Shown here one piece after another: positions 1 to 64,000 of a stretch of DNA of 64,000 nucleotides. The notes under the pieces were generated by a model. It ran no database searches, was not told the origin of the DNA, and worked only from the letters and a program-made list of their open reading frames with translations. Both the position numbers and the translations under genes were made by a program. The first letter of the stretch is position 1, and every line of letters begins with the position of its first letter. Origin of the DNA: Octopus vulgaris (taxonomy: Eukaryota); assembly GCA_951406725.2 (NCBI GenBank), contig OX597826.1, positions 70,928,001 through 70,992,000 on the forward strand. Reading direction: 5' to 3'.

Positions 1-310
1 TCTTCCATCCGATTGCGCTCAAATCTGATATGTAGATACCGACGGTATCAGGGCGTGTATAAGTCTTGACAAAATTACAAAAATCGATTCCAGGTGAGAA
101 TGATCGATAAAGAATATTTGTGTGAATAAAATCGTTTTTCTTTGGAATAGAAAAAAAAGTATATCTTTATTTCTTCTTTTGCTTTAGGTAAAATCAGTGT
201 TTCTCAGAGGGGAGGCCTATGGGACGGTCGGACAAGTTTCTTTTTTTAGAAACTTTGGTTTAAATGTTTAACAACTCAGCACCATCCATTGGACGGGAGG
301 CGTTTTACTC

Positions 311-311
<1 letters not shown>
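1..311 (+). mobile_element. Non-autonomous Helitron, 3' part (runs off window start)
   Basis: Matches the reverse complement of 60919-61220 over two blocks. Ends in hairpin CCATCCA-T-TGGACGG (282-296) followed by CTCG|T, a decayed CTAG|T Helitron terminus. Confidence 0.7.
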
Positions 312-372
<61 letters not shown>

Positions 373-654
373 GGAAGCGTACGTTTGTCTATATTATGTT
401 TGACTTACAAACACATACTTGAAAGGTTTGCCATATCACTTTAAATATGGTAATAAATAGGATTCGTTTATATCTGTTGTGGTTAGGCTTTTATTTCAAA
501 GCGGAAATTACATCAGTCCGCTGGTACACATTAGCTGGAATATGAAGTATGTCTATACAAGTTAAATTCTGTTCATTATAATATTAATATATGCGCCTGT
601 GTGCATGTGTGTGCGTGTGTGCGTGTTTTATTGTTTGCATGCTTGAGAATATAT

Positions 655-695
<41 letters not shown>

Positions 696-1260
696 TGTAT
701 ACATATATGCATATGACTTTATGTAAAGCGAGAAAAAGGAAGTGGGGCTCATAAATAGTTTCCCAGACAAAAAGTGTATTCAATATTTTAAAACCACCAC
801 ATCCTCGTTTATAAAAGAGAGAAGCGAGTGAAAGATAGAGGAAACGAAATAGAGAAAGTGAAAGATAAATGCCGGAATTGCATGATTTCAGCAGCTATTC
901 TGCACGCATTTCGTTCAAACCAACGCAAACAGTAAAACATGTTTACTTTTCTCATGTATAGATTTGTAAACAGACTCACTGGTTTACAGATATACTATGT
1001 TCATTGATTCAGTACCATTTATTGACTACACAAATGTAAAATATAACACACACGCTACTCTGTTCTATTAGCATGCATTAATACAATTGTTTTGATTTTC
1101 TTTCGATTTATTTTTCACAGAAAAAAAAATACTTACACTATAATCTGCACACAATAATCTTTAGAATAGAATATTTTCAAATCAACTCGCTCTCCAGTTG
1201 CCTTCCATCAAATATTTCGTCTGTCTGCATACAATGTATAACAATATATTTGAGTACTAC

Positions 1261-1386
<126 letters not shown>

Positions 1387-1704
1387 CGTGTATGTATGTA
1401 TTATGTATATGTATATGATTATATATATATATATTTTTGGTTGTCCGGAAAGTTCTCAGCGTTTTTAAGCTAAATCTTTTGACGCTTCATTAAACACACC
1501 TGAAACGTATCACTGTAAAAACTTTGGCACTGCTTAAAATGATAGTGCACCTCTTCTTCTTTGTTCCTGACTTAAAATAGATCTATCTTTCATTCCGCTT
1601 ACCCTTTATTGATATTTGAGTGATAACCAAAAATTTCGTATTCGCGTTGTAATGGTTTTCTTTTTTAAAAAAAGGAGAAAATACTGCGAAAGCTTGCAGA
1701 AACA

Positions 1705-1946
1705 TTTTACTCTTTTACTTGTTTCAGTCATTTGACAGCGGCCATGCTGGAGCATCACCTTTCGTCGAGCCAATCGACCCTAGGACTTATTCTTTAGATG
1801 CCTAGTACTTAATCTATCAGCCTCTTTTGCCGAACCGCTAAGTTACGGGGACGTAAGCACACCAGCATCGGTTGTCAAGCGATGTTGGGCAGACAAACAT
1901 AGACACACAAACATATACACGCACTTGCATATATATATATGTATGG

Positions 1947-2001
<55 letters not shown>

Positions 2002-2142
2002 TATGACGGGATTCTTTCAGTTTCCGTCTACCAAATCCACTCACCAGGCTTTGGTCGGCCCGAGGCTATAGTAGAAGACACTTGCCACGCAGTGGGAATG
2101 AACCCGGAACCATGCAGTTGGTAAGCAAGCTACTTACCACAC
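1705..2142 (-). mobile_element. tRNA/CORE-type SINE with internal (TA)n (family C), inserted in mariner
   Basis: Reverse complement matches 56085-56330 and 61846-62010. Removing it restores the mariner frame AKACRNI|CKFYGDDAV. Confidence 0.85.
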
Positions 2143-2946
2143 AATTTGTAAATTTTATGGTGATGATGCTGTAGGTGAATTAACTGTTTAAAACGAGAGT
2201 GTTTAACTGGGAAGATGACAATCGCAGTGGAAGACCTTCCAAATTGGATGAAGATATTTTGAAGGCAAAAATTTGAAAACTTGCAGAGTAGTTGGAAGTT
2301 TCTAAAACTACGGCTCATAAACACCTAGTGAAGCTAGGATAAATTTCTCGCTATAATGTATGGGCCCCTCACAAACACTCAGAAAAGTATTGCTTAGACC
2401 GGTATTCCGTTTGTGATATGCTTTTGAAAGGGAATGAAAGCATGCCTTCTTTGAAACATCTTGTGACTGGAGATGAAAACTGGATTGAGTACGAAAACAT
2501 AATGCGAAAAAGATCCTGGAGTTTGCGTAAGGATCCAACAAAACAGCAATCAAACACGAATATCCATGCCAAAATGCTATGCTTTGTGCGCATAACTTAA
2601 CTGGATCTCATTCGAAACCCAAACAGTGACATGATATTATCACAACATTATTTATTATGAGCTTCTTTCACAAAACCACACCGTTAATTCTAATGTGTAC
2701 TGTCGACAGCTGGCTAGTTTGAATATAAAAATAAGAACTGAGGCCGGAGATTACCAAGAGGAAAGGAGTAGTATTCCAACACGACAATGCCCGATCATAT
2801 GTGTCTTTGGCAACCCGAACAAAGTTACATGAACTTGGCCGGAATCATTTACAGCATCCACCATATTCTCCTGATATTGCGGCGTCCGACTACCGCTTGT
2901 TTATGTCTCTACTGAACTAATTGCAAGGAAATGCGTTTAACGATTT

Positions 2947-3255
2947 TTTCTTGCGCCCTTTTCAAGACTAGCCAGGCTCATGGGCCCGGTTTCCCGGTTT
3001 CTGTGGCGTATGTGTTCCCCCCAGCTGAACGGGACGCCAGTCCATCGCAACGTTACTCAAGAAACAAGAAGAAAGAGTGAAAGAAACTTGGGGCGAATGA
3101 GTACAACAGGGGTCGCCACCACCCCCTGCCGGAGCCTCGTGGAGATCTTTAGGCGTTTTCGCTCAATAAACACACACAACGCCCGGTCTGGGAATCGAAA
3201 CCGCGATCCTTCGACCGCGAGTCCGCTGCCCAGACCACTGGACCATTGCGCCCCA
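2947..3255 (-). mobile_element. tRNA-derived SINE (family B, subtype B1), full length
   Basis: A/B box head on the minus strand. V-SINE-like segment CGATGGACTGGCGTCCCGT. 11-bp TSD TTTAACGATTT at 2936-2946 and 3256-3266. Confidence 0.9.
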
Positions 3256-3487
3256 TTTAACGATTTAGATGGAGTCAAATGCACTTTGGTAACTTCTTTC
3301 TTCACAACCAGCCAAGTTTTATGCTGATGGAATATTTAAACTGCCTCATAGATGGGCAAAGGCCATCAATAATAATGGAAATTATTTCATCCAATAAAAT
3401 CGAAAGGTCAATTATTTTATATCCATTTTTGCATATTAAAAAACGGTCAAAACTTTCCGGACAACCATGTGTGTTTGTATGTGTATG

Positions 3488-3544
<57 letters not shown>

Positions 3545-3555
3545 ATGTATGTATG

Positions 3556-3626
<71 letters not shown>

Positions 3627-3699
3627 TGGTGCCAAAGAAATTCAATTTATCTCGGCTTTCATCATTAATATTATAATTGGAAATGAATTGAAGAGAGAG

Positions 3700-4330
3700 C
3701 GGTAGATTATCAGCGGATTAGAAGTCGGAAAAATGATTGACAGGATTTCGTTTAGTTCTATGATTTGAGATTATATCCCATTGAGACCAACTTTGCCTTC
3801 CATCTTATCAGAATCCATAAAATATAATTGATAAAATTAAGACGGCGAGCTGGCAGAAACGTTAGCACGCCGGGCGAAATGCGTAGCCGTATTTCGTCTG
3901 CCGCTACGTTCTGAGTTCAAATTCCGCCGTGGTTGACTTTACCTTTCATCCTTTCAGGATCGATTAAATAAGTACCAGTTACGCACTAGGGTCGATATAA
4001 TCGACTTAATCCGTTTGTCTGTCCTTGTTTGTCCTCTCTGTGTTTAGCCCCTTGTGGGTAGTAAAGAAATAAATAGGGTATTTCGTCTGCCGTTACGTTC
4101 TGAGTTCAAATTCCGCCGAGATCGACTTTGCCTTTCATCATTTCGGGGTCGATAAATTAAGTACCAGTTACACGCTTGGGTCGATGTAATCGACTTAATC
4201 CCTTTGTCTGTCCTTGTTTGTCCCCTCTATGTTTAGCCCCTTGTGGGCAATAAAGAAATAATAAAATATAGTACCAGTCAAGTCGATGGTATTGCTTATC
4301 CCTCCTCTTAAAATTGCTGCCCTTGTACAA
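3700..4330 (+). mobile_element. SINE family A partial tandem dimer (3842-4260) nested in an older family A copy
   Basis: Head GGCGAGCTGGCAGAAACGTTAGCACGCCGGG, B box GAGTTCAAATTCC and core GACTTTGCCTTTCATC..GGGGTCGATAAATTAAGTACCAG. Second unit restarts at GGTATTTCGTCTG (4077). ATAAAATATA occurs on both sides. Confidence 0.85.
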
Positions 4331-4334
4331 CGAA

Positions 4335-4378
<44 letters not shown>

Positions 4379-4569
4379 GAGGGGAGAGAGACAGAAGACA
4401 GACAGACAAACAGACAGATAGACATGGATGGAGGGTGAGCGAGAGGGCATCTATGCTATCACTCGATCTGCTATAACTACCAGTCAAACTCCAATACAGT
4501 TATTCTCTCGCGTTTTAATGAAGAAGAACGCCATATTAGATATTCAAGTCCGAGATCACTCCTAAAAAA

Positions 4570-5022
4570 AATTATCATCATCATCAATATAATTAATATC
4601 ATTTTCATCATTATCATTACTCGCTCCATTAGCACCAACATCATAATCATCACAATCGTTTTTATCATCATCATAATCATCACAATCGTTTTTATCATCA
4701 CCACCATCATCATCATCATCATCATCCTCACCGCCACCACCATCACCATCGTCACACCCACCATCACCACCAGTATCATCATCAACAACATGGCTACCAT
4801 ATATCCTACTATCAGAACCAACTTTATCATCATCATCATCATCATCATCATAAACATCATCATATATCATCATCATCATCATCTTTTTCATCTTCATCTT
4901 CATCATCAGTGGCTCTGTGAACTTCTTTTAATATTTCTTTATATTTTCAAGATTTTTCCATACTGTATAATTCCTGTTTCGTACATAATGGAGATGAAAG
5001 AAAATATGAAAATAAAAATAAA

Positions 5023-5058
<36 letters not shown>

Positions 5059-5067
5059 TATTATTAT

Positions 5068-5135
<68 letters not shown>
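4570..5135. repeat. (CAT/CAC)n and (AAT)n microsatellite cluster
   Basis: Direct reading; representative of dozens of such tracts in the window. Confidence 0.9.
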
Positions 5136-5137
<2 letters not shown>

Positions 5138-5340
5138 CGTTAGCCATTACCATGAAACTAAAATTGATACACCCTTCCACACCACCCACATAATATTAGA
5201 ATGGTTCTTGGAGAACATACTTCAAGAGATAATCAATATTTATTTTCATTTCGTTTCTTTCTGTCTATTTTTTATGTGTATGTGTTCATACATACACACA
5301 CACACACACACATATTTATATATATATATACACAAATAAA

Positions 5341-5420
<80 letters not shown>

Positions 5421-5456
5421 CATATGTATATATATATATATATATACATATATATT

Positions 5457-5499
<43 letters not shown>

Positions 5500-5834
5500 A
5501 TACATATGTATGTACGTCTACACATGTATGTATATGTGCCTCTGTGTGGGGGCTTACATATGTGTGTTGGACTATTTGTATTTGTGTATGTGATTTTGAA
5601 AAGATGATTTTAGTGTTTCCATGACAACTATCTATTCGATCAAACGAAGCGATGGAATAAATATAATTTATTATTTTAGTTCCAAGTTAACACACACACA
5701 CACACACAAACACACATGCACACAGAGAAACACTTACACACATACAGGCAGACACACTCACTTGCACGCACAAGAACATACGTACCTACACATACATAGA
5801 TATATGTGTGTCCGTGTAGGTGTCCGTGTATATA

Positions 5835-5896
<62 letters not shown>

Positions 5897-6431
5897 CATA
5901 TATATACATATATATACATATATATATTTGTGTATATATATATAAATATGTGTGTGTATGTATGTATGAACACATACACATATATATATATGATACATGT
6001 ATACATATGTGCGCGCGAGTATCGCTATTATAATTAAATAATATAATCAGGGGAGGACCAGTGCCGATGACCTTTTTGGGGTTTTACTCAGATGTTTCAA
6101 TCGCTGCCCCTTAATGTTTTAGTTTAATCATCCATGGATCGATGCCGTAGTAAAGTATTTGGGCTTCTGGGAAATCCGGGTCATCTACAATGCTCTACAT
6201 GAATTAGGCGCCATATTGAATCCAGTGTTTGCAGAATAAGAATCAAGACGATGAGTGAAATACGTTTTTTCTCACTTCTCAAACCGTCCTTGTTACCATG
6301 GTTTCATTATCGTTCTTCTTTTAGATTTTGTTTCTTCTATCCCAGAGACTACAATTTTCTAGAACTGCAATCTCCTCCACCTCACTGTTTCTCTTGCTTC
6401 TTACGATTTCTCAGTATTTGTCTTAATATTT

Positions 6432-6650
6432 GGCGGCGAGCCGATAGAATCGTTACCGCGCCGGACTAAATGCTTATCAGCATTTCGTCCGTCTTCCCAT
6501 TATGAGTTCAAACTCCGCCGAGGTCGACTCTGCATTTCATCCATTTCGAGGTCGATAAAATAAGCACCAGCTGAGCACTTGGATCGATTTAATCGACTTG
6601 GTCCCTCCCCCAAAATTGCTGGACTTCTACCAAAATTTGAAACCAAATAT
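6432..6650 (+). mobile_element. SINE family A copy
   Basis: Similarity to 3842-4070 and 44155-44380. Confidence 0.85.
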
Positions 6651-6724
6651 TTGTCTTGAATGACTGAAAATGACGGGTGTTTTTAGGGTCCCCCTGTAAT
6701 CTTAGTAGTTTCTGCTGTCGTTCT

Positions 6725-6805
6725 TCTTTAGCCCCAGCTTCACGGTCTTGATTGAGCTGACCTATGATGAACAATGTCCCAGGCATGATGACCATTTTCC
6801 CCCCA
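6725..6805 (+). repeat. Old dispersed repeat fragment (related copies near 17630-17700, 19150-19200, 33370-33445)
   Basis: Shared degenerate motif TTTAGCCYCAGGTCA..CYTGATYGAGC.GACCTA in several places, all on the + strand. Confidence 0.5.
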
Positions 6806-6950
6806 TCATTTTTGGGGTGCTATGTGTAAGGGACATATAACGTGAAATTATTTTGTTAACGAAGATGCAACGTTAGTGTGAAAAACATGACAACTTGTAT
6901 TAATTTGTTGTATTTGTTATCTTAATTCGTTTTTCTTCTTTCTGTTTCAG

Positions 6951-7970
6951 ACAATGCATAGCTGGATTGCAGCTTCAATGTCACCATCCCATAGCAGACG
7001 ACGGGAAAAGGATACTAAACGCCATAACCATCATCATCATACCGGTGTACGTGAAAAGCCACACGGGGCCGAAAGCCTCGATCCTGAACTGCTGTGTAAA
7101 ATCCTGCATACTAATATCAGTAAGGACAACCATAAAGAGCATGGCAGACCCAGTTCTCTATTGTCCCCAAGTTATAATACCCTATCAAAATCTTGCGACG
7201 ATATGACCAAATGCGATGACAGCCCACAACCAGTTGAAACTATTATCCATGATAAGAAATATATTGGTTTGGTGCCGGCCGCTTATGTAAATCGAAGCAA
7301 GTCACATAACGATATCATTATCCAGCGACGGCTTGTTACCCCAAAAGATTCGAAATCCGCTTCCCCAACTCCATTACCTTCGGCCTATATGGAAGAACGT
7401 TACGTGATTCGCATCCGAAAAGGACCGCACCATTCACACAAAATGCATAAATCTCATTCGGGTTATCTGAAACCCAAGACTGAGCTTTCCCGATCCTACA
7501 GTGCGCATAACTTAACTGGATCTCATTCGAAACCCAAACAGCGACATGAGATTATCACAACATTTGGTTTGTCCCCAGATTCACCGCCGTCAAGTCAAGA
7601 AATCTCGCCAGAGACAAGCACTGAAAGACAAACACCAACAGATAACCAAAACTCAAGCAGTCATGTTGAGAGAACTCCGTCCGAAGAGCATGACGAGCAA
7701 AACAACCACAAAAATAACAATAATAACAACAACACCAACAACAACAGAGAAAGTCATCACGGAAAAAATAGTCTACACCACAAACTTTTCCTGAACTTAC
7801 CAGTTCCAGAGAGAAGGCATAGTTATGTCGGCGGGCAGACGGCTTACAGTGCCAAATCGAAATCACCAACAGCTAGAAAATCAGAGAGCGGTCATTCTCT
7901 GTTGAGCGTGGAAACCATAAAAGCTCTTGTCACTCCTCATGGCAAGAAGCACCACAGAGATATGAAATAA
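6951..7970 (+). CDS. Terminal coding exon of an unidentified gene; Ser/His/Pro/Lys-rich, probably disordered C-terminal tail (~339 aa)
   Basis: Strong acceptor TTTTTCTTCTTTCTGTTTCAG|ACA at 6950/6951. 1020-nt non-repetitive open frame ending in TAA at 7968-7970. Higher GC than flanks and no TE motifs. Upstream exons not seen in the window. Confidence 0.85.
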   Translation, partial: TMHSWIAASMSPSHSRRREKDTKRHNHHHHTGVREKPHGAESLDPELLCKILHTNISKDNHKEHGRPSSLLSPSYNTLSKSCDDMTKCDDSPQPVETIIHDKKYIGLVPAAYVNRSKSHNDIIIQRRLVTPKDSKSASPTPLPSAYMEERYVIRIRKGPHHSHKMHKSHSGYLKPKTELSRSYSAHNLTGSHSKPKQRHEIITTFGLSPDSPPSSQEISPETSTERQTPTDNQNSSSHVERTPSEEHDEQNNHKNNNNNNNTNNNRESHHGKNSLHHKLFLNLPVPERRHSYVGGQTAYSAKSKSPTARKSESGHSLLSVETIKALVTPHGKKHHRDMK

Positions 7971-8136
7971 CGGACTCGAGAATCGGATGATTGATAAAAA
8001 CGACTAAAACAGCGGGAAAATATAGACCTCACTCAACAATATTATAAACATTCACGTAAAAGTATATAGAAATAGGAAATGAACAAACCGATTATGTACG
8101 TATTATATACATACATATAAATACATACATACCTAC

Positions 8137-8263
<127 letters not shown>

Positions 8264-8889
8264 CAAATACATTCGTACGTATAAGTATGCATTCAAATAA
8301 CGCACTCACACACGCGTAACTATGTATAAGTATGTATTTATATTTGTATCTATGTTTCTATGTATGTACATATGTATATGCCCCTATATGCATCAAATAT
8401 AATATCATATATAACTGAAAGTATATTTACATACATACTGACGTTTCTATTCAAAACACCAATTAGTTGAGAAAAAAAAATCTACGGACATACCGGGATA
8501 CATGAACTAAAAGAATTCATTAAAAAAAAAAACAATGAAAAAAGTTTTATTTTTATTAAATTTTTTCTTTTATTTCATTTATTTTATTTATCCTTTTTAT
8601 TTTTGTTTTATGCCTTTTGTTCTTTTGCAACAGCGTCAAGGCTGATTTAAGTTCTCTAATTAAATGATGGGAAAAAAATGTTTTATTATTTTCTCGAGCC
8701 AGAATTCTATTTAGTTGAGGCCATGACACGGCCCCCATTACCGATGACAAAATATGCATTAAAAGACAAACGCGCCATTGTTCAGGAATATCAATGGGTT
8801 GGATTACTAGACTTTTACATTACTACAGAAATAGAAAATGCTGGAAATTATAAGTGGAACAGGACAAGAGATCATACAATGTATTTGTA

Positions 8890-8930
<41 letters not shown>

Positions 8931-9032
8931 ATTTATTTATTTGTATATATGCATGTATGTATGTATGAGTGTGTATGTATATATGTGTGTGTTGTGTGCG
9001 TGTATGTATATATGTATATCCCTGTATATATA

Positions 9033-9116
<84 letters not shown>

Positions 9117-10393
9117 TATACATATATAATATATATATATATGCATATGCACCTATACTTGTTAACTATATTTTGTACATAATTATACTTCTTGTCACTG
9201 AAAACAATTCTAAAAAATTATTACAGAACTAATTTTAACAAATGCCACTAAAATATTCTTTCGTCTCTCCAAGACAAATATTAACGATTTCCATTTGTAA
9301 CGTGTTATTTTTTAATTGTTTTTGGTCACTATTTATTTTGGGGGCAATGTTCCTCAATTAGAATTGTTTTGATAGTTGTCAGTTTTATAATGTTGCTCAT
9401 GGTGGTGTTGTGATTGTAGGCGCTAACGCCGTTGTTTTTGGTTGTTGTAATTGTCGTTGCTGCTACTGGTGGTGGTGGTAGTAGTAGTAGTAGTCGTTTT
9501 GGGGGTGGGGATGAGTGCGGTGGTGTTGAAACACTTCTCAACAACCCCAGTGGTCTTGGGCCACCGGCCGTTTTGTTGTGACTCACTGTCGCATATCAGA
9601 GAAAATGTCGTCTGCTGTTCAGTGATTTCGTTACATGCAACACTCAAATGTGTCTGTTTCATTTTTTCTTATTTATATGATGTCTTCTGTTGGGCCAACA
9701 TCTATGCCAGTAGAGAAAAGGACCACAAGCTCTCTTTGTACCATTGCCAGTATAATATACACGATCCTCACGGGATAGCCAGACCAGTTCGTCGATCTCT
9801 TTCTGTTATTTTCAAGTATAATTAAATTATAACTACTTAATTCCATTCTCATACATTCCGAGTTAAAATCCCGCCGTTGTGAATTTTACATTTCATCCTT
9901 TCCTTGTGGTGTCGATTAAATAAATATCAGTTAAATACCGCAGGTTTATCGTTTATGGCCTAGTTACTAAGCTATGAATCGACCGATTTGATATTGCTTA
10001 TCAAAGCAAATCAAAAGAGGTAATTTTGAAGATATGCTTAAAGGCATTTTCTGACGCCTCTTTAAATTTCAATGCTGTTGAGTTTGAATTTGACTTGTAA
10101 ACGTCTGACACCGATATAATTGTGTACTAAACATTTAATTCAATTCACTTTGATCTACCTCCCAGAATCTGACAAATGTGACACGCCTTATACCAATAAG
10201 AATACTAATTTTTTTTTTCTTCAGAAGCTCAGGCCCGGTAAGTGTAACTAATGGGCAGGCTTACTATTAGCTATACGTCCGATCCCAGTAATTTTCAAAT
10301 ATGCAGATTAAAAAAAATAAACAGCTGTTTACAGGTTCATCATTTCACAGGTGTTTGAACACGGCCAAACCAATTATCAATGTGGGATACCCC

Positions 10394-10464
<71 letters not shown>

Positions 10465-10575
10465 TGGGAAGATTTTGGCTAAAGCATTCATTCAATGAAG
10501 AGTGAATTTAATATGCAGAAATTCCTTCATTTGTCGATGATGATGACGACGACGACCAAGACGACGATGAGGATA

Positions 10576-10623
<48 letters not shown>

Positions 10624-10794
10624 TGGAGGGGAAGAATGAAGATAAGGAGGAGGGAAGGAGGGAAGGAGGAGGAGGAGGAGGAGGAGTGTGATGTTGTTGA
10701 TGAAACTTATTTTTATTTTTATTTTCGTCAATATTTTTGTCACATTCTGTGGCTGTGTTTGTTTATATCCATTATTGTTAAAAAATGCAGTAAA

Positions 10795-11271
10795 GGTTGA
10801 TGGTTAATTGCTTTGCAAGTATTTAGTCCTTCACATTCTGAGTTCAAATTCTGAGGAGCTCAACTTTGCCCTTCCTTCTTCGAAAGTCGATAAAACGAAG
10901 TACTAATCAAGTACTGAAGATCGACTTTAAACAAATAATTTTGTGCCGCACGTTAGAGGCATTATTATTTGTTATTGTTGTTGTTGTTGTTGTTGTTGTC
11001 GTCGTTATTGTTATTATTGTTGTTATTGATATTTTTGTTGTTGTTATGATTATTATTATTATTATTATTATTATTATAAAGGCGCTGAGCTGGCAGAATC
11101 GTTAGCACGCCGGGTAAAATGCTTAGTGGCGTTTCATCCGTCTTTACGCTTTAAGTTCAAATGCTGCCCAGGTCGACTTTGCTTTCATCCTTTCGAGGTC
11201 AACAAGATAAGTACCAGTCGAGTACTGGGGGGGGGGGGCTAAATTGCTGGCCTAGTGCCAAAATTTGAAAC

Positions 11272-11275
<4 letters not shown>
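10795..11275 (+). mobile_element. Two SINE family A copies separated by (GTT/ATT)n
   Basis: B box and core motif at 10840-10925 and 11080-11275. Confidence 0.75.
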
Positions 11276-11343
<68 letters not shown>

Positions 11344-11351
11344 CATTATTA

Positions 11352-11610
11352 TATGACATACTCAGTTGTTTAAGGAGTCTTTAATATCCTAGTTGCTCAC
11401 CTGCTCACTTCTAAGGTTTATACGTTCTTTCCAAGTTCTTATAATTTTGCGAAGACTCCTTGCACTATCAAATAATGTACTTTTCTAAATGTACTCAATT
11501 TTCATTTTTATGCTTGTCTTCTCAGACCACCTTTTAATTTCTCTGGTCACTGCAACTAGAACGCCAAAATTACTGACACGATATATGACTTTTCCATTGA
11601 ACATAGCTTT
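11352..11610 (-). mobile_element. 3' fragment of R4/Dong-like (restriction-like endonuclease) non-LTR retrotransposon
   Basis: Minus strand reads approximately VLVAVTREIKRWSEK..KIEYI*KSTLFDSARSLRKII, matching the IQKxxLLGTARILRKVL C-terminus. Tail runs into (AAT)n at 11275-11350. Confidence 0.55.
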
Positions 11611-12050
11611 TTACTGTTATGGGTGTCTCTTTACCTTCTCAGTTTGAAATCGCATGCCTCCGAGATCGTTTTTACCGTTCGTCCTTCTGGGTCTATAACG
11701 AATTAAGGACCGAAGCGATACTGGAGATCGATAAAAGAACTCCTGGTCAAATTACTGAGACCGATTTATTCAACAATATTGCTTAAAAGTAAGATACGAT
11801 GTCTTGGGTCAATGATATTTTTTTTCATTTCTCTTAACTTCTTTTATTTCGCATTTTCACTTCTATGGCTTTTATATGTTAGTGATTAGCAACAGAAACA
11901 TCGCCATTATTATCAATGCTAACTCTATTTTCACCATGGTCAGCATCCACATCGTCGTCGACGTCGACTTTTTTTCTACTACTACCAAAACTACTACCAT
12001 CATCAACACTAACACTATTATCAATTATACTATTATTACTTACTACTACA

Positions 12051-12128
<78 letters not shown>

Positions 12129-12131
12129 AAC

Positions 12132-12182
<51 letters not shown>

Positions 12183-12674
12183 TGCATCAGTATCCATCTT
12201 TGCCCTGACAGCTGTTTCTGGGTGCGTGTGCTCATATGCTTGTATTCGTATTTGTTTGCTTGTGCAAGGTGTGTGTGTGTGTGTCTGTGAACAAGAGACA
12301 TTAGTTTAGGATCAGAGTACTCTTTCAAGGCCACAGTTCACGCCAACCTTTTGCATTTAGAGAACATTTCATTGCAGATTGACTTATTTAACCAATAAGA
12401 TTTTTTTTGTTTTGAACACTTGGATCCGTCCATTACAACCTATGCATGCATGCATATACATATAAATATATAAATAAATAAATAAATACATATACGTATA
12501 AATATATACGTCTATGTGTGAAAGCGTATTTTACTATTATGCGTATAAAAATACAAACATATGTACATACACACACACATATATATGCATATATATGTAC
12601 ACGTGTGCATATGTACATCAACATATATATGCATAAATATATACACATATGTGCATACATTTATGTATATAGTA

Positions 12675-12733
<59 letters not shown>

Positions 12734-12847
12734 TATATACATATATGTATACACACATACACACACATAAATATATATATATAACAGACATGACTTCTTG
12801 ATCGCTTGTTCTAACTGCGTTTCTCTCTTTCTCTCTTTCCTTCTCTA

Positions 12848-12891
<44 letters not shown>

Positions 12892-13107
12892 CTTCCTTAC
12901 AGTTGAAAAGTCATTACAAGATTTCCCTTCAGTGCAAAAGTATTTGTTTTAAAGAAGGAGAAAACAAAAACACGGGGGAAAATGTAAAATAAGTTGAGCA
13001 TCCCTAACAATTAGACTACTGCTTAAGTACGCTGATTGATAGCTACTGCTTAGTTTGAAAACAACAGCAGCAGCAGTAACGATGCTGACGATGATGAGGA
13101 TGATAAC

Positions 13108-13150
<43 letters not shown>

Positions 13151-14112
13151 AATTCATTATACTATTTCGCCCACTAAGTGCAATTACATACACCATCAGT
13201 CATGCATATAAAATACGAAACGTTAAGACCGGAGCTTTGCAAGACTGTGCTGTAGGACAAACTATACATATTAAAGAAAAGAAAAAAGCAAGGGAGTGGT
13301 TTAATGATATTATTAATAAATAATTGATACAAAATTTAGACATACAATGCATATTAAACTTTGAACGCGAAAACAGATAATAAATGCAAAAGATATTGAA
13401 AAAAATATAGGTTTATATAGAATTTACCACCCACACAACTGGCCAGTTCCCACGCCGATAAACTAGCCATTTGGTAGGGTCTATATAGAAAAATAAGTAA
13501 GATGTAGAGAAATGAAATTAAAATTGGTACTGATAGTAAATGAAGTTTTAAGTGTGATAAAGAACGTATACTCTAACATAAGAACCGAACAAGGACAGAT
13601 AACCCCACACACAGAACACTTTCTGTCCAATAGAACTCACAGAGTATGCTTTCGGCACAACCCACTCAACATTTACTTTAGAGAATTACCACTCAACTTT
13701 TATAAACACAACCCAAATATGACATACTCTATGAAATACCAACCAATAGTAGAACACAGCACATACTCAACGGAATTACCACCCAGTAATATAACAATGC
13801 TCACACAAGTTATACTCCATGCAATCACGGCCCAATATTATAATACAGTACAAGATATATTCTATTCAACGGATGCTCGGCAGTACCACAGAGTGAAGCA
13901 GTTCGCGTACCCCAAGCGATGAAATACTAAAGCAATATTAGAAACAGCAAAAGAAGCGCCTACATCACATCAAATCAAAACAGATTTAGTTAGTATATAA
14001 ACACATTTCTATTTGCTTGTCCGAAAGGCGAATATGGAGACGAACTTGGTAGTACAAGTGGAATTCGCATAAAACTTTCAAATAATGGCATCAATAACGT
14101 TTACAATGATGT

Positions 14113-14180
<68 letters not shown>

Positions 14181-14185
<5 letters not shown>

Positions 14186-14427
14186 GGTTAGAGAAATGCG
14201 AAGACTGTGGAGGGTTTCTACTAAAGTAATCGCAGTTGTCATAGGCATCGTAGGTACCATCACCGGACTTAACAGTTCTCCTTATTGAGATTGGTGTAAC
14301 TACGAAGGTTTCTTTGATTCAGAAATCTGTTCTATTAGGAACAGCAATTATCGTAAGGAGGAGGGTCCTCGTGACCCGTATCAAGGACGTTGATTCCGAA
14401 TGTAAAACATTTGAGTACATCATGAAT
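14181..14427 (+). mobile_element. 3' fragment of R4/Dong-like non-LTR retrotransposon
   Basis: LVREMRRLWRVSTKVIAVVIGIVGTI (frameshift) LIQKSVLLGTAIIVRRRVL, followed directly by (AAT)n 14428-14507. Confidence 0.75.
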
Positions 14428-14509
<82 letters not shown>

Positions 14510-14712
14510 CTTTAGAAAAACCCTATCAATTTCAGTGTCTGTGTTGTATTACATGAAGATATTTCACAACACCCGCCACTTCCCCTCCCCAAGCTTTCAG
14601 TCATGCTGTAACAGTTATCTTTCACTCGCCCCCGGACGCTTGGTGTGTCTCGGCAAGTGATTGTAATTAGCATGCAGATTAAAAGTAAATAATAATAATA
14701 ATAATAATAATA

Positions 14713-14814
<102 letters not shown>

Positions 14815-14964
14815 ATAGTAATGATAATAATAACAAAAGTTTCATACCAAGTAGTAATCAGGGTTCTTTTAAAAATATCAAAGCTACATATATTGCAGTA
14901 TAAATCGAATTATATACATGTATTTATGGATATGAATATATATATTAACGCAATTATGTTTCAC

Positions 14965-15004
<40 letters not shown>

Positions 15005-15689
15005 CACCTGCTTGTTGCTCCTTCACCTGTCTTTGTTTGCGTTCGAACTATATATATATATATATATGCCTTGTTACAGATCCACAGGAAATAGGCACAT
15101 AGAACCTATTTACCGCCAGGAAAACTGAGTCATGTGTGTTCTCTGTGATGACCGAGGACATATGTCAGGTGTCGTGTGATAGGATCATGGGATATTCCAT
15201 TTAGTAGTGCGATATCTTAACGATTCTGCCAACTGTACTTTTTAATATCGTATGTTCGCATTTATTTAAAGCGTTGCACTTATATGATAAGCTGTATCTC
15301 CTAAAAATAAAAATAGTACTGCATCACGTGATCCAACACATTCTAAGTGACTGTCCTTACTTCAGCATAATCTAAACCCATTCAATTAACCACTATCGTC
15401 TGAAACAGAATCCATAGTACGTGACCTACTTCGTTCAAAAGTGGCGGACCTTGTTTCACGCGATCATGCAATCAAAGCCCTATGACTTGCTAAAAATCGT
15501 TAAAGACCATACGAGCTCGTATTTAATTAGTGAACATCATTAATTATGTATTATCGGTTTGTGAAGAAAGAAAAAAATCGAGTTACCTAGTTATACAAGT
15601 ACTCAGATAAGAACCTTTGCACCTAATCTCATACAGAAGCAAAGATATCAGTTTTCCGGCTTAAAAATATTGCAGCCTGCACACACACA

Positions 15690-15774
<85 letters not shown>

Positions 15775-15785
15775 GTATATATATG

Positions 15786-15825
<40 letters not shown>

Positions 15826-15889
15826 TATATACATATATATATATGTATGTATGTATGTATGTATATATGTATATATGTATGTATGTATA

Positions 15890-15923
<34 letters not shown>

Positions 15924-16682
15924 CATACATACATACATACATACATACATACATACATACATACATACATACATACGTACGTACATATCAGAATATATAT
16001 CTAATTTCAATGTTTCCACAATGTCATCTCATAAATAAGACAGTGTGAAGTGTAGATGTTGACAATATGGACGCAATACGTAAATATTAATTGAATAGAC
16101 ACTCTCCATAGATATTGAATGGATGGATAAACACAGTCCCTATGCGTACTAGATGCTTACTATATTGCCAAACACAGTTGATAGGATAGACAAAGTGTAT
16201 AGACAAAGTGTATACATGTTGACTGGATAGATAAAGCGTATAGCAATTTACTTTTAGGCAGTGTGTAAATGTAAATACCGTCAGCATTGTACAGGTTTTT
16301 TATTTGCTAATAAATCTCCACTAAATTCAACGTATGAAGGTGTTAAAAGACAGCATAATCTTTTATGCTTTTTCTTTTTCTTTCGTTTTTTTTTTTTGCG
16401 ATCTTAATGAAAAGTGATCGCTTATGTTGGTTTTCCGATAACTTTAAGGCTCTTTCGATAGAATATTTTACCTGGAAGCAAGAATATGAAGGACAATATA
16501 ACTTTGTTTGCGTTTATTTCTTTTCATCTTTCTGGGTTTTTTTTTTTTTTGCAACAACGAAAAGATAAGAAAAATGAAGATTAAATGATATATTGAACTT
16601 TAAAATTCTTCTAACTCAACAAATAAAGATCGTTTTAGAAAACACTGGATAAACAAACTCAGCGGTGCCATGACATTCTACA

Positions 16683-16763
<81 letters not shown>

Positions 16764-16985
16764 CAGTAGTAGTAGTAGTAACATCACGATTATGTTTACC
16801 GAAGACTCTTTTTGGAGGTTTCGTGGATTCGGCTGTGCCACTTTTTCTGACAATAATTTCTATAAAGTCTTCCCACCGTACTTTATTTATGTCAAAGACA
16901 TATCTTAAAGGCAGTTATTATTCAGCTGGAATATAAAAGAGACGTTTCTTGTGACAAGTGTCAACCAGCTAATCAATATACATAC

Positions 16986-17024
<39 letters not shown>

Positions 17025-17027
17025 CGT

Positions 17028-17170
<143 letters not shown>

Positions 17171-17197
17171 ATGTATATACATACATATATATGTATG

Positions 17198-17231
<34 letters not shown>

Positions 17232-18234
17232 AGTAATGATATATGTGGTGGAAACATTAGAATGTTGGATAACCTGGAGAGGTGATACATACTTCTGTGT
17301 CGAGAAGTACTAACATGGCCCAAACTAATAATCGGTTTTCGATTCGTGTTTGAAACAAATCCAATTGGTATGTTAGAACCATTTTTATTTTGGGAATGGA
17401 GAGCCGTGCAGTAGCGAAAAAAAAAATAGGAGAAATAAACCGAATTTTCAAGTTTATTTGCGATTCCCGTTTGAAGCTAATTCACTTCATGAATGCAACA
17501 CATGCTACAATACAACAAATAGTATCTCGTCACTAAATTAAATATAATTTTTCTCAATAGCACATAATATTTTCTGTATCTCTCTGCAATTCCATAGAGA
17601 CCAACCTGCCGTTGATGTTATTGTTCTTGATGCTGCTCTGGGTCAGACCTGATCTAACAAAGATAACATTAAAGACATCTTAGCCTTGACTCTCCCGTAT
17701 ACTAAGGGCTGTATTTCGCCATGTTTCCTTCATTTTAGCACACCTTCCTCAGATCACACCCTACCAACTTAAAAACAGAATATGTAAGAACCAGCAGCAA
17801 TGGCCTTATGCAGAGTTACACTGTCTAAATGTACCATAAGGTATAATACTATAAGGTATAATATAACTTAATGGAAGAAACTGGTGAAATTTTTTACTTG
17901 ACGTCTTTGTTTTCCTTGAAAGAATTTTCATTAAAATCTTAAGATTTTTCTCTTTATTGTGAGTGTAATTTACAAAAGCAAATTAAATATTTAAACTACA
18001 TTTAACTAAATATTTGTTTTTTCTATGCAAAAGGCATCCTTGAGAAATATTTACTTGCTACACATTGTTATTAACTGGTTCAATAAACAATAACATCACA
18101 GACACTTACTATAAATATATTTTCTAACAAAGCAACCAATTCACGGTAGTGGATCATAGACAATTATATCAGAATTCTAACACCACCATCACTACCACCA
18201 CATCCATAACTACCACCTCGACACTCAGTATGAG

Positions 18235-18375
18235 ACTAGTATTTCTTTTATCTACTACTCTAGGTAGGATGAAAGGCAAATCTCGCCTAGAATTTAGAAC
18301 TAGAACGTAAAGAGATGTAACTTAGTACCACAAGAGCCCTTTGTCTGTCACTCAACTGATTTTATCAAGCAACCT
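18235..18375 (-). mobile_element. Degraded SINE family A copy
   Basis: GGATGAAAGGCAAA...GAATTTAGAACT.AGAACGTAAAGA is the reverse complement of the family A core. Confidence 0.6.
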
Positions 18376-19777
18376 TCTCTAAGATATAAATGCAATATTT
18401 AAAAAAAAAGCAACTATTTTGTTTATATTAATACAAGAACAGAATTAGTAATTTCAGCAGTAACAACAACATAAACATCATCGTCACTAACAGCAGAAAC
18501 AACAACAACAGCTGGAATTGCAGTATAATCAAAAGCAACAACAACAACAGTAACAATTGTAGCATGAACAGAAGCAGCGACGGCAGCTGAAATTTCCTGA
18601 CTTAATAATATTTTACGTTTCAATAATCAAATTATTCATAGATGTATGAATACTAATGTGAATTAATTTCTCGTTATAATTATTGTTTATAGGAGTAACA
18701 GTTCCAGTAGGATGTTGTGTAGTGTGCCGGATTAAAAGGCGTACAATATTTAATTACGTTTCTTTACGCTGTTTTGGCTTCGTTTCTAGCCGGAATCGAT
18801 TTCGTTTGATTTGAGTTGTTCTTTGATCCCTCGGCAAATAAAACTTTGTCTTTCAACGCCAACCACCTATAATTTATACAATAGATACCAGTAATATATC
18901 GGGATATATATATTATAGATTAACAGTTTATTTCCGATGTGTGATCGTGTATCAAATAGAAATATCATTATCATCATCATCATCATCATGTTATCGTTAC
19001 TGCTGTTGTTACTCGATAAATACTAGTTACTGGGTATAATAGATACCAGTAACATACTGAGACCTATGCTATCGATTAATCATTTTTTTCTAGTTGTGCG
19101 ATATTGTGTCGGAGACTATCCTCATCATCATCATGGTGTTGTCACTATTGTTGCTTAGCCACAGGTGATGCTAAATTGAGCAAACCTAGAAATTCAAGAG
19201 AGCATCGTTGTCTGAATCGAAAATGTAATATAGTCAGTGGTTCGTATCCTGGCGCAGTGTTGTGTCTGTAAAGGGAAGGCTAAACATAAGCATTTAACTC
19301 TCAGCAGATATGTGCCACAAATCTAGAAATAGGAGCTATAGCAACGAATATCTTAAAATTGGTGTGTAAATTCGTTCGCTATTTTGCTGACCAGGTGAGA
19401 ACATTGACAAGCCCATTGGGAATATCATATTCTTAAAACCTTACAGACTAAATATCCAAAGTTTCCACTGCGTGCGTGTGGCTTTAGTCTTAAGGTAAAA
19501 CAACAAAACAAACCGAAAACAGGATTCAATACAAGCTGTAAAGTCTTAATTTATATTACACAGAAACGTTGTTGGTTCTAAGTTTCACCGAAGGCGGCTT
19601 CTCGAATATTGGAATTGTAAGAAATTTTAGAACTTAAACATAGAAGTAATGGTTGTTTACAGAAGAATGGTTCCTATTTTTTATAAGCTTGCCTTCTTCA
19701 TACAAATATTACTTCGCTATATACACACATACAATTTCACTGTTGTTTGACAAGCCACCTTCGTATTAACTGTCATT

Positions 19778-19865
<88 letters not shown>

Positions 19866-19882
19866 GTATGTATCTATGTATC

Positions 19883-19931
<49 letters not shown>

Positions 19932-20114
19932 ATATGTATGTATAGATGGATAGATGGATATATGTATATGTATGAATGTGCACGTATATATATGCGTGTG
20001 TTTGTTTCATCCATGCAAGTGAAAATGTGTGGTTTATTAAGCTATCGATACACATACACACACGCACTCCCCACACACACGCACCCCCACACACACATAT
20101 ACATACATACATAC

Positions 20115-20164
<50 letters not shown>

Positions 20165-20501
20165 TGTATGAATAGTAAAACCGTCTGACGTGGTTATGTT
20201 TAACAAAGGAATTATGAAAAGTGACAATAAACTGCCAATTTTGTCGTTTGTCACAAGAAATGATGAGGGATAAATAAATGATCTGTGTTGAATATTGAAT
20301 CAAATTGTCCATTTTTTAAACTATCTCCTCCCTATACCGGGACTCTTTTGAAATCAATCAATGTGAAACTCTTCGTTTGATTGTGGGTTTAATATTTAGA
20401 TACATTTGGTGTTCCTTAATGGCGTATTAATCAAACATTTGTCTAAAGATCCAACGTATTTGCGATTTTTTTTTCTCATTAATACATGCATGTTTGCATG
20501 C

Positions 20502-20593
<92 letters not shown>

Positions 20594-20638
20594 TCGTATA
20601 TGTATATGTATGTATATGTATGTATATGTATGTATATG

Positions 20639-20697
<59 letters not shown>

Positions 20698-23600
20698 GTG
20701 TGTGTGTGTATGTATGTATGTATGTATGTATATGTTTGTATATATGTAACCACAATAACACACACACACATACGTATACAAATATGCATTCACACAAGCA
20801 CACATATTTGTTACCATTGATGAAAGCTTTTGTAATATAATGAATCTTTCTGACATCACTAGATTTGTGAACATTTTAAAATAAATTGTTTCTAGTCAAT
20901 CATTTGTCTCAAGTCAATATTACTCATAATTTACCCTTCAAAACGTTTCTCATCCTTTCTGAAAGGATTTCCCATAATTATCTTTTTTTTTTTATTCTTT
21001 TGCAAAAGAGTGATGTGTCAATTATTATTTTCTTTTTCTTTTAATGCGTTGTGATATGTCATGCTTTTATACTTTAGAAATATTTTTGACAGGTCTTTCA
21101 TCTGTAAACAAATAATGAGTAATTTAAAAGAATGTTTACTTTCATTAAAAAAAAAACACTAATTATTAGGGTCGTATATCTAGACTACTTTAGCGTTACA
21201 TGAACTCTTTAGCTGGGAAAATTGCAATTGGTCTTCTTTTAAGACTGCCATGAAAAAATATCTATGTGTCAGTAATCATACGTAATTATAACAAAGACCA
21301 TTTTATTTTTCTTCTTTTTTCTTATAATTTTACTGCAGAACTTTTTTTTTTTATGTTCCTTGTATTGAGATCTCAAGCATTTCTCAAGTTGTGATAAATA
21401 AACATTTTGTAAAAAAAAAAAACATATTAATGTTTTCTAAATTATACAAAATTTGAACACTGAATGCAATTAGAAATCCTTTTAAAACGATGCAGTCATA
21501 CTAATAAACAGGAGTTATGTCCTGTTTATCCTCGACATTGTTTCGTGCAAATATTTGCATGAATCATATTTTTTTCTTCCCGTTCCCATGTGTGTATATG
21601 CATATATATATATATGTATGTATATATATATATATATATATACATATATACATATATATATATATATGTATAAGTATATGTATATGTATATGTATATATA
21701 AAGTGTGTCTATGCATGTATACCCATATTTACATTATATGTATATGTATATGTGTATGTATACTTAAGCATACATATACAAATATGAATTCCAATTCACC
21801 TTCAATTCAAAATGCCATTCCAAAAGTTATTTCTCCTTTTTAAATGTTTTCTTTCTCTTCATATAATACTGTTAACTTTTTTTTCTCTGATGTCTTTCAC
21901 TGTTTCTTCTTATTGACTATGTACTCTAAAACTACTATCTTTGATTTTCACATGTTCGATAAAATATTTAACCTAAATTTTAAATGGAAAAAAAAACGAA
22001 AAAGAAAGTTAAATCTTTAACAGAAAAAAATATTCAAAGAATAAATATTCAAACAAAATTTTTGAAAGGAAATCAAAATTTTCGGATTTTTTTTTTTTTT
22101 TTTGAACAAAGCAATTTGTTTTTTTCGGCTATCAAATTTTGTTCTCTTCCATTTTTTAAATTACTTTTGAAGATGTAGGAAATATTTCAAGTAGACATTT
22201 TTCATCTTTAGACAGGGCGATGGAATAATATAAATAGTAAAAAGCCAGACAAAATACCTTCCTGTAATGAAATTTTCTCTTTCCGTTCTGAATCTAATCC
22301 CGCCGAGGTCGTCAAAATAAAGAACCAGCCAAGTACTGGAGTCGACTGGGCCAAATGTACTCTCCCTGACAATATATGGCCCTAAGCCTGTGTTAGAAAT
22401 CAACATTAGTCCCCTGCAGTAATATATGCTTTTGCAGGACAAAAGCAAAGGTCCCAGCGAACCGAGTTTGCGAATCCGGTTTCAATTACTGGTTGAAATC
22501 ACTTCACTTTGTGTACATTGTCTCAATTCTTTGGGGGGGAAGATATGAAGAAAGTTACAGATTCCTGTGTTATTTCCCTTTCAATAATAGGGCTTTTTTT
22601 ATAGGAGTATCAGAACAAGAGCAATGCTTTTTAACTTTCCATCCTTAAATTTTCTCCAAGTATAAATGTCATTAGCATCTTCTAAAAAAATGATTATGAC
22701 TTCTGTTTCAATGTTTAAACTCTTTTTCAAACCTCTTTAGATTTAGTAGGCTTTGTGTTTTTATGTGGCTTTCTATGCATATGTATGTGTACATCTGTTT
22801 TTGTATATGCAAACGCGTGCAGAGGCTGTATGTATGAAAATGATGCGTCTGCTTGTTGACAAAACAGAATACATATAATGGAAAACGAATGGATTCCCGA
22901 GCACTTTAAACTATGAAAAATATAGTTGGGCGTTTAAAGTGAGCCGAGAACTTCATGTTTTACAGCAACATTTGAAACACGGTTCATTTCAATATGCTAT
23001 ATCATGGCGGTTCGTAATATATGTATTTGTGTGTGTGACAGAAATAAAAGAAATGGTGGACACATTCGCACGCGAAATTACCAATTTCTCTTTAATCAAT
23101 ACAAGGTAGTCGAATAAAGAGCCTCCCATGTGTCAGTAAATCAAATTGAATCAAGATGTGTTTCCTAAGTTGCTGTTGTCTATATCATACAATAAATTGT
23201 ATAACTTCCGGTTTTACGCACGGAAAGGAAACACAAATGGAGTAGATAACTTGGAAAACGCAAAATAAATTCAGGAATATTGAAAGAGCAATATTTGACT
23301 GGCATTCTCTACCATAAGCACTCTGGCTTCCCAATGCTGATGCGACCGTTGTCTTGGAGATGAAAGATTGCATTTACTAGTAAGCAACATTCAAGTAGAA
23401 TATTCCGAAGCGGTGTGATCTGGTATTCTTTTGATGTAGTAAAGAGTGATGTGATGCCGTGTAAAACAGTATGTTGTGGGGGTTATAGTGTAGAGTGAAG
23501 TGTTGCGGTGTAGTGCATTTGAAGTATGGGACACAAAATTGTTGTACTGCATACTTACGCACTGTGATATACGTACATGCTGTGATATATATATATATGT

Positions 23601-23780
23601 GTGTGTGTGTGAGCGTGTACGTGAGTATATGTATACACAAATATATATATATACATATATATATATGCATACATACACATGGTATTGCAAATAAACTCAT
23701 ACGTAATAAACAAAGCCACATAAATGTTTGCATATACATACTATTCCACGCAAATATATGAATATATGCGCATGCGTGTA

Positions 23781-23818
<38 letters not shown>

Positions 23819-25219
23819 CATATATGGACATACATATATGGACATACATATATGTGTACGTATGTATGTGTATATTATGTATGTATATGTGTTTGTCTAT
23901 ATGTGTGTGTGTCTGTGTGTTGTAGATTAGAAGTAGGAGTGGGTAAAGGTAAATAATTTACACCATTCAGTTTCAAACCTCAATGTTCTTATTTCAAATC
24001 CAACCGGAGTCACCTTTTCATTTCCTTTCTTCAGGTATCATAAAATAAAACACCAATCGTGTTGTGGTGTTCATGCTCTCTTCTATACTACTCCACCAAA
24101 GCATATTTGTGGTGGAATTGTAGTCAATACCTTGTAAATTTTTTCTTGTAAATTAAATTGTGTTTTTAATTACAAACTAATTATATTTAACTATTTCCTC
24201 AGAATTAGCATCAGCGAAAACTACTCGCGGTTTAGAAACTTCTAAAAATAATCATTTTTTCTTTTATTAACTTTTCTTACGAATTCGTTTTCACATATAT
24301 AATATTGAACTAACTAGTCTTATGTCTTTAAACATTAAACATATTAACTTAATCTTAACGTACTTTCTTATTAATTAATACTTAATTAGCACGTAAGAAA
24401 CACTTTATCTTCAACGTAGTTTTCAAACAGTGGTTTTATATCATGTTCTAATATTCTCCAGTTCTGATATTCTATTATCATAATGATTATATTATTCTGG
24501 TATACTGATATTCTAATTCTATTTTCTTTTTCACTCTTATTTTCTTCTTAAACAAAAAAATCTTCCAACTTTATATATTTATGTCAGAAAGGCACTAAGC
24601 TGAAACTATATATATATATATGTATGTATATATGGAGCAACTTATGTATGTATTCGAGTATGTGCGTGAATCCACACGCATGAACAAATTCTAGTATCTC
24701 TAACCGACTATATAATGATGTATGCTTGTATGTGTGTCTAAACACATGTATGTTTGTATACTTGAGTGCATACGTGTGTGTGTATGTGTGCGTGTGTGTG
24801 TTGTCTGAGTGTGAGTGGACAAAGGTTGATGTGTGTTGAATGTGGAAGTGAGTACTCAATGTTGCTTAAATTGAATATTTTTCTTGCGACTTAATTTTCA
24901 TGTCGTGACAATCTTCAGGCGAGAACTGCTCTAACTAGTCTCATTGTTATTTGTGTTCTTTATAACTGTTAATGTGGATATTTTGTGACCACAAGGATTT
25001 CCCTTGAATTTGTTGGTATTCGGTGAGTGTGTGTATGTGAGTGTGTGTGTCTGTGTGTGTGTGTGTGTAGATATGTATATTGTCTAAATTACCAAAATGA
25101 CGAATTACACACTTAAATATTTCGATCTAGTAACAATTAGTCACTATAATAATGCATAATAATAATAGTAATAAAGATAATAATAATGATAATGATTATT
25201 ATATTTATTATTGTTATAA

Positions 25220-25350
25220 CGGCGGTGTGCGGGTAGAATCATTAGCACGCCGGGCAAAATGCATTTCGTCCGTATTTACGTTCTGAGTTCAAATTCCGCC
25301 GAGGTTGACTTTGCCTTTCATCCTTTCGGGGCTCGATGAAGTAAGTACCC
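25220..25350 (+). mobile_element. SINE family A copy, 3' truncated
   Basis: Head, B box and core present. Confidence 0.85.
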
Positions 25351-25375
25351 CTTTATATAGATATATAGATATGTG

Positions 25376-25437
<62 letters not shown>

Positions 25438-25714
25438 TATACATATATATACACATAATATATACATATATATATATATGAATATATATATATGAATATA
25501 TATACCCACACTAATATATATATATATACACTTATATATTGTAATTATTCTTTTACTGGTTTCAGGCATGGACTATATGTTTAGTTTTCCTTTCATTTGT
25601 GGTACAATAATTATAAGTGCACAAGAGAACTACCTATGCTTTCTTATATGCATATACATATACATATATACATATATGTATATGCATATATATGTATATA
25701 TATGTATATGTATA

Positions 25715-25773
<59 letters not shown>

Positions 25774-25880
25774 GTATAGAGAGAGGGGTAGAGAGGAAGA
25801 GAGAAGAAGAGAGAGGAAGAAATGGAAAGTGAGAAAGAGAAACAAAGAGAGAAGTGGGGATAGATGACACAAAAATTAGA

Positions 25881-26112
25881 CTATTTTATCTGACTAAAAC
25901 AAAGAGGTGTGATCGCTAGCCCTCTTATGCCGGACCACTCTAATTCTGTGCACCTGATCAAAACATTTTTCGGAGTCATATCTCTCTTATTTTCAAGTAA
26001 ATTCCACAGGGTTTTACATTTCACTGGGGAAATTCTTGGAGCTATTTCTGAACTATATTTTTTGTTTGATTTCAAGTGCTGTTTTAATATCAGTTCAAAT
26101 TGTTCTGGGAGA
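25881..26112 (-). CDS. Candidate terminal exon of a minus-strand gene ([14 protein letters not shown]...CFSQIK*)
   Basis: Very strong minus-strand acceptor GAATTTTCGTTTTTCGTTTCTCTATACAG|TCTC. Open for 76 codons to TAG in unique sequence. No recognised homology. Confidence 0.4.
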
Positions 26113-27219
26113 CTGTATAGAGAAACGAAAAACGAAAATTCAACTGACATATTCTTCATTTCAAATACCAGGTGAACAGGAGAATCAGGTCGCCAAATGG
26201 CGCTCCATTTACTCAAGAAAATGTTCACCATCTATATTATCATAATTAATATTGTATAGAGCATTCTGTGTCTGTGTGTATGTATATAAATATACGTATA
26301 TACATATATATGTGTCTATACATATAAGCATAACTTGTTGCACAGAAAGACGACTTATATATAGAGAGATGAAAAAATTGCTCAGAAAGACGACGCAGAA
26401 ACACACGGAAGAAAATCAACCGCAAGACGTGGGCATTCTCTTCCCAAAATTATAATTTAATTTTAAAGGATATCAAAACTGCTATGCAATTTAACTTTGA
26501 TATTTCCTTCATTAAATTATTCGATCATTTTCTTCGTAACATTCTTCAATTAGTAATAACGTCGTATGAATTATTTCGAATTTACTTCACACCTGAAGAT
26601 CTTTAATTAAAGTAATTGCACAGTTTAAGTGGTTAGTAGTGCATTTGGTGCTGATATTGTTCTTAGTGTTGTTGTTCTCTTTCTATTATTCGTCATATAA
26701 AGAAAATATATTAATATTGATATATAAGCATGTGTATGTGTATGTTTAGATATGTATATTTGCCTGTGCATGTCTGTGTGTGTGTACAATTATGTATGAA
26801 GTGTGTATGTATGTATGCATATATGTATATATGTATATAAGAAAACAGTGAAGGCTTCTAGAAAATATAATGAATAATGCTGTTTTGTGTAGTCTTTCTT
26901 TTTCATCATTTGCAACTTTTTGTGTGTTCGTAATAGACCATGTGTGACAGTGTGTGTGTGTGTCTTTACTGCTGGTATTGTACATAATATATACTTTTGT
27001 AAGCTGTCTGCTTGCAAAGCAGCTTAATATATTACAGTTTTTTTGCATCCTATTGAAATGATTTTTCAGTGTATGTAACACACTACATGAAACTCTATGT
27101 ACAAATACTTCGGGGTTTTTCAAACACTTCTATAGTCCAGATATTTCTAACTCTTTGAAACAACCCACCCACAACATACATTATCATTATTATTATTATT
27201 ATTGTCATTATTATTATTG

Positions 27220-27391
<172 letters not shown>

Positions 27392-27399
27392 TATTATTA

Positions 27400-27457
<58 letters not shown>

Positions 27458-27461
27458 TAAG

Positions 27462-27662
27462 ACGTTGAGCTGGCAGAATCGTTACCACACCAGACAAAAA
27501 TGCCTAGCAGCACTTCTGTTTTTTCCGGTTTTGCCGAGGTCGACTTTGCCTTTCATCCTTGCGGGGTCGATAAATTAAGTACCAATGAAGCACTTGGGTC
27601 GGTATAATAGACTACTCCCTTCTTCCCCAAATTCGGGTCTTGTGCCTTTAGTGGAAAATACA

Positions 27663-27723
<61 letters not shown>

Positions 27724-28053
27724 CATCATCATCATCATCATCACCACCACTGCATAATGCTGTGCATGGCAAAATGTGTAGAATAGCGGCTAGATGTCTT
27801 CCAGAATTTCATTATGTCCTCTTGCTTCTTAATTCCTGAACTGGAATGCTACTGGAGTCGGCTTTGCAGTTCGTTTTTTCACCTTCTTTTTTTGTTTGTT
27901 TATCCAGTAGCGACAAAAATATGCAGTAGCCTTATGCTAAGATCAGATCAAATAATTTGAAGCATACATCATTATAATGTAATAGTGTTATACGACAAGG
28001 TTTATCAATCATCATTGAAGGATAATTTCATAATTCGAAATATATCATCATCA

Positions 28054-28150
<97 letters not shown>

Positions 28151-28623
28151 TATTATTATAGGATGTCTTTATGATTAGCATAGAACAACTTCGTGATAGG
28201 AAACATATATCAGTATTATAGAACGACTTCATGCCACTAACATACATCATTATTACGGAATATCGTAAGATGGCGAGCTGACAGATTCGTTTGAAAACCG
28301 AAAAAGATGCAGTTATTCTTGCTTTACGCTCTGAGTTCAAATTCCACAGAGGTCAACTTTGTTTTCCATCCTTTCGTGGTCGCTTAAAAAAGTACAAGTT
28401 GAGCAAAAATTTCAGGCCTTGTACCTATTGTACACTGGATTATTATGGAATATTTTCACAATGTGAAACGTAAACCATTACTCGGGAATACGTAAAGGCG
28501 GCGAGCTGGTAGAATTGTTAACACGCCGTACGAAATGCTTAGCGGTATTTCGTCTGTCTTCATGTTCTGTATTTAAATTTCGCCGGGGTCAACTTTGCCT
28601 TTCATCTTTCATTATTGTTATTA

Positions 28624-28693
<70 letters not shown>

Positions 28694-28742
28694 CATCATC
28701 ATTATCATAATTATCACCATCATCATCATCATCATCATCATC

Positions 28743-28790
<48 letters not shown>

Positions 28791-29090
28791 GCTGTTGATG
28801 TTATTATTATGGCCTTGTACCAAAATTTGGTACAAAATCCTAGGTGTGGTTACTGCAAGTTGAAAACAATTAAGGCGACGTGGTGGCAGAATCGTTATCG
28901 AAACGGGCGGAATGCTTAGCGGTATTTTGTCTCTTTTCACATTCTGAGTTCAAATGCCGCGCCAGTGTCGACTTTGCCTTTCATCCTTTCGGAGTCAATA
29001 AAGTTAGTACCAGTTACGCACTGGGGTCGATGCAATCGACTTAATCCCTTCCCCCAAATTTGAGGCCTTGTGCTTCCAGTAGAAAGGATT
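27462..29090 (+). mobile_element. Cluster of four SINE family A copies (27462-27655, 28270-28430, 28495-28610, 28873-29090) interleaved with (ATT)n/(ATC)n
   Basis: Repeated head GGCGAGCTGGCAGAATCGTT and core GACTTTGCCTTTCATCC. Confidence 0.85.
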
Positions 29091-29100
29091 ATTATTTTTA

Positions 29101-29150
<50 letters not shown>

Positions 29151-29237
29151 GCTATAATTAAGAAAATTCTTGATGACATGCATTGATGAATGGCTTTAAA
29201 TTATCAATAGTGAATGGATTAGATTAAAGAACTAATA

Positions 29238-29307
<70 letters not shown>

Positions 29308-29805
29308 GTATATATATATACTCACATATATATATATAAGGATACAGACAAAGAGATATGAGACACTCGTGATTTTTGTTGTTTATGTCGGTGTGCGTTT
29401 GCTTTTTGCCATATTTAATGTCGTTTATAAAACTTAATTGGCTGTGATTGTAATGAATCATAAAAATGGATGTGATTTAATCAAGCGAAAAATATTTTAA
29501 ACAAACCTGCAGTTCTGTGCCACCCACTCTCTTTGATTTTTTTATGCATATTCGGTTTTATTGCGTTTTAAATGTAGAATATTTTCAGTTCGCTTGTAAA
29601 ATGCCTCTTTCCTGCCTGCCTAACAAGCAACCATTTGTCACTTGTTAAATTACGATCCGAATTCTTTTGGGATTATATATATAACTCTTAACAAACTTTG
29701 TGACCCATGAAACGCTTTTGCTATTAATTTACAATCCCTAGACTTGCTGTTATTTAACACCTGATTTCTATACAGCCAGATCATAGTATGTAAATACATA
29801 AAACC

Positions 29806-29929
<124 letters not shown>

Positions 29930-30317
29930 ATATATACATTATATACATACATATATACACACACATATGTGCGTATGGACAGTTCAGAGTGGCATACTCA
30001 TATTACAACTGGAAGATTCATTATCATATAGCTCCACAAGTAATGTGAGTTAAGTTCTGAAGTTCTCCGTCATATATGAAGATATTGTTCATATTTTAAA
30101 AATCGGGAATACTTCAGTTATTATGATCCAAAATTTTAGAATTTTTCCCGTATTACATGTGAAACCAGATGACGGCGAAATTTCATGTTGTAATGTTAGT
30201 ATATCCGGCTGCTAATGAAAATATATTGGACTCTGCAATTAAGCATTGAATTCTCTTTTGTACTATGTTTCATATGGAAGTAAACATACATATTCATATG
30301 AAAATAAACATACTCAT

Positions 30318-30452
<135 letters not shown>

Positions 30453-30602
30453 CATACAAATATATATATATATACGTATATACATATATGCATGTATATA
30501 TACATATATATGTATACATATATATATATCTACTTATATATATGTGTATATATATATATTTATTAATATATATATATATATGTATAAATATATATATGTA
30601 TG

Positions 30603-30649
<47 letters not shown>

Positions 30650-31901
30650 TGCCGTATGTCGTGTACTTGTATAAGATTTGCAAGTTAATATTATATAGAA
30701 AATATATAAAACATGTTCACTGGCTGTGATCTTTAAAATGAAAACAAAAACAAAATTTTTTATACAAGAAAAATGCAGTTGTTTTAAAATTTGCTTTTAA
30801 TGAAAACTTTATTACTTAATTTTTATATTTAAATTGCTTTCCTGCATTTATTTTTTTAGGATCGTTTACAATCTGTTTTATTTTGCTCTTTTTCTGACAT
30901 TACAATTATTAAAATAACTCTGCTTGTTCCCTGTATAAGAAAATTATTCTTTGCCATTTACTTTTCCACTAACGTCACGTAGTTGATACGGTAGTTACAC
31001 TGTATGCTTAGTTAGTGCTAACACATCGACTACAGATATCGTTTACTCTCTAAACGAAATATATTTTTCTATGCCAGCCCGTGTACAATTTTGCGATTTA
31101 TTTAGTGATTATCCTAGTTTCCTCCCACTTGTCGCCAAAATAATGAAATTCATGATTGATAAATAATATTGTTTTCTTTCTCACCGTATTAATTATTGCT
31201 AATTAGAGTCGCTACGTTCTCTGCACGAAATATGTTAATACTTAATTAACTATATTTTACTTTTTGTATTTGACCCAGCTTTATGATTGGTCGTTGACCA
31301 AGCTCTGCGGCAGCAACGTTTGTTTAAGAAATCTTACAAACTTCGTTGTTTACTAGTGCCCGTATATAGCAAATAGTTATTTGTCAGCGAGTGGAACATA
31401 TCAGTTAAGATTACGTTACAAAAGCAAAAAAAAAACATTTTGTTTTAATGACTGTGCAGATTATGGTGGTAGTGGTGGTGGTGGTTATGACTTTTGCAAG
31501 AAATTTCATAGTTTTATGTATAGACTGGAAAATTTGGTGTGGCTCACACGTAAGTATGTGCGGATATATGTACTTATCTTGAGATGTATATATATATGTG
31601 TGTGTGTGTGTCTGTGTGGAAATTCGTACATGCATCCGTATATACATACATATATACGTGTGAGACGTCATCTAATTGATGTCATTGTCAAACTTCTTGT
31701 AAAATTTAATATAAATGCACTCCATTAAGATATATTAAGTAATCCTTCAGTTTAATAATCGTTTTTGTATATGACTTCATATTAAAAGCAAACATACAAA
31801 CATTAATACATATATGTATATAAGCGTGTGTGTGTGTGTACACATACTCACACACACATAAACACAAGCTCACAAACACATACAAACAGTATATATAAAA
31901 G

Positions 31902-31933
<32 letters not shown>

Positions 31934-31966
31934 ATATATATATATAATATAATATAATATAATATA

Positions 31967-32038
<72 letters not shown>

Positions 32039-32395
32039 GAGTACGTGTGAATTATATTAATAGGGGGAATTAAAAAGAAGACCAAAAGACATTCAAATAT
32101 TTAAATGAAAATAAATTTCTCTTTAAATTTTCATGAACACATTTCGTTAATGATTTAAGTAAATTTATCAAAATAACATAAAACAGAAACTAAAACGACC
32201 AACGTTTGCAGTTTGAACAATTGTATCTCAAAATACAATATTACGTCTACGGCGAGATAAGTAGGTAAGTCACGCTTTTGATTTCGAGCAGAGAATCTGT
32301 GTCCATTTTCACCACCAACACAACAAATGCTGTTGTTTGGGAAATGGGAAGAAATGTCTCAACTTTCATAGCTCTTCCTTACATAGCCTCTCCCC

Positions 32396-33138
<743 letters not shown>

Positions 33139-33675
33139 CGTTCCTCGTAAATCTAATAAAAACGTTCAAAATTTGTGTGCTGTTGTATAAGCACACACGC
33201 AGACATAGACACACATACACACACTCACATTCACACTCATAAGCACAGACTCTCTCACACACACAGACACGCACACACGCGCACACACATAAATATTCTC
33301 TGATATTTTTCGTTATCAAGTAGGTTTTGTTGGTGGTCTTGCTGGTGTTGATGTTGCTTTTGTTGTTTATGTTTAGCCTCTGGTCAAACCTAATTCACAC
33401 CAGACGTTTCATCAAATCTGTCCCAGCTGTGATGACAAATCTCTTATTTTTGTTTGTACCATAATCTCCATTAATTTTATATAATCTGCAATTTTGTTCT
33501 TCCTTTTTGGTTTATTTTAATAAATTGCTGGTGCATTCATTGTTTAATATAGTGAGTTGTGATTTGAGAAGAGAAAGATTTGCCTTGAATTCTAGATAAC
33601 CAAATAACCATGCCGAGGCTCCTCAAATTGACGTCTTTGTAGCTGTTGTACAAGGCCCAGTCCAATGTTGATCGA

Positions 33676-33780
<105 letters not shown>

Positions 33781-33834
33781 AGACATCTCATACGTAGGTA
33801 GTTACTGAACCACTAAGTACGATCCACAGAGCTG

Positions 33835-34100
33835 TGATTCCAGATATGCCATTGCTCCATCTAGTTGAACTCTGGGTATACCATACCTCCGTTAAATCGA
33901 AGTCCTCTGAATATGGCATATCTTCGTCTAAGTTAAGAGATCTGTACATGCCGTACCTCCGTTTAATTAAGCTCTGGATATGCCACATCCACTCATTCGA
34001 TGTGCTCTGTAAGTTCAGATATGCTATAACTCCATCTAATAGAAGAAGTCTGAATATGCCATACATTTCTGTCTCAAGGAAGATGTCCGGCTATGCCTTC
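33835..34100. repeat. Degenerate ~32-36 bp minisatellite, about 8 units
   Basis: Consensus approx. CTCTGGATATGCCATACCTCCGTCTAATTGAAG; units vary along their whole length. Confidence 0.75.
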
Positions 34101-34439
34101 AGATTAGATGAGAATTTATCAAGTCGTATCAATATATGGTCTTGAACTTAGACAAAAATTCATTCTTAAATATATAGTATGTGTGTCACCCAATCGTGTG
34201 TTCTCTCCGTACTTAATCTTCAAATTGTTTCAATGAGTATATTTTCTTTCTTTGTTTTTTTTTTCTTGTTATTGCCTTAACATTTTATTTCATAACAAAA
34301 ATGGAATTCCGTCTGTTTGGTCAATTGAAAACAATTGACACAGTTCAAAACATGGTGAAAAAATGGTGATCATCAAATTCATAATTTGAAAATAACATTA
34401 TATAATCCTAACAAAATGTATATTTAACTTAGCGTAATC

Positions 34440-34488
<49 letters not shown>

Positions 34489-34498
34489 CATATATATA

Positions 34499-34540
<42 letters not shown>

Positions 34541-34553
34541 CATATATATATAC

Positions 34554-34623
<70 letters not shown>

Positions 34624-35023
34624 GTATGTAAGTATGTATGTATGTATATATTTACTTCACATAGTGACTGAAAAAAGGGACAGTACCTTCGGGAAACGAA
34701 ACACAAATCTTTTTCGTGACAGAGGAAAATTCCAAGACACATCATTGCGTATCTCTCTGGATTTCATTTTCCTCTCGCAAATAAAGCATTGCCAAACTTT
34801 TATCTCAGCACGGACCAGTCACGTGTTTCGTGTACAATGACATACTTAACAACTTTGACCTGCCATCAAGAGATTCATGTTTCGAATTCTGAGAGGAGCG
34901 AATTAATCAGTAATTATTTTTATCATCAATTTCTCTTTTTTTCTCTCTCTCTCTTTAAAATGTTGTCTATGAAATGATAACTGATAGTATTGATTATCCA
35001 CGAGTTTTATATTCTAATATACA

Positions 35024-35070
<47 letters not shown>

Positions 35071-35426
35071 CATACATATATACATATATACATATATACA
35101 TATATGTGATTGTGTTTGTATGTGCGGACGAATTTAAACACACATATATATGAATGTATGTATATTTATGTATACATACCTATACACATATTCGTATATA
35201 TGTAAATATATATAAAAACACGCAATATTTATACTATACATGTATATATATATATACATGTACATATATATCTAACTTTAAATGTACATACATATAGGTA
35301 TGTCTATATAATATATTATGCGCATAATATATATGCATATATATACATGTATATGTGCATATACATGCATATATTTCCATATATATATATTTTTTAAATG
35401 ATATATATACATGCATATATACATAA

Positions 35427-35506
<80 letters not shown>

Positions 35507-35640
35507 CTGTCCTAGTAGTGAGCATGTTACTTTCAAATTCTCAACTGGAATTTAAAATATCTATATACACACTACATAGTTTTCAAAATTATTTTCTTTG
35601 TTAGTATACAGCTATACATATATATATATATATATATACG

Positions 35641-35703
<63 letters not shown>

Positions 35704-35946
35704 CTATATTTCAATATAAATATTAACATGAACATCAATATGTACATGTGTACATACATATACGTGTCTCTATATACATATATATATATGCGTATAAAAT
35801 ATATGCGTATATATATATATATATTTATATATACATATATTTTTATATATGCATATATTTACATATATATATATATATATATATATATACAAGCATATAT
35901 TTATATATGTATATATGTATGTATATATGTATATATATAAATATAT

Positions 35947-36055
<109 letters not shown>

Positions 36056-36285
36056 TTGAAATCTATCTAGACTTGGGTCTAGATTTTATGATTCTTCCAT
36101 TTTTTTTCTCTCTTCAATGAATTTTCTCATTTTTCACACTTTCCTTTTCTCATTCTGCCTGCATATACTACAAAAAATGTACATACATACGTATATATAT
36201 GTGTATGTATATATATATATACATGTATGTATACATATACATATATATATATATATATATGTGTGTGTGTATGTACATATACATG

Positions 36286-36422
<137 letters not shown>

Positions 36423-37395
36423 CATATATATATATATATATATACGTGCATGATATATGCAGATATAATATGTATTTGTGTATGTATCAATGTATGTAAA
36501 ATTCTCCCCATCTTCTCTTATTCTCTCTTCCTCTCTTTCTCTCTCTCCTTCTCTCTTCCTCTCCCTCACCTCTCTCTGTTTCTCTGAATTTCACTTTCCT
36601 TTACCCTTTCTCTCATTTCTGATTACATATCTGTTCAAAGATTTCTCAAAATTTCCCATTATTATAAACATCTTAAATGCATGCATCTCTTATGAATAAA
36701 ACTGATGAGATAAATTTCAATATGCACTAATGTTTATAAATATTTGTTTGTTTTTTTAATTAGTGTTTTTATGTGATTTGTTCTTATTCTTCTCTGTATT
36801 TTCAATTATACATTTTTTTAAATTTGAAATTTACTTTTCTAATTTTTTTTTCTACCACAATTTCAAGAAGAAAAAGAAGAAACTGAAATAAAGAATTCTT
36901 CTGCTCATCTTCGTAATTGCCATATGTTTGAGATTCGAAGAGTCTCAATTGAATAACGTGATTTTCGTCAAAATGAACCATTTTATTCACACACACATAT
37001 ACACACACAGATATACATACCCATATATGTATATCTAGGTACGTGTATAGTTTTATGTATATCTATATGCATATATATATATATATATATATGCATATAT
37101 TTATGTGTGTGTAGGTGTGTGCGTATCTATTTGTATATATATATATGTAAATTATTCTTCTGTAGTAAATAAAACAAGAAATCTAATTGGATTATACATT
37201 TTTGTTCTTTGTGTTTCATTTCACTCCTCTCTACGACTCAAATATTATTTACTTAATAATCGTATATGTATTATGTATAGCTATCTCTGTATCTGCATAT
37301 ATATATATATAGGGAGAATTCACAAAAAAAAATGAAGACAGGTGGTGTAGACAACAAATAGATGTATTAGTATAACACTCGGGAAGTGAAAAAGT

Positions 37396-37431
37396 TTTTA
37401 ACGTTTCGAGCCTATGCTCTTCCACAGAAAG
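37396..37431 (-). ncRNA. Variant minimal type-I hammerhead ribozyme motif in a probable Penelope pLTR fragment (approx. 37330-37485)
   Basis: Minus strand: cttt CTGTGGA A GAGC atag GCTC GAAA CG TT aaaa. This gives a CUGANGA-like core with A6>U, a 4-bp stem II, GAAA, palindromic AACGTT stem III and short stem I. Confidence 0.5.
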
Positions 37432-37480
37432 GAACACAGAAAGAAACAAGTGGAGAAAATAAAGAATGCGTAATGGCTAG

Positions 37481-37535
<55 letters not shown>

Positions 37536-37559
37536 TACATAGATGTATACTGCATATCC

Positions 37560-39580
37560 TAGTCTATTCTATGAAGAAGAATATCCACAAAGCAACTGAC
37601 GGGATCAACACAAAATGGTCAATTATTAAAGTGGGTACCATCATCAGAATAATGCAGTGGAAAGTATATTTTCACAACCGTTAAACGATTTCACTAAAAT
37701 CTATGTTCCATGTAAACATCTAAAACTAACCACCTTGGATTCAATTATTCTGTAACGCTGAAGCAAAATCCTTAGAGATATATCGTAATGATTTCTAACA
37801 AATACTGTAATCAGATATCATAACTTTTAAGAACTCTAACGAAACCTTCACATTTTAAGACACGATGAAACATTTATACAAATTCTATGAAGACGGGATA
37901 TGCTATAAAAAAAAACTCTCAAAATTACAGAAATGTAACTCAAATACCTATGGTGATATCTACTATAAGGCAAAATAAATACCGGGTACCAAATTTATAT
38001 AAAGAAGTGCTTAACGTACTTTTTGTTTAACTCTTAAGAACAACAAGAATCTCACTAGAAAACATAGTGCAGGCTAATAAACCTTGTCAGAGTGAGCTTG
38101 CATAAGTCAGCAAGCACCTACTAAACTGCATTAATGATATATATATAAGCGATACCACCAACTGCAAATTTACCCAATTCGATATTGTCGAATTCTAGCC
38201 TTCACTTTCAAAGACACGCTTTACAAGGACCGTGGAATTTGTAAAGGTGTTTTACGAGATTACGCATACCAACTGTCGCTATTTTTTATCAGTAACTCAT
38301 AGAAATCTTTCGTTAACTCAACAAATGAAAAACAAGCCTATGAAGGAATCCATAGATTAAAGGATGTAACCTGCTTTCTCTTCAGTTTTTCCCTACTCAC
38401 CAGTCAAACGGAATTTTAATTTTGAAATTTACGTACTTGTTCGTCTGAATGAATTGTGATATTTTGTAACTGAAGCTTTCTATCAGGCTATCAAGCATTG
38501 GTGTTCACAAGAACTCGATGTATTCACTTGAACAATTTCTATCTCCACTTATTAAAACGATATGATAAACGTCGCCCTTTTCAAGCCTAGCTAGGCTCAT
38601 GGGCCCGGTTTCCCGGTTTCTGTGGCGTATGTGTTACCCCAGCTGGACGGGACGCCATTCCACCGGGCGTTGTGTGTGTTTATTGAGCGAAAACACCTAA
38701 AAAACTCCACGAGGTTCCGGCAGGGGGTGGTGGCGACCCCTGTTGTACTCTTTCGCCCCAACATTCTCTCATTCTTTCTTCCTGTTTCTTGAGTAATGCT
38801 GCGATGGACTGGCGTCCCGTCCAGCTGGGTGGAACACATATGCCACAAAAACCGGGAAACCGGGCCCATGAGCCTGGCTAGGCTTGAAAATGGCGAAAAG
38901 AAAAGAAAGAATATGGTTTATTAGACCATTACGGTAAATCTAACATTACCAAGAATTTCTTAAACCTAATTTGAAAATAATTTGCATGAGACACAAATAT
39001 TCCAAATTGTTCAATCAGACATATTTATTAGTTATCGTGACAAGAACAGAATGTAGGGAATATCGTGGCATTTAGTAAGAGCCTTTACTACCAAAGAATT
39101 TCAGAGACTCGGTGAATAAATCGTCAAAAAACCATGAGAATAATACAAGATGTAAACCGACGCTTCAGAGGACATAAACTACAACTGCTAAAGTAGAAGG
39201 TTATGTACTTTCAGTGACTTATGCAAGACTGAAACTATAATTTATTTAGCCATTGTTTCCATTCCCAAAGATACAGAACCTCCGATATGGTATATCAGAA
39301 TACGCGAGGGTAGTCTCAAACATCGGTAGTTAAACCAAAATTCCACATTTCTACATAATGTTCACAAATAAATATCGCACCATTTCCAATGCATATATAA
39401 GACTGGAAGGAAAACGGTGCTGAAATTTTAGAATCACTCGGTCTACATTGAACTTCTGCAGCATCAGCTTCATGCATCACAATTGCGATAAATTTTTCTG
39501 GCTGCGAAAACTGATAAGACAAAAGAAATCGGAGCTAACTAGTAACTGCTGCCAAAAGAATTAATACTATCTTGAGAATT
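37560..39580 (+). mobile_element. Heavily decayed Penelope-like retroelement
   Basis: Fragments RIMQWKVYF (cf. RMRWKAxFF), PCQSELA*VSKHLL (cf. PAKSELGKISK), CKFTQFDIVEF*PSLS (RT motif FDIVDFYPSI) and C-terminal KSELTSNCCQKN (cf. RSELISKCRH), all in the expected order. Confidence 0.75.
38571..38910. mobile_element. Headless two-tailed SINE B1 (inverted tail fused to + strand body) inside the Penelope
   Basis: 38573-38662 is the reverse complement of 38805-38896. Body 38662-38910 matches B1 from ACCGGGCGTT onward. Confidence 0.85.
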
Positions 39581-39819
39581 CTGGGCAAACTATAGAAATA
39601 TTAAAATAGATCAAAGAATGTTAAATATATACATATGTATATATGTGTGTGCATACACACACAAGCACCCACACATGCATGCATGTATGTATGTATGTAT
39701 GTATGTATGTATGTATGTATGTATATATGTATATGTGTATGTATGTGTGTATGTGTGTGTATCTATGTATGTATGTATAGTGGTTGGACAAAATAATGAA
39801 ACCACTTTTTAGTTAACTA

Positions 39820-40778
39820 CTAGCAGCATAGCCCGGCGTTGCCCGGGTATGTAAGAGCCCCTAGTAGGCAACGACTAATCCCAATCTAGTCCTTTCCCTC
39901 TAGGGAACGAAGGCGCATGTGTAGGTTGCAATGTCTTCTCTTCACTCGAATACTTCTGTGTATACGATGTTCCTAGCTGTCCCTTTGGGCGAAAACATAA
40001 AATCATCATTGCGCCTCCCAACGCGTGAACAGCCCACGTAGAGTTGACCGTGGGCGAAGCACTGTTCGCCCAACTGTAACCCAGCGACTTGTAGCGTTTG
40101 GCCTTGGGATTTATTGATGGACATTGCGAAGTAGAGTTTAACAGGAAACTGAGAACGCCTGAAGTGGATTGGTAGGTCAGCGCCCGACGGTTGAAGGTGC
40201 ATGCGCGGAATGAAGACGTCCTCTCCCTTCCCACAACGGGTAAGTATTGTGGCTGTTATTAGATGTGGTGGCAAATGTTTCACAACCAGACGTGTGCCGT
40301 TGCACTGTTTAGGTGGAAGCAAATTCCTGATGAGCATAATGGGCGCACCGACTTTTAACTTCAGGATGTGTGGCGGCAGGCCTGGCGGTTCAAGTGAATT
40401 CAGGAATTCAACAGGATAATCGACAAGCTCGGCGGGGTCTGCTGTCCTATCAATAGATTTGTAGACGTGGACATCAGCAGGAATAGCTTCAAGTAGCTGG
40501 ATATTGATGGAGATGAGAGTTAAAAAGGTCGAGTTGCGTTCCCTAGACAGTGTGTGATTTGTGTTTCTGATTCTCGACCCCATGTCGAATTTATCGATTT
40601 TGTTCAGAACTGGGGGAACTTTTCAAAATTTTCGCTGCGTTAGTTTTGAATTATGACATTTGGCTATGTGTGTGTCAAGTTTCATCAGAATCGGTTGAAA
40701 GCCGTGGTCAGGGTGAGGTTACAACCTGACAGACACACAGACACACACAAGACAAACTGCCGTTTATATATAGAGAGA
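39820..40778 (-). mobile_element. Internally deleted mini-Helitron with both termini intact
   Basis: Minus strand 5' A|TCTCTCTATATATAAAC; 3' hairpin CCCGGGCAACGCCGGG then CTAG|T. Inserted between A and T with no TSD. Confidence 0.93.
39942..40583 (-). CDS. Helitron PIF1-like helicase, C-terminal fragment (213 aa, uninterrupted)
   Basis: YPVEFLNSLEPPGLPPHILKLKVGAPIMLIRNL, CNGTRL, QFPVKLYFAMSINKSQGQTL, FAHGQLYVGCSRV, NIVYTEV. Lacks Walker A/B motifs and the Rep domain. Confidence 0.9.
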   Translation of the reverse strand: MGSRIRNTNHTLSRERNSTFLTLISINIQLLEAIPADVHVYKSIDRTADPAELVDYPVEFLNSLEPPGLPPHILKLKVGAPIMLIRNLLPPKQCNGTRLVVKHLPPHLITATILTRCGKGEDVFIPRMHLQPSGADLPIHFRRSQFPVKLYFAMSINKSQGQTLQVAGLQLGEQCFAHGQLYVGCSRVGRRNDDFMFSPKGTARNIVYTEVFE

Positions 40779-40819
40779 TTTTTCTATTGACAATGTGATA
40801 AATGCCGAATTGTTCTAAT

Positions 40820-41123
40820 GTTTGTTCCTTCTCGAGCCACGCCTGGTTCATAAGGGCCAGATTCCCGGTTTCCTTTGCGTATAGGTTCCCCACCTGGACG
40901 GGACGCCGGTCCGTCGCAGGTGAGCTGCAAGATGTAGGAGGAAAGAGTGAGAGAAATCTGTGGCGAAAGAATCAGCAGAAGTTCGCCATTACCTTCTGCA
41001 GCTGCCGCGTGGAGCTTAGGTGTTTCGCTCATAAACGCACACATCACCCGGTCTGAGATTCGAACACGCCATCCCTCGACCGCGAGTCCGCTGCTCTATT
41101 CACTAGGCCATGTGCCTCCACTT
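40820..41123 (-). mobile_element. SINE family B, subtype B2, full length
   Basis: Reverse complement of 62557-62865. TSD AAYTGTTCTAAT at 40808-40819 and 41124-41135. Confidence 0.9.
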
Positions 41124-41149
41124 AACTGTTCTAATCTATATAGATGAGC

Positions 41150-41223
<74 letters not shown>

Positions 41224-42503
41224 ATGTGTGTGCGTGCGCGTGTGTTGATATGCATTATGTATGACTTGTACTTCGTGATATAACACTCCGTTTTCCATAT
41301 TTTGCTGATAAATTTAAATAAATTAAAATTTGCGCCTAAGCTGAATTTCGAAAGAGAAGAAACCGTTGGATCAATGATGGATGAAGCTTAAATTGCTGAA
41401 GTGTTCAATCTTTTCAGGATATATTCTCTAAAATTATGCTGTCATTCCAAAACCAAATCTGGAAAACATGATTCTGTATGGAAGGCAAAGGTCGTAGAGA
41501 GGAACCTCAGAATAGTGAACCGTATTGTATCTAAAAATCATCAGACTAGGCCAGCAAGAGTTAGAAGAGTTAAACTACTACCCTGCCAAACTTTTTCAAG
41601 TTCGTCGTGAGTCCTGTAAAGCCGGATAATTTGGAAGAGTTGCAACACTGATAAGGAGAAGTGGTCAACGGATCAATGGAGTAACACCACCTTCTCTGAT
41701 GAATGATCATGCACCCGGTTTCCACACTTTGAAGCGAGTTTATGTGTAAACTGCTCAAGAAAACCTTCAACTCATGATTGTTTGGTTTCTACTGTAAGGC
41801 GTTGAGCTAATTCTGTGATTATTTGGACAGTAATATCATAGAATTTTGAAGGCTCGTTGATTGTTCTATATATAAAGTTAATACCAAGTTGTGTTTTTCT
41901 TTATTCCGGCTGATAGTGTCTATTCTATGGCACAAACATTGTTTCTGATTGTCGTGCAATTTTTAAGGATGATAATACACCGACTTATACGGCGAATATA
42001 ATTCGATATAGGTGCGAAAAACACAAAAAGTTGGCCACTAGAATAAGTCTCCACAATCACTGGATCTCAATGTCATCGATTTTTGTGGTGAACTTTTGAG
42101 CAGCAAATGAGTAGCCTCTTCCCTCTACCACTGTCACCGAAAGAAATAACACAGATTTTGCGAGAACAAAAAAAAAATTGAAAAAAGACTTACCCAATTT
42201 GTGTTTACGTGAAATATTTACATCACAGAAAATTAGCGGTTCGATAAAAATAAAAAAGACCGATAGAATGAGTATCAAAATTAAAAGTCTCTTATACGAC
42301 CACACCTCGGTATATTTAAAGCTGTGAACGATACCTGTGATGGATCAAACCCGTATTACATAAAACTTCTATTCAGCATTATTTTTTCCCAAGGCCTGTA
42401 CAAATATTTATGCGTCTTCAATTATCTAAACTCTTTCAATTTTCCTATTTTTGAAACATTCTGCTGAGGAAAAATAATAGAACACACACGCATGCGCACA
42501 CAC

Positions 42504-42534
<31 letters not shown>

Positions 42535-42994
42535 ATACAAACACATGCACAAACACACACGCATGATTTATTCATATATATGTATATATATATGACATAA
42601 ATATATGCATCGATATACTGATACGTGAATATACTTACGTTTATGTGTGAATAACTATACATGCAGGTATGAGTATATATATATATATGATATAAATATA
42701 TACACGCCGACACATGCATATATTTGCGTTTATGTATAAATATATTTATGTGTGCGAGTGGGTCTGTGAAGAAATATGCCATATATATATATATATATAT
42801 GCACCCAATTATATATAGATGTATGTATTAGAATTATATATATATATGTGAGTGTGTGTGTGTGTGTGTATATATATGTACGCACATATACACATATATA
42901 TACATATATATATATATAAACACATATATATGTGTGTGTGTGCATGTATATATATATATATATATATGCACCCATTTATATAGATGTATATTAG

Positions 42995-43046
<52 letters not shown>

Positions 43047-43443
43047 CACACATATACACATATACATATATATTTACACATATATATATATGTGTGTGTG
43101 TGTGTGCATGATTATATATATATATATATACATACATACACATTTAAGTACATACATTTAAACACATACATATGAATTTAGAAAGCCATATAAAGTAAGT
43201 TTTTTCGCGCTGTATGGCTTCTTCAGATGATTATTAGTTATTTCTATTGTTGTTGTTATTAATCTAATGTAAATAAGACCTTACACAAAGCAACTTCTCA
43301 AAACTGCTTTAAATACAACCGGATTTCACTGAAATTATTTTAAAAAGATTTTTTTCCGTAACCTACATTTGAACAATCGAATGAAGAATAGAAGATTGTA
43401 AGATTACTTGGAAACAGAATATTTTTATTTTCGATTAGCATAC

Positions 43444-43743
43444 GTGGCTTCAGCTTTTAGAAACTGTTTACGAACATGTCTCATCCTCTTCCTATCTTTT
43501 CTGTAGTTATTATAATGGTCTATATTCCTCAAAGGAATATCCCTTAGGCACCCATTCATCCCTGCAACTGTCGTCAGTTTTGGTGTGTCCAACTCCTTGC
43601 CTTCCGTTCGAAAAGGAGTCCCCAGTCCTTTCTCTGAACATCGACCATCTTGAATCACCCTCTCTGCTTATTTCTTGCTGCCGTTGATTTGATTTAATTT
43701 TAATAGAACACCAATGTCATCAATCTCACCGGTACCACTGCAT
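43444..43743 (-). CDS. Candidate minus-strand exon; ATG at 43559 gives MNGCLRDIPLRNIDHYNNYRKDRKRMRHVRKQFLKAEA(T)
   Basis: Acceptor TATTTTCAG|ATGC and donor CCAC|GTATGC. Unique, GC-richer sequence. Phase-2 donor is compatible with the 26112 exon. In-frame TAA at 43668-43670 lies upstream of the ATG. Confidence 0.35.
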
Positions 43744-44154
43744 CTGAAAATATCATGGGCCCTGTCCCTTCATCTAGATTCTCGCAAGATATGTACGTAT
43801 CTATGTGTATGCATGAATGTATCTATGGATGTATATACATATGTATATATGTTTGTATGTATGCTATGCACGAAGGTATATTCTCCTCTCGTATTGTTTT
43901 TAAAGATTTCTTGTAATGGAGTTGGTTTCTAACAGAGATACAAAGCTCTACTGCTGGAATATAGATAACGAAAACACTGTTAGATTCTGAACTTGAGAAA
44001 AGTCTTGCATATTTTTATTGTTTCACTCACAGATTGTATTCATAACATGCGTGTTAGCTTGCTGATTTCTTTTTCTAAAAACTCTAGCTTTTCCAAATGG
44101 TCACCTACGTATTAACTCACAAAACGAAATGAACCAATTAATATTGGTGTTTAA

Positions 44155-44550
44155 AGCAGTGAGCTGGCTGTAACGTTAGCACGCCGGGCGAAATGCTTAG
44201 CGGTATTTCATCTGTCTTTATGTTCTGATTTCAAATTCCGCCGAGGTCGACTTTGCCTTTCATCCTTTCGGGGTCGATAAATTAAGGACCAGTTACGCAC
44301 TGGGGTCGATGTAATCGACTTAATCCGTTTGTCTGTCCTTGCTTGTCCACTCAGTGTAGTCCCTTGTGGGCAATAAAGAAATAGGTATTTCGTCTGTCTT
44401 TACGTCCTGAGTTCAAATTCCGCCGAGGTCGACTTCACTTTTCATCCGTTCGGGGTCGATAAATTTAGTACCATTTGCGTACTGGGATCGGTCTAATCGA
44501 CTGGCCCCCTCCCTCAAAATTTCAGGCCTTGGGCCTAGAGTAGAAAAGAA
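44155..44550 (+). mobile_element. SINE family A partial tandem dimer
   Basis: Full unit 44155-44383, then restart at GGTATTTCGTCTG with a different 3' tail. AATATTGGT occurs near both ends. Confidence 0.9.
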
Positions 44551-44624
44551 TATTGGTACGTGTGTATGTATGTATTTATATATGTATGTATCAATCTATC
44601 AATCTTGTCAGCTGGCCAACTGTC

Positions 44625-44639
44625 TGGTTGGCTGGCTTA

Positions 44640-44727
<88 letters not shown>

Positions 44728-44783
44728 TTGGCTGGCTGGCTGACTGATGGATGGAAGGCTGGATGGGAGGCTGGATGGATGGA
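44625..44783. repeat. (TGGC)n/(TGGA)n tetranucleotide microsatellite
   Basis: Direct reading. Confidence 0.9.
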
Positions 44784-45963
44784 TGTCTTTGCTGTATTTC
44801 ATCATTTGAATTCTTCCTCTGAAGAAGCTGGTTTCTAAAAAGACAGAAAGTTCCGTCTTGAAATGTAGATAACGAAAACAAAGTATGTGTGTGTGTGTGT
44901 GTGTGTGTGTGATGGACAGCGAATAGGCTGCATTGATAGAGCCTCAGATAAAGTACTAAATAGTGTTCGTTCCGTCTCTCCCCCTCTGAGTTCAAATCGA
45001 AATGAGATCAATACTGCCTTCTTTTCTAACAAGGTCGATAAATGAATCATAGGTTCGGTACTAATTTTATTAGTATACTAATATAACTGAAATCCAATAT
45101 AACAAAATGTGTGCACTTTAACTGAGAAAATGATCCTCTTAAAGCACAGCAAAATATTATAGCATTTGTATACACACACGCGCATTCATTCATAAGCGCG
45201 CACATGCGCAATACGTGCTTGCGCATGTGTACAGGTAGACTTTTAAATAAACAAGAAACGACGTATATATCATGCTAAAATAAACGTACATATTAATAAA
45301 AATAGTGATTTAAAACATCTAGAAGAGAGATAGGTTGGATAACGAAATATATATATATATTTTGACATTTCTTCATTGCGAATATTTCAAGTTTTCTATA
45401 GGCGCTCTTAGATCAAGTCGCCTGCCAAGCAAATAGAACTCTGAAATAGTTTTAACAAATACTAAATTATTTATATGTTTATTCCAATTCTAATTGGTTA
45501 GTTGCTGAGATAATATCTGCAGCTGTTAACAGTGCTTACTATTTGATATTTCATTATCTATAATTGTCATCTCTGTAAATCATAGGTTTCGCTTTCTACT
45601 TTAAATAGTACGTACGAATTATTCTGTCACAATAATACCATACTACACCTGTTAGTACCTCATTCATACAGTGCAAATGACAGGGAACATAAAATATAAA
45701 CTGTGTCTATGCGTATTGTGGGCGAGTTATGAGCACAACTGGCTCAATGTGGGTGTATATAAGTTTTATCTTTTAGTCGGGAAACAGGTCATTACCTTTT
45801 GAACAGCCTTCTAATAGTACAGAGTCTCAAGATTTATGGAAAGGAAGTGGGGAAGAAGATAACTTTAAACCGGAGACTTTTGTTATACCCGAATGCTTAC
45901 AAGAGAATGAAATCTACTAGAGGCATTCAAGAGTCAGGTATAGGTATTAAACCGGGCGATTGT

Positions 45964-46212
45964 TGTTTGTTCCTTCTCGAACCACGCCTGGCTCATAAGG
46001 GCCGGTTTCCCGGTTTCTTGACGTATAGGTCCCCCACCTGGACGGGACGCCGGTCCGTCGCAGGTGAGCTGCAAGATGCAGGAGGAAAGAGTGAGAGAAA
46101 GTCGTGGCGAAAGAGTCAGCAGAAGTTTCGCCATTACCTTCTGCCGGAGCTGCGTGGAGCTTAGGTGTTTCGCTCATAAACACACACATCGCCCGGTCTG
46201 AGATTCGAACCC
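45964..46212 (-). mobile_element. SINE B2, 5' truncated at the B box
   Basis: Near-identical to 40820-41065. Confidence 0.9.
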
Positions 46213-46220
46213 TCTAATTA

Positions 46221-46259
<39 letters not shown>

Positions 46260-47165
46260 ATACATAGATAGACAGACAGACAGATAGAGAGAATGATATA
46301 GATATTGTAAAGATATTGATATAGATATTTAGTTTTGACGAATAACAGTTACTGAGAGAAAAATCGCTTTATTCGGCCACAAAAATTCAATTCCACAATA
46401 CGCTGGACAAGTTTAATATTTCCGTATTTATTGCAAATGACAGGCTGGCAGCCTTCAGCTAAATTATACCATAGTGCTCCTGGACAGTCGCAATAATGAA
46501 TTTTTAGTATTCACCGGTGCTTGAAAAAAATTTGGTCTCTTCTGTGCTTCCTGTTTCTTGTTGAACGACGAGGAATTTCAAGTGAATAAGAAGTGGTTTT
46601 CTATTTAATAATCTGATCAGCACTTCATTGCTTCCCTCATATGCTTGCTGAACCTGTCGTCCATGGAAGAACCATAGCTAGGGCTGGATTTTTCAACACA
46701 TCCACATCGTGGTAAGCACCAATAATACTCATTTCAGTAGGATCAGTGTGTTGTCGATTTCCTCTTGTTCTATCTTCCAAATGGATTATGCCTTAGACTG
46801 AGGCGGTGTCAGTTCTGCCATTAGGGTATTTGATACGAACCCATTGGTGGTAGATTAACATAATCGATCTTTGTTTCATATTTGTTACTATGGCTAAACC
46901 ATCTTAGCAAAATTTCTCCAAGTCAACCAGTTAATCAGGTAAAATCTATTTTGTTGATGAGCGGCATTAAAAGTTAATTAGCTGTACTTCTCTTAAAAGC
47001 TTCCTTAATATTACGTTAAGTGTCTACTCACTTCAGTTTCGATATAAATTTCTCAACAAGTCTTTGTCAAAAATGATGGACATAGATTTTGAAACTGATG
47101 GATTTCTAATATAATCTCTAATATTATTCTCTTAATATACGTCAATAGTACGCTTGGCAAATATA

Positions 47166-47685
47166 CACTGGCGAAAATAAATTTAAGACCGATGGTAAAC
47201 TATTTTGTTTACTAACACCATACAAATTATTTTTGTCTTTTGCACCTTATGCAGAATGTATTTCTCTTTCTCTTTCTAAAACAATTATTCGATTATAACA
47301 ACGAAATATGGCAAAACATTCCCATAGAATTTTCTAATCACTTAGCGAATTCAATATCGAGGGGTTGTTCAGCCGTTATTACGGCACAAAGTACTAATAT
47401 GTATTTCGTTCTTGTGGCTCATTTTTACGATAATCTTAAGGTTTAAATAAAATTGTAATGATACTTTCTTAAACTAATTTTGCCGGTAAATTTGAAACGT
47501 TTATATTAATTTAGCATTAGAATTCTTCAAGTTGTATAAAAATAGTTATTGTCTGCATTATTCGAAAGAGAAAGAAATTCTGCATAAGGTATAAAAGACA
47601 AAAATAATTTGTATGGTGTTAGTAACAAAATATTTTGTAAGAAATTGAACTTTTATCACCGGTCTTAAATTTATTTTCGCCAGTG
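47166..47685. mobile_element. Tc1/mariner-type MITE with long TIRs
   Basis: TA|CACTGGCGAAAATAAATTTAAGACCG ... CGGTCTTAAATTTATTTTCGCCAGTG|TA. Inverted similarity continues for over 100 bp (ACTAACACCATACAAATTATTTTTGTCTTTT). Confidence 0.9.
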
Positions 47686-48019
47686 TATATCCAAACCGCA
47701 AACTTACGACCACCAGACATAGCTTGTCTTACATCAGAATTTTTATAATTACTGAATGTAGTTAAAATTTGGAATGCGTTCATAATAGTGCATTGGAAGA
47801 ACCATTAACATGAACTTAATTTTTAAACAAATTCTTCAATGCTTTCTGAAAAGGTTCAAAATAATTTTACGATTAAACTTGTAAGGTATATAGGAGTCAA
47901 TTACTTAACTTTTTTTCTTTTTTGAAATTCCCATACAAGCTTTGACGATTTATTCTATGTTTGTATGCGTGTGTACATACCTGTATGCGTCTACGTATTT
48001 ATGTATGTATGTATGTATG

Positions 48020-48050
<31 letters not shown>

Positions 48051-48699
48051 GAATGTATGTATCTAGGTAGGCGTATATGTTTTAAAATATCTAGGTGTAG
48101 TCATTATATTTAGAAAACAATGCTTTAATTTAAAAGTTAATAATCACATAATTTTTTCTTTTTTCTTTTGAAAACCAATTAATATAGGAAAACTATGTCT
48201 GACAAAATCTGCTGCTTTAAAGAATTTCATATAATTACTATCTTTTAATTAAAAATGATTAATTACACAAAAAATTTTGAAAGCTGATTAATGAAAAAAA
48301 TTCTAACCTAATAGAAGGCTGTGCTAATCGTAAGTCTTAAAAGATGTTTTTTTTTATATCTAAATAAATCATGTTTTTTTTTAATAATCTTTTCTAACAC
48401 ATACATATATCTGTGTGGAGTTGCGTGTGTGTGTGGGGGGGTGATTTTCTTTCTATGATGTACAGAACCTAATAGTATACAACAGAACCTGTTATAGAAA
48501 TGGACCAGCAAAGCCGGTTTCACTCATTAGCGATTATGGCGATATTCATTAAAGCTGAGTCGATTGGAGCGACGTGAAATGAAGGGCTTTACTTAACGTC
48601 ACTACGCGTCACAGACTTCAGGATCTGAACTCACGACCTTATGTTCACGATCAGAACACTCCTACTATCGAGTGAGGTTGTTCATGTTTATTAGTGGGT

Positions 48700-48834
48700 A
48701 AATTGGGATTTTATTCTCGAATGATACTTCAATCACAGAACAACAGACTAAACACGCCAGTGGATACTTGTATAGATATTATACATCTATATATTATATA
48801 TTATACACAATACATACATACATACATACATACA

Positions 48835-48906
<72 letters not shown>

Positions 48907-49019
48907 CCTGCTCGCTTAGCCAGCGGGTGGCGTCGTCCGAAGGCAAAAACAATGCGAACGCATTGTGACCAACGATGTATAGCAACATCTGATGGTCTGG
49001 TCGGTTAAGTGATCACGTG

Positions 49020-49051
<32 letters not shown>

Positions 49052-49150
49052 ATTGTGTATAATAAATAATATATAGATGTATAATATCCACTGGCGTGTT
49101 TAGTCTGATGTTCTGTGATTGAAGTATCTTTTGAGAATAAAATCGCAATT

Positions 49151-49152
<2 letters not shown>
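48700..49152. repeat. Inverted repeat with ~105-115 bp arms enclosing microsatellites and a SINE 3' fragment (48903-49020)
   Basis: TACTTCAATCACAGAACA.CAGACTAAACACGCCAGTGGATA at ~48725-48767 is inverted at ~49085-49127. Confidence 0.85.
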
Positions 49153-49194
<42 letters not shown>

Positions 49195-49199
<5 letters not shown>

Positions 49200-49350
49200 A
49201 GAGGGCATTATTACACATAAATGCCTCACACTAGGAGGGACAAAGTCATTACTACCAAAATTTGGTAGTAATTTTGGTAGTAAATTTTGGTAGTAATGAC
49301 TTTGTCCCTCCTAGTGTGAGGCATTTATGTGTAATAATGCCCTCTATACA
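49195..49350. repeat. Near-perfect palindrome with ~69-bp arms (fold-back/MITE)
   Basis: TGTATAGAGGGCATTATTACACATAAATGCCTCACACTAGGAGGGACAAAGTCATTACTACCAAAATTT and its exact reverse complement. Centre holds tandem TTTGGTAGTAA. Confidence 0.95.
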
Positions 49351-49499
49351 ATATAGATATAATTCATTTGTTCAAAAGAAAAAAATTATTTTCGGATTTT
49401 TTTCTTTTATGAGGTTTTCACGCTAGCTACCCGATAATTTCTTGTTAAGATCCCTTATTAAGAGATTATCCTTAATTGTTAAACTTATATATATATATA

Positions 49500-49778
49500 T
49501 ATATATATATACATTCCGTTCTGTCTGTCTGTCATTTGTGCGCTTATAACGCGAATATTGTTCATCCGATCGCGCTGAAATTTGAAACATGGATACATGA
49601 GAGAGCAGGGCGTTCCGTAATCTAAAAAGATTTTCAAAATTGTCAGTTTCAAAGTGAGAATCGCTATTTTTGTAATCCTTATGGCCTGTCCATCGGATGA
49701 ATAAAACTTCCATAATACCGTCCAAGTTAACCCTCTTCACCTATACAAATCGTCAAATGGGCGAGGGGTGTTTGCTAA
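49500..49778 (+). mobile_element. Non-autonomous Helitron
   Basis: 5' TCCGTTCTGTCTGT is shared with 61250-61265(-), plus the CCGATCGCGCTGAAATTTG motif. Ends GGGCGAGGGGTGTTTGCTAA|T. Confidence 0.6.
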
Positions 49779-49814
49779 TATATATATATATTATACGTTA
49801 TACTATATATGATA

Positions 49815-50120
49815 CATATGGCTGTTTGGCTTTATGCTCTTGCATGATGGGACTGGGATCCTTCCAGGTTAATGGTCCCAGAGATGTCATCATGCGTAAA
49901 CCCAACCAGGTCCACCACAGCTCTCTATCGCTGATGGTCCCGTGCCAACCTCCTTACCTCTTCCAAGGTGACGTCGAGCCTCTTGGAAATCTTCCCCCAT
50001 CACGTCCAACCATCTAGTGGGGCGCCTGCTACTAGGCCCCTTGCAGCCTGCGGCTGGTACGACGAATGAGAGTAAAGCCCTAGTAGGATGATCTAGCGAG
50101 AGAGGGAGGGCATGTCCGAG
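49815..50120 (-). mobile_element. 3' end of an RTE-clade LINE
   Basis: GHALPLSLDHPTRALL..RRPTRWLDVMGEDF (frameshift) LEEVRRLARDHQR*RAVV, the typical RTE C-terminus, followed by a short 3' UTR. Confidence 0.75.
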
Positions 50121-50953
50121 AAAGAGAGAGAGTGTGGATGTGTGCGTATATATGTGTCTGCGCACGCGCGTGTGTTTGTACGTGAATTATGGAATAACAT
50201 TTTTCTACGAAAATTGGTCTGGATAGTCTTAATTATAAGCCATTACGATTCTGCCAAAATCTCAGTTTTCTCATTTTTGCCCCACTCTTTTTCTACACAT
50301 TGTAAGATTTTTAACATTTTTTTAATAACATATTTTAAGACTTCCAGCGATTACAATCTAGAATTTGTGATTTTTTTTTCTTATTTTCTTAATTTCAATA
50401 TTTTAAATTTCCGTCACGCCCTTCTCCGTTTTTCATTATTCACAATAGAAATAATGAAAGTAATTTATATTCAATAATGGAAGAATTAACATGGTAATCT
50501 TACGTTTCATTTATAAGTATATATATATATATATACACATACACACACATATATATATATAGATGGAGAGAGAGGAAGAGAGGGAGGGAGGGTTGTGAGA
50601 GCGTGGTAGAGAGAGGGGAGATACACAGGTGTATATATAAAAAATATATATATATATTGTATGTGTGTGGGTGGGCATATTTATGTATATATCTATATAT
50701 CTATATATGTGTGTGTGTGTGTGTATAATGATATTTTTTATTTTAGTTTAGTTTATCTAGTTTCAGCTCACGAGCTGTGGCCATGCTGGGGCACCGCCAT
50801 TTGATATATATATATATATATATATTGATATATATTGATATATATGTACTATATGTGCGTGAGCGCGAGTGTATGCGTATCTGTGTGTGTAAGTATATGT
50901 GCGTGTGCGAGCACAGTGTGTGTACGTGGGCGTAAGCGTGTGTATCTGTGCAC

Positions 50954-50984
<31 letters not shown>

Positions 50985-51297
50985 CATGTTTGTGTGCGTG
51001 CGTGTTTCTGTGTGTGTGCGTGTGTGTGTGCGTGCGTGTGTGTGCGGGAATTTAAGATTCATTAAAAGGAACCTTTGAACATGAAATATTCAGAATCTGT
51101 GACAACAAAAAGATTTTTGCTCTTTTTCGCTTTTTATTTATTCTTATTACTATTTTCTTTTATTGTTGTTGTGCATTACAAATAATGAATGCAATTTGTA
51201 TTCAATAATGAGAGCAGTGGAATCTCAATTTTTCACAGATAATACGTAGATAGGAAGGAGTCGGTCGAGATCATATTTCCCAATCTTTCTCTTTCTT

Positions 51298-51342
<45 letters not shown>

Positions 51343-51398
51343 CTCTTCTCAATCTCTGTGCACACATATCCACGTGTAAACGTATATATATATATATA

Positions 51399-51435
<37 letters not shown>

Positions 51436-51523
51436 GCATATATGTATGTATTTATGTATGCATGTATGTATATATATCTGATATATGCTGTATATTTATA
51501 ATCCTATGCATATATATACATAC

Positions 51524-51564
<41 letters not shown>

Positions 51565-51569
51565 ACATA

Positions 51570-51653
<84 letters not shown>

Positions 51654-51679
51654 GTATATATATATGTCTATATATATAT

Positions 51680-51717
<38 letters not shown>

Positions 51718-51806
51718 ATCATCATCATCATCATTATCTTCACAAAAAGCAAGGCAAGATAATTTCACGATCAAAAGTTCAGAGATTTAGAATGAGTTCA
51801 ATTTAC

Positions 51807-51847
51807 GAAGTTTGGGACATTAATGACATTATCCTTCTTAGAATCGT
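51807..51847 (-). other. Candidate short minus-strand exon
   Basis: Long polypyrimidine tract ending GATTTACAG|ACG; donor TTC|GTAAAT. Confidence 0.25.
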
Positions 51848-52253
51848 CTGTAAATCGGTCGATTTGGAAAGAAAATGAGGAAAGAGGAGAAAGAAAAAGA
51901 AAACCAATAAAAATATTATAAAATTTACATAAAACAAAAAAACTGAACTAAGAGGAATAATTCATATTGGCCACGAGCGTGAATTTAAAAATATCAAAAT
52001 GAAAAATATAATTAATGCTATATTGGAAAAAAATGTGTTAATTATTAAAAGATTTCTTGCTTTTCGTGAAAACGTAAACAAGCACCTGGTGGCAATTGTG
52101 ACCTACTCAGAAATATGAAGGGGAGACAATCTCAAGAATGAACCATTCTCCGGAATTTCACCTGCCATTAAAAAAAAAGGCTGTCGTATTCATATTTATT
52201 TGGTTTGGTAGAAAGGTAGAGAAAAGAGGACAGCTGTGGACCAGTGCATTTAC

Positions 52254-52358
52254 CTCAAAGCAAACTGATTCGCGTCGTCTAATTACAATCAATTAGTGGT
52301 AGACGAAAGATTTCTCAAGCATAAGAGTCTAGTCACTTCGTTAATGACATTTTCAATT
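52254..52358 (-). other. Candidate non-coding (or poison) minus-strand exon
   Basis: Acceptor TTATTTATTTTTCTCTCTCGCAG|AAT and donor GAG|GTAAAT. 105 nt, with stops in all three frames. Confidence 0.35.
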
Positions 52359-52464
52359 CTGCGAGAGAGAAAAATAAATAACTCTCAACTAAAAATATGC
52401 ATACCAGTATACACAAATCTACATGCGTATGTGTGTATATTTATAAATTAATAGCAATTGCAAC

Positions 52465-52523
<59 letters not shown>

Positions 52524-52542
52524 CAGCAGTAGTAGCAGCAGA

Positions 52543-52618
<76 letters not shown>

Positions 52619-52621
52619 ACG

Positions 52622-54140
52622 TATCAAACATCGTGCACCTGTACAAGAACAATGTGACAACCACAGAGACATCTCATTGCTGAGCATCGCAGGAAAGATC
52701 ATGGCCCGTGATATTCTGAACCGCATCACACACCACCTGCTGGACGACGTGGTCTCAGAGAGCCAGTGTGGATTTAGGAACAACAGGGAGACATTAGACA
52801 TGGTCTTTGCAGTACGGAAAATACAAGAGAAATGCCGATGAACAAAGCCAGAACCTCTACATCCTCTTCGTGGACCTGATGAAAGCTTTTGACACTGTCA
52901 GCTGAGAGGGCCTTTGGGATATCTTGTCCAAGCTAGGCTGCCCACCGAAGCTCGTCAGGATCATCCAGTCATTTCATGATGGCTTGATGGCTCGCATCGT
53001 GGAAAACGGAGATGTCTCTGATCCATTCCCGGTCTCCAATGGCATGAAGCAAGGCTGCGTGATGGCACCCACACTCTTCAGCCTCATGTTTGCCACCATG
53101 CTCTTCCGCGCCCTGTCAAAGTTTGACGCTGGTGTTATTATTCGCTACAGATGTGACGGCCGATTCTTGGACCTCAGACGTTTGAAGGCCAAAACCAAAG
53201 TCCTGTTTGCAGACGATTGTGCGTTTGCAGCATTGAATGAACCAGACCTGCAAGAACTTGCCACTTGTCTCGCAGAAGCAGCAAAATCCTTCGGACTGAC
53301 CATTAGCCTGCGAAAAATGGAAGTGATGTTTCAGCCCGCACCTGTCCTGACACCTCCTGAGTCTCAAATTGGGATTGAGGGCACAACTCTGAACAACGTG
53401 GAGAGACTTAAATACCTGGGAAGCTGCCTGTCTTCAAACTGCAGAGTGGACAAAGATGTCTCCATGAGGCTTGCAAAAGCAGTAGCTTCGTTTGGCAGAC
53501 TTTGGACATGTGTGTGGGCCAAATGAGGCATCAGACTTTCCACCAAGCCGGCAGTCTATAGGACAGTCGTCATCACTTCTCTGCTCTACGGCCGTGGGAC
53601 GTGGACGCTGTATAGGAGGAAAATGAGAGCACTTGAACAGTTCCACCTCCGCTGCTTGCGACGAATCATGGGAATTTCCTGGGAGGACAGAGTCTCCAAC
53701 ACTGAAGTGGTTCGCAGAGCCGAAATACCCGGGATCGAAGTCCTCATCATGAAGGCTCAGCTCCGAATGGACAACCAGGTCTACCAAAGATGTTCTTCTT
53801 CTCTGAGCTGGCTTCTGGAGCAAGAAACCCTGGAAGGCCACTGAGGCGATACAAGGACAGCCTGAAAGCTTCCCTTGAGGCCTGCGGCATTTCAGCCCGT
53901 AGCTGGGCATCGCTTGCCTCTGACCGCAGCGCCTGTCTTCCAGGTGTCCAAAAGGGTGTTAGGCTGTTCGAGAAAAAGCGCTTCAAGAAGCGACAAGCCC
54001 GAAAAGAGAGGATCCCCAACTCTACTTCTGCTGTTACGTGCCCAACATGTGGCCGCATCTGCGCGTCCGCCTTTGGGATCTGCTCCCAGCTCCAGCGTCA
54101 CTGACGTCATTGTCGAACCCCTACAGACTTCCATTATTAT
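52622..54140 (+). mobile_element. 5'-truncated RTE/BovB-like LINE, pseudogenised reverse transcriptase
   Basis: IVHLYKN, HRDISLLSIAGKIMAR, ESQCGFR, FVDLMKAFDTVS, GMKQGCVMAPTLF, LFADD, KYLGS, FHLRCLRRI, and C-terminal CPTCGRIC..QRH*. Several stops and frameshifts. Confidence 0.95.
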
Positions 54141-54267
54141 ATATGTATGTATGTATGACTCAATTCATATTTATATTTATACGTCTCTATTAATTTGTCT
54201 ATCTTTCTTTCTAGCTTTATATACACCAGAGTACTTAACAGTCTGTCAATATAGCTATTTATGTGCG

Positions 54268-55410
54268 TAGCGGTATTTCGTCTGTCTTTATGTTCTGAGT
54301 TCAAATTCCGCCGAGTTCAAAATTGGGGTCGATAAATTAAGTACCAGTTTCGTACTGGGGTGGATCTAATCGACTGGCCTCCTCCACAAAAATTTGGGGC
54401 CTTTTACCTAGAGTAGAAAAGAATATATCCATTTATGTTCCATTTTTCTAGAACTCTTTTTCATGTAAACTTAAAGAATTGACCCCAGAATAGTTGAATT
54501 GATCCATGTAAGCGATGATGTGGTCTAACTCTCCGCTAGCGTTACCTAACTAACCGTTGATATGAACTAAGCCGTAGTGTAACTTGGCAAAGCAATAAAG
54601 CAAAGAAACTAATCCGAAATGAGACGTAACTAAAATGTCGCTTAATTAATTAATTGCAATTAATTAATAACATATAACTATAAAACAATGTGATGCAACC
54701 AATCGATAATTTAGACGATATAATAAGACGACCGAGTTAATTATGTGAATTAACTCATTGTGTTTCATAGCAAGAGGGATGTAGGCTTGTCTGGGAGACG
54801 TATGAAGATCGAAAAGTCGGTGGAGAAATTGTTCAATAAAATTTAAATGATTTTAAACATTTTTAAGCTTGTCAAATGTCATGGTGAAGAAAGAAGGATT
54901 ATCTGAATGTAAACTCAATTTTGTTTTCTCATTAATAAACTTGGTGGGGGTTGGCAAAAACCTTGACTAATATTTGAGTGCAAGAAGGCAGCGAGCTGGC
55001 AGAATCGTTAGCACGCCGGGCGAAATGCTTAGCAGTATTTCGTCTGGTGTTTCGTTCTGAGTTCAAATTCCGCCGAGGTCGACTTTGCCTTTCATCCTAT
55101 CGGGGTCGATTAAATAAGTACCAGTTACGCACTAGGGTCGATATAATCGACTTAATCCGTTTGTCTGCCCTTGTTTGTCCCCTCTGTGTTTAGCCCCCTG
55201 TGTGCAATAAAGAAATAAAAATCGTTACTGCGCCGAATCGAGCTGGCAGAATCGTTAGCGCGCCGGGAAAAACTCTTAGAGGCATTCCGTCCGTCTGGGT
55301 TCAAATGCCGCCGAGGTCGTCTTTGCCTGTCATCATGTCGTAGGTCGGTAAAATAAGTACCAGTTGAATCCTGGTGTCGACTTACCCTCTCTCTGAACTT
55401 GCTGGCCGTG
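54268..55410 (+). mobile_element. Three SINE family A copies (54268-54425, 54987-55218, 55237-55410)
   Basis: Head, B box and core motifs. Confidence 0.85.
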
Positions 55411-55630
55411 ATAACTAACCGATGATGAAACCGAACTAGGCGATAAGCTAAATTAACCAAGAAATAAGGTGATATGACTAACCGGTAATAGGACCTTGTT
55501 AGCCCTGAAGATAACTTACCTAAGAATTAAGGTGACATAACTAACCAATAATGGAACCTAACTGCTAAAAAGGCCTCACTAAGCAATAATGTAACTGATC
55601 GACAAGAAATGAACCAAGGGAAATAACCCA
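55408..55630. repeat. Degenerate ~60-bp tandem repeat (about 3 units)
   Basis: GTGAYATRACTAACCRRTAATRGRACC recurs near 55408, 55469 and 55532. Confidence 0.6.
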
Positions 55631-55779
55631 AACGGGCTAATGGCATAAAAATAGATAATTCAGGTAGGTGGTGATTTAGAGAATGGTATAGGCATGAAAT
55701 TTTTAATGAATTAATATTTACCACTTAGTTGGTAATGAAAACAAAAATCTCGCAGAGAACAAAGTTTATATATTTCTGT

Positions 55780-56330
55780 TAAGCAGATGTGGTTGAGTGG
55801 TTTAAAACATTCGCTTTGCAACAATGTGGTTTTGGGTTCAATCCCACCATGGGTAAGCATTTTGTGCTATAGCCTCCTTACTATAACCCGGCTTATGCGT
55901 TGTTAGTGAATTATGTTGACAGAAACTCAAAGAAGCCTGTCGTATATATTTTATGTATGCATTTGTGCGCGTGTGTGTGTGCGCGCGCGAGCGTATCATT
56001 GTGTTTATCTCCTACCTTGTCCCCACTGCTTGACAACCGGTGTTAGATTGTTTACGTCTCTGTAATCTAACCTCTGTAACCATTAGTGGCTGTGTGGTAA
56101 GTAGCTTGCTAACCAGCCACATGGTTCCGGGTTCAGTCCCACTGCGCGGCACCTTGGGCAAGTGTCTTCTACTATAGCGTCGGGCCGACCAAAGCCTTGT
56201 GAGTGGATTTGGTAGACGGAAACTGAAAGAAGCAGTCGTATATATGTATATATATTTATGTGTGTGTGTTTGTCCCCCTACATCGCTTGACAAACGATGC
56301 TGGTGTGTTTACGTCCCCATAACTTAGAGT
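55780..56330 (+). mobile_element. Two family C SINEs (older 55780-56080, younger 56085-56330)
   Basis: TGTGGTAAGTAGCTTGCT..GGTTCAGTCCCACTGCG..CCTTGGGCAAGTGTCTTCT. Confidence 0.85.
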
Positions 56331-56421
56331 TGCTCTAAAGTTAAACAATAGCAACAACAGCAACGAAGCACAACACGCGATCAACGAAGGAGCCTGTAAG
56401 GGGCTGCTTGACCTCCTAGAA

Positions 56422-57694
56422 CGGAGGTTCCCAAATCGTGCGCCGCAAGATGTAATTAGATGCGCCTCGTAAAAGAATGTATTTCAAAATATTAAATATA
56501 CAAACCAAAATTCATTAGAATGTTCATATATAATGGCCAAAGTGCGTAACTGGTACTTATTTAATCGACCCCGAAAGGATGAAAGGCAAGGTCGATCTCG
56601 GTGGAATTTGAACTCAGAACGTAGCGGCAGACGAAATACCGCTAAGCATTTCGCCCGGCATGCTAACGTTTCTGCCATCTCGCCGCCTTAAAAAAAACTA
56701 AATACTAAGTTCTAAACTAAGAATGAGAGGTGGTTGTGTCATTCAGTTCATTTAGGCTAATTATGATATGACAGTGTTATTCAAATTTTGAATCTGAAAT
56801 TTCATAAAGATAAGAACTAAATTAGCATCAATCTATCTTCGAAATTGACGTCTTATGGACATATTCAGTGCACGCCTACGTTCCAGTTTATTTCGGTCGT
56901 AGCCTCGGCACTTTTTATTTTAATTCAAAATGTGAAAAATAAACTATTGGACTAAAATATACGATGTTGAGCTAAAAACGTCCTCACGTATTTCAATTTT
57001 TTCATTCATTTAGTGGCGAGAATTTCCATCTTTTCAATTAATTTTGAAAGACTTCTCAAAAGAGTCCGATAATATGTGACACCCTGCCTCTTTTCACAGC
57101 TCACTGGTCGCTTGTCTGAGTCTCAGTTTCATTCTGTTAGTAATCTGTGCTATTTGTGTGAGACAATTCATATTAACAGACTAAATTACCCATAAAATGG
57201 ATGAGTTTATTAAGAGGAAAAATAACCGTGACGATTATGAATCTGAAAGTTAGCTTTCGTCAAAGGCAACTAAGCGTTGTGATAATAACGCGAAAGCTCG
57301 ACCCAATTGTAAATATTGCAATAGCTATTTAAAGTTTGGGTTTCATTGGACTGGCAACGAGGATCAACCTCTTTCGCTGTGCGTTATTTGTGGTAAAAAG
57401 GATGTCTAACGAAGGCATGTTGCCTAGCAAGTTGAAAATACATTTTACAACTAACGCACTCACATCTTCAATGTAAAGATCTGAATTATTTCCTAAGACT
57501 GCTAGAACAGAAATCTAAACAAATAAAATTTGTCCTATTGGACTTAATAGTTTCTATTATTTACTCTTGATTATTTTGTTATAAAATAAAGGATGAACGC
57601 TTCTGAAAAGTCCCAAGTTATGTACAAAGTGTGCCAAAATATTTTGACTTCTTATAAGGTGCGCCGTGACTAAAAAAACGTTTGGGAACCACTG
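56422..57694 (+). mobile_element. Internally deleted Buster/Charlie-type hAT transposon with a nested SINE A (56540-56690, minus)
   Basis: 8-bp TSD TCCTAGAA at 56414-56421 and 57695-57702. TIRs CGGAGGTTCCCAAA / TTTGGGAACCACTG. BED-finger remnant KYCNSYLKFGF..LCVICG..MSNEGMLPSKLKIHF. Confidence 0.92.
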
Positions 57695-58550
57695 TCCTAG
57701 AATAAGGGGGCCAATCCCTCTCGAAACTTATCCAATTACCTGAAACAAAACTACAGTGAACAATGTGGTCTGATATTTAAAAGTGTTGGATTTATCACTA
57801 TTGGAACGCTTTGGTCATATTTATACTTGATTATAGTCGACCAAGGGACGAACAATAATTACCGCAGCACATGGTCACAATACTTGGACAACACAGCTAT
57901 GAATTGTCTTGGCAACGTCTGGGATCTCAGAAGAAAACACATCTTGAGTTCATTACAATTAATCAATAGGGCACTTGGTGGAAGATCTTAGCATGTTCAA
58001 TGACTATGAGGAATGGTGGGAAATAAGCGTTTCGCCCCCTTGTATTTCATTAGAGAGTGAAGAACAAATATAGAAAATTATTGTTAATTTGGCTATAAAC
58101 CAGACATTTGTAGTACAAGCCAGATATGCCAGATATTTATGCTACCCGACTGTAATGAGCATCGTAGAGATACCGCCGAAAGCACTCTACTGGGATACTG
58201 GATTAGCGATCTCCTTATCTTTAATCTCATCAAGTGAGCATATAACTGTCAGAAAACATACTCTCTTAGTTATATCTAATCCTAAATAACAACGTGGGAC
58301 GATCGCTTCAGATGTGTGTAACGATTGCATTTATTTTTAAATTCAGAGCCAGTTTATCGGCCAACAAGTATCTGTCTATATTTATATAACTTTCTACGCT
58401 ATTCTCTGTTTTTTTATGGATTCCATTCCAGACAGGTTTAAAGACTAGATCATGTCCCTCGGGTAAAGACTATCTTGGTACCGTCCAAAGTTACCTATAA
58501 TCGAACGCTGTTAACTACGTTTCTCTTAAATGTGTTGTCTGGTTATGTAT

Positions 58551-58614
<64 letters not shown>

Positions 58615-58629
58615 GTGCGTGTGTGTGTA

Positions 58630-59770
58630 CAGGCTGTTCTGACTAAACTAGACAGATTGCATAAAAAGCAAAAACACAGTATCCCATCCTAAAATAAAAA
58701 TACTTTCAAAAATCAAAATCTATGAACAAGGTTATGGCTGAGAGATAACAGTTTACTCAAAGTAGCTGCCTCTGCTTGCACCGCGGCCTCAAGAGAGCCC
58801 AGGAACCTGGAGCATACGTTCCTCAGTGTCCCCGAGAAGATCTTCGAAACCCCCTTGATGTTGCAGACAGAGTGGTTAGTTTCGTTCTCAACTGCGTCCC
58901 AAACACAGTAATCCATGAGATTACAATCGAGGTAAATAGGGGATTGTGAAGGCGCATGGCTCAGTGGTTAGAGCGTCGAGCTTACGATGGTGAGGTTGTG
59001 AGCTCGAATCCCGGACCGGACTGTGTTTTGTGTTCTTGAGCAAAGCACTTTATTTCACGTTGCTCCAGTTCACTCAGCTGTAGAAATGAGTTGCGACGTC
59101 ACAGGTGCCAAGCTGTATCGACCTTTGTCTTTCCCTTGGATAACACTGGTGGCGTGGAGAGGGAAAGCCGGTATGCATGGGCGACTGCTGGACTTGTGCC
59201 TGGGAGGGTGACTTTCTATGTGCAATCCCATGGTCTGTATCGTGACCGAAGGGGGTTTCAGAATTACGAGATCAGAAATTGAGGCTACTGAAGTCGTAGA
59301 AATTCTCCGACAACCACTTCTGACTCGTTCCGAAGGTATAGCAAGCCACCGAATCCTACTGAATTAAGCCTGAAGTTCTGCTTAAAAATGTGGGAATGAA
59401 ATCCTGTTTTGCAGACGTAGTCAGTACCCCTGCTGTGACCCTTTCTGCTGACCACGGTCCATTTCACAGAATATTGAGCAGCAGTTACGATGACGGCATT
59501 TTGATACCCAGGACGAAACATCATGGTACAGGTAACTCTTTTCCGATTTTCAGATGATTTCCAGTCCTCCATCTCAGCTATTTCAAAGGATAAACCTACA
59601 ATCCAAGTATCGAGGTATAGGAAGAAAAAGTTAGCTTCAAGCAATCCGTTGAAAATATAAAGAAACAATTTTCGCAGATAATAGTGGTTTACTGAGACGA
59701 TAGGTTGTAGATTTTTCTGATCGAAATAAGATATATTGGAAAAAGATTTTTTTTTATATTTCATGGTAGG
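58630..59770 (-). mobile_element. Decayed DD37D/maT-like Tc1-mariner transposon
   Basis: DCNLMDYCVWDAVE (cf. SPDxNPLDYxVW) and C-terminal VCSRFLGSLEAAVQAEA. Left end TA|CAGGCTGTTC; right end unclear. Confidence 0.65.
58950..59258 (+). mobile_element. tRNA/CORE-type SINE (family D) nested in the maT-like element
   Basis: A box TGGCTCAGTGG, B box-like GCTCGAATCC and CORE-like GTGTTCTTGAGCAAAGCACTT. Degraded relatives near 62165-62290 and 48530-48670(-). Confidence 0.8.
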
Positions 59771-59799
59771 CAACCAGGGTTGCCGGGTATGTGAATAAG

Positions 59800-60035
59800 A
59801 ATATGAGTGTTAAGGAATGGAGAAGATAAGATCCGAGCAAAACCTCGGAAGTGGTAAATATCCGAGCGAAGTATACACCGCAGATTACTTTTCAAGCCAA
59901 GGATATTTTGATTAAATGAAGATATCTTTCATTTAATCAAGATACCCTTGGCCTGAAGAGTAGCCAGCGATGTACACCTCGCTCAGATATTTAACATTTC
60001 CGAGATTTTATCTACTCCATTCCTTAACTCATATA
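59800..60035. repeat. Fully palindromic MITE-like hairpin (~115-bp arms, almost no loop)
   Basis: ATATGAG..TTAAGGAATGGAG..TTGATTAAATGAAG / CTTTCATTTAATCAA..CTCCATTCCTTAACTCATAT. Confidence 0.88.
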
Positions 60036-60044
60036 TGTGTGCGT

Positions 60045-60128
<84 letters not shown>

Positions 60129-60130
<2 letters not shown>

Positions 60131-60320
60131 ATGCGCAATGGCACAGTGGTTAGGGCAGCGGACTCGCGGTCGTAGGATCACGGTTTCGATTCTCAGACCG
60201 GGCGTTGTGAGTGTTTATTGAGCGAAAACACTTAAAGCTCCACGAAGCTCCGGCAGGGGGGGGGGCGATCACTGCTGTACTTATTAACAACATCTGATAG
60301 CTTGGTCAGTTACGGTGACA
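60129..60320 (+). mobile_element. SINE B1 head joined to an alternative 3' tail
   Basis: Head matches 3130-3255(-). Tail CAACATCTGATAGCTTGGTCAGTTA matches 48982-49010. Confidence 0.75.
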
Positions 60321-60338
60321 TATATATATATATGCTTA

Positions 60339-60383
<45 letters not shown>

Positions 60384-60918
60384 GTGTGTGTGTATGCTTG
60401 TATGTATGCATGAATGCATATATATATACATTACATATATTTTAAATTTATATGTGTGCGTGTATGCGTGCTTATGGGTTGGTGCGTGTTGCTTATACGT
60501 TAGATGAACATGTCGAATGTGAGATATGGTGTTGTTTAATTAGATGCATACTCATTCATCATCTTTTTGCCTCCACTACTGACATTTCTTCGTATTTCTA
60601 AGGGGAACATATTTCTCGTTACTCCATATTGCCAGGAATGAGTTCCACATGACCTGTTAATAATAGCTAGTGTCTTTATCTATGGGAGGTTTATCTTTTA
60701 TTTATGAGACTCAAGGACAGAATACGCTATTTTACATCATCTTAGTTCTTCACGTGGATACAGGGACTTATAAGTCAAATAGTATACATAGTAGTATTCA
60801 ATGTTGATCTGGCGTCTGGCTAAGTCTCTGTCCACGGTTATTATCTATCAGAGATACATAATATTCATAAATGTGTGTATGTAAGTGTATATGCGTGTGC
60901 GCTTGTGTGTGTGCATGT

Positions 60919-61278
60919 ATGGACGGTGCTGAGTTGTCAAACATTTAAACCAAATTTTCTCAAAACAACTTGTCCGACCGTCCCATAGGCCTCCCCTTTG
61001 AGAAACACTGATTTAGCCTAAAATTGAGACACTGTGCATTTTTCTCGCATACACGTAGTATCGATCGCAACAGCTGATGTACTTGCGCGTACAAATGCAC
61101 GTTCCCACGGTTTTATCGATCGCATTTTCACCTGGAATCAGTTTTTGTAAGTTTTGCAAGACTTATACACGCCCTGATACCGTCGGTATCTACATATCAA
61201 ATTTGAGCACAATCAGATGGCGGATGCCCGAGATTCTAGAAGACACACAAACAGACAGAACGGATTTTATATAATAGA
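60919..61278 (-). mobile_element. Non-autonomous Helitron (same family as 1-311), broken at the 3' hairpin
   Basis: 5' A|TCTATTATATAAAATCCG; sequence shared with 1-290. Confidence 0.72.
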
Positions 61279-61639
61279 TATATATACAGACTTTTGTATA
61301 AGGATTACCCCTTAACACGTGTATTTGAAAAGCTGTAAACAGCGAAAAGGCGAATGTGCTTAACACAAATCGAAAACTTCCTTCCGAAAGATTGGTGTCA
61401 TTCTCAGTTTTATACATTTTTGATTTAAGAAAACCATTCTGCATACACACATATATGTGTGTCCATGCGTGCGCGCTGTGTATGTATGTACGTTTGTATG
61501 TATATATTATGTAAGTATGTATGTACTACTAATGCATAGCAACGAAATACTAACGTAGGTTTACTATGCTATTACTCTCTTCATCAACCAACTGACCAAA
61601 CCCACAAATACCAATCAGTTGGGTATTGTCCAAACTCAC

Positions 61640-61721
61640 TAGAACACAAATATATAATGGAGGAATCGTAATAGTTATTCCACTCTCTAGTGAATTCACC
61701 AAGAATACAGCACAACTATTT
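61640..61721 (-). other. Candidate minus-strand exon (open in one frame: NSCAVFLVNSLESGITITIPPLYICVL)
   Basis: Acceptor TAATTCTCTCCTTCAG|AAA and donor CTA|GTGAGT; 82 nt. Confidence 0.33.
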
Positions 61722-61845
61722 CTGAAGGAGAGAATTATCATTAATTAAATTGATATTCTCTTTGCTTTGATTTATTGCTTATGTCTCTATCATTTTATTT
61801 CCTTCAATTTCTAACAGAATCTCAACTACAATTATACATACATAC

Positions 61846-62013
61846 AGGCGCAGCTGTGACTGTGTGGTAGGAAGCGCGCTTTCCAACCACATTGTTCCGG
61901 GTTCAGTCCCACTGTTTGGCGCCTTGGGTGAGTGTCTTCTGCTATAGCCTCGGCCGACCAAAGCCTTGTGAGTGAATTTGGTAGACGGAAACTGAAAGAA
62001 GCCCGTCGAATGC

Positions 62014-62047
<34 letters not shown>

Positions 62048-62140
62048 GCGTGTGTGTATGTGTGTGTGTGTGTGTGTGTTTGGGTATATATGTGTGTGTG
62101 TGAGTGTGTGTGTTTGCGTGTGTGTGTATATATATATGGA
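61846..62140 (+). mobile_element. Family C SINE, 5' part plus microsatellite
   Basis: Similarity to 56085-56250. Confidence 0.85.
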
Positions 62141-62556
62141 TATATACATAATCCTGTGCAAGGGTCTAGCAGTAAAGTAAGGGCGTTCGGTCCATGGTTG
62201 TAGGTTTCTGGGTCTGATTTCCGGATCGACCGGCGCATTGTGTCATTGAGCAAAGAATTTCATTTCATGCGCTTCAAATGAATGAAACCCGTCAAACTCG
62301 AAAGACGGAGCAGCTAGGAAAGGGGAAAACTCTGATGTCTAATTCGTACTGTTTTGCTTCCATATTTAATCATAATCGAAGCTTCCGGAATAAGCCGCGA
62401 GAATAAAGACGAAGCTGCATGTATAGATCGTTATTTTCACAATCTCCTCGTGGAAGCACCTGAGACGAGTCTGCTACTGAACGAAAACAAGTTTGCTGCA
62501 GAGATGCTGCGGAAGACGTGCTCTTTCAGCACGTCCTCCATCATTGTCCAGGTTTA

Positions 62557-62865
62557 GGGGGAGGCACATGGCCTAGTGGTTAGAGCAGTGGACTCGCAGT
62601 CGAGGGATCGCGGGTTCGAATCTCAGACCGGGCGATGTGTGTGTTTATGAGTGAAACACCTAAGCTCCACGCAGCTACGACAGAAGGTAATGGCGAAACT
62701 TCTGCTGACTCTTTCGGCACAACTTTCTCTCACTCTTTCCTCCTGCATCTTGCAGCTCACTTTCGACGGACCGGCGTCCCGTCCAGATGGGGAACCTATA
62801 CGCCACGGAAACCAGGAAACCGGCCCTTATGAGCCAGGCATGGCTCGAGAAGGAACAAACTATAT
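62557..62865 (+). mobile_element. SINE B2, full length
   Basis: A box TGGCCTAGTGG and B box GGTTCGAATC. 14-bp TSD ATTGTCCAGGYTTA at 62543-62556 and 62866-62879. Confidence 0.92.
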
Positions 62866-63300
62866 ATTGTCCAGGCTTACACCATACTACCCACTTATAC
62901 ATCTACACTAACGAATCTCAAGTGTCCTTTCCGATATCGCCTGTGATGTCGACACGACACCGGGCGCAACATTTCGTAGTTATACATTATCGCATTATTG
63001 ATGCATGGCATAACTATAAGAATCACTTCCGGAGGTGATAGAGCTTTTCGCATCCCGCTAGAAAGCTGTCGGCTAGTAAAGTACTGCCCCTTTACGACCC
63101 ACAATCCTCTGTCGGTATATGGGGATCAGAAAATATGCGAACAGACATTGTCTGACATCTGACTGTATCTGAAAATCTTAAACTCGGTAGTTAAATTCGT
63201 TTCATTCAACTCAATACAAAACTCGTCTAAGAAAGCTTTGTCTGATTTAATATTCAAATTTTAAAAATACATTTAAATGTGGGTATGTATTTATTACATA

Positions 63301-63331
<31 letters not shown>

Positions 63332-63367
63332 TTACGTACATCTGTATGTATATATGTATATATACAC

Positions 63368-63445
<78 letters not shown>

Positions 63446-63476
63446 GAAAGTTGGTTTGTGAAAGCACGTGGGTGAA

Positions 63477-63974
63477 TATATAGAAAATAGTAAAGAGTGA
63501 AAGAACTACAGATGGCTTAAATGTTAAAAAATATATATATTTGCGTCAATATGATTGATTGATTGATTCTAGTTTCAGCTTATGAGCTGTGGCCAAATTT
63601 TTTTTTCTCTTATAATGACATAATTTAAAAGAAAGACCGGTTTCGCATGTAGCTTTTCAAATTTCTTGCGACGTTATGTTTATGTTGAATAGAGTTATCG
63701 TTATGTTTATGTTCAGGAGAGTTCTAAATAAGAGAGTTCTAAATAGAGTTCTGAACATAAACATAACGATAACTCTATTCAACATAAACATAACGTCGCA
63801 AGAAATTTGAAAAGCTACACGCGAAACCGGTCTTTTTTTTAAATTATGTCATTATAAGAGAAAAAATTTTTTTTTTAATTTTTTAATATTCTTCAGACAT
63901 ATTGACGCAAATATATATATTTTTTAACATTTATGCCTTCTGTAGTTTTTTCACTCTTTACTATTTTCTATATA
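63477..63974. repeat. ~500-bp fold-back element; left arm interrupted by a retroelement 3' tail
   Basis: Inner arms 63595-63716 / 63751-63870 are near-perfect; outer arms 63477-63553 / 63898-63974. 63555-63594 matches the tail fragment at 50752-50785. Confidence 0.92.
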
Positions 63975-64000
63975 AATATATATATATATATATATATTTA

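What the first reader, a model, noticed from the sequence alone, without database searches (positions are those of the whole stretch)
2586..2649. 64 bp of the host coding exon copied into the mariner transposase 4.9 kb upstream
Seen: 2586-2649 equals 7501-7564 (inside the 6951-7970 exon) at 62 of 64 positions, in the same orientation. It lies between mariner MLCFV and IIYYELL, where the conserved WWDxxG segment is missing. The junctions share GTG (left) and ATT (right) with both sequences. Inference: a templated insertion from break repair (polymerase theta/SDSA-type) using the nearby exon, or its transcript, as donor. Donor and copy probably lie in one pre-mRNA, and the direction is host to TE.
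Basis: partly seen in the sequence, partly recalled or inferred. Interest (0 to 1): 0.72.

Follow-up and report, generated by a model that had tools for sequence, protein, structure and literature searches.

The report
DNA-repair patch inside octopus transposon
A 64-base piece of an octopus gene's coding exon is copied into a broken jumping-gene remnant 4.9 kb upstream in the same gene's intron; related species carry it too, and it is likely the scar of one error-prone DNA break repair, a kind already catalogued in vertebrates, with no sign of function.

Summary
2586-2649 matches 7501-7564 at 62 of 64 bases, and a search of the 2.8-Gb genome finds the stretch only at these two places. None of 49 other mariner copies examined has it. 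This copy lost 19 bp and gained 57 bp, with microhomology GTG (left) and CATT (right, 4 bp, not 3). The donor peptide is conserved in Argonauta, so the direction is host to transposon. Spliced RNA contigs place the mariner in the gene's 17.7-kb intron. Contigs from three organism labels bridge the right junction and one bridges the left, so it is not an assembly error and predates a split of about 4%. All four runs read the donor's base at 2635. This is a new member of a known class, repair-mediated duplication (Pace et al. 2009: 824 in human, donor under 5 kb, exons included). Such local copies recur in this genome: 2 of 49 other mariners, and at least 3 more two-copy pairs in 1 Mb. Nothing favours an RNA template, and SDSA, MMBIR and Pol-theta cannot be told apart. 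The scan noted the same kind in lizard, cat, skate and this genome. Ordinary; interest 0.15.

The parts
2586..2649 (+). Copied patch (acceptor): 57 bp gained (2589-2645) plus both microhomologies; replaces 19 bp of transposase sequence
2586..2588 (+). Left microhomology GTG, shared by the mariner family and donor 7501-7503
2646..2649 (+). Right microhomology CATT, shared by the mariner family and donor 7561-7564; 10 of the last 15 bases agree between family and donor
7501..7564 (+). Donor, inside the coding exon; its peptide is conserved in Argonauta hians
6951..7970 (+). Exon holding the whole 338-aa reading frame (ATG 6954, stop 7968-7970) of an octopod gene of unknown function; spliced at 6951
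1..6950 (+). 3' part of the 17,689-bp intron (G000:C13:70917262-70934950) that holds the mariner; the upstream non-coding exon ends at C13:70917261, outside the window
1436..3466 (+). Decayed mariner copy (family about 1,288 bp) with terminal inverted repeats near 1438-1454 and 3450-3466, stops and frameshifts; 9.1% from the family majority
   Evidence: PF01359 on family copy L007
1708..2143 (.). Repeat insertion nested in the mariner (436 bp)
2947..3255 (.). Second nested high-copy repeat, flanked by an 11-bp direct repeat (2936-2946 and 3256-3266)

Best explanation
A 57-bp stretch of the gene's coding exon replaces 19 bp of an old, broken mariner transposon in the same gene's intron, and it likely arose when a germline double-strand break in the mariner was repaired by copying nearby chromosomal DNA. 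Inferred steps: the break lost 19 bp; one end primed on the exon 4.9 kb away through 3-4 bases of microhomology; about 60 bases were copied; the new strand came off and annealed to the other end through the second microhomology (SDSA-like or MMBIR-like template switch, enzyme not identified). Shown: copy, deletion, microhomologies, direction, intronic position, presence in other organisms. Inferred from divergence: the event came well after the mariner landed and before the split from organism D, so it was independent of transposition, and the patch has since drifted as neutral DNA.
For: Two genomic places only. 29 of 29 aligned copies spanning the site lack it, and 49 of 49 by pairwise alignment. 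Donor peptide conserved in Argonauta; an O. bimaculoides protein is in the same 90% cluster. Microhomology of at least 3 and at least 4 at the two ends arises in 0.18% of 200,000 random joins. Donor intact, no target-site duplication, no poly(A). This is the 'MH+Del, under 5 kb' class of Pace et al. Table 1, 9 of 39 proximal cases. Right junction bridged in runs X2 (organism A), X5 (B) and X9 (D); left junction bridged in X9. Mariner 9.1% from the family majority against 1-2 of 64 for copy versus donor; binomial P = 0.016 for 1 or fewer, 0.061 for 2 or fewer. The changes at 2627 (shared by A, B, D; a stop in the exon frame) and 2590 (D only) are both CpG transitions. Locally copied patches recur: L004, 40 bp inverted from about 0.9 kb; L006, 115 bp inverted, best genome-wide match 4.2 kb away; 14 of 15 two-copy pairs in 1 Mb lie within 5 kb against 0.14 expected.
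Against: No orthologous empty mariner was seen in an outgroup; the pre-insertion state comes from paralogues. The 19-bp deletion is longer than the 1-15 nt range in Pace Table 1, and 4.85 kb is at the edge of their 5-kb class. The left junction was shown bridged in only 1 of 4 runs, and X2 has no depth at 2590 (the tool says a filter drops records). No long or raw reads were laid. The age contrast rests on 64 bases, and P is 0.06 with the assembly's two mismatches. Of 6 other 1-Mb pairs checked genome-wide, 3 were repeat families, so the 14 overstates the rate.
Confidence: 0.85

Rival explanations
1. RNA-templated repair: the break in the intron was patched by reverse transcription of the gene's own pre-mRNA or mRNA (class 2 TSIP-like).
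For: The donor is exonic, and both sites lie in one transcription unit. Class 2 TSIPs show microdeletion and microhomology and were argued to come from RNA.
Against: The copied stretch lies 550 bp inside the exon, so no splice junction can show RNA. TSI donors map to distant sites, whereas this donor is 4.9 kb away. Coding exon is 6.6% of the +/-5 kb neighbourhood, so an exonic donor by chance is unremarkable. Orientation does not discriminate, since either end could prime (reasoning). The comparators L004 and L006 copy transposon DNA, inverted.
Confidence: 0.07
2. Capture linked to transposition: abortive gap repair after excision, or capture while the mariner was moving.
For: The recipient is a DNA transposon, and gap-filling after excision is a known route.
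Against: Single copy; only 19 of about 1,288 bp lost, mid-element, both arms kept; patch younger than the element. Tan et al. use these same features to call single-copy Pack-TIRs transposition-independent.
Confidence: 0.04
3. The patch was kept by selection, as a cryptic exon or regulatory element.
For: Present under at least three organism labels. One low-depth contig (2.5x) of run X10 lies on the stretch with one difference from the donor.
Against: It shifts the frame of an already broken transposase and has a stop in the exon frame. In X13 the upstream exon is joined straight to 6951. It has taken CpG changes while the donor in organism D is unchanged. Sharing across a 4% split needs no selection.
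Confidence: 0.03
4. Assembly artefact, or transposon-to-exon transfer.
For: The T at 2635 is not seen in any of 4 runs, so a local base error is possible.
Against: Junctions are bridged by independent contigs, including a 4%-diverged organism; the family lacks the stretch; the exon peptide is conserved in Argonauta.
Confidence: 0.01

Closest known systems
Repair-mediated duplications (RDs), Pace, Sen, Batzer, Feschotte 2009, PMC2671141 (read: parts 1-3 of 8 of the main text and passages)
   Same: Insertion of at least 50 bp interrupting a transposon; one other genomic copy; donor within 5 kb; microhomology plus small deletion; no poly(A); donors include exons, with one duplicated exon in an intron of its own gene (ACSBG2).
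   Different: Their survey covered vertebrates only; this is an octopus. The 19-nt deletion exceeds their 1-15 nt range. The patch is short (their median 147 bp). No orthologous empty site is available here.
Single-copy Pack-TIRs by transposition-independent gap filling, Tan et al. 2021, PMC8277862 (read: parts 1-2 of 10 and passages; supplements not read)
   Same: Host sequence inside a TcMariner element, single copy, cis donor under 5 kb, microhomology at both ends, small internal gap, formed after the element landed.
   Different: Their search required internal sequence longer than 100 bp, which 57-64 bp does not meet. 'Octopus' and 'mollus' do not occur in the main text; the species list in the supplement was not seen.
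Polymerase-theta templated insertions (review PMC12426944; passages)
   Same: Deletion, microhomology priming, release and re-annealing of the extended end.
   Different: Generally under 25 bp and copied from the flanks of the break; here 57 bp from 4.9 kb away. Enzyme dependence cannot be tested from sequence.
Class 2 templated sequence insertion polymorphisms, PMC5110952 (read: parts 1-2 of 4)
   Same: Germline patch with microdeletion and microhomology, donor intact, no target-site duplication or poly(A).
   Different: Donors are distant and argued to be RNA-derived; this donor is proximal, and the patch is shared across organisms.
Doublets (Thomas et al., seen only as cited in Pace) and MMBIR templated insertions (PMC8421209, search listing only)
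   Same: Short local two-copy duplications attributed to repair or template switching.
   Different: Not read, so no feature-level comparison was made.

Membership tests
Repair-mediated duplication (Pace 2009) | Insertion of at least 50 bp interrupting a transposon, not alignable to the family sequence | tested here: met
   57 bp gained, 64 with microhomologies
Repair-mediated duplication (Pace 2009) | [quoted passage not shown] | tested here: met
   2 places, 2 candidates scored
Repair-mediated duplication (Pace 2009) | Donor more than 50 bp and less than 5 kb from the acceptor | tested here: met
   4,851 bases between them
Repair-mediated duplication (Pace 2009) | Microhomology, deletion or filler at junctions; no poly(A/T) tail | tested here: met
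   GTG, CATT, 19-bp deletion, no tail; deletion longer than their 1-15 nt
Repair-mediated duplication (Pace 2009) | Empty orthologous site in an outgroup | tested here: inconclusive
   Organisms A, B and D carry the patch; C's contig covers part of it; no more distant outgroup was laid
Single-copy Pack-TIR (Tan 2021) | Non-transposon sequence flanked by both parts of one TIR element, single copy, cis donor | tested here: met
Single-copy Pack-TIR (Tan 2021) | Internal sequence longer than 100 bp (search cut-off) | tested here: not met
   57-64 bp against the cut-off quoted; works like one, not filed as one
Pol-theta templated insertion | Short (generally under 25 bp), copied from the break's flanks | tested here: not met
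   57 bp, 4.9 kb away
Pol-theta templated insertion | Dependence on POLQ | not testable with these tools
   needs genetics
Class 1 TSIP / retrotransposed copy | Target-site duplication and poly(A) tail | tested here: not met
Class 2 TSIP | Distant donor | tested here: not met
   donor 4.9 kb away (definition)
Class 2 TSIP | RNA origin | not testable with these tools
   no splice junction inside the copied stretch
Mariner transposon | Transposase_1 (PF01359) domain | tested here: met
   Family copy L007 scores 80.5 bits, E 8e-23; the 2 short fragments of the window's own copy gave no hit
Mariner transposon | Terminal inverted repeats, about 1.3 kb | tested here: met
   (1,288-bp majority)
Mariner transposon | TA target-site duplication | tested here: inconclusive
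   Ends abut simple repeats and no clean TA pair is visible

The most novel reading that the evidence does not exclude
A germline break in an intron was repaired in cis from the gene's own transcript, leaving a fixed evolutionary record of RNA-templated break repair in an animal; genome-wide, such octopus patches would then come preferentially from exons of the gene in which they sit.
Probability: 0.06. Interest if true: 0.6.

Novelty: new member of a known kind. Interest (0 to 1): 0.15.

Why it matters
As a single event it matters little: a neutral scar in dead intronic DNA. It is a clean invertebrate example of repair-mediated duplication. In the searched library no paper holds both 'repair-mediated duplication' and 'cephalopod' (papers with both terms rank first, and none of the 10 listed has the first term), and none of the 12 titles listed concerns it. 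The side result may be worth more. At least 3 further genome-unique local pairs in 1 Mb and 2 local patches in 56.5 kb of other mariner copies hint that octopus makes such copies more often than vertebrates (0.08-0.65 per Mb of transposon DNA). The criteria differ, so this is a lead only (my odds about 0.2).

Tried and rejected
Host protein identity: no Pfam family; no longer homologues (weak evidence); only the Octopus cluster and Argonauta in the near search; a full HMMER search with the Argonauta protein gave the Octopus cluster and one weak 109-aa hit; Atlas hits all under 0.9, no family named. The database name 'DDB_G0275275' was not taken as a function. The upstream exon is not in the window. 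No run was on record as RNA; X10 and X13 are guesses, though the GT-AG joint in X13 shows spliced RNA. Pfam missed the window's own transposase fragments. My test for 'copy splits a repeat' in the 1-Mb scan flagged none of 15 pairs, the finding included, so it was insensitive and unused. Three inverted pairs from that scan are repeat families, probably element ends, and were rejected as comparators; 7 of 13 other near pairs were not checked. The extended right-hand likeness (6 of 11 further bases) is marginal, P = 0.06. Same orientation was rejected as evidence for RNA. A joint skipping 2575-2645 in X2, X5 and X6 was read as another family copy, since it also skips 2575-2588, which an empty allele should match; an empty allele is not formally excluded.

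Full report
Observation. Window 2586-2649 and 7501-7564 agree at 62 of 64 bases on the same strand, with unrelated flanks; the mismatches are at 2627 (T against C, in a CpG) and 2635 (T against G). Chance is excluded, about 6e-32 per pair. A search of the own genome (2.8 Gb, 227 contigs) with the donor returns only these two places.

Recipient. The patch sits in a mariner copy spanning about 1436-3466, with terminal inverted repeats and two nested repeat insertions. The family has at least 1,238 candidates, and copy L007 matches Transposase_1. All 29 other copies aligned across the site lack the patch, as do all 49 distinct copies by pairwise alignment. These are the best-scoring copies, not a random sample, but settles uniqueness. 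Against the family majority this copy lost 19 bp, within the segment that reads WWDHKG, and gained 57 bp. GTG is shared at the left junction and CATT at the right. Random joins of family and exon sequence give this much microhomology in 0.18% of 200,000 trials. The element is broken by stops and frameshifts elsewhere.

Donor and direction. 6954-7970 is a complete 338-aa frame. Its 90% cluster includes an Octopus bimaculoides protein, and an Argonauta hians protein matches at 80% and keeps the donor peptide with two substitutions. The stretch is therefore old exon sequence, and the direction is host to transposon. The animal is an octopus; I did not identify the species. The protein has no family match.

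One transcription unit. Contigs of runs X10 and X13 begin at 6951 and continue for 217-218 other letters. The letters shown for X13 map once, to C13:70917240-70917261, followed by a GT donor.

Reality and age. Four DNA or unlabelled runs were laid, as assembled contigs rather than reads. The right junction is bridged in X2 (organism A), X5 (B) and X9 (D); X6 (C) has only 27 letters left of it, under the tool's bar. The left junction is shown bridged only in X9, and X2 has no depth at 2590. All four read G at 2635, the donor's base. The T at 2627 is shared by A, B and D, and D alone has G>A at 2590; both are CpG transitions, and D's donor is unchanged. D differs from the window by 15 of 387 and 5 of 208 letters in the mariner, by 13 substitutions in 281 intron bases, and by 4 listed in the exon. 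The mariner is 9.1% from its family majority (68 of 746 sites), while copy and donor differ at 1-2 of 64 (P = 0.016 or 0.061 if equally old). The inferred order is mariner insertion, long decay, patch, one CpG change, then the A-D split.

Base rate. Among 49 other copies (56.5 kb aligned) there are 13 insertions of 20 bp or more. Two are short local patches. L004 has 58 bp holding a 40-bp inverted copy of its own 5' arm about 0.9 kb away. L006 has 135 bp, of which 115 match best (92%, against 83-88% elsewhere) a repeat copy 4.2 kb away, inverted. The other 11 are longer (217-1,056 bp) and were not traced, except that two in L019 resemble each other. In 1 Mb around the locus, 15 pairs of 40-400 bp at 90% or more occur just twice; 14 lie within 5 kb against 0.14 expected, and the finding is the most distant of the 14. 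Of the 13 others, 6 were searched genome-wide: 3 are two-copy (4.5 kb inverted, 2.0 kb direct, 1.7 kb direct) and 3 are repeat families. Coding exon is 6.6% of the patch's +/-5 kb neighbourhood, so an exonic donor is expected now and then.

Mechanism. Shown: deletion, copy, two microhomologies, intact donor, no tail or target-site duplication. Inferred: a germline break, priming of one end on nearby chromosomal DNA, short synthesis, release and annealing to the other end. SDSA-like or MMBIR-like capture fits best. Pol-theta inserts are generally under 25 bp and come from the flanks (PMC12426944 passages), which fits less well but does not exclude the enzyme. An RNA template cannot be excluded, because the stretch holds no splice junction, but nothing favours it. 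Transposition-linked capture is unlikely given the single copy, small internal gap and late date.

Comparison. Pace et al. 2009 (PMC2671141; parts 1-3 of 8 and passages) found 824 human repair-mediated duplications by looking for transposons interrupted by at least 50 bp found once elsewhere within 5 kb; microhomology plus deletion was a common junction class, and exons were among the donors. This case meets their four sequence criteria; the empty outgroup site is untested. Tan et al. 2021 (PMC8277862; parts 1-2 of 10 and passages) describe single-copy Pack-TIRs with the same anatomy, but above 100 bp. TSIPs (PMC5110952; parts 1-2 of 4) have distant donors. An octopus repeat annotation (PMC13282606, passages) has no occurrence of 'capture' or 'repair'. 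No supplements were read; Tan's species list could bear on whether molluscs were covered. The scan's earlier notes report the same kind in lizard, cat, skate and another piece of this genome; they are unchecked, and I had found Pace before seeing them.

Function. None is evident. The patch adds a frameshift to a broken transposase and carries a stop in the exon frame, and the X13 contig joins the upstream exon straight to 6951. One 2.5x contig in X10 lies on 7522-7564 with one difference and is unexplained.

Verdict. Real, correctly interpreted in outline, a new member of a known kind; interest 0.15.

Noticed in passing
L004:1352-1409 (- strand): 58-bp patch in another mariner copy: a 40-bp inverted copy of the element's own 5' arm, about 0.9 kb away, plus short A/T repeat units.
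   Followed up: partly
L006:2402-2536; donor G000:C11:25805619-25805733: 135-bp patch in another mariner copy; 115 bp match best a repeat copy 4.2 kb away, inverted, and the patch is flanked by a duplicated stretch of the recipient.
   Followed up: yes
G000:C13:70757182/70761699, 71370911/71372936, 71440104/71441876: Three more short pairs (61, 61 and about 110 bp) found only twice genome-wide, 1.7-4.5 kb apart; donor and acceptor not polarised.
   Followed up: partly
window 2635: The assembly's T is G in 4 of 4 runs laid: a private variant or a base error.
   Followed up: partly
window 7522-7564 (run X10): A 221-bp contig at depth 2.5 lies on only 43 of the 64 bases with one difference and has 122 other letters where 7501-7521 should follow; a variant of the copy, intronic RNA or a chimera.
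   Followed up: no
window 7563-7568: The six donor bases straddling the end of the copied stretch equal the first six bases that the mariner lost; significance not tested.
   Followed up: no
window 6954-7970: Whole reading frame in one exon, rich in Ser and His, conserved between Octopus and Argonauta with no other relative found; function unknown.
   Followed up: partly
window 39945-40622 (-) and 52906-54101 (+): Frames resembling a PIF1-type helicase (Helitron-like) and a LINE reverse transcriptase; both labels recalled, not tested.
   Followed up: no
L019:1191-1424 and 2297-2557: Two insertions in one mariner copy that are 91% alike over about 180 bp; two hits by one repeat family or a local copy.
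   Followed up: no

What the first reader, a model, noticed from the sequence alone, without database searches (positions are those of the whole stretch)
46105..46144. Conserved, covarying H-type pseudoknot inside SINE family B
Seen in SINE-sense orientation. Subtype B2 reads GCAGAAG-gtaa-TGGCGAAA-CTTCTGC-tgactc-TTTCGCCA: S1 7 bp, L1 4 nt, S2 8 bp, no L2, L3 6 nt (46105-46144 minus; similar at 40961-40999 minus and 62681-62719 plus). Subtype B1 reads GCAGGGG-gtggt-GGCGA-CCCCTGT-tgtactc(a/t)t-TCGCC (38720-38757 plus, 3092-3129 minus). Two adjacent S1 pairs switch AA:TT to GG:CC and S2 complementarity is kept. Inference: selection on an RNA fold downstream of the tRNA head. Possible roles include blocking 5'-3' exonuclease, binding the ribosome or RT, or acting as a switch. 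I do not know of a description of this structure.
Basis: partly seen in the sequence, partly recalled or inferred. Interest (0 to 1): 0.72.

Follow-up and report, generated by a model that had tools for sequence, protein, structure and literature searches.

The report
SINE carries borrowed LINE leader pseudoknot
A very common short jumping element in this genome, likely an octopus's, carries a 40-base stretch whose mutation pattern fits a small RNA knot; it was likely borrowed from just in front of the gene of BovB-type long jumping elements, and it likely helps the RNA sit on ribosomes, which is untested.

Summary
The motif is real at all five sites; 0 of 3,000 shuffles of the element give a 7+8-pair H-type pattern. 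It lies in a tRNA/CORE-headed SINE of about 80,000 copies, which keeps it in front of four different 3' ends. Stem 1 shows three double changes and no break fixed in a subfamily. Stem 2 shows one double change but tolerates mismatches: a C·A form dominates in another organism's reads. The motif resembles the RTE/BovB 5'-UTR segment known to enter SINE bodies (30 of 43 letters; profile E only 0.03-0.5). That segment fits the same pseudoknot, covaries across RTE families and ends 10-12 bases before an ATG. It is not an HDV ribozyme or a frameshift signal. Best reading: an RTE leader pseudoknot, likely a start-codon/ribosome-positioning element, kept by the SINE as a ribosome-docking module (0.4). 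Rivals are RTE-protein binding and a hairpin-only relic. No description was found in 10 literature searches. Earlier unreviewed scan notes report a similar RTE leader-pseudoknot idea for a module in this genome's LINE tails; I did not compare it.

The parts
46105..46144 (-). Predicted H-type pseudoknot, B2 form (S1 7-9 pairs, L1 4 nt, S2 8 pairs, no L2, L3 4-6 nt)
45965..46212 (-). 5'-truncated B2 SINE copy holding the motif: B box, CORE-like 5' half, motif, pyrimidine tract, B2 tail; no A box
40820..41119 (-). Full-length B2 copy, 9-bp flanking direct repeat; motif at 40961-40999 (one A fewer in S2a); best hit of the RTE-motif model (E 0.033)
62560..62860 (+). Full-length B2 copy with A and B boxes and 10-bp flanking direct repeat; motif at 62681-62719, one break in each stem
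2946..3255 (-). Full-length B1 copy, 11-bp flanking direct repeat; motif at 3092-3129
38662..38904 (+). Headless B1 copy; motif at 38720-38757
38572..38665 (-). Inverted copy of the B1 3' end standing where the head of the 38662 copy should be
60133..60320 (+). B4-type copy with internal deletion: head, S1a, S2a and S1b present, S2b and tract lost, B4 3' end follows
58947..59091 (+). Related CORE-SINE (family C; matched head and CORE part), likely parent type: full CORE 3' half at the place where family B has the pseudoknot

Best explanation
The motif is a covarying two-helix RNA element, predicted to fold as an H-type pseudoknot, that was likely captured from the 5' leader of a BovB-type RTE LINE, where it likely positions the ribosome at the start codon, and the SINE likely keeps it to dock its RNA on ribosomes near newly made LINE proteins. 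Shown: the pairing pattern and its covariation in the SINE; retention in front of four different 3' ends; the same two-helix layout in RTE leaders, with covarying S1 and an ATG 10-12 nt after S2; no ATG within 45 nt in the SINE. Inferred: common descent from the RTE motif (about 0.8); capture by template switch or recombination, replacing the 3' half of a CORE body; co-formation of both helices (about 0.6); ribosome binding; any benefit to retrotransposition.
For: SINE covariation: 15 of 28 rows of one class carry the S1 double change against 1 of 72 others, first 100 of 137 rows; 23,236 of 25,357 exact matches keep the variable S2 pair Watson-Crick. The two CpGs that B3 lost of the 15 in B1's shared region are exactly the S2 partners. 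RTE motif: 27 hits in this genome, control 0, upstream of decayed EN/RT frames in L137/L231 and L142/L230. In metagenome hits, S1 positions outside the search pattern pair Watson-Crick in 47 of 60 cells for 12 RTE-like loci against 18 of 60 for 12 chance hits (1 locus unclassified). Five S1 pairs show double changes in 24 aligned loci. Published consensus text shows S2 double changes (BovB_Plat and BovB_Ta; SINE2-1_EC). The ATG follows at 10-12 nt in 9 of 11 loci examined and opens endonuclease ORFs of 391 and 269 aa in L167 and L181; the motif is read in different frames in those two, so it is not conserved as protein. Homology: 30 of 43 identical to L167, p 1e-4 against a null that keeps the pseudoknot; B2 copies are the top 5 hits of an RTE-only HMM in 664 kb. 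Four tails; none matched the RTE loci sampled except through nested SINE copies.
Against: No experiment. Homology statistics are modest (CM E 0.033 and 0.55; HMM E 0.17-2.7; B3 against RTE p 0.001-0.07), and I picked the RTE motif because it looked alike. S2 is loose: in organism E (run X16) the S2a base is C in 77% and its partner G in 4% of contig depth, and another S2b base is changed in 25% with no listed partner change (unlinked depth sums). B1 and B2 each carry a fixed S2 mismatch. No S2 double change among my 24 RTE loci (S2a was fixed by the pattern), and S2 alone did not separate RTE from chance hits (9/12 against 4/12, p 0.10). Nested folds compete: break-even loop penalty only 4.0 kcal/mol for full-length B1, 9.7 for B2, 11.0 for B3. 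L167 and L181 have in-frame Met codons further upstream, and L169's ATG does not open its EN frame as read. The likeness of the 10-12 nt spacing to HCV-type IRES pseudoknots is recalled; the paper was not held. Upstream parts survive tail swaps passively, so retention alone proves little.
Confidence: 0.4

Rival explanations
1. Same RTE-derived fold, but it is a binding site for the RTE ORF protein, like the R2 5' RNA. It is needed in cis with the 3' tail in bipartite elements, and the B SINEs use or once used it that way.
For: Bipartite 5'+3' structure recurs in RTE-mobilised SINEs (PMC5786205). Most of the 27 own-genome motif loci look like short bipartite derivatives. The R2 5' RNA holds a conserved pseudoknot and regulates integration (PMC12203849 passages).
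Against: This rival does not explain the fixed distance to the ATG.
Confidence: 0.22
2. Relic. The segment came from RTE and rides along in front of swapped tails; selection in the SINE keeps only a stable S1 hairpin or general RNA compactness, and S2 is decaying, with its one double change produced by CpG decay.
For: S2 mismatches fixed in large subfamilies. A C·A class exists here too (1,225 exact matches, 50 of the first 100 with the older junction A). The S2 double change is two CpG-type transitions. Nested folding never needs both helices.
Against: The repaired U-A form far outnumbers C·A here. S2 keeps 83-96% of cells paired in all four subfamilies. Relative to the RTE motif a whole G-C pair is inserted in S2 (alignment). 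Only the two partner CpGs were lost in B3.
Confidence: 0.23
3. Stability element or switch: the knot blocks an exonuclease, or alternates with a long nested hairpin (S1a pairing with the downstream pyrimidine tract).
For: In B2 the nested alternative is strong (z -3.3; pair probabilities near 1).
Against: The tract did not change when S1a changed AA to GG, while S1b did. No three-way junction of known flaviviral xrRNAs (recalled); no Rfam match.
Confidence: 0.08
4. Independent origin: a SINE-born pseudoknot whose likeness to the RTE motif is chance or convergence, functionally replacing a smaller H-type pattern in the CORE 3' half.
For: Profile E-values are weak. The RTE inner loop is replaced by continuous pairs. 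Family C has a 4+5-pair H-type pattern at the same place.
Against: 30 of 43 identity with helices in the same register. The CORE pattern appears in 363 of 5,000 shuffles. No intermediate RTE family was found, which is neutral.
Confidence: 0.07

Closest known systems
Solo RTE 5'-UTR fragments in SINE bodies, above all hagfish EbuSINE2 (tRNA - Deu - RTE5' - unknown tail); Kojima 2018, PMC5786205 (parts 1-4 of 5 and supplement parts 1, 3, 8, 10 read)
   Same: tRNA head, conserved body, short RTE-leader piece, tail of other origin. EbuSINE2's RTE match (278-321) is this same 44-nt segment, about the extent of the fold.
   Different: The passages read give no structure and speculate on transcription-regulator binding. 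This family is not found in the supplement by five search terms. The inner loop is closed and S2 has an extra pair here.
Bipartite RTE/BovB SINEs (Bov-A2, Bov-tA, MAR1, SINE-1_Pmo, SINE2-1_EC)
   Same: Carry the same leader segment, which by eye fits the same two helices with double changes.
   Different: They also carry an RTE 3' tail; none was found for B1-B4.
CORE-SINEs of molluscs (octopus OR1/OR2, BivaCORE-SINE2); PMC4824008 and PMC4758252 passages
   Same: Family C's CORE 3' part closely matches the BivaCORE-SINE2 text. Family B shares a related head and CORE-like 5' half.
   Different: In family B the CORE 3' half is replaced by the pseudoknot and a pyrimidine tract. OR1/OR2 sequences were not seen, so identity with them is untested.
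R2 5' RNA pseudoknot (Bombyx R2); PMC12203849 passages
   Same: Conserved pseudoknot near the start of a non-LTR ORF, proposed for translation initiation; the 5' RNA also regulates integration.
   Different: Different clade, inside the ORF's 5' end, larger RNA; no Rfam match.
HCV-type IRES pseudoknot and Alu-SRP9/14 ribosome targeting (IRES recalled; Alu from PMC7245038 passages)
   Same: Works-like only: a pseudoknot a short fixed distance before the AUG; a SINE RNA fold that aids capture by LINE machinery.
   Different: No sequence or domain homology; 40 nt without other IRES domains; no 7SL part.

Membership tests
tRNA-derived SINE | tRNA-like head with Pol III A and B boxes | tested here: met
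   A and B box matches in the 62560 copy (box patterns recalled); ARAGORN finds no true tRNA
tRNA-derived SINE | Dispersed high copy number with target-site duplications | tested here: met
   16 real of 17 hits in 560 kb unbiased DNA; 9-11 bp direct repeats at 3 of 3 full-length window copies checked
SINE with RTE 5'-UTR-derived body | Body segment homologous to an RTE 5' UTR | tested here: inconclusive
   30/43 identity, p 1e-4, but CM E 0.033-0.55 and HMM E 0.17-2.7; probable, about 0.8
Bipartite RTE-mobilised SINE | 3' tail derived from an RTE 3' end | tested here: not met
   No match of the four tails to 28 RTE-motif loci other than nested SINE copies; only these RTE families were sampled
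CORE-SINE | Full CORE domain after the head | tested here: inconclusive
   Family C matches BivaCORE-SINE2 text; family B keeps only a diverged 5' half
H-type pseudoknot | Two interleaved helices with covariation in each | tested here: met
   S1 three double changes, S2 one, in the SINE; S2 weaker
H-type pseudoknot | Both helices form at once | not testable with these tools
   Break-even loop penalty 4-15 kcal/mol depending on context; needs probing
HDV-like ribozyme | Nested double pseudoknot with P3 and P4 hairpins between the crossing strands (recalled) | tested here: not met
   S2a runs directly into S1b and L3 is 4-9 nt (sequence); no Rfam hit
-1 frameshift signal | Slippery heptamer shortly upstream inside a reading frame (recalled) | tested here: not met
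   None upstream of S1 in 3 SINE consensuses and 8 RTE loci
Xrn1-resistant RNA | Blocks 5'-3' exonuclease; known Rfam folds | not testable with these tools
   No Rfam match; activity needs assay
IRES-like start-positioning element | Fixed short distance to the ORF AUG | tested here: inconclusive
   10-12 nt in 9 of 11 RTE loci; upstream in-frame Met in L167 and L181; no AUG in the SINE
IRES-like start-positioning element | Binds 40S and drives cap-independent initiation | not testable with these tools
   No assay

The most novel reading that the evidence does not exclude
BovB-type RTE LINEs carry an undescribed 40-nt pseudoknot that acts as a minimal ribosome-positioning element before their start codon, and unrelated SINE families (ruminant, python, marsupial, hagfish, and this mollusc family) have repeatedly taken it as a portable ribosome-docking module: a protein-free counterpart of the Alu-SRP trick that works with any partner LINE.
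Probability: 0.27. Interest if true: 0.82.

Novelty: new variant of a known kind. Interest (0 to 1): 0.55.

Why it matters
Why SINE middle bodies, and the RTE 5'-UTR pieces in them, are conserved is an open question (PMC5786205 only speculates). This gives a 40-nt structural hypothesis with defined compensatory mutants, testable in BovB/RTE leaders and in SINEs of several animal groups. It also bears on how RTE mRNA starts translation and on UTR design for RTE-based gene insertion (PMC13708176 passages). If the relic reading holds, it is only a tidy origin story for one SINE body.

Tried and rejected
Rfam: no match at gathering score in the window; only chance-level hits at 45940-46240. A pattern for an RTE family with the SINE-like S2 gave 0 hits. 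An anchored pattern for further S1 variants gave only 2 decayed B4 copies. MAFFT put S1b of B2 out of register and my structure string was off by one, so one search is void; one search replaces it. In alignment A1, L169's S2b is misaligned, which lowers the S2 count. 12 of 25 metagenome hits were chance matches and served as controls; L175 was left unclassified. The RTE family is an old one here: copies 65-88% alike and decayed. Partner LINEs of the four tails were not found. RNA-guess runs hold the family as contigs, which shows neither strand nor independent transcription, and no editing claim can be made. The CORE 4+5 pattern is not significant alone. A conserved switch with the pyrimidine tract was rejected because the tract does not covary. 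The loop-length check used recalled A-form constants and is rough: a 4-nt L3 likely cannot span 9 pairs, so the base of S1 would fray. Papers not held: Ruminski 2011, Kierzek 2009, Moss 2011, Berry 2010. Gogolevsky 2008, Ohshima and Okada 1994 and Akasaki 2010 were not looked up. Kojima's Fig. S4 gave only 3 lines of text.

Full report
Observation. At 46105-46144 on the minus strand, GCAGAAG pairs with CTTCTGC and TGGCGAAA with TTTCGCCA, interleaved. This is the only 7+8-pair hit in the window outside (TA)-rich or tandem repeats, and 0 of 3,000 dinucleotide shuffles of the 248-nt element give one. S1 can extend to 9 pairs. There is no Rfam family and no true tRNA in the window.

The host element. 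The window lies in a 2.8-Gb genome of 227 contigs. It is likely an octopus's: a related family matches a mollusc CORE-SINE text, octopus CORE-SINEs are cited in PMC4824008 and PMC4758252 (passages), and earlier notes say the same (unchecked). Full copies have A and B boxes and 9-11 bp flanking direct repeats. The order is tRNA-like head, CORE-like 5' half, motif, pyrimidine tract, then one of four 3' ends (B1-B4; B1 and B2 tails are related, about 80% alike). A related CORE-SINE, family C, shares the B1 and B3 tails but has the full CORE where B has the motif, so B likely arose by replacing the CORE 3' half. In 560 kb of unselected DNA, 16 of 17 hits were real copies, about 80,000 per genome (none was B2). 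The 46105 copy itself is 5'-truncated and likely silent; selection acts on source elements, not on such copies.

Covariation in the SINE. I mapped pairs in 145 classified copies (36 B1, 40 B2, 47 B3, 22 B4; 2 unclassified; duplicates and pattern-selected loci dropped; most copies fetched by similarity to one query per subfamily). In S1, two adjacent pairs are A-U in all 40 B2 copies and G-C in the others; other fixed differences are G-C/G·U or G·U/A-U exchanges; 94-98% of cells pair. A third S1 double change marks a small class: among the first 100 of 137 copies with U-to-C in S1b, 15 of 28 in one junction class have the partner A-to-G against 1 of 72 others. In S2, C-G becomes U-A in B3; 23,236 of 25,357 exact genome matches are Watson-Crick at that pair, 1,225 are C·A and 896 U·G. 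Of 15 CpGs in the shared region of B1, B3 lost two, and they are these partners. Fixed G·U pairs and folding energies favour the sense strand.

Evidence against a strict S2. B1 has U·C at one pair in 29 of 36 copies, and B2 has A·C at the edge in 40 of 40 while gaining one or two A-U pairs at the other end. The family occurs in runs of organisms coded A-E. In organism E the S2a base is C in 77% of contig depth and the partner G in 4%, and another S2b base is changed in 25% (unlinked sums). A mismatched form therefore amplified well there. Nested folding of full consensus RNAs gives S1 in B1 and S2 in B2 and B3, and in B2 S1a pairs with the downstream tract instead. The pseudoknot wins only if its loop penalty is below 4.0 (B1), 9.7 (B2) or 11.0 (B3) kcal/mol, and 9-15 in a transcript ending just after it. 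Co-formation is plausible, not shown.

Origin. I recalled that the motif resembles the BovB/Bov-A 5' segment and found that segment in the supplement of PMC5786205. A 19-letter pattern from its middle hits this genome 27 times, control 0: mostly an old short bipartite-like family, plus loci followed by decayed endonuclease and RT frames. S1 positions outside the pattern pair in 47 of 60 cells against 18 of 60 (p 2e-7), and each S1a fits its own S1b better than others' (p 0.008 for 9 family representatives). Twenty-four aligned loci show five S1 pairs with double changes and none in S2, where the pattern fixed one strand. Published consensus text adds S2 double changes in BovB_Plat, BovB_Ta and SINE2-1_EC, read by eye; BovB_Es breaks S2. 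The window motif aligns to L167, a BovB copy, at 30 of 43 positions with helices in register, p 1e-4 against a pseudoknot-preserving null. Models built only from RTE loci rank B2 copies first but weakly (E 0.033 and 0.55 in the window; top 5 in 664 kb at E 0.17-2.7). The comparison was chosen after seeing the likeness, so I put homology at about 0.8. No intermediate family was found.

Mechanism. In RTE loci an ATG follows S2 at 10-12 nt in 9 of 11 examined. In L167 and L181 it opens endonuclease ORFs, and the motif is read in different frames in the two, so it acts as RNA; both have in-frame Met codons further upstream. The SINE kept the fold, lost the ATG and carries it before tails that did not match the RTE loci sampled. 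A ribosome-positioning role in the LINE, reused by the SINE to sit near nascent LINE protein, fits all three facts. It parallels the recalled spacing of HCV-type IRES pseudoknots and the Alu domain's role (PMC7245038 passages). I give it 0.4. RTE-protein binding as in R2 5' RNA (PMC12203849 passages) gets 0.22, a hairpin-only relic 0.23, a stability element or switch 0.08, and independent origin 0.07. HDV-like ribozyme and frameshift readings fail on anatomy.

Novelty. RTE 5'-UTR pieces inside SINE bodies are known, and EbuSINE2 holds this very segment before a foreign tail. The parts of that paper that I read give no structure. Ten full-text searches and passage checks in PMC7024060, PMC8501958, PMC13708176, PMC12503042, PMC3747384, PMC4324840 and PMC13282606 found no pseudoknot described for this segment or this SINE. 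Several older primary papers were not held or not looked up, and one supplementary alignment is a picture, so a prior mention is not excluded. Unreviewed notes of this scan describe pseudoknot modules in RTE tails of the same genome, with a leader origin and a fixed distance to the start codon. One of them gives a 25-base core; I did not compare that module with this one, and the notes are not independent support. Verdict: a real feature, a new structural variant of a known kind of SINE body; interest 0.55.

Noticed in passing
window 59028-59091 +; L043:1328-1393; PMC4824008 supplement: The CORE 3' half of family C has its own small H-type pattern (3-4 + 5 pairs) at the place where family B has the large one, and BivaCORE-SINE2 has the same letters with a shorter L3. 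Not significant alone (363 of 5,000 shuffles) and no double change seen; worth testing across all CORE-SINEs.
   Followed up: partly
window 38572-38904: A B1 copy whose head is replaced by an inverted copy of its own 3' end (92% alike); no target duplication found. Twin priming or a second insertion.
   Followed up: no
PMC5786205 supplement parts 8 and 10: A second class of RTE leaders (RTE-1_PSi, RTE-3_PM, WALLSI, MonoRep87) also shows two interleaved complementary stretches by eye, with different sequence.
   Followed up: no
L170, L176, L179, L182: Short bipartite RTE-like repeats in metagenome contigs with the same motif, L3 lengthened to 10-11 nt and (ACT)n-like ends.
   Followed up: partly
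L017, L005, L033, L043, L019, L006: Family B and C SINEs often stand head to tail or as partial tandem copies.
   Followed up: no
window 52906-54101 +; 6891-7967 +; 39945-40622 -: Decayed RT-like frames (52906-54101), a 359-codon open frame that may be a host exon (6891-7967) and a helicase-like fragment (39945-40622); judged from the letters only.
   Followed up: no
L175: Metagenome hit with a good S1 but weak S2 and no RTE ORF nearby; class unknown.
   Followed up: no
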